Position numbers and translations under genes: made by a program
In this document: in pieces, positions 1 to 32,083 of the stretch
Layout: each line of letters begins with the position of its first letter
Position numbering within the stretch: the first letter of the stretch is position 1
Assembly: GCA_938044295.1 (NCBI GenBank)
Contig: CALIRC010000010.1
Span: forward strand, 1-32,083
Direction: 5' to 3'
Source of the DNA: Minisyncoccota bacterium
Lineage (GTDB): Bacteria; Patescibacteriota; Minisyncoccia; Moranbacterales; GCA-2747515
Length of the DNA: 32,083 bases
The notes under the pieces: model-generated
Told to the model about the DNA's origin: nothing
Database searches by the model: none
The model's input: only the letters and a program-made list of their open reading frames with translations

Positions 1-98
1 TCACTTTCATGATGCTCATCTACAGTAGAAGCATCATCGTTTGTTACGTCTGCAGGCATACAATCACACCCACAAGAGACACATTTTTCTTCAGTCAT
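1..98 (-). CDS. hypothetical protein, N-terminal part only (MTEEKCVSCGCDCMPADVTNDDASTVDEHHES...), continues past the left edge
   Basis: Hand translation of the reverse strand. The ATG at 98..96 opens a frame that stays open to base 1. It is absent from the ORF track only because under 60 aa lie in the window. The N-terminus is Cys-rich. Confidence 0.4.
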   Translation of the reverse strand, partial: MTEEKCVSCGCDCMPADVTNDDASTVDEHHES

Positions 99-134
99 CT
101 TTTTGTTTTTGCGCCCCGAAGGGCTGTGTTAATT

Positions 135-221
135 AAAAAAAGAAAACGGATTCTTTGTTTGTAACCATGTCCTCAAAAGAGGTGATACATGATTGGAAAC
201 AAAGAGACCCGTTTCTTTTAT
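135..221 (-). ncRNA. candidate short transcript or leader: imperfect hairpin of about 80 nt followed by U7
   Basis: On the minus strand, GAAACGGG/CCGUUUUC and AAACAAAG/CUUUGUUU pair, with an inner CCUC-UUUU-GAGG hairpin. The plus-strand A-run 135..141 supplies UUUUUUU. The hairpin begins a few nt after the predicted start of the 228..255 promoter. Confidence 0.4.
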
Positions 222-227
222 GTAGGT

Positions 228-255
228 ATTATAGCATACTGACAGGGGTTGTCAA
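228..255 (-). promoter_or_regulatory. sigma70-type promoter TTGACA-16 nt-TATAAT on the reverse strand
   Basis: Plus-strand TGTCAA at 250..255 and ATTATA at 228..233. Both hexamers match consensus exactly. Confidence 0.55.
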
Positions 256-292
256 GGGGTAGGATAAAAAAGGTTATTAAGAACAAATTTTT

Positions 293-320
293 TTGATAAA
301 AGAACTGACTCTGGTACAAT
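293..320 (+). promoter_or_regulatory. promoter TTGATA-16 nt-TGgTACAAT (extended -10)
   Basis: TTGATA at 293..298 and TACAAT at 315..320, preceded by TGg. The -10 overlaps the ATG at 319, which argues for the downstream in-frame start at 349. Confidence 0.45.
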
Positions 321-348
321 GAGCATATTAAATGCTAAGCAATCCTCT

Positions 349-627
349 ATGCGTTATCTCAAATACGGCTTTCTACTACTAATATGTGCTGCTTTAGCTG
401 CATTCATCCTCTATATGATCAATCAAAAAGATCAAGCAGAAGAAGTAAAAGAAGTACTACTCCCGGGCACAACGCAGGAATCTGCAGAACAACAAGTCAT
501 AAACAACATCCAAGAAAGAAATGGAGAGCCACTCCCATTGCCTGAAGAAGATACAGACATTACCCAGGATGCAGGCGAGCCACTCCCATTGCCTGAAGAT
601 CAAGAAGGGACTGGACGAGGAGAATAA
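349..627 (+). CDS. small membrane-anchored Pro/Glu-rich protein with a tandem GEPLPLPE repeat
   Basis: ORF 319..627. There is one hydrophobic helix (GFLLLICAALAAFILYMI) and an acidic tail with a duplicated 17-aa unit. The start is moved to M11 because of the promoter overlap; 319 remains possible. Confidence 0.6.
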   Translation: MRYLKYGFLLLICAALAAFILYMINQKDQAEEVKEVLLPGTTQESAEQQVINNIQERNGEPLPLPEEDTDITQDAGEPLPLPEDQEGTGRGE

Positions 628-708
628 GAAAAATCACAAGAGTTAGAAACAGTAAAGTAAGTATTCACAGAAAAAAGAACCAAAGGATAAGATAGGCAGT
701 AAAGAAAT

Positions 709-2094
709 TTAAAGTTCCATAATGTCATTTGCTTGAGGGATGATCACATTCCATGGATGCCCTTCTTCAGCAATCTTTACCTTCAGGAGCTCTGCTTGCT
801 CACCATCTCCATGGACAAGAACAACATCCTTCACATTTTTTGTAGCGAGAATATTATTGATCAAATCTCTTTGATCAGCATGAGCACTGTAAGTACGTAT
901 AGAGACTACATGAGCCTTCACATCTTTTTGTTTCCCTAGAATACGAACAGGGCTCTCACCCTCAACGATCCTACGACCAAGTGTATGTTCTGCTTGATAT
1001 CCGACGATGAGAATCGTATTACGAGCGTCATCAATATGGTGCTTGAGGTGATGTTTTACGCGACCTGCCTCGCACATACCAGAACCAGCAATAATTATAC
1101 AAGGCTTATCAAAGGCGTTAAGCTTCATACTTTCGCGCTTGCTCGCAGTATGTGTGAGACCCTTGAAAGAAAAGGGATTTTTACCTTTGTCAACAAAAAA
1201 AGCATGTGTTTCTTCATCGAAATCAGCTAAGTGATCACTAAAAATTTCAGTAAAATTTGTCGCAAGCGGGCTATCAACAAAAACAGGTAAACGTGGAATT
1301 TTTTTCTGATTGTAGAGGTGATGCAAATCGTAGAGAATTTCTTGTGTGCGCTCAAGCGCAAAGCTAGGAATAATAATTTTACCTTTGCGGCTATGTGTAT
1401 CTGCAATAACTTTTTGAAGCTCAGCGCGAGCACTACTTGACTCTTTGTGCAGGCGACCACCATAAGTACTTTCAGTAATAAGCACATCCGCCTCTGGAAT
1501 AGGATCTGACTCATGAAGAATTTTACGATTTCGCGGCCCTAAATCACCAGTAAATCCAATATGTTTATCGCCGATAGTGATGTGTATCTGTGAGCTCCCA
1601 AGGATGTGGCCGGCATTGTAAAATGTAACATCAGCAACATCTGCTACACGAAAGGTATGATTTCGTTCTTGTGGTGAAAGAAGTGAAAGACATTCATGTA
1701 CATCATCACGTGAGTACAGTGGATCCAACGCAATAATATTTGGATCTTCTTTTGCCCGCGCTGCCCAGAAAAGTGCATCTTCCTGCTGAATGTGTGCTGC
1801 ATCATACAGGAGAGGGTTAAGAAGTTCTGCAGTACCTGCAGTCGTATAGATCGGTCCACGATAACCATGCTTTACAAGTACAGGCAAAAGGCCAGAATGG
1901 TCGATATGCGCATGTGAAAGAATCACAGCATCGATATCCGTAGCAGAAAAAGGAAGTTCTTTGTTCCGGTCATGAGACTCCTTAAAATGCCCTTGATGCA
2001 TACCACATTCCAAGAGAATGCGCTTCCCATCATGTTCTATCACATGCTTACTACCTGTAACACCACCCGCAGCACCATAAAAAGTAATTTTCAT
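709..2094 (-). CDS. MBL-fold metallo-hydrolase, beta-CASP RNA-processing nuclease family (RNase J/CPSF-like)
   Basis: 461-aa ORF. It has the HxHxDH motif (SHAHIDHSG), N-terminal GGVTGS, and later conserved His/Asp positions typical of beta-CASP proteins. Confidence 0.85.
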   Translation of the reverse strand: MKITFYGAAGGVTGSKHVIEHDGKRILLECGMHQGHFKESHDRNKELPFSATDIDAVILSHAHIDHSGLLPVLVKHGYRGPIYTTAGTAELLNPLLYDAAHIQQEDALFWAARAKEDPNIIALDPLYSRDDVHECLSLLSPQERNHTFRVADVADVTFYNAGHILGSSQIHITIGDKHIGFTGDLGPRNRKILHESDPIPEADVLITESTYGGRLHKESSSARAELQKVIADTHSRKGKIIIPSFALERTQEILYDLHHLYNQKKIPRLPVFVDSPLATNFTEIFSDHLADFDEETHAFFVDKGKNPFSFKGLTHTASKRESMKLNAFDKPCIIIAGSGMCEAGRVKHHLKHHIDDARNTILIVGYQAEHTLGRRIVEGESPVRILGKQKDVKAHVVSIRTYSAHADQRDLINNILATKNVKDVVLVHGDGEQAELLKVKIAEEGHPWNVIIPQANDIMEL

Positions 2095-2214
2095 ATTATT
2101 TTGTATTGATGAGACTGCATCACTGCTAAATCAGTTTGATATGTAGTATGCATAAATCTCACAACTGTATTATAGATCTATTGTACGATAGGATGAGAGT
2201 TTTTCATAGAAATA

Positions 2215-2289
2215 GGACTTACACACGTGAGTGTAATTTTAGGCAAAATCGAAGCTTTTCACGAAAAAGTACACCAAGTGCGTAAGCCC
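2215..2289 (-). ncRNA. structured repeat element, copy 1 (75 nt); unknown family
   Basis: About 80 percent identical to the ends and core of 8686..8802. The terminal 12-bp and adjacent 6-bp helices pair fully, with G-U pairs, only on the minus strand. Confidence 0.5.
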
Positions 2290-2290
2290 T

Positions 2291-2321
2291 AAGAAAAACA
2301 GGTAGCAATATTGCCACCTGT
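2291..2321 (-). terminator. rho-independent terminator of the 2340..2549 gene
   Basis: Minus strand reads ACAGGTGGCAATATTGCTACCTGT followed by TTTTTCTT. Confidence 0.7.
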
Positions 2322-2339
2322 CTACACATCAGTCATTTC

Positions 2340-2549
2340 TCATTTTTTTTCTTTGTCTAAATAAAAAGAAAACAACTGCAAAATTTCTGCACGAATTGCG
2401 CTAAAAGTATATTTAGCCGTCCATAGGTTAATGTATGTCGAGATTAAAACACACAAAAGTGCAACAAGATACTTTTCAGCACCTGTAATGGGCAGGAAAA
2501 AAGCTAGCACAGAAAGTACAAGCGGAAGGAGGTAATATATCAATGACAT
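2340..2549 (-). CDS. small two-helix membrane protein, hypothetical
   Basis: 69-aa ORF with two hydrophobic segments. It has its own terminator and an upstream TTGACA box (plus 2641..2646). Confidence 0.55.
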   Translation of the reverse strand: MSLIYYLLPLVLSVLAFFLPITGAEKYLVALLCVLISTYINLWTAKYTFSAIRAEILQLFSFYLDKEKK

Positions 2550-2732
2550 AAGACAAGCTCCACGAAAAAAAGAACACTACCATCGTTAAAGTAACATAGA
2601 TGACAATAGTATAGAAACACTATCAATCAGCACTATGATTGTCAAGGAGTAGTAAGAACGTGAACAATGCTAGTAATGAAAAGCTACAGTTTTGATTACA
2701 ATCATGATAGAATAAAAAAAATAAAAAAACAG

Positions 2733-3968
2733 ATGAAAAACGAACATAAGATCCTTATTATTGGTGGTGGCTTCGCTGGTGTTAAATGCGCACAAAAACT
2801 CTCGAAACAGCACTTACCAGAAGGCACGCAAATTAGAATCGTAAGTAACCGCGAGCACTTTGAGTATCACGGAGCACTCTACCGTGTGGCTGCTGGAAAT
2901 ACGCCACTAGAAGTATGTTTTCCACTAAGAGAAATTATCGATACACAAAAAGTCGATATTATCCACGATACAGTAACCAAGATCGAGAAGAAAAAGAATC
3001 AGGTAAAGGGTGCAAGTGGATCCACATATAGATACGATACACTCGTAATAGCCCTTGGAGCACAGACCATCTATTTCGGTATTCCTGGACTCCGTGAAAA
3101 TGCACATGGCATGAAAAGCATCGATCGTGCAATTGGACTCAAAAATCACATCATAGAAGCAATAGAGAGTTGCGCACACAGCAAAGAAGGCAAAGAAACA
3201 TGCGGTACAAACTTTGTCGTTGTTGGGGGTGGTGCTACAGGCGTCGAAGTTGCAGGGGAATTAGTAGAGTATGCAAAAAAACTCTCTACTATGCACGGGA
3301 ATGATCCAAGTAATGTACATGTGGACCTCGTAGAGGCGCAGAATCGCATACTAGGATTAATGCCTGAAGAATTCGCAAAAAAAATGCACAGACGTCTCCA
3401 AGATCTTGGTATCAACGTCATGACAGATACAGCAATTACAGAAAGTGAAGCGCAGGGAGTACTGCTAAAGGGAAAGAATATGGAATCCAAAATTGCTGCA
3501 AAAACTGTCATATGGACAGCGGGTGTACGTGCAAATGCCCTCATCGAAGAGGCTGGCTTTACACTCGGGAGAGGGCGCAAGGCAGTGGTATGTAAACACT
3601 TACATGCCCAGGGGCACAAAAACATTTTTATGGCAGGTGATGTAGCACAAACCACGTACTCTGGCATGGCACAAACAGCACTCTACGACGGTGCATATAT
3701 AGCAGACGCAATTAGCCGTACGTTATCAGGACGAGCACTTTCGCCATACAAGCCACGAGGTGTACTCTACGCCGTCCCAGTAGGTCCAGGGTGGGCAGGT
3801 GCATCTGTTGGTTCATTAAACATGTACGGACGTATTGGGTGGTGGGTGCGGCGATTACTTGATCTTATAGTGTTTATAAAAATTGCCCCACTAGACAAAG
3901 CATGGCGTGCTTTTGGTGCAAAACATGAGGCAGGTGAACTATGTGATCATTGTAAAAAGGAAGAGTAA
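2733..3968 (+). CDS. ndh: type II NADH dehydrogenase (NDH-2), FAD-dependent pyridine nucleotide-disulfide oxidoreductase
   Basis: Two dinucleotide-binding motifs (ILIIGGGFAGV and FVVVGGGATGVE). Length and C-terminal amphipathic region fit NDH-2. The ORF opens at 2667; M23 (2733) sits just before the first Rossmann motif, so the start is uncertain. Confidence 0.85.
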   Translation: MKNEHKILIIGGGFAGVKCAQKLSKQHLPEGTQIRIVSNREHFEYHGALYRVAAGNTPLEVCFPLREIIDTQKVDIIHDTVTKIEKKKNQVKGASGSTYRYDTLVIALGAQTIYFGIPGLRENAHGMKSIDRAIGLKNHIIEAIESCAHSKEGKETCGTNFVVVGGGATGVEVAGELVEYAKKLSTMHGNDPSNVHVDLVEAQNRILGLMPEEFAKKMHRRLQDLGINVMTDTAITESEAQGVLLKGKNMESKIAAKTVIWTAGVRANALIEEAGFTLGRGRKAVVCKHLHAQGHKNIFMAGDVAQTTYSGMAQTALYDGAYIADAISRTLSGRALSPYKPRGVLYAVPVGPGWAGASVGSLNMYGRIGWWVRRLLDLIVFIKIAPLDKAWRAFGAKHEAGELCDHCKKEE

Positions 3969-4003
3969 AAGAAAAAAATCGCTTTTTTTCGCAGGAAATC
4001 TTG

Positions 4004-4012
4004 TGGTATACT
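4004..4012 (+). promoter_or_regulatory. extended -10 promoter element TGgTATACT
   Basis: The 14-mer TGTGGTATACTAAA occurs here and again at 4487..4500, each about 30-40 nt upstream of an ORF start. Confidence 0.4.
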
Positions 4013-4044
4013 AAACTGGTAAATCGCATATAAAGTCTAATCAT

Positions 4045-4368
4045 ATGGCTGATATAGCAAAGTACGTCGTAGACGTGGCAAAGTACACGGATAGTGTAAA
4101 TGAAGATGTGGTTGCGACAATCGTGAAAAACCTCGCTCCTGTCCTGGGTCGGCGTGATGCAATGCTCGTTTCCTGTAGTGATGAGAAAGAGCTACAGACT
4201 GTTCGTAAGAACTTCATTGAAAAAAAGTGTGGTGTAGATGCAAATGATGAAAAAGCAAAGGCTGCAACAGATGCAGTATGCGAAAGAATGAAAGACGATC
4301 GAACAAAAAATCGTGTAACATTCTACTACCTTCTAGCAGAGGAATTAAGGTGTCTTGGGAAATTCTAA
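4045..4368 (+). CDS. small cytoplasmic protein, DUF2853-like
   Basis: 107-aa ORF. From memory, the layout (SxSDxKELxTVxxNFxxKKxG ... FYYLLAE) resembles the DUF2853 family. A clean terminator follows. Confidence 0.65.
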   Translation: MADIAKYVVDVAKYTDSVNEDVVATIVKNLAPVLGRRDAMLVSCSDEKELQTVRKNFIEKKCGVDANDEKAKAATDAVCERMKDDRTKNRVTFYYLLAEELRCLGKF

Positions 4369-4410
4369 AGATTTCAAAAAATCAACTGAATGCACGAGAG
4401 ATTCTCGTAT

Positions 4411-4437
4411 AAAAAACCACCGTTAAGGTGGTTTTTT
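4411..4437 (+). terminator. rho-independent terminator
   Basis: AAAAAACCACCgttaaGGTGGTTTTTT. Confidence 0.8.
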
Positions 4438-4487
4438 AGCCTGTTAATATCTCGCAGTCAAAAAGTTGTGGTTTTTTAGTAGAAATG

Positions 4488-4496
4488 TGGTATACT
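4488..4496 (+). promoter_or_regulatory. extended -10 promoter element TGgTATACT
   Basis: Second copy of TGTGGTATACTAAA, 41 nt upstream of the ATG at 4538. Confidence 0.4.
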
Positions 4497-4537
4497 AAAA
4501 TCATTAAAAAAGAGGAAAAACCTCAAAAAACAAAAAT

Positions 4538-4639
4538 ATGAAAGAAGACTCAGCACATAATATGGTACTCTTTGCAGTTTTTGCAACAGCAGTTTCTGTT
4601 ATGCTAAGAAGCTATATCGATTTCGTTGTAACAGTATAG
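4538..4639 (+). CDS. candidate 33-aa hydrophobic peptide (MKEDSAHNMVLFAVFATAVSVMLRSYIDFVVTV)
   Basis: Hand-found ORF below the track cutoff. It is bracketed by its own extended -10 element and a terminator and has a single TM-like stretch. No Shine-Dalgarno sequence. Confidence 0.3.
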   Translation: MKEDSAHNMVLFAVFATAVSVMLRSYIDFVVTV

Positions 4640-4663
4640 TATACGATTTTACAGATCACATAT

Positions 4664-4690
4664 CAAAAACCACCTATTATAGGTGGTTTT
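4664..4690. terminator. bidirectional rho-independent terminator between convergent units
   Basis: AAAAACCACCTAttATAGGTGGTTTTT, with an A-run on one side and a T-run on the other. Confidence 0.75.
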
Positions 4691-4707
4691 TGATATAGAT
4701 GAGATAA

Positions 4708-5889
4708 TTAATATATAATAATCGGTGTACCAACGTCAGCCCAAGCATAGAGTTCAGCAGAGTTTTCAGAGTCATGTCGCACACACCCTGGAGAAACGGC
4801 CGCATCGATACTTGCAATTGATTCTTTTCCACCACCTGGCGAGTTTGGGAAATCAGGGTGATTAGCCGGCCATTCAACAAGATCATGGATACCGTAGAGA
4901 CCATCAGGGGTAAATGCCATCCAGTAGGGGAGGTAGACACCAAATGAGCGTGAGATTGGACGGAGGCCTTTATTTTCAACTTTAAATGTACCGGTAAGTG
5001 TAGGTGTCTCTTTTGCGCCAGGGGAATTCACAAAACTCTTGACTGCAACGCCATCTTCAAAGAGGGTGGTGAGGCGAGCATTGAGATCTATGTCAATGTA
5101 CTTCCCTTCGGTAACTTTCGGTATGACACGTTCAACGGCAAGTGTAGTGCGCTCCTGCGCTTCTTTTGGCCAGATGGTAGGCTGTGGGAGGCGCGCCTCG
5201 AATGTAACCTTACCTATAGGATAGAAATATGCATTAGATTGCTCTTTTTGCTTTGCATAGACGATAAAGTCCATAACCTTTGCAGTTTCTGTAACGCCTT
5301 TAATGGTCGCGCGCAATACTCGCTCAGAGGGTATAAGTTCTTGCTCAAGAGGGAGAAGGTCTCTTCCTACAATCCGAAAGTCAAAACTCTCAACACTACG
5401 ATCTAAGATAACATCAAATGATTTTCCATTCTCGATAACAAAGTCTTTTACATCAGCATTCGGTTCTTGAGCAGTAATTTGCGGATACCCATCAGAGCGG
5501 AAACTATAAAACGTTGAGGGGCCATCAGAATCGCCAAGTGTTAGCGCAATACTGTAGTGAGTACCAGGCGCCCACGTTGTATGAGGGGAAATCGAGAGAG
5601 TGTGGAATGTATCATCCCATTTTGTTTCAATAGGGTGGCTAGGGTAGATATCGACGTGGACAGATTCGCTATTGACTGGTGCATCGAAAATAAAAACAAT
5701 TTCTGTATCTGACACAAGGCGCGCATCAGAAACTGTATGAGGAGGAAGTTGTGCGGAAGCAGTCTCCGAATATTGTGCGCCTCCAAGGAGGGGCTTCGTA
5801 GAAAAATCAACCGGCGTGTGGAGGGGTGCACCAAGCGTACTAATGGGCACAATGATAAGTGCGTACGCAAAAAGCTTATTCTGTGCCAT
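4708..5889 (-). CDS. L,D-transpeptidase (YkuD-domain) protein, secreted
   Basis: The C-terminal catalytic region has the conserved His (YGIHD) and Cys (SPGCVRH) motifs of YkuD domains. M55 (5889) begins a signal-peptide-like MAQNKLFAYALIIVPISTLGA. The 54 codons up to 6051 look like non-coding composition. Confidence 0.8.
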   Translation of the reverse strand: MAQNKLFAYALIIVPISTLGAPLHTPVDFSTKPLLGGAQYSETASAQLPPHTVSDARLVSDTEIVFIFDAPVNSESVHVDIYPSHPIETKWDDTFHTLSISPHTTWAPGTHYSIALTLGDSDGPSTFYSFRSDGYPQITAQEPNADVKDFVIENGKSFDVILDRSVESFDFRIVGRDLLPLEQELIPSERVLRATIKGVTETAKVMDFIVYAKQKEQSNAYFYPIGKVTFEARLPQPTIWPKEAQERTTLAVERVIPKVTEGKYIDIDLNARLTTLFEDGVAVKSFVNSPGAKETPTLTGTFKVENKGLRPISRSFGVYLPYWMAFTPDGLYGIHDLVEWPANHPDFPNSPGGGKESIASIDAAVSPGCVRHDSENSAELYAWADVGTPIIIY

Positions 5890-6093
5890 ACGTCCAAGGT
5901 AGGAGCGGTACGCGCGATGCGCAGGAGCGACAAAAAGGTAAGAACGAGAGGTTCGCAGGCGATTAAAAAAAAGAAGTGCAAAAACAAAGAACTTCTCACA
6001 AAAGCGATCTAGATACTTCTTATATTGTATTTTATACGGTGGTAAAGTCATCGTAATTTGACAAGTAATAGCACGTCACATATTCCAAGGAGA

Positions 6094-6128
6094 AACAAAA
6101 AATGAGCCAACCAACTAGTGGTTGCTCA
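6094..6128 (-). terminator. intrinsic-terminator hairpin in the leader or orphan transcript upstream of the L,D-transpeptidase
   Basis: Minus strand reads TGAGCAACCActagtTGGTTGGCTCA followed by TTTTTTG. No minus-strand gene ends here. Confidence 0.55.
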
Positions 6129-6155
6129 CCCATTTGTATTTCCAGTAATAAAACC

Positions 6156-6184
6156 ATTATAGCATGATTTTTTACTCTCGTCAA
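6156..6184 (-). promoter_or_regulatory. sigma70-type promoter TTGACG-17 nt-TATAAT on the reverse strand
   Basis: Plus-strand CGTCAA at 6179..6184 and ATTATA at 6156..6161, with an exact 17-nt spacer. Confidence 0.6.
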
Positions 6185-6269
6185 GAAAAAATGAAATCCA
6201 CTGAAAGAAAAGTATGTTACAGGCGTAGTATAATGTAAGGATAATAATCTAAAAAAAATTAAAACTGCG

Positions 6270-6890
6270 ATGAAGGGGGAATTATCGGATCCGGGGAGCG
6301 GAAAACCTCAGGATGCGACAGACGAAGAGCTTGCTCGCACCGTTTCGGAAAATCCGGAAGTTTTTGGGATACTGATGCAAAGATATGAAAAAAAACTGAT
6401 GACATACATTTTGCGTAAAAGTAATGTCACAAGAGAGGTAGCAGAAGATCTGCTGCAAGAAAGCTTCCTAAAAGCCTACCAAAACATCAACAACTTCGAC
6501 ACGCGGTTATCCTTCTCTTCATGGATCTACAGAATCGTTCACAACCAAACAATTAGTGGTTGGCGCAAGGCAAAAGTCAGACCGGAGGGAAATGCTATAG
6601 AAGTAGATACGGATTTCTTAGGACGTATCGCATCAGACGAAGATCTTGCGCGAATTGTCAATCAGCAGTACCTCATAAAAAACATCACTACGATCTTCGC
6701 AGAAATGGATGAAAAATACAGAAATGTGCTTGTTCTGAGATTCATGGAAGAGAAAAGCTACGAAGAAATAGCAGATATTATAAAAAAACCCATGGGTACC
6801 GTAGCGACGTATCTCTCACGCGCCAAAAAGCAATTTATAAAAATGTCAGACAAGCGAAACAATGATTTATTTCCAGATGAAAAAGCATGA
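6270..6890 (+). CDS. ECF-type RNA polymerase sigma factor (sigma-70 family, regions 2 and 4)
   Basis: Region 2 (DLLQESFLKAY...FSSWIYRIVHNQ) and the region 4 HTH (KSYEEIADIIKKPMGTVATYLSRAKK). The size is typical of group 4 sigmas. Confidence 0.85.
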   Translation: MKGELSDPGSGKPQDATDEELARTVSENPEVFGILMQRYEKKLMTYILRKSNVTREVAEDLLQESFLKAYQNINNFDTRLSFSSWIYRIVHNQTISGWRKAKVRPEGNAIEVDTDFLGRIASDEDLARIVNQQYLIKNITTIFAEMDEKYRNVLVLRFMEEKSYEEIADIIKKPMGTVATYLSRAKKQFIKMSDKRNNDLFPDEKA

Positions 6891-7675
6891 GTAAGAAGAA
6901 TCCACAAAATGAAACAGATCTCTGCACACGCGTAATGGATGAGATCACTCAGAAGAAAGTCGCACCAAAACCGCGGTGGTATTTTACGTTAAAAAATCTC
7001 TTTCTGTGGGCAACGGGTATTGGACTGCTATTAGTAGGAAGTCTGAGCGTCAGTATCATTATCTTTATCATTACTGGATCCCCATGGGAACTCCGTGCAT
7101 TCATGGGGGAAAGTCACCTAGGCTATTTAATGCAGTTTTTTCCATTTCTGTGGCTTGTCTCATTTATTGTTTTTCTCATGACAGCAGATTTCATCTTTTC
7201 AAGAACCAAAGGCACGTACAAGCATTCTGCCATCAAAGTTTCGTTGGTAATTCTCTTAGCAAGTATAGTCTTAGGGTCTCTCTTACACCTATGCAAAGTC
7301 TCAAAAATGACCGACCAGATCCTTGGTAAAAAAGCACCGAAACTCTACCAAACACTAGAAAAACGCAAAAACGGAGCTATGCACAGGCCAAAAAAAGGCC
7401 GTGTCATGGGTGTTGTGCAATCAGTCCATACAGATGGTAGCGTAAACAGAGAACACTTCATAATCGTCCATCCTGAGAAAGAAAAAGAGCTCACTATCTA
7501 TACACACGAATTGCCGCAAGAAAAATACGAGCTTGTACAAGTAGGCTCTAAACTGCTGATCATAGGAAAACCAGCAGAAAAAGGCGCCTTCCACGCTCAT
7601 GATATCCGCAACTTCGAAAAAATCCGCAAACACATCCGCAAGATGTTAAGAGAAAAAAAGACATTGCAGTATTAA
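6887..7675 (+). CDS. putative membrane anti-sigma factor
   Basis: The start overlaps the sigma stop (ATGA), implying translational coupling. It has a short cytoplasmic N-terminus, several TM helices, and a C-terminal beta-rich soluble domain. The function is inferred from context. Confidence 0.55.
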   Translation: MSKKNPQNETDLCTRVMDEITQKKVAPKPRWYFTLKNLFLWATGIGLLLVGSLSVSIIIFIITGSPWELRAFMGESHLGYLMQFFPFLWLVSFIVFLMTADFIFSRTKGTYKHSAIKVSLVILLASIVLGSLLHLCKVSKMTDQILGKKAPKLYQTLEKRKNGAMHRPKKGRVMGVVQSVHTDGSVNREHFIIVHPEKEKELTIYTHELPQEKYELVQVGSKLLIIGKPAEKGAFHAHDIRNFEKIRKHIRKMLREKKTLQY

Positions 7676-7701
7676 AAAAAACCTTTCCGCTGGAAAGGTT
7701 T
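7674..7701. terminator. bidirectional terminator
   Basis: AAAAAAACCTTTCCgctGGAAAGGTTTT. It gives U7 on the minus strand and U4 on the plus strand. Confidence 0.7.
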
Positions 7702-7731
7702 TCGTCCGTTGTGAAATACACACAACGGACG
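7701..7731. other. additional 12-bp perfect hairpin without a U-tract
   Basis: TCGTCCGTTGTGaaatacaCACAACGGACGA, directly abutting the terminator. Confidence 0.5.
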
Positions 7732-7753
7732 ACAAATAATAAAAAGTACTTGT

Positions 7754-8572
7754 TTAATGACCCCGCACTGCACCAATTGCAGTAAAAAAATCATTTGCAA
7801 TTTCATAGTACGCTTTTGCAAGCTCACGACCACCCTCTTTTGGGTCAGCACGTCTAGCGACGAAACTGAGACTCTTAAGTGCGATATCAATATTTCCGTC
7901 AATACCGCGATATTCAAAAGCTTCATGCAGCATTCTTTTAAGATGTCTCGTATCATTCTCTAAATGCTCAGCATAAAGAAATGCGTAGTGCAAGTCATAG
8001 GTTTTGCCTTCTGCAACAAATGCATGCATGCCAACTACCGCTGCTTCTAATTGCTGGTAACGGATTGTACGAAGACTAAATTCCTTTGAATGAAAAGCCT
8101 TGAGCATTACATTTTTTTTTGCAGCATACAAACGGCGAAGCTCCTGAGGGTCACTATAAAATGCTCGAAAATGCCCCTCAAGTGAAGCAGAAGATGCTTC
8201 TAATTGCGCTTGCAAAACTGTGCTTACTTTGCTCATCACCTGAAAGCGGCATCCATAAGAATATTTCCCAAGAATCGCCTTACAAAAGACATCATCTTCT
8301 ATAGAGCCGATGACATCAGTACGCCAGTTAGACAATATGAGCCATACATACTCATCAGAAAGAGTTTTTTCCGCAATCAAACGTGTCATAGCGTTCGTTG
8401 CATTTTCAACTAATTCTTCGTTTGATTTGGGCTGCGATATAACTATTCCTAGAAGGAATAAAAAGGTAAGTACTGCAATTAACACACGTGAAGAAAAAGA
8501 AGAAAAGGGGAGTAATTTCAAGAGATCAGAGAGGTCTCCATCATATCGATTCGACTTATTTGTAAGGTACAT
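7754..8572 (-). CDS. hypothetical membrane-anchored protein with a helical extracytoplasmic domain
   Basis: The track ORF 7754..8614 begins at a TTG. The ATG at 8572 is preceded by AGGAG at 6-nt spacing, so I call that start. One N-terminal TM helix; no family recognised. Confidence 0.65.
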   Translation of the reverse strand: MYLTNKSNRYDGDLSDLLKLLPFSSFSSRVLIAVLTFLFLLGIVISQPKSNEELVENATNAMTRLIAEKTLSDEYVWLILSNWRTDVIGSIEDDVFCKAILGKYSYGCRFQVMSKVSTVLQAQLEASSASLEGHFRAFYSDPQELRRLYAAKKNVMLKAFHSKEFSLRTIRYQQLEAAVVGMHAFVAEGKTYDLHYAFLYAEHLENDTRHLKRMLHEAFEYRGIDGNIDIALKSLSFVARRADPKEGGRELAKAYYEIANDFFTAIGAVRGH

Positions 8573-8623
8573 ACTGTACTCCTGGTGAAAGAAGGAAAAA
8601 AACTTGGAATCCAAGCTGAAAAT

Positions 8624-8652
8624 ATAATAGTATATTTCAAAGAAAAAGTCAA
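8624..8652 (-). promoter_or_regulatory. promoter TTGACT-17 nt-TATTAT on the reverse strand
   Basis: Plus-strand AGTCAA at 8647..8652 and ATAATA at 8624..8629. It lies between repeat copy 2 and the 8572 start. Confidence 0.6.
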
Positions 8653-8685
8653 GTAATTTGTCCGCGGATGTATGTATATAGTATT

Positions 8686-8802
8686 GGACTTACGCACGCG
8701 AATATAATTCTAGGCTAAATCAAGGCTTTCACGAGCCATAGTCTAATTATGGTGAGGAAAAACGTAGGTTTTAACGATAAAGTACACCAAATACGTAAGT
8801 CC
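8686..8802 (-). ncRNA. structured repeat element, copy 2 (117 nt, with an internal insertion of about 42 nt)
   Basis: Same termini and core as 2215..2289. The insertion, about 8735..8776, carries its own hairpin CCATAgtctaatTATGG. Confidence 0.5.
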
Positions 8803-8989
8803 TATAATCATAAAGCTGATATGTAAGCGAAAGTTGAGGTGAAAGAAAAATCTAAGAACAACGTACTAGAGAGTGTGGACACAAGAAGGATACTGAAATA
8901 CTCAAATCGCTACGCGAGCGAAATGATGGAAGACCTCAAGTATCATCTTTTATGTCCTGAGGTCACATCTTAAGTAAATAAGCTAATAT

Positions 8990-9601
8990 ATGAACAAAAA
9001 AGTAAAAAATCCAAAAATTGCAAAAGATCGTAAAAAGTATAGAAAACGCGTGATGATTGGTGGTGCTCTAGGTGTTGTATCTTTGGCAACTACAGGAATC
9101 GCAAATGCACATCTCGGGAACAACCCAGAGACGCGACAAGCAGTAAAAGCGGCATTTGAAGCCAAAAATTACAATGCCTTCATGGAAGCTGCAAAAGACA
9201 CAAAAATCATTGAAAAAATTGATACCCAAGAGAAATTTGATAAAGTCATCGAAGCGCATGTACTAAGAGAAGCAGGAGATCTCGAAGGAGCAAAAGCGAT
9301 CAAGCAAGAGCTCGGTCTCGATGGTCACGGTCACCGCGGAAAGAAAAATCCAGCAGCAAAAGCAGCTATAGAAGCAAATGACTATACTGCATTTCGCGAG
9401 GCTATAAATGGCGGAAAATTCAGTGAAAAGATTGACAGCGCAGAAAAATTTACCAAACTTGTAGAGGTGAACGAGCTCAGAGCTCAAGGCAAACACGAAG
9501 AAGCAAAAGTAATCATGAAAGAGCTAGGGTTTGAGAAATCAGGGCATGGAAAAAAAGGTCACCATCGCACACATACCAGAGGAACAACACAATCAGAATA
9601 A
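8990..9601 (+). CDS. secreted helical protein with two ~70-aa tandem repeats and His/Gly/Lys-rich spacers
   Basis: Signal-like N-terminus (VMIGGALGVVSLATTGIANA). Two repeats beginning NPETRQAVKAAFEAKNY and NPAAKAAIEANDY end in GHGHRGKK and SGHGKKGHHRTH respectively. Confidence 0.75.
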   Translation: MNKKVKNPKIAKDRKKYRKRVMIGGALGVVSLATTGIANAHLGNNPETRQAVKAAFEAKNYNAFMEAAKDTKIIEKIDTQEKFDKVIEAHVLREAGDLEGAKAIKQELGLDGHGHRGKKNPAAKAAIEANDYTAFREAINGGKFSEKIDSAEKFTKLVEVNELRAQGKHEEAKVIMKELGFEKSGHGKKGHHRTHTRGTTQSE

Positions 9602-9692
9602 GTAAAAAAGACACAACAGTCACAAAAAAATATGCCAAAAAATACCCGAGTCAAAAGTGTATGGTAAGTTACCAGAATCGATAGATGTAAAG

Positions 9693-9728
9693 CACACAAA
9701 ACAGGCCTCTGTAGCCTGTTTTGTGTTA
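9693..9728 (+). terminator. rho-independent terminator
   Basis: CACACAAAACAGGCctctgtaGCCTGTTTTGTGTT. Confidence 0.8.
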
Positions 9729-9929
9729 ATATAAAAATACTATGGGAAAAATACGAGACTACATAAGAGAAAAGTGTGCAGCAATACTGCTCAGAATCTT
9801 GTATTGGCTCGGATACGACGACAAAGGACACTAATGCACATACAGAAAGAAAAATGCATTGAGAAAGCCTTGATGAAATAAATATAGTTTGATAGGGTTT
9901 ATATGATCGTTCTACGAGGAGGGTAAACC

Positions 9930-10559
9930 ATGAAAGATGTAGATTTTTGGAAGTATGCCTTGAAGCATTTAAAGGATGAAAAAGTGCAATTGTGTTTTAA
10001 ACCTAATAAATTTTCATTGAGAGGTCTTCGTGCACTTAAAAACTCTGGTTTGCAGTGCAGCAAGCAAGCAGTAGGTGCTGTAGCAAAAGAATTGAAGAAG
10101 AAGAAACCAAATGCTTTATATTGCTGTCTGAATGTGCATAGTTGGGAAAATGTGTCAGATCAAGATTTGAACAGGATTATTGGATGTTGTCGCTCTATCC
10201 ATGGACATTCTTCAGAATTTCTACATTTTTCCGACGATCGCAAGGAAAGGATAAATGCAGGTAAGAATATCAGCAATAGGATTTTGCACTACAAAGACTG
10301 GGAAACAGTGGGTGAGTGGGGATACAGGTGTGCTATAGAGGTCACGTGCAATGATTTTGGGGCAATCGTTTTTGTGCTAACAGTGAGTCATAAAGATCGA
10401 TCTTCACAAGTAGAGGATATGATCGTGCAATTGGATAGTGTGACAAGAAAACTGACAAATTCCTATACGAGAACGGTGAATGAATGTGTATACCTGCCTA
10501 AAGTTGTAGAAATAGTCTTAGAGGTTATCGAGGCTAGAGAAAATAATAGGACTGTTTGA
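9930..10559 (+). CDS. hypothetical cytoplasmic protein, Cys/His-rich, no recognised family
   Basis: 209-aa ORF preceded by a strong Shine-Dalgarno sequence (GAGGAGGG, 7 nt before the ATG) and followed by a terminator. Confidence 0.7.
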   Translation: MKDVDFWKYALKHLKDEKVQLCFKPNKFSLRGLRALKNSGLQCSKQAVGAVAKELKKKKPNALYCCLNVHSWENVSDQDLNRIIGCCRSIHGHSSEFLHFSDDRKERINAGKNISNRILHYKDWETVGEWGYRCAIEVTCNDFGAIVFVLTVSHKDRSSQVEDMIVQLDSVTRKLTNSYTRTVNECVYLPKVVEIVLEVIEARENNRTV

Positions 10560-10621
10560 TTTTGCAAAAAAGTGAGTGTATGATTTCGATAAAGTAAGTA
10601 AGAATGAGTACACACGGTAAG

Positions 10622-10650
10622 ACTGCGTATGAAAATATTACGCAGTTTTT
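10622..10650 (+). terminator. rho-independent terminator
   Basis: ACTGCGTAtgaaaatatTACGCAGTTTTT. Confidence 0.8.
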
Positions 10651-10764
10651 AAATACTGAGCACTCATGTAAAATAGATCATCATTTTTATTTATGTTACA
10701 ATAATACTCGTAAAAGCAAATATGGAATGCTTATAAATCTTAAATGAAAGGGGGTGCACACATT

Positions 10765-11076
10765 ATGGAAGGATTCAAAAATTTTTTAGCAGAGCAAGGT
10801 GTAGTCGGTCTCGCAGTTGGCTTCATCCTCGGTGGAGCTGTGTCTGATCTTGTTGCGTCAATCGTTGAGAACATTCTCAATCCGCTGATAGGAATCGCAC
10901 TCGGTGATACAAACCTCGATGCAATGGATCTATCTCTCGGAGGTGAGGCTGTGTTGAGTTACGGAGCTGTATTAACCGTACTGATCAACTTCATCGTCAT
11001 TGCAGCGTTTGTCTACTGGGGTGTAAAAAAACTTGGACTCGACAAACTAGACAAAGAAAAACCAGAAGACGCATAA
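10765..11076 (+). CDS. mscL: large-conductance mechanosensitive channel MscL
   Basis: The N-terminal FKNFLAEQGVVGLAVGFILGGA signature, two TM helices and the size fit MscL. The ATG at 10765 follows AAAGGGGGTG; the track start at 10744 would include that SD. Confidence 0.85.
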   Translation: MEGFKNFLAEQGVVGLAVGFILGGAVSDLVASIVENILNPLIGIALGDTNLDAMDLSLGGEAVLSYGAVLTVLINFIVIAAFVYWGVKKLGLDKLDKEKPEDA

Positions 11077-11113
11077 GCAATAGATGTTATCATCTTTGTA
11101 TGCAAATTTCAAA

Positions 11114-11142
11114 ACTCGTCCACATGGGCGTGTTTTGTTTTT
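11114..11142 (+). terminator. rho-independent terminator of mscL
   Basis: ACTCGTCCacatGGGCGTGT followed by TTTGTTTTT, with one mismatch and one G-U pair. Confidence 0.65.
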
Positions 11143-11247
11143 AAAATACTTAAAAGTAGAGAGATTATAATAAAGAGGGTAAAGATTTATATTGCTATTA
11201 CATCACTATAAGAAAATGTGACACATCTTACAGGAAAAAATGAAGGG

Positions 11248-11276
11248 TTGACTTTTTCTAAGAGAGCTGCTATAAT
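11248..11276 (+). promoter_or_regulatory. consensus sigma70 promoter TTGACT-17 nt-TATAAT
   Basis: TTGACT at 11248..11253 and TATAAT at 11271..11276, with an exact 17-nt spacer. Confidence 0.65.
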
Positions 11277-11282
11277 GATCTT

Positions 11283-11378
11283 ACGATAAAGAACTGGGTG
11301 AAAATGTTTGATTAGAAAAAACATCTTCAAAAGTACAGAAGAAGAAAATTCTAAATGAGCATTTTGCTCATTTTTTTA
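11283..11378 (+). ncRNA. candidate orphan small RNA of about 95 nt
   Basis: Bounded by the consensus promoter and the terminator AAATGAGCattttGCTCATTTTTTT (11353..11378). Internal hairpins are ATGTTT/AAACAT and CTTC/GAAG. The longest ORF is 3 codons. Confidence 0.45.
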
Positions 11379-11949
11379 TTGTCTAAGTACATATTGTTCT
11401 ATCCATTAAAAAAGGGGGAGTGGTAGTCGAAGCTTATAAAGGATATTTAGGGAGCATTATGTACTGGAAGAGTACGTTAAAAAGTAAAACAAAAAGTTAT
11501 GTAACGTAAAGTATGGCGAAGCAATACAACTTACGACATGTAGTATGAGATTGCAGACTCAGTGCAATATCTAAACTGCCATACGCGCCTAGCGCAAGAG
11601 GAGAAAGATCAGGCAGATGGTAATTGTGAAAAGATACAAAAAGAACCATTGATCAATCCATAGGTACTTATAAGTACAAAGTAAGTATAATTGCCAATAA
11701 GCCCGGAGAGAATAAAATGTATTGCATACAGTCAGTGATACAAAAAAGAGAACTGGTTTGTATGTAAAAAGAATGCGCCCTGCACTTCGCATGACCTCAG
11801 TGTCATATGGAAGTCACAGGAATCGCGTGTTATAGAATGATTCGTACAATTTGTGTTCGTGTGCCAGGCAATGGCCAAAATAATTGTCACCTCATAAGCG
11901 TCAAGGACCTTATAGCAAGTCAGTATGCTAAGGATCGAAAAACGCCACA

Positions 11950-12000
11950 GGTGAGTGATGAACGAAACTTTGCTCGTTCTCACTCACCTCCTTCTTTTTA
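11950..12000. other. strong 15-bp hairpin with flanking pyrimidine/T tracts (terminator-like in either orientation)
   Basis: GGTGAGTGAtGAACGAaactttgcTCGTTCTCACTCACC followed by TCCTTCTTTTT. It lies inside the ORF-poor gap. Confidence 0.4.
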
Positions 12001-12272
12001 CTTCCTAAAGTAATATCGATAGGAAAGTTGTGAACGCAAAACATACAGTATGGCATCCTTCTCTGGTTGAATAGCAAGGTACAGTTTGGCATCAGAGATG
12101 ATCTCTGGCTACCGCTTGGTGGGTTTGCGACAATCGCAACTCTCCTTGTATTTTTTTTCAAAAACCGCGTCTACACACATGCTGTGGGGGAGCAGGTAAA
12201 ATCTACCGAGAAATAGTGTTAGAATAATATTGCGCGGTGTACAGGATCACTAAATTTATAATACAATGATAT

Positions 12273-13310
12273 ATGTCTCTAATAACACTCAGACAATTAC
12301 TAGATCACGCAGCAAAAGAAACCTATGCAGTACCAGCATTCAACGTGAATAACCTCGAGCAAGTACAAGCTGTTATGGAGGCAGCTGATGAATGTGATGC
12401 ACCTGTAATCATGGCAGCTTCTTCAGGAGCGAGGGATTATGCAGGGAATGAATTTCTTACGGGACTCATGCGTGCAGCAATAGAAACATATCCGCATATC
12501 CCTGTATGCACGCATCAAGACCATGGACTCTCACCAGAAATGTGCAAAAGCGCAATCGATCTCGGATTTTCATCAGCAATGATGGATGGATCACTCATGC
12601 CAGATCACAAAACACCATCAACCGAACAATACAATGTAAAAGTAACGAAAGAGGTAGTAGAGTACGCACACAAACGCGGTGCTAGTGTAGAGGGAGAGAT
12701 TGGTGTTCTAGGTTCACTCGAAACGCTTATTGCTGGCAAAGAAGACGGAGTAGGCGCCGAAGGTGAGCTCAATGAAGATATGCTTCTGACAAGCGTGGAG
12801 CAAGCGAGAGATTTCGCACAAGAGACAGGCGTAGATGCACTCGCCATCGCCATCGGTACGTCACATGGTGCCTACAAATTCAAAAAACCACCAACGGGTA
12901 AGGTGCTGCGGATTGACAGGCTAAAAGAAATACACGAAGCACTGCCACAGACACATCTCGTCATGCACGGCTCATCAAGTGTGCCACAAGATTGGCTTAA
13001 AACAATTAACGATCATGGTGGTGCAATGCCACAAACCTATGGTGTACCAGTAGAAGAAATTCAAGAAGGTATTGAGCATGGTGTGAGAAAAGTAAATGTA
13101 GACACTGATCTTCGCATGGCCTCAACTGGAGCCATACGCAAATACTTCCACGATGCGCCAGAACAGTTTGATCCCCGGAAATATTTAAAACAAGCGAAAG
13201 AAGCTATGAAAGCAATCTGTATCCAACGTTACAAAGAATTTGGCACTGCAGGTAACGCAAGTAAAATCACACCAGAATCATTAGATGATATGAAATCATT
13301 GTATAAATAA
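12273..13310 (+). CDS. fba: class II fructose-bisphosphate aldolase
   Basis: Full-length match to the class II FBA pattern: [32 protein letters not shown]. Confidence 0.9.
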
Positions 13311-13319
13311 GAGAATCCA

Positions 13320-13526
13320 ATGGACGCGCAAGAACTCAAAAAACGACTCGACGCCCAAGATGCTAAATTAGAAAGCATAGGAAAAGAGGTGCACAAAATT
13401 AAACAATTCTTCCTGTGGTCATTTATCGCAACAATCGTAACATTTGTTTTGCCACTGATTCTTGCTGTGGTTCTAGTACCAATCTTGATAAAACCTTACC
13501 TCAGTTCTCTCGAAGGTTTGATATAG
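13320..13526 (+). CDS. small tail-anchored membrane protein, hypothetical
   Basis: 68-aa ORF starting 10 nt after fba. It has a coiled N-terminal half followed by one long hydrophobic segment. Confidence 0.55.
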   Translation: MDAQELKKRLDAQDAKLESIGKEVHKIKQFFLWSFIATIVTFVLPLILAVVLVPILIKPYLSSLEGLI

Positions 13527-13651
13527 CTAAGATCAAAAGATAAATCTGTTGATAAGTATTATAAAACACTCATAAAAAATTTGTTTTTTCATGGAGCCTG
13601 TTTTACAATAAGAATATACACATACCTTTTGGTTGAAACAAGAAAACGAAA

Positions 13652-15514
13652 ATGAAAAATAAATTTCGTGGTTTAGGTGCATCGCGAGTAAACGGACGCG
13701 TTTACAGTTTTGTTGCCGACAAAAACAATCCTGCAGATACGTTTATCGTTCAGTCCAGTAGTGACGGACGTGTTTTCGTACCACACAGCTCCCAGGCGCG
13801 GATAAGCAGTGTAAATCTCCCAATCGATACGCTGGAAACCTGCTCACATTTTCATGTATCTTCCCACGATGACTACTATTACTTAACATACCAAGCAAGT
13901 AAAGCATCGCAGAAGTCACTTCTCCTCGCGCAGTCAACAGACTTGATTAACTGGGAGAAGATGACAGTTGTCTCAGAAGAAAAAACCAATGCAAAGGTGA
14001 TCCCAGAATATACATTCAAGGATCATCTCATGATGTACGCTGGCGGAAAGACAATTAGCCTCCTTGCATCGGACAATCTTATGCACTGGTATGAAGAAGC
14101 ACCAGATGTGATTGGCAGTGCAAAAGAGGGAAAAGAATACATTATAGCAGACATTAAAATCCTTGATGAAGGGATTTTTCTCATTTACTACGAAGCATTA
14201 CATGTTGGAGCTGAGTCAGCTCAGGCTTATAAGCTCAAAGCTGCACTTTTTCAGAGAGACAATCCGCGCAAAGTTCTGTGGAAGAGTAAGAGAAATCTCC
14301 ATAAAGTGCACGATGATGGAGAGAAACTCCTCCACCCTTTCGCGATGGTCACGCTCGACGATGCTTTTGTGGCATATTGGCAATCAGCAGATGATACACT
14401 GCAACTTTTCTATCATCAGTTTAAAGGATCACGTCTCGACATTGCGCACAAAGCAAAAGAAAAAAAGTGGAAAAAAGAAGAACTACCTCAACTCGAGCGG
14501 TCTGATGCTAATCCAATCATGGCGCCAAAGAAAGAACATGTGTGGGAATCAAAAGCAGCATTCAATCCAGCAGCAATTTTTGTCAACGGTGTTTTTCACA
14601 TACTCTATAGAGCGATTGGCGATGGTGATGTGTCAGTGCTGGGCTATGCGCAGAGTGAAGATGGTATAAACATTACAAAACGTTTAGATCATCCAGCATA
14701 TGTACCGAGGGAAATATTTGAAGGTGCCCTCAAACCACAAAATAAGGTAGACCACAAAAATTGGTCACCGTTCATGTCTGGTGGTGGAGCATGGGGTGGG
14801 TGCGAAGACCCGCGTCTAAATCGCATGGGAGATAGGATTTATCTCACATATGTCGCATATAACGGTTGGCAACCTCCACGCCTTGCAATGTCCTGGATTA
14901 CAATCACTGATTTCCTCGCGCATAACTGGAACTGGTCAAAACCAGTGCTCATATCTCCACCAGGTGTCGTGTCAAAAAGTGGATCGATGCTACCAGAAAA
15001 AATCGACAATCACTATGTATTTTTCCACAGAGTGTTCCCAGATATTCATATTGACTTCATCGACGACCTTGATCGTTTTGATGGAAAATCATTCTTCCTA
15101 AAGTGTAAGGAAAGCATAAAAGTACGTGAAGATCAGTGGGATGCAGGTAAGTTCTCCATGGGCGCACCACCAATGAAGACTAAAGATGGATGGCTTGTAA
15201 TCTATAGCGCCGTCTCTGGGAGGCAAGAGTGGAAGGGGAGTGATCTCAGATACAAAATTGGTGCAATGCTCCTCGATCTAAAAGATCCAACAAAAGTAAT
15301 TTATAGATCAAATGACGCAGTACTCGTACCAGAAACACATTACGAAAACGAAGGAGCAAAGCCAGGTATCATTTATCCATGCGGCGCAGCAATCAAAGAA
15401 AACACGCTATTCGTCTATTATGGAGGCGCAGATGAGTTTACGTGTGTCGCAACAGCAGATCTCCCTACATTTTTAGAAAAATTAAAAGTAACTGGTAAAA
15501 TAGAGAGTGAATAA
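13652..15514 (+). CDS. two-domain GH130-like glycoside phosphorylase/glycosidase; the N-terminal propeller is degenerate
   Basis: The C-terminal half has the GH130-type signature (GGCEDPRLNRMGDRIYLTYVAYNG, FNPAAI, YYGGAD). The N-terminal half has propeller-like repeats but no EDPR motif. Confidence 0.8.
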   Translation: MKNKFRGLGASRVNGRVYSFVADKNNPADTFIVQSSSDGRVFVPHSSQARISSVNLPIDTLETCSHFHVSSHDDYYYLTYQASKASQKSLLLAQSTDLINWEKMTVVSEEKTNAKVIPEYTFKDHLMMYAGGKTISLLASDNLMHWYEEAPDVIGSAKEGKEYIIADIKILDEGIFLIYYEALHVGAESAQAYKLKAALFQRDNPRKVLWKSKRNLHKVHDDGEKLLHPFAMVTLDDAFVAYWQSADDTLQLFYHQFKGSRLDIAHKAKEKKWKKEELPQLERSDANPIMAPKKEHVWESKAAFNPAAIFVNGVFHILYRAIGDGDVSVLGYAQSEDGINITKRLDHPAYVPREIFEGALKPQNKVDHKNWSPFMSGGGAWGGCEDPRLNRMGDRIYLTYVAYNGWQPPRLAMSWITITDFLAHNWNWSKPVLISPPGVVSKSGSMLPEKIDNHYVFFHRVFPDIHIDFIDDLDRFDGKSFFLKCKESIKVREDQWDAGKFSMGAPPMKTKDGWLVIYSAVSGRQEWKGSDLRYKIGAMLLDLKDPTKVIYRSNDAVLVPETHYENEGAKPGIIYPCGAAIKENTLFVYYGGADEFTCVATADLPTFLEKLKVTGKIESE

Positions 15515-15571
15515 TAACTACTACCAGAACCAGAAGGCTAGCCAAATAAAAATAACCACTAATACAAAACT

Positions 15572-17530
15572 ATGCGTGTCAAAAGATTTCCCAACAATCC
15601 TATTCTTGGTCCAGATAGAGATCATCACTGGGAAGCGCAGGCAGTGTTCAATGGCTGTCCAGTAAAAGATGATGAGGGTAACTACCATTTGTTGTATAGA
15701 GCTCAGTCTTACGAACAAACACATCATGGTGTACTTATGGAGCTTTCGACAATCGGCCACACTAAGAGTGCAGATCATCGCAGCTTCAATGGAGAGCGCA
15801 CACAACTCATCTTTCCAGAAGAAGAATGGGAGAAATTTGGCTGTGAAGACCCGCGTGTGACAAAAATTGACGACACATATTACATCATCTATACAGCGCT
15901 CTCTGATTACCCACATTCACCAGATGGCATCAAACTCGGTGTGGCTGTAACGAAAGACTTCAAGACGATTGAAGCCAAACACCAGGTCACACATTTCAAC
16001 TCCAAGGCAATGGCACTATTTCCAGAAAAAATCGACGGAAAGTACTATGCAATTCTCACAATGAACACAGACAAGCCGCCAGTGCGCATTGCAGTAGCTG
16101 CATTTGATCGTATAGAACAGATGTGGAGTAAAGACTATTGGGATCAGTGGCTTGAAAGAATCGATGCCCACACAGTACATTTGCAGCGCTCTCTCGTCGA
16201 CCATATTGAAATAGGTGCGCCGCCAGTTAAAACAGACGAAGGCTGGCTCCTGATGTACTCATACATCAGAGGGTACAAAACTGATCATCCCATTTTTGGC
16301 ATCGACGCTGCTTTACTTAAAAAAGATGATCCTAGAAGAATTGTGGGTCGCACATCAAAACCAGTAATGACACCACAAGAAAGCTATGAATATCATGGCA
16401 TGGTACCAAATATCGTTTTTCCTTCTGGTCTGCTGAAAGAGGGGGATAACCTCCATCTTTTCTATGGTGCAGCTGATGATTCAGTTGCTGTCGCTGATCT
16501 GTCTTGTAAGGAAATTATTGAGAGGGTGCGACACAAGAAGTGTGAGGACTTTGTAGGAGATGGCGCATTGCCAGTGCAATTGGAGCGATTTGAAGGCAAT
16601 CCAATTATCGAGCCACAAGGGCATGGATGGGAATCTAAGTACACGCTGAACCCCACAGCAATCCGTGATGATGAAAAAACGTACATCCTCTACCGAGCAC
16701 AAGATGAAAATGACACATCATATGTAGGACTTGCTATTTGTCCAGATGGATTTCACATCGATGAAAAACTTTCCGAACCAATCTATATTCCTCGTGTGCC
16801 TGAAGAGGTACGACATGAGCCAGGATTTTCTGGCTGTGAAGACGCTCGCATTACACGCATGGGAGAGCGATTTTACTTGAACTACACTGCGTACAATGGG
16901 CATGATAATGCACGTGTCGCCTTTTCCTCCATCAGTGTAGACGATTTCCGTGCACGTAATTGGGATCAGTGGGACTTACCTCAGATTATTTCACCACCAG
17001 AAGAGTTTGACAAAAACTCCTGTCTTGTAGAAGAAAAAATAAACGGCAAGTACCTCTTCTTCCATCGTCTCAGAAACGACATCTGGATCGACTACGTTGA
17101 CTCACTAACATTTCCTGAAGGGAAATATTTAGGTGGTAAAATTCTCATGAGTCCACGTCCAGAAACATGGGATAGCATACGTATCGGCATTGCAGGACCA
17201 CCGATAAAAATAGACAAAGGTCATGGTGAAGGACTGTGGGTGCTGATCTATCACGCGATCTCAGAATATGATGGTATGTATCGTCTCGGTGCAGCATTGC
17301 TTGATCTTGAAAAAGGAGAAGTAGTATCACGTCTCGATTATCCAATTCTCACGCCAGAGGCAGACTACGAAAACAATGGCCTCAGACCAGGAACTGTCTT
17401 TTCTTGTGGGCAAGTAATCATCGACGAAACACTCTATGTCTACTACGGCGGGGCAGACCAAGTAACTTGCGCAGCGAGTATGGATTTCCAGTGTCTCGTA
17501 GACGCACTTAATGAAAAACGTCATAAGTAA
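15572..17530 (+). CDS. tandem double GH130-like glycoside phosphorylase/glycosidase
   Basis: Both halves carry the signature: GCEDPRVTKIDDTYYIIYTA and GCEDARITRMGERFYLNYTAYNG. Both end in Y(Y/F)GAAD/YYGGAD. It is a paralog of the preceding gene. Confidence 0.85.
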   Translation: MRVKRFPNNPILGPDRDHHWEAQAVFNGCPVKDDEGNYHLLYRAQSYEQTHHGVLMELSTIGHTKSADHRSFNGERTQLIFPEEEWEKFGCEDPRVTKIDDTYYIIYTALSDYPHSPDGIKLGVAVTKDFKTIEAKHQVTHFNSKAMALFPEKIDGKYYAILTMNTDKPPVRIAVAAFDRIEQMWSKDYWDQWLERIDAHTVHLQRSLVDHIEIGAPPVKTDEGWLLMYSYIRGYKTDHPIFGIDAALLKKDDPRRIVGRTSKPVMTPQESYEYHGMVPNIVFPSGLLKEGDNLHLFYGAADDSVAVADLSCKEIIERVRHKKCEDFVGDGALPVQLERFEGNPIIEPQGHGWESKYTLNPTAIRDDEKTYILYRAQDENDTSYVGLAICPDGFHIDEKLSEPIYIPRVPEEVRHEPGFSGCEDARITRMGERFYLNYTAYNGHDNARVAFSSISVDDFRARNWDQWDLPQIISPPEEFDKNSCLVEEKINGKYLFFHRLRNDIWIDYVDSLTFPEGKYLGGKILMSPRPETWDSIRIGIAGPPIKIDKGHGEGLWVLIYHAISEYDGMYRLGAALLDLEKGEVVSRLDYPILTPEADYENNGLRPGTVFSCGQVIIDETLYVYYGGADQVTCAASMDFQCLVDALNEKRHK

Positions 17531-17849
17531 AAGCAAAAATGCGAAAAAGAGTTTCTACAGTTTTTTTGCACAATACACTTAAGAAAATATGTAAAAAAAG
17601 ACAAAAGTATATCAAGAATTTCACAGATGAAAGTAAAGAACTTTACAAAAGACTTTCTGTGCGTTAAGATATGACTATAGATAGGAGAATAAGTGCCGCG
17701 CACAGTGGTACTTTTTCTTTCTCATGGTAATCCTGATCTCCTGGAAGTTTTAAAATACTCCCTCAGAAAACGCAAAAAAGTTCATCGAGACTTGTAAAAA
17801 GACAGGAGTAATACAGGAAATTATCATCACTAACACGTATTACAAAAAA

Positions 17850-19622
17850 ATGGAAATAAGAAATGTTGCGATCATAGCACACGTAGATCATGGTAAGACG
17901 ACAATTACAGATGCTGTAATGAAGCAAACTGGAGCAGCTGCAGAAGAAGTCTCTATGGATTCAAATGATCTTGAAAAAGAGCGCGGTATCACAATCTACG
18001 CAAAAAACACTTCCGTGCGCTACAAAGACACCAAGATCAATATAGTCGACACTCCAGGGCATGCTGACTTTGGCTCAGAAGTAGAACGTGTTTTGCGATC
18101 GATCGACAGCGTTGTGCTCGTTGTAGATGCACAAGAGGGACCCATGCCACAGACGAGATTTGTACTGAAGAAGTCACTAGAGCTTGGGCACCATCCAATG
18201 GTTGTTATTAATAAGATCGACAAACCAGCAGCTCGGCTCGGCGAAGTAGAAGAAGAGATTTACGAATTGTTTCTCGATTTGGGAGCAACAGATGAACAAC
18301 TAGATTTTCCAACAATCTACGCTATAGGACGTGATGGCATAGCGAAGAACAAGCCACAAGACGACAGCGATTCTATGACACCGCTTCTCGATGCTATCCT
18401 CGACCATGTCGAACCAGCAAAAAATGACACCGAAGCACCGCTGCGTTTGCAACCTTTTTCACTTGCCTATGATAACTTCTTAGGAAGACTTGCAGTAGCA
18501 CGTGTCTATGAAGGAGTACTCAAGGTAGGTTCAGTCCACATCAAAACACCTGAAGGTGTTTTACGGAATGCAAAAGTAATCAAAATCTTTACGTTTGAAG
18601 GTGTGCAGCGTACAGAAGTAGATGAGGCACAAGCAGGTGACATCGTCATGTTTGCAGGAATCGAAAACATCGACATTGGTGAAACGGTATGTGCAGATCC
18701 ACAAGCACAACCACTCCCAGCAATTACTGTAGACGAACCCACAATCTCTCTGACATTCCTGGTCAATGATTCACCATTCGCTGGTCAAGAAGGAAAATTT
18801 GTCACCCGTGAACAAATTCGTGAACGATTGGAAAAGGAGCTAGAAGTTAACGTAGGATTGAGGGTGGATTTTGATTCATTTACCGTATATGGGCGAGGCG
18901 AGATGCACATCGCAGTGCTTCTTGAGAACATGCGCAGAGAGGGGTTTGAGCTTGCGGTCTCACAACCAAAAGTGATTATCAAAGACATCGATGGGGTAAA
19001 AAGCGAGCCATACGAAGAGTTGACGATCACAGTCCCTGAAGAACATTCAGGTGCCATCATCGAAAAACTAGGAAAGAGAAAAGGTGTGATGAGTGATATG
19101 AAACACGGAGCAGATGGTGTGCGAATGCTTTTTGAAATTCCTACACGAGGAGCCCTGGGTTACAGGAGTGAATTTGTTGTCGATACCAAAGGAGAGGGTA
19201 TTCTCTCAAGTCGATTCCTAGAATTTCGACAGCATGCCGGGGAGATTAAAAAGCGTGTCGTTGGATCGATGATCTCAGGAGAAACAGGAAAGGCTCTTGG
19301 ATTTTCTCTGGCCAACCTTCAGAGTCGTGGTACGCTCTATATCGGCCCATCTACACAGGTTTACGAAGGGCAGGTAATCGGCAACACAGCCAAAGGAGAA
19401 GAAATGACCGTCAATCCGATCAAAGGAAAGCAGCTAACCAACATGCGCGCTAGCGGTACAGATGAAAATATTTCTCTCACACCGCATATGGTCATGACAA
19501 TTGAAAAAGGCATGGAAGTCATGGTAGAGGATGAATATCTAGAAATCACACCACAGAGTGTACGTCTAAGAAAAATGGCACTTACAGAAAATGATCGTGT
19601 CAAAGCCTCGCGAAAGAAATAG
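17850..19622 (+). CDS. typA: translational GTPase TypA/BipA
   Basis: G motifs [17 protein letters not shown] and NKID. The 590-aa EF-G-like architecture lacks domain IV and has the BipA C-terminal domain. Confidence 0.92.
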
Positions 19623-19647
19623 TCAAATTGCAATGATGGGCTAAGCT

Positions 19648-19678
19648 GCAAAAAACATAGTAAAACCATGTTTTTTGC
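19648..19678 (+). terminator. rho-independent terminator of typA
   Basis: GCAAAAAACATagtaaaaccATGTTTTTTGC. Confidence 0.7.
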
Positions 19679-19717
19679 TATACTTAAATAATTCATTTGA
19701 TTCACGTAAAAAAAGTA

Positions 19718-20461
19718 ATGTCATTGAAAATCGTCTCTTTAAATATAGAAAAGGACAGACATCTTGATCGCGTCATCCCATTTTTGAAACAAAAAGTAGA
19801 TGAGGGATATGAAGTATTTTGTCTGCAAGAGGTTTACAAAAGAGACTTAGCAAAACTAACAAAGGTAATCAGTGGTAAGAAATTTTTCTCGGAGTTTTTT
19901 CCAATGTGTAGATACACTGGAGAGCCACAAGAGGACTTAGATGAAGTGCAAGGCCTTGCTATGATCTACGTAAAACTACCATTTGCCATAGATAAGTTTC
20001 CATATTACAAAGATACGCCTGAACTGCCGCTGCATCCAAAAGGTTATGCACAGCTACACGCAGGAATAATTGTAAGCACATTTCGCACTGAAGGTATGAA
20101 TTTTCAGATTGCTACTACGCACTTTCCTGTTGCACCAAATGGGGCAACAGATGAACGTCAAAAAGAGGCCCTAAGAAAAATGCTTGCTAAACTATCAAAT
20201 ATTGAAGATTTAGTATTTTGTGGTGATTTCAATGCACCAAGAGGTAGAGAGGTTTTCACCAAAATAGCAAGTTTGTATAAAGACAACATCCCAGCAGAAG
20301 TGACGACAACAATCGATGGCAATTATCACAAGGCGGGAGATTTGCCCTACGTCGTTGATGGATTATTCACCACAGCGCACTATGATGTAGTGAATGTCGA
20401 GATCGTAGATGGCCTCAGTGATCATAAGGCGATCACTGCGGAAGTGACAAAATCAACTTGA
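19718..20461 (+). CDS. endonuclease/exonuclease/phosphatase (EEP) family protein, paralog 1
   Basis: EEP motifs SLNIE, CLQEV, TTHF, CGDFNAPR and SDHKAI. The track ORF opens at a TTG (19697); the first ATG is at 19718. Confidence 0.8.
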   Translation: MSLKIVSLNIEKDRHLDRVIPFLKQKVDEGYEVFCLQEVYKRDLAKLTKVISGKKFFSEFFPMCRYTGEPQEDLDEVQGLAMIYVKLPFAIDKFPYYKDTPELPLHPKGYAQLHAGIIVSTFRTEGMNFQIATTHFPVAPNGATDERQKEALRKMLAKLSNIEDLVFCGDFNAPRGREVFTKIASLYKDNIPAEVTTTIDGNYHKAGDLPYVVDGLFTTAHYDVVNVEIVDGLSDHKAITAEVTKST

Positions 20462-20490
20462 TCAAAAAATGCAGCAACTACAGCAATATA

Positions 20491-20617
20491 AGGACTTCCT
20501 CACTTTAGTGCAATGTGAGGTACAAATACTCCTTTTTCTCTAAGGCGTACTGATGACGTACGTCGTCAGAAAAAAGAGTGTTTATAAAAGGAGCAGTGTG
20601 CAAAGTGAGGAAGTCCT
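20491..20617. repeat. 127-nt nested imperfect palindrome
   Basis: Outer 16-bp perfect arms AGGACTTCCTCACTTT/AAAGTGAGGAAGTCCT. Inner arms are CTCCTTTT/AAAAGGAG and CTCT/AGAG. The central 20-nt palindrome CTGATGACGTACGTCGTCAG lies at 20550..20569. Confidence 0.6.
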
Positions 20618-20665
20618 AAGTATAAAAAGACGTCACATAGATTTGTATCTAGGTGACGTAATTGA

Positions 20666-21028
20666 TCACAAAGGCACTGATTTTTGTAAATATGCTTGCG
20701 GAAGTGTATTCACAAAATTTTCTAAGTCTAACCTGTGAACAGGAGATCCCTCTCTATTAATTGCTGATAGGCATAGACTGTAAAATGTGCTCTCAATCGT
20801 CAACAGCGACACGTAAAGATCATCTTCTACTAAGTAAGGCATATTTGCAAATTTTTTTTGCGCGGCTACTGTGAATCTGCGCAATTGCAAGTCATCTCCA
20901 GAAACGAAAAAAAAATCACCTCGCGCATCTGCTAAACAAGCGCTAATACTTTCCCACTCTTGTGGCCAGCTAGAATTTATGAAGGAAATAATCTTTGCTA
21001 CAAAAACCCATTTTGGCTGTGAAATCAT
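20666..21028 (-). CDS. hypothetical small cytoplasmic protein between the two EEP genes
   Basis: Track ORF 20666..21097. I prefer M24 (21028) because the longer form leaves only 23 nt to the next gene and starts with a Cys/Tyr-rich unlikely segment. No family recognised. Confidence 0.5.
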   Translation of the reverse strand: MISQPKWVFVAKIISFINSSWPQEWESISACLADARGDFFFVSGDDLQLRRFTVAAQKKFANMPYLVEDDLYVSLLTIESTFYSLCLSAINREGSPVHRLDLENFVNTLPQAYLQKSVPL

Positions 21029-21171
21029 GTAAACCTCAATAAAGAACTTGGGAGTATACCCACAATAGTAGATTATAGGAGAAATACACACTGTCAAGAT
21101 GATTAAAATTTTTTATTGACATGGCCTACACAGATGATAAGCTTCAAAAGTACAACAATGAGGAGTTAATT

Positions 21172-21963
21172 ATGTCTTCAAATAATGTAGTGGTAGCAAC
21201 CATGAATGCAGAAAAAGGAAGACTAGGAACTGCATTCATTGCAAATGCAAAAGATTTTTTACAAGAACATCCACTATGTGTCTTAGCATTGCAGGAAGTC
21301 TCTCCGGAAATATTACAAGAAATATGTCGTGAGCAAAATTGGCACATGAAGTTTGAAAAGCGGTGCACATTCAACGGCTTATACCGAGGAAAGCAATACC
21401 ATAATTTTAACCAAGGCATCGGGACAATTTCTACAAATCCAATCCTACACTGTGATGTCTATGCATACGACGAGTATATGCACCCAAAGCTAAATGATTT
21501 TGTGCAGACAGGGAAAGATGATGAAGATGTTGGGATATCGTCACTGTTACACACACAAATTGCATTTGCAAAAAAAAAGCTTGACATATTTAATACGCAT
21601 GGTATTTGGACTGCAAAAGGAGCATCTACAAAAAGGCAGGCTGCAGGTATTAAAAAAATGCTTAAATACCTTAAGAAGTTTAAGTCAGGGGTTGTTTTAG
21701 GTGATTTCAACATCACAAAATACCCACCAAACAAGACCGGTCTCCATGCAGCATATGTCCAGATCACTAAAGCAGGACTCAAAGACTGTCTTCCGGAAAA
21801 CATAACAACAACACTAAATGCAAAACATCATCGAAATGGTAAAAAAACAGATGATGTCATTGTAGACTACATGTTTCAGCTTGGAAATAGCAAGCAAATC
21901 ATGAATGTCCAGAGGATCCAAATACCATCGGATCACTATGGATTACGCGCAACCATTGAATAG
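21172..21963 (+). CDS. endonuclease/exonuclease/phosphatase (EEP) family protein, paralog 2
   Basis: EEP motifs ATMNAE, LALQEV, NTHG, LGDFNIT and PSDHYGL. The ATG at 21172 follows GAGGAG at 6-nt spacing. The track start at 21121 overlaps a TTGACA box. Confidence 0.8.
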   Translation: MSSNNVVVATMNAEKGRLGTAFIANAKDFLQEHPLCVLALQEVSPEILQEICREQNWHMKFEKRCTFNGLYRGKQYHNFNQGIGTISTNPILHCDVYAYDEYMHPKLNDFVQTGKDDEDVGISSLLHTQIAFAKKKLDIFNTHGIWTAKGASTKRQAAGIKKMLKYLKKFKSGVVLGDFNITKYPPNKTGLHAAYVQITKAGLKDCLPENITTTLNAKHHRNGKKTDDVIVDYMFQLGNSKQIMNVQRIQIPSDHYGLRATIE

Positions 21964-21984
21964 ATAAAGAAAGATCTTCAAATA

Positions 21985-22018
21985 GAAGTACTACTAAATC
22001 AGTAGTACTTCCTTTTTT
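21985..22018 (+). terminator. rho-independent terminator
   Basis: GAAGTACTACtaaatcaGTAGTACTTCCTTTTTT. Confidence 0.8.
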
Positions 22019-22032
22019 AAAGGAACAGTAGC

Positions 22033-22061
22033 TTGCATAAACGAAAGATCTAGGTTATACT
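22033..22061 (+). promoter_or_regulatory. promoter TTGCAT-17 nt-TATACT for the L33-L28 unit
   Basis: Hexamers at 22033..22038 and 22056..22061 with an exact 17-nt spacer. Confidence 0.6.
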
Positions 22062-22096
22062 AGTCTCCACGTACAAAAATTATCTAATTTTAACTT

Positions 22097-22276
22097 ATGT
22101 CACAAGATAACCTAATACGTCTAGTCTCTACTGGAGATGAAGACGGCGTCGGAGAGGGTCATACGATCTGGGCGCACAAAAACACCAAAAAACTCCGCAC
22201 AGTAAAACTTGCATTGAAGAAATTCAATCCAATTGCTAAGAAGCATACAATCTACAAAGAAAAGCCAAAAAAGTAA
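22097..22276 (+). CDS. rpmG: 50S ribosomal protein L33 (Cys-less form)
   Basis: Hand-found 59-aa ORF, just below the track cutoff. MSQDNLIRLVSTG...HKNTKKLRTVKLALKKFNPIAKKHTIYKEKPKK aligns to the L33 pattern with the four Zn-ribbon Cys positions replaced. Confidence 0.8.
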   Translation: MSQDNLIRLVSTGDEDGVGEGHTIWAHKNTKKLRTVKLALKKFNPIAKKHTIYKEKPKK

Positions 22277-22368
22277 ATGAAGAATAAAGTGTTACAGAAA
22301 AAAGTGTTCTAAATAAAGGGCCTGTAGCAAATAAAATCTCAAACTCTAAATCGCAAATCTCCATCAAT

Positions 22369-22614
22369 ATGTCACGAAATTGCACCATAACCGGCAAAGG
22401 CACTGTGTCTGGACAAAATGTCTCGCATTCTCAAGTTAAAACAAAGCGAAAATTTAAGGCTAATATCCAGAACAAGCGCTTACTCAACCCAGCAACAGGT
22501 AAGATGATGCGCCTAAAAATTTCTACAGCTGGACTCAGAACACTTAAAAAATGGCAGGCAGCAGGGAAAAAGTATGACTTGCGAAAACTCATCAAAGACA
22601 GCAACAACAGCTAA
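22369..22614 (+). CDS. rpmB: 50S ribosomal protein L28
   Basis: MSRNCTITGKGTVSGQNVSHSQVKTKRKFKANIQNKR... is the canonical L28 N-terminus. Confidence 0.9.
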   Translation: MSRNCTITGKGTVSGQNVSHSQVKTKRKFKANIQNKRLLNPATGKMMRLKISTAGLRTLKKWQAAGKKYDLRKLIKDSNNS

Positions 22615-22624
22615 GCTAAAGTGC

Positions 22625-22650
22625 AAAAACACCTAACCATGGTGTTTTTT
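22625..22650 (+). terminator. rho-independent terminator
   Basis: AAAAACACCtaaccatGGTGTTTTTT. Confidence 0.8.
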
Positions 22651-22776
22651 GTTAATATGTTCTATAACGATGGCATCAAAAAAGGTAAAGCAACAATTAT
22701 TTTTTACTGTCAATTGACGTAATTTTTCTCTGTGATAAAGTTGCACTATATACATTATTACATTAACCGTATCGCT

Positions 22777-24501
22777 ATGAAAAAAGCCCCTGCAAATCTA
22801 TTATTAGGGATAGCACTCCTGATTATACTACCTACAAGTACTCTAGCTGCCATAGAAAGCGAAACAGATACATCAAGTACGCTGTCAGACACACTGTCAG
22901 AGTTAGCTGAACTTGTAGAGCTGGTAGAAACAGTCGAAAAAAAAGTAGAAACAGCCATCGTAAGTCAGAAGGTAAATGACGAAAAAAAAATAGAAAAACA
23001 AGAGAGTACAATAGAGGTAATCAAACCAAAAATTACAGTAGCAGCGGAAGTAATCGGAGGAGATTTAGAAGTAGCACAATTACGTTTTTTTAGAAGCTAT
23101 TGCAATGTGCCTGGAGACAATACACCAGAAAACATTTTTGCAATCACGCAAGGCTCCGAAGTCATCGTGGACGCTTGCTACCAAGAAGGAATTGAAGATG
23201 GAGCATTTCAATCAATAACACCGATTAATACATTTTTCTTTGACGAAGAAAGTATCGAAGAAGAAAATGCAGGCTTTCTCGACGCCTCTAAATACAAAAA
23301 GACAGTAAGTGGTATAAATTGCGATCCATCAGGGACATATAATGTAACGGAAGGTAGTGGAGACACAAAACCATCTGACGCGTACTGTAAATTTACGTTC
23401 ACCCACATAGGAGATGATAAAAGTGAAATAGAAGAAGCTGAGGAGATAGAAGTGGAGGAGGTTGTGACAGAAAAAGAAAGTGCAGATGTACAGCAGGAAG
23501 AAAAAGAGACACTAGTAGAAACAGCTGAGGAAAATACTAAAGAAGACGCAGCGATATCAGAAAAAGAAGAAAGTGAAAAAACGCAAGAAGACGCTGAATC
23601 CTCAGTGCCAGTATTAGACAACGCATTAGCACCAACCAAGAAAATCGGGTCAGGCTACACACTAAAAGCTAGTATCAATGAGCTAGACGGCATGCTAAAA
23701 AGTATACCAGTCGACGCAGGATCTGTAGCAGATGTAGAAGTAACGATAACAAATGATAGTGGACCAGAGGATCTCGTGCTTTACATGTTCATAGCAAAAG
23801 TAAATGATCCTACAAATCCAGAAGATGAAGGTGTCTTTACAACAGATCATTACTTTGTAGATCAAAAGATAAAAACCGGCACATCAAAAACTTTTAATTT
23901 CCCATGGTTAAATGACGAAGAATCAGGATATTATCGCCTCTTTGCAGAAATTAAACGTATAGACTGGAGTGGTGAACCACTACAGAAAGAGCAAATAGCA
24001 TTTATACACGTACCAGAATCATCGGAACCACAATCAGTAGGTGCAAAAACACACAGGTTTTGGAGTGATCTCTACAAAGGACATTTCTATACCATTTCAC
24101 AGGAAGAAGCACAGAGGATAAGAGAAAATGACAAAAATTGGATCTACGAAGGTGCTGGAGATAAGACGGTCATCATAGATACGATCGCATCAGAAAACAT
24201 TACTGCACTAGGTTTGTTACCTGTGTATAGATTTTGGAGCGAAACCTACAAACACCATTTTTATACAATGAGTAAGAGTGAAAAAGAATTAATTCAGGAA
24301 AAAGACGAGAATTGGGCATACGAACACATCGCATACTATGCATATAGTAAACAGCAGATGGATACCACGCCAGTCTACCGTTTTTACTCAGACGCGTATA
24401 AAGGACACTTTTACACATCATCACAAACAGAAAAAGAATCCTTAGAAGACAATGACAAAAACTGGACTTATGAAGGCATAGCCTGGTATGTTCAAAAATA
24501 A
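22777..24501 (+). CDS. secreted protein with an acidic linker and three C-terminal DUF5648-type repeats
   Basis: Signal peptide MKKAPANLLLGIALLIILPTSTLAA and a Glu-rich low-complexity region. Three repeats fit the pattern (H/Y)RF(W/Y)S..YK.HFYT.S..E......D.NW.YE. The track ORF opens at a GTG (22732). Confidence 0.8.
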   Translation: MKKAPANLLLGIALLIILPTSTLAAIESETDTSSTLSDTLSELAELVELVETVEKKVETAIVSQKVNDEKKIEKQESTIEVIKPKITVAAEVIGGDLEVAQLRFFRSYCNVPGDNTPENIFAITQGSEVIVDACYQEGIEDGAFQSITPINTFFFDEESIEEENAGFLDASKYKKTVSGINCDPSGTYNVTEGSGDTKPSDAYCKFTFTHIGDDKSEIEEAEEIEVEEVVTEKESADVQQEEKETLVETAEENTKEDAAISEKEESEKTQEDAESSVPVLDNALAPTKKIGSGYTLKASINELDGMLKSIPVDAGSVADVEVTITNDSGPEDLVLYMFIAKVNDPTNPEDEGVFTTDHYFVDQKIKTGTSKTFNFPWLNDEESGYYRLFAEIKRIDWSGEPLQKEQIAFIHVPESSEPQSVGAKTHRFWSDLYKGHFYTISQEEAQRIRENDKNWIYEGAGDKTVIIDTIASENITALGLLPVYRFWSETYKHHFYTMSKSEKELIQEKDENWAYEHIAYYAYSKQQMDTTPVYRFYSDAYKGHFYTSSQTEKESLEDNDKNWTYEGIAWYVQK

Positions 24502-24520
24502 AGCAACATAAATACATATC

Positions 24521-24546
24521 AAAAATCCCTCTTGTAGGGATTTTTG
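24521..24546 (+). terminator. rho-independent terminator
   Basis: AAAAATCCCTcttgtAGGGATTTTT. Confidence 0.8.
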
Positions 24547-24578
24547 ATTATTGGCAATCATAATGCTACTATGGATGC

Positions 24579-25223
24579 ATGAAGAAGAAATACATTATAT
24601 GGATAGGGATCATTTGTGTCACAGCAATAATAATTGCAGGTACATGGTGGCTTTCTCGTGAGGTAGAGCGTGCCCAGATGACTGTGCATTATCATGCAAA
24701 TATAGCATTTTATATCAACGATAAACGACTCGACATAAGTAAGGATAAATACATGGAGGATATCGGCGCGTGCAAACCCGGAAATAAAAAGTCGCCTAGA
24801 GATCGCGTACACTTTCATGAGAACAATATGGATACAGTACACGTGCATGATGATGGGGTAACATGGGGTCACCTATTAAGTAATCTTGGCTTTAGTTTTT
24901 CTAAGCAAACGATCATATTTGACGATGGGCAAGTCATTGGTAACGATGAACATAAAAATTGGAAATTCGTATTAAATGGTCAGCAGGTGCCAAACCCATT
25001 TAACCTACAGATTCAGTCTCGCGACCGCCTTCTGATGAGTTACGGCAAAACAACGCAGGAAGAATTACAAAAGCAATTCGAAAACGTTTCACAAAATGCT
25101 GAGCAATACAACGGAAAATACGATCCAGGAATGTGTAAAGCTGATGAAAAACAAAATGTAGTCGTCAAGGCGATCATCGCATGGATGACAGAAAAAAAAC
25201 ATAAAAATCAAATGAATCATTAA
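24579..25223 (+). CDS. membrane-anchored extracytoplasmic protein with His-x-His motifs, hypothetical
   Basis: N-terminal TM anchor, then VHYHANIAFYINDKRLDIS...VHFHENNMDTVHVHDDGVTWGH. The repeated HxH spacing suggests metal binding, which is inference. Confidence 0.7.
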   Translation: MKKKYIIWIGIICVTAIIIAGTWWLSREVERAQMTVHYHANIAFYINDKRLDISKDKYMEDIGACKPGNKKSPRDRVHFHENNMDTVHVHDDGVTWGHLLSNLGFSFSKQTIIFDDGQVIGNDEHKNWKFVLNGQQVPNPFNLQIQSRDRLLMSYGKTTQEELQKQFENVSQNAEQYNGKYDPGMCKADEKQNVVVKAIIAWMTEKKHKNQMNH

Positions 25224-25300
25224 CCAAGAAGGCTGTATCTTTTCAGGTGAAAATACAACATGAAAAGCAAAGATTGAAGAGGTATAGCACTATTAAAAAA

Positions 25301-25876
25301 ATGAAAGTACTGATTGTAACAGCGCATCCTGCAAAAAAGGGATTTACACATAAAATTGCACAGAGCTATGCTAGCGCAGTAAACAAACATGGCGGAGAAA
25401 CGCATATCATGAATCTCTATGAAAACCAGTGGCGCCAAGAATTTCTCCAGTTTGAAGATCTGCGAGACATCAGACCAGATGAAACTGCAAAAAAAATCCG
25501 CGCAGAGATTACGTGGGCGACACAGATAGTATTTGTCTTTCCAGTCTGGTGGTTTAGTGTGCCTGCAGTGATGAAGAATTTTTTTGACCATAATTTTGCA
25601 GCAGGATTTGCATTTACATTTAAAGCTGGTAAACCCAAGGGTCTTCTCACTGGAAAGACAGCGCGCATCTTCACTACTGCAGATGGACCAAGCATGCTCT
25701 ATAGGATTTCTAAACCATTCTTTAGCATACCATTAACACGAGGCATTTTAGGATTTTGTGGAGTTAAAACACTGTCCGTTGATATCTTCACTGATCGTAT
25801 GAAATGGAAGGGTACCCAAAAAGAACGAGAGATCTTGAAAAAAGTAGCCAATCGTGCTAATGTACAAGGTCGATGA
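25301..25876 (+). CDS. flavodoxin-like fold NAD(P)H dehydrogenase (quinone)/FMN reductase family protein
   Basis: MKVLIVTAHPAKKGFTHKIA...VFVFPVWWFSVPAVMKNFFD matches the Flavodoxin_2 (NQO/KefF-like) pattern. The track ORF opens at a GTG (25247). Confidence 0.8.
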   Translation: MKVLIVTAHPAKKGFTHKIAQSYASAVNKHGGETHIMNLYENQWRQEFLQFEDLRDIRPDETAKKIRAEITWATQIVFVFPVWWFSVPAVMKNFFDHNFAAGFAFTFKAGKPKGLLTGKTARIFTTADGPSMLYRISKPFFSIPLTRGILGFCGVKTLSVDIFTDRMKWKGTQKEREILKKVANRANVQGR

Positions 25877-25889
25877 ATAGTATAGAATT

Positions 25890-27014
25890 ATGAAAAAAAT
25901 TGGAAATATAATCGCGCGCTACCCACTAGTGACGTTTTTGCTAGCATTAGTGATACTTTTTGCAATCATTGCAGGAAGTAGTAGCCTTCGAAAAGAGGCA
26001 CAAAACGAAGAAGAGGAAGTACATGCACAGCCACGAAGTGTGGCAGTATTTGATGAATCTGCCAAGCATGCAATAAAAGTACTCGCCGAAGTTGATCGTG
26101 CTGACACGATTACACTAATCGCTACAAAAAGCGGCGTCATAAATCGTATCGCAAAAGAAGGTGAATACGTCTACCATGGCGCAGAAATTGCATACACTGC
26201 AGACACGTATAGTGGGACATCTGTAGCGAGCACAAGCGCTGCAATCGCCAAGGGTGCGCTCGCGCATCAGGAAGAAATTCACAGTGATCAGGAAAAAATA
26301 TTAGAAATTCGAGAGGAAAGTATAAATAAAACAGATCGTGATGAAGTGAAAATAGCGCGTAAGCAAATTTCTCTCGAGGAAAAGGCAAATGACTTTAATC
26401 TGAATAACGCAAAGCTAAACTGGGAACAAGCGCAAGCAAATGCGGCATTAGCAAGTACGACAGCACCATTTACTGGATACATTCAAAGTATATTTGTACG
26501 TGTAGGAGACAGTGTGTCGCAGGGGCAGGCACTAGCCGTATTGCAAGCAGAGAACCAGGCTGATGCACAACTAGTTGCCTACGTAGGCAAAGAGCGCGCA
26601 GCACGTCTGAGTCTTACTGGACGAACCTATGCAGAAATAAACGGCGTACAAGTTGATCTCGAAGTCGTCTACATCGCTACAGCACCCACAAAAGCTGGGG
26701 CTTATGCAGTAACCTTAAAGGTAAAGGATCCACAAAGTGAAGTGGATATCGCAGATGGGATGTACGTCACAGTACACCTCTCTTTAGTGCAGGACGAAGA
26801 GGGAGAGCGGATGATTCCACTCGATGCTGTACGCTACGGTAGTACTGGTCCAGAAGTATTTATCATAGAAGGTGATAGCGCACAGTCAGTTGCTGTGACG
26901 CTCGGTCCAGTAGTTGGTGCAATGATCTCCGTAACGCAGGGATTGGCCACAGAAGATGTGATTATTCTCGATCGATCTGTCACCGTAGGTGAGAGGGTCG
27001 TAGCAGCGCAGTAA
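25890..27014 (+). CDS. efflux transporter periplasmic adaptor (membrane fusion protein, HlyD/RND-MFP family)
   Basis: N-terminal anchor, coiled-coil hairpin region, lipoyl/beta-barrel motifs (APFTGYIQSIFVRVGDSVSQGQALAVL). It lies immediately upstream of the RND pump. Confidence 0.8.
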   Translation: MKKIGNIIARYPLVTFLLALVILFAIIAGSSSLRKEAQNEEEEVHAQPRSVAVFDESAKHAIKVLAEVDRADTITLIATKSGVINRIAKEGEYVYHGAEIAYTADTYSGTSVASTSAAIAKGALAHQEEIHSDQEKILEIREESINKTDRDEVKIARKQISLEEKANDFNLNNAKLNWEQAQANAALASTTAPFTGYIQSIFVRVGDSVSQGQALAVLQAENQADAQLVAYVGKERAARLSLTGRTYAEINGVQVDLEVVYIATAPTKAGAYAVTLKVKDPQSEVDIADGMYVTVHLSLVQDEEGERMIPLDAVRYGSTGPEVFIIEGDSAQSVAVTLGPVVGAMISVTQGLATEDVIILDRSVTVGERVVAAQ

Positions 27015-27115
27015 AAGTTTGCATAAGATGCACTACATATTGTAAAGGTAGGGCAGATAAGGTATCCAGTAAATGAAGATGGAGAAATTTGACCGATGTT
27101 ATATTTCCACAAAAA

Positions 27116-30100
27116 ATGAACGACTATCTCAAAAATATCAACTTCCGTGAGGATGATGTAAAAAAAGGCATACGAGCATATTTAAAAAATATGCGCATTG
27201 TGTCTCTTTTGGTGATTGGACTGATAATCGGCGGCTTCGTTTCATACAAAAGCCTACCACAAACAGTGGCACCAGAAATAAATCTCACAATGCTAGTAGT
27301 GAGTGCCGCACTACCAGGAGCAATTCCTGAAGATGTTGAATCGCTTCTGACAATTCCACTAGAAGATGAACTCAGAGCAGTAGATGGCATCGACACTGTT
27401 GAGGCTTCAGCTGGAAGTGGCTCCACATCGATCGTAATGACATTTACGCGTGGTGTGGATAAAAACCGCGCTCTAGCAGATGTAGAGGCAGCACTCGGAC
27501 GCGTGGGAGAGTTACCTGAGGATGCAACAGAGCCACGTGTAGTAGCAGTAGATTTTGAGGATGCACCAATCGTACGATGGACCTTTGCAGCCAATGAAGA
27601 AAGCTCTACATCACTACTTATAAAGATGCAGAAGCTAATTGATAGTTTAGAATCAGATCAAAAAATAGATCGCGTCATAAGCGGAGGGAAACCAAAGCAA
27701 GAAGTGCAGATTATCATCACGCAGCAGGCATTAAGTACGTACGGCATTGGAGTAGGTGATGTACACGCAGCAGTGGCAAGCGGTGTTCTAACACTACCCA
27801 GTGGAGTACTCAAGGGAGTATCACTCGAGCGATCATTGTCGATTGATGCATCTGTTGATAGCATAGATGATTTAAGGAATCTCCCACTTTCACTTCCAGA
27901 AAGCGCGCAAATTATCACACTTGGAGATATAGCAGCAATTATTGAGCGACCTGCACCGGGAACACCAGATGCGTACATTTTTAAAGATGATACAGCAAAA
28001 AAAATCGTCACACTTGATGTTTACAGGACAACAGGTGTCGATATCACAGACGCTGTAGAAAAAGCTCAAGCAATCACTGATGAATTCATGGAAACAAGTG
28101 GCAAGGGGCTTATGCGGTATGAAACATTCAATGCTGATACAGAGCTCTCAGATCAATTCAATGAGCTCATGCGAAATCTAAGCGCTACTGTGCTATTGGT
28201 GTTTGTAACCCTGACATTATTTGTCGGGCGCAGACAAGCTTTACTTGCATCGATTTCCATACCACTTATTTATGCGATCACATTTATTGCTATGCGCTTC
28301 ACAGGTATAAGCGTAAACTTTCTCTCACTATTCTCACTGACCATTTCTCTCGGACTTCTTGTAGATGTAACGATCGTAATCGTCAGCGCGATGACGACCT
28401 ATATGCGCGATGGTTCATTTGGCGCACATAAGACGGGTATACTCGTATTTCGCGATTTTTTTGTTACACTCATCATGACGACACTGACAACAGTGTGGGC
28501 ATTTGTCCCATTATTGCTTGCCGGCGGAATTATTGGAGAATATATAAAACCAATTCCAGTGGTAGTAAGTAGTGTACTTGCCGCTTCTGTTCTGGTGGGA
28601 TTTTTCGTAATTTTGCCACTGATGATCTGGCTTTTTGATTTTTCTTTGCCGAAGCGAGTGTTGGTGTTCTTGCGCTTCTTGATTTTTGTAGGTATTTTAG
28701 GTTTTTTTGCACAAGGTATGATGTTGCCATTACCACTTGCAGTTACTGCTGCAGTAGCTTTTTCACTTGTTTTAGGATCTGGGAGGCTTTTGTTAATCAA
28801 ATGGAAGGAATCAAGAAGAGTCAAAAAAATCGCAGCAGGGAAAGATATGGCAGTGCGCGATGTTCCACAGACAATTATAAATATCTCAGCACTGCAAGCT
28901 CGCTATCAGCACATCCTTGAAAACATTCTGGCAACAAAAGCCGCACGCTATAAAACAATTGGAATGGTTGCAGTATTTTTTATCTTCGCGTGTAGTTTAG
29001 TCGCAATGGGATTTGTCAAAAACGAATTTTTCCCAGGAGGTGACAACAACATTCTTTTTGTTGAGGTGGACTTACCAGATGGCACAACAGTCGGTGAGGC
29101 AAAACAAAAAACACAAGAGTTATTGCCACAGCTCGGCGCAGTCGAAGGCGTCTCATATGTGACAATGCAGATTGGATTTGGGACAAATAACGATGGAGGG
29201 ACATCAAAAACAGGAAACGACAGCGTGCTGTTCACATTGAAAACACCTGAAAAAAAGGATGGTGGTCGTGGTGCAAAAGTAATTGCACAAGAATTGCGTA
29301 GCGCACAGTTCATCAGCGCATTTCGTGGCGGTGAAATCGCAGTAGTGGAGCAAGAGGGTGGTCCGCCAGCAGGTGCAGACGTCACAATCACATTTCGAGG
29401 CGATGAATTACCAGTACTACAAGACCTTGCAAACACGCTTAAAAACACACTCGAAACAAGTTCACAAGAATATCTAGTTGAGAATCTCGAGATCACTCCA
29501 GCAGTAGCTGCAGCAACAATCGCATTTGAACCAAATGATCACCTATTAAAAAGGGAGGGAATCACGCGCGGCGAGATTTCCAGCACACTTCGCCTCTTGA
29601 CGACAGGTATTACACTGCAGGATGATGTAGAATTCACTGGATTCACTGACAAAAGAGACATAGTTTTGCGCATGAATGAAAAAGAGGCATCGCTAGCTGA
29701 CATTGGACAGATCCACATAGCAGGAAAAAATGGTCCAGTACCGATCGATGCACTTGGCAGCATCACACTTAAAGAAAATATCACAAACATAAACAGAGAG
29801 GACTTTGACCGTACCGTATCTGTAACAGCTTCCGTAAAAGAAGAAGGGAACATTGGTGAAGTGAACTCAGCAATCGGCACTTTGATAGATGAGCAAATAA
29901 ATCTTCCAGCAGGATATACATGGAAAACAGGCGGTGCAAACGAAGAAAATAATGAATCTGTCGTTGCAATTATTCAAGGAATGGGACTAGCAGCCGCACT
30001 TATTTTTCTTACGCTCATTATTCATTTGCGTTCATACCGAAAAGCAGCAATCGTACTGATGACCGTACCGCTAGCAATTAGTGGGGTATTTATAATCTTT

Positions 30101-30457
30101 GGGATAATCGGCATCCCACTATCTTTTCCATCGCTGATTGGTTTATTAGCGCTCTTTGGTATTGTGGTAAACAATGCTATCATCATCATTTCGCAGATCA
30201 ATGCAAACCGCGACGTGGGTATCAGCTTTCACGAATCTGTGATCAGTGGGGCAACAAGTCGTCTAGAGCCAATCTTACTTTCATCACTAACAACCATTAT
30301 CGGTCTCCTCCCAATCACGCTCAGCGATCCAATCTGGCAGGGTCTCGGTGGAGCAATCATCGCAGGCCTCATGTTTTCAGGAGTGATCATGCTTTTTTTC
30401 ATCCCTACACTTTACTACATCATGATGAGCGATGAAGATGTAGAGCGCATAGCATAA
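27116..30457 (+). CDS. RND superfamily efflux permease (AcrB/AcrD/AcrF family)
   Basis: Over 1100 aa with the 12-TM, two-large-loop architecture and duplicated halves. Conserved TM4/TM10-type segments are present. The start is ATG 27116 or TTG 27089. Confidence 0.9.
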   Translation: MNDYLKNINFREDDVKKGIRAYLKNMRIVSLLVIGLIIGGFVSYKSLPQTVAPEINLTMLVVSAALPGAIPEDVESLLTIPLEDELRAVDGIDTVEASAGSGSTSIVMTFTRGVDKNRALADVEAALGRVGELPEDATEPRVVAVDFEDAPIVRWTFAANEESSTSLLIKMQKLIDSLESDQKIDRVISGGKPKQEVQIIITQQALSTYGIGVGDVHAAVASGVLTLPSGVLKGVSLERSLSIDASVDSIDDLRNLPLSLPESAQIITLGDIAAIIERPAPGTPDAYIFKDDTAKKIVTLDVYRTTGVDITDAVEKAQAITDEFMETSGKGLMRYETFNADTELSDQFNELMRNLSATVLLVFVTLTLFVGRRQALLASISIPLIYAITFIAMRFTGISVNFLSLFSLTISLGLLVDVTIVIVSAMTTYMRDGSFGAHKTGILVFRDFFVTLIMTTLTTVWAFVPLLLAGGIIGEYIKPIPVVVSSVLAASVLVGFFVILPLMIWLFDFSLPKRVLVFLRFLIFVGILGFFAQGMMLPLPLAVTAAVAFSLVLGSGRLLLIKWKESRRVKKIAAGKDMAVRDVPQTIINISALQARYQHILENILATKAARYKTIGMVAVFFIFACSLVAMGFVKNEFFPGGDNNILFVEVDLPDGTTVGEAKQKTQELLPQLGAVEGVSYVTMQIGFGTNNDGGTSKTGNDSVLFTLKTPEKKDGGRGAKVIAQELRSAQFISAFRGGEIAVVEQEGGPPAGADVTITFRGDELPVLQDLANTLKNTLETSSQEYLVENLEITPAVAAATIAFEPNDHLLKREGITRGEISSTLRLLTTGITLQDDVEFTGFTDKRDIVLRMNEKEASLADIGQIHIAGKNGPVPIDALGSITLKENITNINREDFDRTVSVTASVKEEGNIGEVNSAIGTLIDEQINLPAGYTWKTGGANEENNESVVAIIQGMGLAAALIFLTLIIHLRSYRKAAIVLMTVPLAISGVFIIFGIIGIPLSFPSLIGLLALFGIVVNNAIIIISQINANRDVGISFHESVISGATSRLEPILLSSLTTIIGLLPITLSDPIWQGLGGAIIAGLMFSGVIMLFFIPTLYYIMMSDEDVERIA

Positions 30458-30478
30458 AAAAATTCAATACACAAAGCA

Positions 30479-30514
30479 CAAAACAACCTGTCGACTTATA
30501 GACTGGTTGTTTTC
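30479..30514 (+). terminator. rho-independent terminator
   Basis: AAACAACCtGTCgacttataGACtGGTTGTTTT. Confidence 0.7.
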
Positions 30515-30613
30515 GAGTACAAACCTCATAAAAATATTTTGCAGAGCTATGAAAAATAGCAAGCAGCAAGGGGATATATAGTCAAAAGAAAGAAAAAAAC
30601 CGCTATCAATGAG

Positions 30614-30641
30614 TTGACAAATTTAAAATAAATGTTATAAT
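30614..30641 (+). promoter_or_regulatory. promoter TTGACA-16 nt-TGtTATAAT
   Basis: Consensus -35 at 30614..30619 and consensus -10 at 30636..30641 with a TG extension. Confidence 0.6.
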
Positions 30642-30705
30642 AGTATGTCATGAAAATACATATTAATAGCACACATAATAGTGATCAGTTCATCTAATGT
30701 GATTC

Positions 30706-31851
30706 ATGATCGTTCATTTACAGCAAAACTGGAGGATACGTCCCGTGGCCGATGATAAAAATACGCTTGTAGAAAAAATACAAGAAGTAGCAAGTGAAAC
30801 CTCAAAAATGGCAGGGGAATCATTTGAGCCAGTAGAAAGCATAATCGTACAACACTTCGGTAGTGAAGTGTGGTCGTTTATTGTTTTACTAATATGTGCC
30901 ATTATTTCTGCGTCATTTTTACGCAGAGCACGTCAGGTAGAAATCGTAGATATTTTTTTGAAAAAGAGAGCAAAAAGTATCAAATCTATCGAAAAAGCTC
31001 TGATAAATAAATGGGTCGTTGTAGTTATGAGTGCATGTTTTGCTCTGACTATAGCACTTTTGATACGAGCTGATAAAATTTCTGGCACGCTAATTGATCA
31101 TGTTGAGAAATTAAATCACTTACTAATCGTAGCTTCAATACTCATATTTCTTGGAGGGCGGTTTGTAAGAGTGTATAGGTTCAACTCATACATGAAGAAG
31201 GTTGGAAATCCAACAATAATCAATATCCTTGCCGTACGTTTTATAGCGGTGTTAATTGTGATCTACGCATTTGCGCTTTATGGAGCAGATCTAGGAACGA
31301 TTCAAGGTTTTGAGATCAACAAGGCAGTACTTGTCACAGGTGTTGCGGCGTTTATTGCGTACATCGCAAAACAAATTGGGTTGAAAAATCTGTACTTAGG
31401 ACGCTTGCATGTCCTGATACGATTTATGAGCATAGATGGTCCCACAAATGGGTATCTCAGACGCATCACGCTTCATACAGTATATTTTGAAACAATAGAT
31501 GGACGTTGGATACCAAAGCCAACGAAAGAGCTGCTAAACGAGACATATGAAGTCTTGGCTGGTCGCTCACATTTTCCACAGAAAGAAAACATCACTATTT
31601 CCGATTTCGCGAGAGAAAAGTGGGGAGAAGATCTGCCCAGAATTGCGGAGAAGATGCTCCAAGAAAACCTGGAGTTAACCGAGGGTGTGAGTAAGCAGAT
31701 CAAATGCTCTTTTCAAATCATGACAAAAAATGATGGAACAAGCATTCTACAGTTAGAGGCGAGGTATCCCATACCACGCCACTGTAGCAGAGAAAAAAAT
31801 GATCTCATCGTAATGAAGTTATATAGTCTTTGCGCAAAAAGCGAAGATTAA
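30706..31851 (+). CDS. multi-pass membrane protein, possibly MscS-like mechanosensitive channel
   Basis: Several TM helices are followed by a segment resembling the MscS pore-helix/beta-domain junction (GVAAFIAYIAKQIGLKNLYLGRL...GYLRRITLHTVYFETIDGRWIPKPTKELLNETYEVL). The assignment is weak. Confidence 0.5.
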   Translation: MIVHLQQNWRIRPVADDKNTLVEKIQEVASETSKMAGESFEPVESIIVQHFGSEVWSFIVLLICAIISASFLRRARQVEIVDIFLKKRAKSIKSIEKALINKWVVVVMSACFALTIALLIRADKISGTLIDHVEKLNHLLIVASILIFLGGRFVRVYRFNSYMKKVGNPTIINILAVRFIAVLIVIYAFALYGADLGTIQGFEINKAVLVTGVAAFIAYIAKQIGLKNLYLGRLHVLIRFMSIDGPTNGYLRRITLHTVYFETIDGRWIPKPTKELLNETYEVLAGRSHFPQKENITISDFAREKWGEDLPRIAEKMLQENLELTEGVSKQIKCSFQIMTKNDGTSILQLEARYPIPRHCSREKNDLIVMKLYSLCAKSED

Positions 31852-31860
31852 AGGAAGATA

Positions 31861-31890
31861 AACGCAGTAAACAAAAAGTTTACTGCGTTT
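31861..31890 (+). terminator. rho-independent terminator
   Basis: AACGCAGTAAACaaaaaGTTTACTGCGTTT. Confidence 0.8.
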
Positions 31891-31985
31891 AATTTTATGT
31901 CAAATAGAGTGTGCAGATGTATGTGTACTGAAATAAATAGAAATGAAAAAACTCTGATATACTAAAAAAATATAAAGCATAATAT

Positions 31986-32083
31986 ATGAAAGAAAAAATA
32001 GCAGTCTGGTGGATAAGACAAGACTTACGTTGTAATGACAACCCAGCGCTACAAAGGGCACAGGAACATGAACGTGTCTTACC
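31986..32083 (+). CDS. deoxyribodipyrimidine photolyase/cryptochrome family protein, N-terminal fragment, continues past the right edge
   Basis: Hand translation MKEKIAVWWIRQDLRCNDNPALQRAQEHERVL matches the photolyase N-terminal WFRxDLRxxDNxAL signature. Confidence 0.7.
   Translation, partial: MKEKIAVWWIRQDLRCNDNPALQRAQEHERVL

Follow-up and report, generated by a model that had tools for sequence, protein, structure and literature searches.

The three related intergenic elements found in the window, the whole stretch of 32,083 nucleotides analysed here, are probably members of an undescribed, dispersed family of MITE-like palindromic repeats and not a dedicated regulatory RNA. The best reading is that of a family new in sequence and of known type, closest in kind to the ERIC and Correia elements. 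The original prediction described two copies of a structured element, taken as an RNA or single-stranded DNA fold selected on the minus strand. A real, recurring and hairpin-forming element was found; the structured RNA of two copies gave way to a family with at least 22 full copies.

Copies in the window

The sequence of the window is that of ordinary chromosomal DNA from a candidate-phyla-radiation (Patescibacteria) bacterium, with genes for a beta-CASP RNase-like protein, an ECF sigma factor, MscL, a class II aldolase, GH130 enzymes, BipA and an efflux system. Three copies are present, all in the same absolute orientation. The common orientation used throughout takes the minus strand of the window as the A strand for all three copies and the opposite strand as B.

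2215..2289, minus strand: copy 1, 75 nt, a short, internally deleted family member
8686..8802, minus strand: copy 2, 117 nt, of the same subfamily as copy 1
20492..20616, minus strand: copy 3, 125 nt, well preserved

Copies 1 and 2 were read directly in the sequence where they had been predicted, both of them intergenic and upstream of minus-strand ORFs. Their minus-strand alignment runs from end to end, save for a 42-nt insertion in copy 2, and the homology breaks off sharply at the element ends. Copy 1 is flanked by TA on both sides (2213-2214 and 2290-2291), copy 2 has an intact TA flank on one side only. On the minus strand helix 1 comprises 12 bp in both copies (GGGCUUACGCAC/GUGUGUAAGUCC in copy 1 and GGACUUACGUAU/GUGCGUAAGUCC in copy 2), and helix 2 comprises 6 bp (GGUGUA/UACACU and GGUGUA/UAUAUU, respectively), with the pairs exactly as first quoted. 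The copies differ at four pairs of helix 1 and two of helix 2, and the observation that all these differences are switches from Watson-Crick to G-U pairs on the minus strand, appearing as A/C mismatches on the plus strand, holds as well.

An inner hairpin, with a conserved CGUG loop, had been thought to exchange its whole stem between the copies. This is not covariation: the 5' arm of this hairpin in copy 2 lies inside the 42-nt insertion, the two stems stand in different registers, the interior is not kept across the family, and the apparent swap is an artefact of that insertion. A 12-nt direct repeat, AGGYTTTMACGA, is located at both bounds of the inserted segment (8723-8734 and 8766-8777), which points to an origin by slippage or duplication, not by a second mobile insertion. 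Both copies appear to be old, partly deleted and mutated members of a window-specific subfamily.

The element does not occur just twice, as had been supposed: a mismatch-tolerant search for the terminal 12-mer revealed copy 3 (inverted pair 20492/20616), and dozens more exist elsewhere. Copy 3 has a perfect 15-bp terminal inverted repeat (GGACTTCCTCACTTT/AAAGTGAGGAAGTCC) and begins 31 nt (a 30-nt gap) past the stop codon of the plus-strand gene 19697-20461. The contigs of a relative (L001/L002) carry a 122-nt element (L001:3097-3218) that is 86% identical to copy 3 and resides at a different locus. Between the window and this relative, fourfold-degenerate sites in the orthologous beta-CASP genes show just 38% identity, i.e., they are saturated.

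For membership of the window copies, HMMs of the ends and a covariance model were built solely from members outside the window, which avoids circularity. The HMMs recognised copy 3 with E-values of 1.8e-6 (5' end) and 7.4e-10 (3' end), and copy 1 came next among distinct elements for either end, its ends correctly ordered and oriented. With the covariance model of the terminal domain, copy 1 scored 28.4 bits on the minus strand (2217-2287, E-value 1.7e-7) and 6.8 bits on the plus strand. Copies 2 and 3 escape this model, because a terminal-domain model cannot span long interiors, and the membership of these two is based on the HMMs and direct alignment. Copy 2 was not detected by the external end HMMs and joins the family only through copy 1, with 86% and 83% identity over the two 36-nt ends.

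Anatomy and distribution of the repeat family

The ends of the element, GGACTTnCnCACTT...AAGTGnGnAAGTCC between flanking TA dinucleotides, are common to all copies; written in the form that would bound a candidate transposase ORF, they read GGACTTTCGCAC...GTGCGAAAGTCC, again between TA and TA. All full copies, which range from 62 to 268 nt in length, have an inverted repeat of 12-15 bp, GGACTTnCnCACTT(T)/(A)AAGTGnGnAAGTCC. Each end consists of about 15 bp of conserved terminal inverted repeat followed by about 20 nt of conserved subterminal sequence. The A-strand consensus, within its TA flanks, is GGACTTnCnCACTTkGyACAC TTCTTCGTT ... GCGCCTyGAATTGCACTAAAGTGnGnAAGTCC. TA stands just outside the left end in 19 of 22 copies, outside the right end in 21 and on both sides in 18, against a background TA frequency of 0.09 in the flanks. 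Since TA is self-complementary, these flanks may equally belong to the palindrome, as its outermost pair, or represent a target-site duplication; the third flanking bases beyond TA do not repeat.

Compensatory double changes maintain complementarity between the arms throughout the family. In the outer helix, positions 7/51 are occupied by UA (11), CG (6) and AU (2), positions 9/49 by GC (10) and UA (5), and positions 15/43 by UA (11) and GC (4); the overall covariation score exceeds those of all 500 shuffles and of all slid registers. Folding z-scores lie between -3.3 and -13, on both strands. The interior is modular: it shrinks, expands and swaps modules. Short forms have arisen via internal deletion (e.g., copy 1 and L033:9101-9172), and optional interior blocks occupy fixed insertion points, some of them consisting of short units in variable number. 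ORFs inside the elements are short and spurious, and no transposase gene is among them.

Internal arrays of short units are seen in several long members (L019:4753-5020, L021:322-548, L025:777-1032 and L030:751-987). Examples of such units are CCCTCAAGGGGCA(n) and CCCGTCGCTCGCGAG paired with TGACRGGACGAG, and their count differs between copies, so that the tip of the hairpin appears to grow by unit expansion.

Exact patterns derived from copies 1 and 2 alone had no match in genome, metagenome or viral collections. A degenerate pattern of the 3' end, drawn from four sequences including copy 3 and the L001 element, recovered 31 metagenome and 6 genome stretches. About half of the matches to this pattern arose by chance and had no partner arm; after their removal at least 22 distinct full copies and about nine truncated or degenerate ones are left. 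The carriers are the contigs of the relative (L001/L002), JGI metagenome contigs and one complete genome, CP175956.1 (Candidatus Moraniibacteriota), from which one copy was recovered. In metagenome Ga0209187 at least 15 contigs bear copies, several of them two or three, with up to three per locus of 12-14 kb. All copies are intergenic and occupy non-homologous sites with unrelated flanks, and synteny of the copies between relatives is lacking. They lie next to housekeeping genes that have no relation to one another, coding for beta-CASP, Exo_endo_phos, RecA, TruB-like and RuvB proteins, class A PBP, sortase, PilB/PilO, NUDIX and M50 peptidase. No copies were found in viral contigs, phage genomes or plasmids, and a literature search by topic and by end sequence returned no description of the family, only primer coincidences.

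The element matches no Rfam family, in line with the original prediction, which could place it in no known RNA family. Neither the window nor eight family-bearing loci, canonical form included, gave a match in Rfam 15 at the gathering threshold, and the sub-threshold matches of permissive local scans were miRNA-like hairpin noise only.

Two side observations come from the metagenome loci. In L034, recA (3813-4907) lies between two family copies of opposite orientation (3464-3647 and 5011-about 5120), the downstream one truncated to a single end. In L027, the 60 nt directly to the left of a family copy (~9797-9856) are 85% identical to L014:9418-9477 from the same metagenome; this similarity may reflect a second repeat family in that organism.

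Bacterial MITEs are small, have terminal inverted repeats around a non-coding core and flanking direct repeats, occur in many intergenic copies and give rise to RNA stem-loops (PMC3184786). The elements described here have terminal inverted repeats, a size below about 400 bp with no transposase gene, multiple dispersed copies at non-homologous sites and a long predicted RNA stem-loop. At least 22 dispersed copies beside unrelated genes are what would be expected of a MITE-like repeat, not of a dedicated cis-regulatory RNA. A transposase supplied in trans may have placed the copies at TA sites of AT-rich intergenic DNA; recognition of both ends by such an enzyme would explain why the two arms change jointly. 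As the palindrome is long, any transcript crossing a copy would fold into a long hairpin, which may alter the processing or stability of the mRNA, by analogy with ERIC or Correia elements. We infer mobility, rather than demonstrate it, from the non-syntenic copies, the sharp boundaries and the 86% identity between genomes with saturated fourfold sites, as no filled/empty pair of orthologous sites was found; a search for empty sites with joined flanks led back to the same loci in other samples and to nothing else. A non-exhaustive survey of about 300 kb of family-bearing sequence revealed no transposase and no autonomous element bearing the family ends.

Conservation of the terminal 15 bp in sequence itself, the intergenic sites and a TTGCAC motif in the same direction near both ends could also speak for a palindrome bound as duplex by a protein (an operator or a nucleoid-protein site) or for an unusual terminator. 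We give hardly any credence to this, because the elements, at 62-268 nt with a variable interior, are far beyond operator size and have no regulon link, and the hairpin is followed by no U-tract. An outward or internal promoter, with TTGCAC as the -35 hexamer and the TA flank starting the -10 element, was rejected: TTGCAC agrees with the -35 consensus at three of six positions, and the promoter scan called no promoter-like site inside the canonical copy. An intrinsic terminator was likewise discarded, the 3' flanks not being U-rich and the terminator scan, run on both strands, calling none at copy 3 or at the canonical copy.

Gene context, strand asymmetry and orientation

The surroundings of copies 1 and 2 contain three further features.

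2296..2320, minus strand: terminator-like hairpin followed by a U-run (ACAGGUGGCAAUAUUGCUACCUGU then UUUUUCUU), directly 5' of copy 1 and outside the element
2180..2207, minus strand: promoter-like site ATGAAA-16-TACAAT, between copy 1 and the beta-CASP gene
8624-8652, minus strand: promoter-like site TTGACT-17-TATTAT, between copy 2 and ORF 7754-8614

The hairpin at 2296-2320 ends a 69-aa ORF (2340-2549, minus strand) and has a weak, sub-threshold, terminator-like alignment to Plastid-psbA-3. Its sole non-Watson-Crick pair is G·U on the minus strand. The ORF itself encodes a hydrophobic protein with no Pfam match; in relatives that share the neighbouring genes the spacer is much shorter and contains no equivalent of it. 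Both promoter-like sites are consensus matches only, and the total of such sites in the region is no higher than in shuffles. If the predicted promoter and terminator sites are right, copies 1 and 2 lie outside any mature 5' UTR.

The syntenic loci of relatives (L001-L006, about 70% amino-acid identity) lack copies 1 and 2, and the spacer between the Pyr_redox and beta-CASP genes measures 570 bp in the window vs 172 bp in L004. The nearest named relatives of the beta-CASP protein are from MAGs of Peregrinibacteria or Gracilibacteria, with about 50% identity, other relatives reaching about 70%; a look-up of contigs encoding the window's own beta-CASP protein found none on record. Downstream of copy 2, ORF 7754-8614 (minus strand, 286 aa) has no Pfam match and is missing from the otherwise syntenic region from sigma/anti-sigma to MscL in relatives (L001 and L005), and for this reason ORF and copy jointly resemble an insertion relative to those genomes.

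The original prediction implied a dedicated cis-regulatory RNA, or a gene for a small trans-acting RNA, preceding the beta-CASP gene and ORF 7754-8614 on the minus strand. The position of copies 1 and 2 before minus-strand ORFs and the better pairing of that strand agree with this proposal, and an RNA that matches no known family could be a new one. Nevertheless, the survey of gene contexts largely refutes it, and we regard it as very improbable: the genes flanking the family are functionally unrelated, copy 3 and many others are located downstream of genes, the orthologous genes of relatives lack the element, and scans detected neither a promoter nor a terminator of its own. Moreover, conservation resides in the stems while the interior is freely replaceable, the opposite of RNAs that bind ligands or proteins, riboswitches and leaders among them.

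The strand asymmetry that gave rise to that proposal is real in copies 1 and 2. A register-fixed count over their terminal domains yields eight non-Watson-Crick pairs of G·T type and none of A·C type. Copy 1 has a folding energy of -32.6 kcal/mol on the minus strand (z -6.5) vs -21.5 on the plus strand; the two strands of copy 2 hardly differ (-31.6 vs -30.0). At family level this asymmetry does not speak for selection of the fold on one strand, and the conclusion that selection on the minus strand alone pointed to RNA or single-stranded DNA fails on the further copies. In 13-14 of 19 distinct members helix 2 is interrupted on the A strand by two A·C mismatches, which become G·U pairs on the B strand only. 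The folding energy is lower on the B strand in 15 of 22 members, e.g., in copy 3 (B -58.7 vs A -50.3) and in the L001 element (B -68.2 vs A -48.4). Terminal-domain cells are paired in 88.3% of cases on the A strand and 92.9% on the B strand, a crude tally over whole elements gives 71 G·T vs 93 A·C pairs, and private changes in the conserved inner 14-bp helix of sense-oriented copies amount to two G·T vs five A·C. G-U-only differences between two copies of a palindrome should hence be treated with caution; they are not proof of a selected RNA.

The outer 15-bp helix behaves differently: of the cells with a one-sided change, 11 carry G·U on the A strand and one does not, this lone exception being in a copy antisense to its neighbours. 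Five of the 11 cells come from copies 1 and 2, which had prompted the hypothesis, leaving an independent count of 6 vs 1 that is suggestive and not significant; the same helix tolerates eight transversion mismatches. A mutational cause, an excess of C-to-T changes on the sense strand, gained no support from skews at fourfold sites, for which codon selection could confound the baseline.

Another asymmetry concerns orientation. Where the flanking genes run in tandem, 17-18 copies have the A strand in sense and four have it in antisense (two-sided binomial ~0.004-0.007), with well-supported flanking genes in the antisense exceptions, and many copies start 0-100 nt past a stop codon. This bias could stem from selection at the transcript level or from insertion tied to the replication strand; because genes are co-oriented, it may equally mirror the latter. 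Together with the strong conservation of ends across genomes whose neutral sites are saturated, the bias hints at a function, or an insertion mechanism, beyond passive junk.

These data bear on the possibility, which we consider unlikely, that the family is of MITE-like origin and has been kept as a sense-oriented, co-transcribed stem-loop. Such a domesticated hairpin would act in 3'-end protection, as a processing site for RNase III or RNase E, or as an insulator between cistrons, and purifying selection acting on the fold of the sense strand would account for the G-U-only changes of copies 1 and 2. The sense orientation, the proximity to stop codons, the G·U pattern of the outer helix with its antisense exception, the 8 vs 0 count in copies 1 and 2, and the composition of fourfold sites, which bears no sign of a sense-strand C-to-T excess, are all in its favour. 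The reduced independent count, the A·C mismatches of helix 2 on the sense strand in most copies, the inner-helix changes, the better folding of the antisense strand in 15 of 22 members and the tolerated transversions are not, and replication-linked insertion could equally produce the orientation bias. Furthermore, copies 1 and 2 may be absent from mature transcripts, given the promoter-like sites on the gene side of each and the terminator-like hairpin before copy 1.

A more far-reaching version, which we hold to be rather improbable, is that a MITE-derived hairpin has been recruited across several candidate-phyla-radiation lineages as an orientation-dependent signal for 3'-end or intercistronic processing and stability. 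The hairpin would be placed after stop codons, in the sense direction, with its base kept paired on the transcribed strand. Recruitment would explain the 17-18 vs 4 bias, the 86% identity and the G-U-only changes of the outer helix and, if true, would add a general signal to tiny genomes with few conventional terminators.

Strand-specific pairing and an orientation bias relative to replication would also be expected if the hairpin were recognised as single-stranded DNA, on one strand, by an HUH or tyrosine enzyme; candidates are REP/RAYT systems, a palindrome-associated IS200/IS605 derivative and an integron attC site. The asymmetric pairing of copies 1 and 2, the family-wide bias, the shared absolute orientation of the three window copies and the G·T pairs of consensus helix 2 on a fixed strand agree with this view. 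We nonetheless judge it very improbable. The asymmetries oppose each other, the outer helix favouring A and helix 2 favouring B, and the elements are whole-length palindromes with TA flanks, not subterminal hairpins beside a fixed 4-5-nt target. They have no REP-type GTAG/CGTC head, TAGGAC being preceded by A or T in most copies and by G in just three, and no attC core sites (RYYYAAC/GTTRRRY), their ends being GGACTT...AAGTCC. The neighbours examined are housekeeping genes and include no gene for RAYT, TnpA(Y1) or an integrase.

Known repeat families, significance and other repeats

The MITE-like reading, which we prefer, finds its closest parallels in two well-described families. ERIC-type elements are themselves MITEs with TA on both flanks (PMC3184786). 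The ERIC/IRU elements of Enterobacteriaceae (127-bp imperfect palindromes) resemble the present family in being imperfect palindromes over their whole length (~70-270 nt), strictly intergenic, TA-flanked and often located just downstream of, and co-oriented with, genes; they, too, form size variants by internal deletion and fixed-point insertion, are non-coding with no known cognate transposase, and are predicted to form a long RNA hairpin whose stability differs by orientation (PMC3184786). In contrast, the family described here has no sequence similarity to them (no Rfam, phage or plasmid matches), is hosted by candidate-phyla-radiation bacteria with small genomes, and has a much more modular interior with short expanding units. 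The effect of ERIC on mRNA reportedly depends on its orientation, a finding attributed to De Gregorio et al. 2005.

Transcripts of the Correia/NEMIS elements of Neisseria undergo processing by RNase III. These elements are alike in size (~100-160 nt), conserved terminal inverted repeats and TA flanks, and exist in hundreds of intergenic, co-transcribed, hairpin-folding copies with end-variant subfamilies in one genome (PMC3184786). The ends of our family are unrelated to theirs, no IHF-site-like core was recognised, and outward promoter activity is unsupported.

The IS630/Tc1-mariner superfamily prefers TA as a target. MITEs derived from it (e.g., Nezha of cyanobacteria) share with our family TA flanks that fit a 2-bp TA duplication and terminal repeats of at least 15 bp, but no IS630-type transposase with these ends was found, and an assignment to this superfamily would come from the TA flanks alone. 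REP/BIME sequences with their RAYT are likewise high-copy intergenic palindromes in mosaic arrangement with a proposed action at the level of single-stranded DNA or RNA. REPs are 20-40 nt long and carry a GTAG or CGTC head (PMC3733652), whereas the present elements span 62-268 nt, lack such a head, are TA-flanked and had no RAYT gene in sight.

The genomes of candidate-phyla-radiation bacteria are streamlined to about 1 Mb and generally thought to be poor in mobile DNA. A repeat present at about one copy per 5-10 kb and common to distant lineages can serve as a marker for assembly and binning problems, and it is also useful for strain typing and for tracing recent gene flow among these uncultured organisms. 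If the orientation bias is functional, the family would constitute a simple, widespread RNA-level signal in candidate-phyla-radiation bacteria.

The window contains other repeats as well. A long inverted repeat outside this family is located at 138-219, with 33-nt arms of 79% complementarity and a 16-nt spacer. ORF 319-627 harbours a 26-nt direct repeat (523-548 and 574-599, 96% identical, 51 nt apart), from which a tandem repeat in the encoded peptide follows. The GH130 (mannoside phosphorylase-like) genes 13652-15514 and 15572-17530 are neighbouring paralogues, each with a duplicated domain signal, and a 45-nt motif occurs three times in this region (14797, 15838 and 16831), with a spacing of about 1 kb.

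Follow-up and report, generated by a model that had tools for sequence, protein, structure and literature searches.

Between the mscL and fba genes of a Minisyncoccota bacterium (order Moranbacterales; GenBank assembly GCA_938044295.1) lie 1196 nt in which all open reading frames (ORFs) are at most 83 aa long and overlap one another on both strands. What is this stretch: a non-coding RNA, the debris of lost genes or DNA that came from elsewhere? The window analyzed here is the whole 32,083-nt stretch of contig CALIRC010000010.1 (C10) from an assembly of 1.24 Mb in 135 contigs that is 96% complete. The original prediction, made from the letters of the window, had singled out about 900 nt of this gap (11379-12272) as apparently non-coding and had offered as candidates a large structured RNA, a decayed gene or prophage remnant, and a regulatory or architectural region.

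Composition of the mscL-fba gap

The genes that flank the gap are readily recognized by Pfam searches, which confirmed mscL (10744/10765-11076) and identified fba (12273-13310) as the gene for a class II fructose-bisphosphate aldolase, with two GH130 genes downstream. The two proteins encoded 5' of mscL (8990-9601 and 9930-10559; 203 and 209 aa) belong to no Pfam family; the 203-aa protein has a signal-like N-terminus followed by two similar halves. The distance from the mscL stop codon (11076) to the fba ATG (12273) is 1196 nt, as originally stated, and it appears to be the longest part of the window that is free of genes, since of the other long gaps one (21963-22732) carries L33-like and L28-like ORFs and another (2094-2667) a 69-aa ORF. 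The gap is not unique in this genome: with a crude gene caller, 42 internal gaps of at least 900 nt were counted genome-wide.

The gap is not a single element but a composite of a conserved promoter followed by a hairpin, orphan filler DNA, a gene relic and the upstream spacer of fba. The spacer (12217-12272, plus strand) contains a -10-like TATAAT (12257-12262), and the promoter scan flagged a weaker promoter-like site at 12238-12267. It has no Shine-Dalgarno sequence, and the TATAAT box ends 10 nt 5' of the ATG; judging by this layout, the fba mRNA may be leaderless or nearly so.

A gene relic upstream of fba and a missing gene cluster

Orthologous fba genes were found in four relatives (73-80% amino acid identity), and in two of these, genomes of the same genus (G002 and G003), a multi-pass membrane protein of about 205 aa is encoded directly 5' of fba. 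Amino acids 146-192 of the 204-aa protein of G002 align in frame with window positions 12043-12183 (tblastn; 68% identity over 47 aa, E 1.9e-17), and amino acids 157-212 of the 213-aa protein of G003 align with 12043-12210 (43% identity over 56 aa, E 5e-10). The frame is that of the ORF at 12067-12216, and a coding score with 3-nt periodicity that was trained on this genome gives positive values for mscL, for fba and for 12040-12183. Relative to fba, the fragment has the same position and strand as the gene in G002 and G003, with its stop codon 56 nt 5' of fba, compared to 88-93 nt for the intact gene in G003 and G002. These alignments identify the segment 12043-12216 (plus strand) as the evident 3' relic of a gene of this family, consisting of the last 57 or so codons and the stop, with the 5' part absent. 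The description of the gap as apparently non-coding thus fails for this segment, which is a gene remnant by both tblastn and frame match.

The DNA alignment with the relatives begins near 12043, and the sequence to the left of this point, where an in-frame stop lies just upstream of the relic, is unalignable. Amino acids 1-145 of the protein have no similarity in this genome in any frame or at the DNA level; given that the relic itself is well kept, this suggests that the 145 codons at the 5' end were removed rather than decayed in place. The differences between the relic and G002 are distributed over codon positions 1, 2 and 3 as 12, 11 and 27, which suggests that most of the divergence accumulated under purifying selection and that the truncation is young. 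Two features originally listed as structural fall inside this remnant: the hairpin with a T8 tract at 12124-12160 exists (z -3.1) but is part of the coding relic, and of the two reported occurrences of GGGGGAGnnGGTA, the one at 12186 is present, with its GGGGGAG motif, the second in the interval, also within the relic, but the one at 11414 has a spacer of one base instead of two.

The relatives also show what else is missing. In G002, the gene order is mscL, the promoter with the hairpin leader, a gene for a 255-aa protein, a giant gene, the gene for the 204-aa protein, fba and two GH130 genes; the giant gene is split over contigs C75 and C15, which overlap inside it. The core layout of G003 is the same, and the flanks in G002 match those in the window. 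Between the flanks, the relatives have about 7.6 kb, with genes for a 255-aa protein, a surface protein of about 1950 aa and the membrane protein of about 205 aa, compared to about 0.66 kb here. The giant protein contains a DUF2341 domain (Pfam), and the 255-aa and about 205-aa proteins belong to no Pfam family. The 255-aa, 1957-aa and 1252-aa proteins had no match in the 96%-complete genome (tblastn, E <= 1e-3), and the sole match of the 205-aa family in this genome is the relic. By this comparison, the cluster of about 7.6 kb has evidently been lost from this assembly. The proposed decayed gene is accordingly real for the right-hand 174 nt of the gap only, as a truncated and not a frameshifted gene, and the missing 7.6 kb fit this interpretation. 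A metagenome scan with Fba returned 80 loci, all with at most 69% identity and thus less related than the same-genus genomes, which made them useless for synteny.

A conserved promoter and hairpin leader

At the other end of the gap, the promoter scan found a sigma-70-type promoter (11248-11277, plus strand) that consists of TTGACT, a 17-nt spacer and a TG-extended TATAAT, matches 11 of the 12 consensus positions and is the best site in 10600-12400. From the predicted start at about 11284, it would produce a leader or small RNA (11284-11381, plus strand) with a long hairpin; the terminator scan places an intrinsic terminator stem at 11353-11373, followed by T8, and in the predicted fold the A-rich 5' end of the leader pairs with the U-tract of this terminator.

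Window positions 11235-11386 can be aligned with G003, G002 and G024. Of the 301 genomes of the order, 7, from three genera and two families, contain the pattern TGCTATAATG-N8-13-RAAGAANNGGGTG, each a single time and on one strand; the reversed pattern, searched as a control, gave 0 matches across the 301 genomes. The -35 box, the spacing and TGCTATAATG are kept in all 7 carriers (the other six loci are L126, L127, L004, L129, L130 and L131), and the consensus of the unit is a G-run, TTGAY, 17 nt, TGCTATAATG and then a long hairpin that includes both an A-tract and a U-tract. The leader transcript is predicted to form one long hairpin, of about 32 to 110 nt, in all 7 (z -2.8 to -8.5); the genes that follow it in one family are unrelated to those in the other. 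As far as comparative sequence analysis goes, the unit could be a small RNA, an attenuator or a terminator cassette, and perhaps one that is undescribed. The proposed regulatory region is borne out for this promoter and hairpin (11248-11381) only, to the left of where the originally singled-out stretch starts.

Intrinsic terminators with an upstream A-tract act as bidirectional terminators. The leader and its six relatives resemble these in the predicted pairing between an A-rich tract at the 5' end and the U-tract at the 3' end; unlike them, the leader follows immediately on a consensus promoter of the same strand, and promoter and leader are conserved together as a single-copy unit in two families, before unrelated genes. 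We rejected the possibility that the leader is the signal recognition particle (SRP) RNA, given that its apex is the least conserved part and that it is only about 32 nt long in one family.

Two further TTGAC-17-TGCTATAATG promoters are present in this genome (G000), one in the window at about 6060-6164 on the minus strand and one on contig C61 at about 2055-2130; both have a short hairpin and a T-run within about 25 nt, the same architecture as 11248-11381. In G024 (L004, 1524-2223), a small Cys-rich membrane ORF with a CCxxC motif and a gene for a membrane-anchored glutaredoxin-like protein lie downstream of the leader.

Filler DNA without detectable relatives

The middle of the gap, about 655 nt (11387-12042), had no detectable relative in any of the searches that we made. 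When the syntenic mscL-fba regions are aligned, the promoter with its hairpin and the relic are conserved but 11387-12042 is without counterpart. Sensitive blastn and tblastx searches against 121 fetched loci (L001 and L009 were left out because they are the window itself) and against the genome's own sequence gave no real match, and blastn of the body (11379-12042) against 29 other genomes of the family (3 from the same genus and 26 others) found two low-complexity matches of 27 nt only. With the 255-aa, 1957-aa, 1252-aa and 93-aa proteins as queries, nothing credible was found in 11379-12042 (tblastn, word size 2, E <= 10). We therefore rejected the origin of the filler from decayed neighbor genes, for which both these searches and the comparison with the 121 loci were empty.

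Nor did the search for a mobile or viral origin produce relatives. In distant mode, the filler had no match among 50,697 records of a phage collection (blastn) or among plasmids, an exact 41-mer was absent from genome contigs and viral contigs, and two scans of viral contigs were without relatives. Its ORFs belong to no Pfam family (4 ORFs) and 0 PHROGs families (6 ORFs), a word-index search with the 83-aa minus-strand ORF was empty, and so was the exact look-up of 6 small ORFs in a collection of 15 billion proteins. The prophage remnant of the original prediction finds no backing in these results for phage DNA, PHROGs families and viral contigs. The coding score of the filler is negative in nearly all frames; the exception, which is weakly positive, is the frame of a 68-aa ORF.

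The filler is single-copy in this genome, the inverted repeats of the interval are short and imperfect (the best, at the ends, matches in 12 of 15 positions), and Pfam detected no transposase, integrase or reverse transcriptase in the window; single copy, poor inverted repeats and the lack of transposase and integrase genes speak against a transposable element, MITE or IS remnant. An invertible segment between the arms of the 12-of-15 repeat was rejected because the contig from run X1 (see below) is unbroken across the left arm.

Guide arrays were considered as well. PMC12045711 describes TIGR and CRISPR guide arrays, which occur in CPR bacteria and phages, as units of about 36 nt with two alternating repeats of 8-12 nt. 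The gap is similar to the arrays as described there in being a long gene-free stretch in a small genome of a parasitic-type bacterium with a terminator at its end; in contrast to TIGR arrays, no Nop-domain family was found in the 29 window ORFs scanned (12 of these have no Pfam family at all). There are no tandem arrays in 11077-12272, Tandem Repeats Finder having reported only a 9-nt repeat in 2.1 copies inside mscL, and the direct-repeat families are aperiodic, with 2-3 copies of 10-15 nt. With periodic repeats absent, we rejected a TIGR or CRISPR array.

Predicted structure and known RNA families

The hairpin originally placed at 11950-11988 proved to be strong. It has 10 + 6 bp with one bulge and is followed by a T-rich tail (11949-12000, plus strand); the fold energy of 11949-11989 is -24.6 kcal/mol on the plus strand (z -6.9) and -25.6 kcal/mol on the minus strand (z -4.9). 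A run of five T starts 6 nt past the stem, and the consensus terminator scan does not list the site. Judging by the fold, 11949-12000 is likely to be a terminator, possibly a bidirectional one. The remaining structural elements of the filler fared less well. The 74 nt at 11511-11584 do form the reported fold, but without significance (z -1.78; 10 of 200 shuffles fold equally well), and the palindromes ATTGATCAAT (11648-11657) and GTACTTATAAGTAC (11664-11677) are present but neither is beyond chance, given that perfect palindromes of 10 nt and of 14 nt occur genome-wide at 1.02 and 0.083 per kb, respectively.

As a whole, 11284-12002 is more stable than its shuffles, with z of -5.2 on the plus and -4.7 on the minus strand, compared to a mean of -1.08 (sd 1.8, minimum -4.98) for 12 random 719-nt pieces of the genome, a sample that allows only a rough rank. 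Scanned in pieces of 150 nt, the stretch owes most of this signal to the leader, to the large hairpin and, on the plus strand, to 11550-11749. The predicted fold is unusually stable, but this neither distinguishes between the strands nor decides the matter.

At the gathering score, none of the 4227 models of Rfam 15 matched the window, and a permissive scan of 10900-12450 (E <= 10) gave 11 sub-threshold matches, the best with 26.9 bits against a cut-off of 65, which fall mostly on the terminator at 11353-11381 and appear to be noise around terminators. ARAGORN detected no tRNA or tmRNA in the window. With this Rfam result and a body that is not conserved in 29 other genomes of the family, the large structured RNA of the original prediction is unsupported.

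A survey of the standard RNAs showed that RNase P RNA is present on contig C2 of this genome, tmRNA was detected neither by ARAGORN nor above the Rfam cut-off, and 6S RNA was not detected either. SRP RNA was found neither with RF00169 in this genome and 5 relatives nor with RF01854 in this genome and 4 relatives; the relatives surveyed were G002, G003, G024, G025 and G164, which include 99-100% complete genomes. The tmRNA, 6S RNA and SRP RNA of this order may be too divergent for the models.

Contigs from sequencing runs

Of the words sampled from the stretch, 98% occur in one sequencing run, X1, possibly the source run of the assembly, and about 20% in three runs of a second study (X2, X3 and X4); no run on record as RNA contains the stretch. 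For X2-X4, whose contigs were compared with 10700-13400, the records give no library type. All three runs have free-standing contigs within 11298-11906, which are 98 to 100% identical to the window and differ from it by at most one letter: 11298-11889 in X2, 11306-11603 and 11595-11861 in X3, and 11306-11711 and 11755-11906 in X4. The contigs start 14-22 nt past the predicted transcription start and none continues into unlike sequence; none lies on mscL or fba, although holes in the contig cover carry no evidential weight. In X1, one Logan contig ends at 11909 and the next starts at 11905, with no bridging contig listed, and the contigs of the second study end at or just to the left of this point. 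This cover could reflect either an abundant transcript or a separate DNA unit.

A probable scar of gene loss

Taken together, these results are best explained if the mscL-fba interval is a composite scar of gene loss, produced mostly by ordinary gene decay, a reading to which we assign a probability of roughly 55%. With the layout of the relatives as an ancestral-like reference, the first two genes of the cluster and the first two-thirds of the third would have disappeared in this lineage, leaving the promoter with its hairpin (11248-11381), the 655 nt or so of filler, the last 57 or so codons of the third gene (12043-12216) and the fba spacer. The filler would have no dedicated function: it may be decaying DNA, perhaps with a dead ORF of about 98 codons, or foreign DNA from a replacement event. 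Its transcription would probably be mere read-through from the retained promoter, stopped at 11950-12000, in which case fba would run from its own nearby promoter.

Pseudogene relics and deletion scars occur in reduced bacterial genomes. The mscL-fba interval is similar to these in having a truncated in-frame 3' fragment in the syntenic place, missing neighbors and no intact copy. Unlike a clean deletion scar, it contains about 655 nt of unrelated orphan DNA, and a strong conserved promoter still points into this filler. A simple deletion would leave no such filler, the origin of which the scar does not explain, and several other observations speak against it: the stability of 11284-12002 (z -5.2 and -4.7), the location of the filler, with the region's best promoter on one side and the very stable hairpin and its T-rich tail on the other, and the contigs of X2-X4 over 11298-11906, the one observation that a silent scar does not predict.

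These same observations are the basis of an alternative that we consider unlikely, namely that leader and filler form a species-specific non-coding RNA of about 620-720 nt that starts at about 11284, reads through the leader terminator and ends at about 11910-12000. The promoter, with 11 of 12 consensus positions and the TG extension, and the strong hairpin with its T-rich tail would open and close such a unit, its overall fold is stable on the plus strand (z -5.2), no frame is clearly coding, and the contigs of X2-X4 begin just past the predicted start and end without running on. Furthermore, in the minimum-energy fold, the 5' arm of the leader pairs across the terminator stem, which could allow read-through; however, the internal terminator at 11353-11381 looks competent. 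The minus strand is nearly as stable (z -4.7) and one of the 12 random genome pieces reached z -4.98. There is no Rfam family even at E <= 10, and the body is absent from the 3 same-genus and the 26 other genomes of the family, leaving no covariation to test. The contigs, for their part, come from libraries of a type not on record. The comparison with the large bacterial non-coding RNAs in Rfam, such as OLE, GOLLD, HEARO, ROOL and raiA, is similarly divided: the locus shares with them a length of about 600-700 nt, the lack of a coding signal, a strong predicted fold and the bracketing by promoter and terminator, but it matches no Rfam model and has no homolog in related genomes, so that the conservation and covariation that define a family are absent. 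Homologs with compensatory changes were not found for the body in the 29 other genomes of the family, in which only the 98-nt leader is conserved.

Loss and transcription could also be combined. In this scenario, which we regard as doubtful, a young RNA was born in the deletion scar, and the conserved promoter, of housekeeping strength, that in the relatives serves the leader and the surface-protein operon would now drive an abundant, structured orphan transcript. If true, such a transcript would explain why three runs of the second study contain just the piece 11298-11906.

It is quite improbable, in our judgment, that the segment at about 11298-11906 is a separate DNA entity, such as a small mobile or foreign cassette or a part of one, that replaced the lost genes and occurs in other contexts elsewhere. 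The identical sequence in the free-standing contigs of the second study and the break of the X1 Logan contigs at 11905-11909 would fit such an entity, as would the filler's lack of relatives in the genus, which is expected of imported DNA. The 12-of-15 inverted repeat, with arms at 11268-11282 and 11903-11917, lies near both ends of the segment but is no better than 20 other pairs by chance-level criteria, and the contigs of different runs end 8 to 45 nt apart, which is not the pattern of a fixed repeat boundary. The segment is single-copy in this genome, Pfam found no integrase, transposase or reverse transcriptase in the window, and phages, plasmids and viral contigs yielded no match. Moreover, an insertion does not explain why the segment begins within the leader, which has homologs at the syntenic place in the relatives.

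Finally, the only filler frame with a positive coding score could point to a small orphan protein, either the 68-aa Cys-rich ORF at 11807-12013 or a form of about 98 aa that preceded two stop mutations, and a Shine-Dalgarno-like GGAGAG (11705-11710) does lie 8 nt 5' of an ATG (11717) in the same frame, with the terminator-like hairpin at the 3' end of the ORF; however, this score is low (1.6 to 3.5 per 96 nt, compared to 5 to 18 for real genes), two in-frame stops (11765 and 11792) separate the GGAGAG and ATG from the ORF, no Pfam or PHROGs family was found, the 15-billion-protein collection contains no gene call with this exact sequence, and phmmer of the frame 11630-12013 (stops as X) against 1.84 billion proteins gave a single match, which we judged spurious, to a tandem-repeat protein that matched 29 residues eight times, all of which makes a protein-coding filler very improbable. 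A dead orphan ORF of about 98 aa (11717-12013, plus strand) in the filler is possible.

Implications

As a scar of gene loss, the mscL-fba interval would be a clear and datable case of a very small genome that sheds a large surface-protein operon and keeps its promoter. It would also be a caution that long, apparently structured intergenic stretches in such genomes can be debris. Should the filler instead prove to be an abundant RNA, the locus would be a rare instance of the de novo origin, within one species, of a large non-coding RNA. The conserved, single-copy promoter-hairpin unit is perhaps the more general object to follow across the order.
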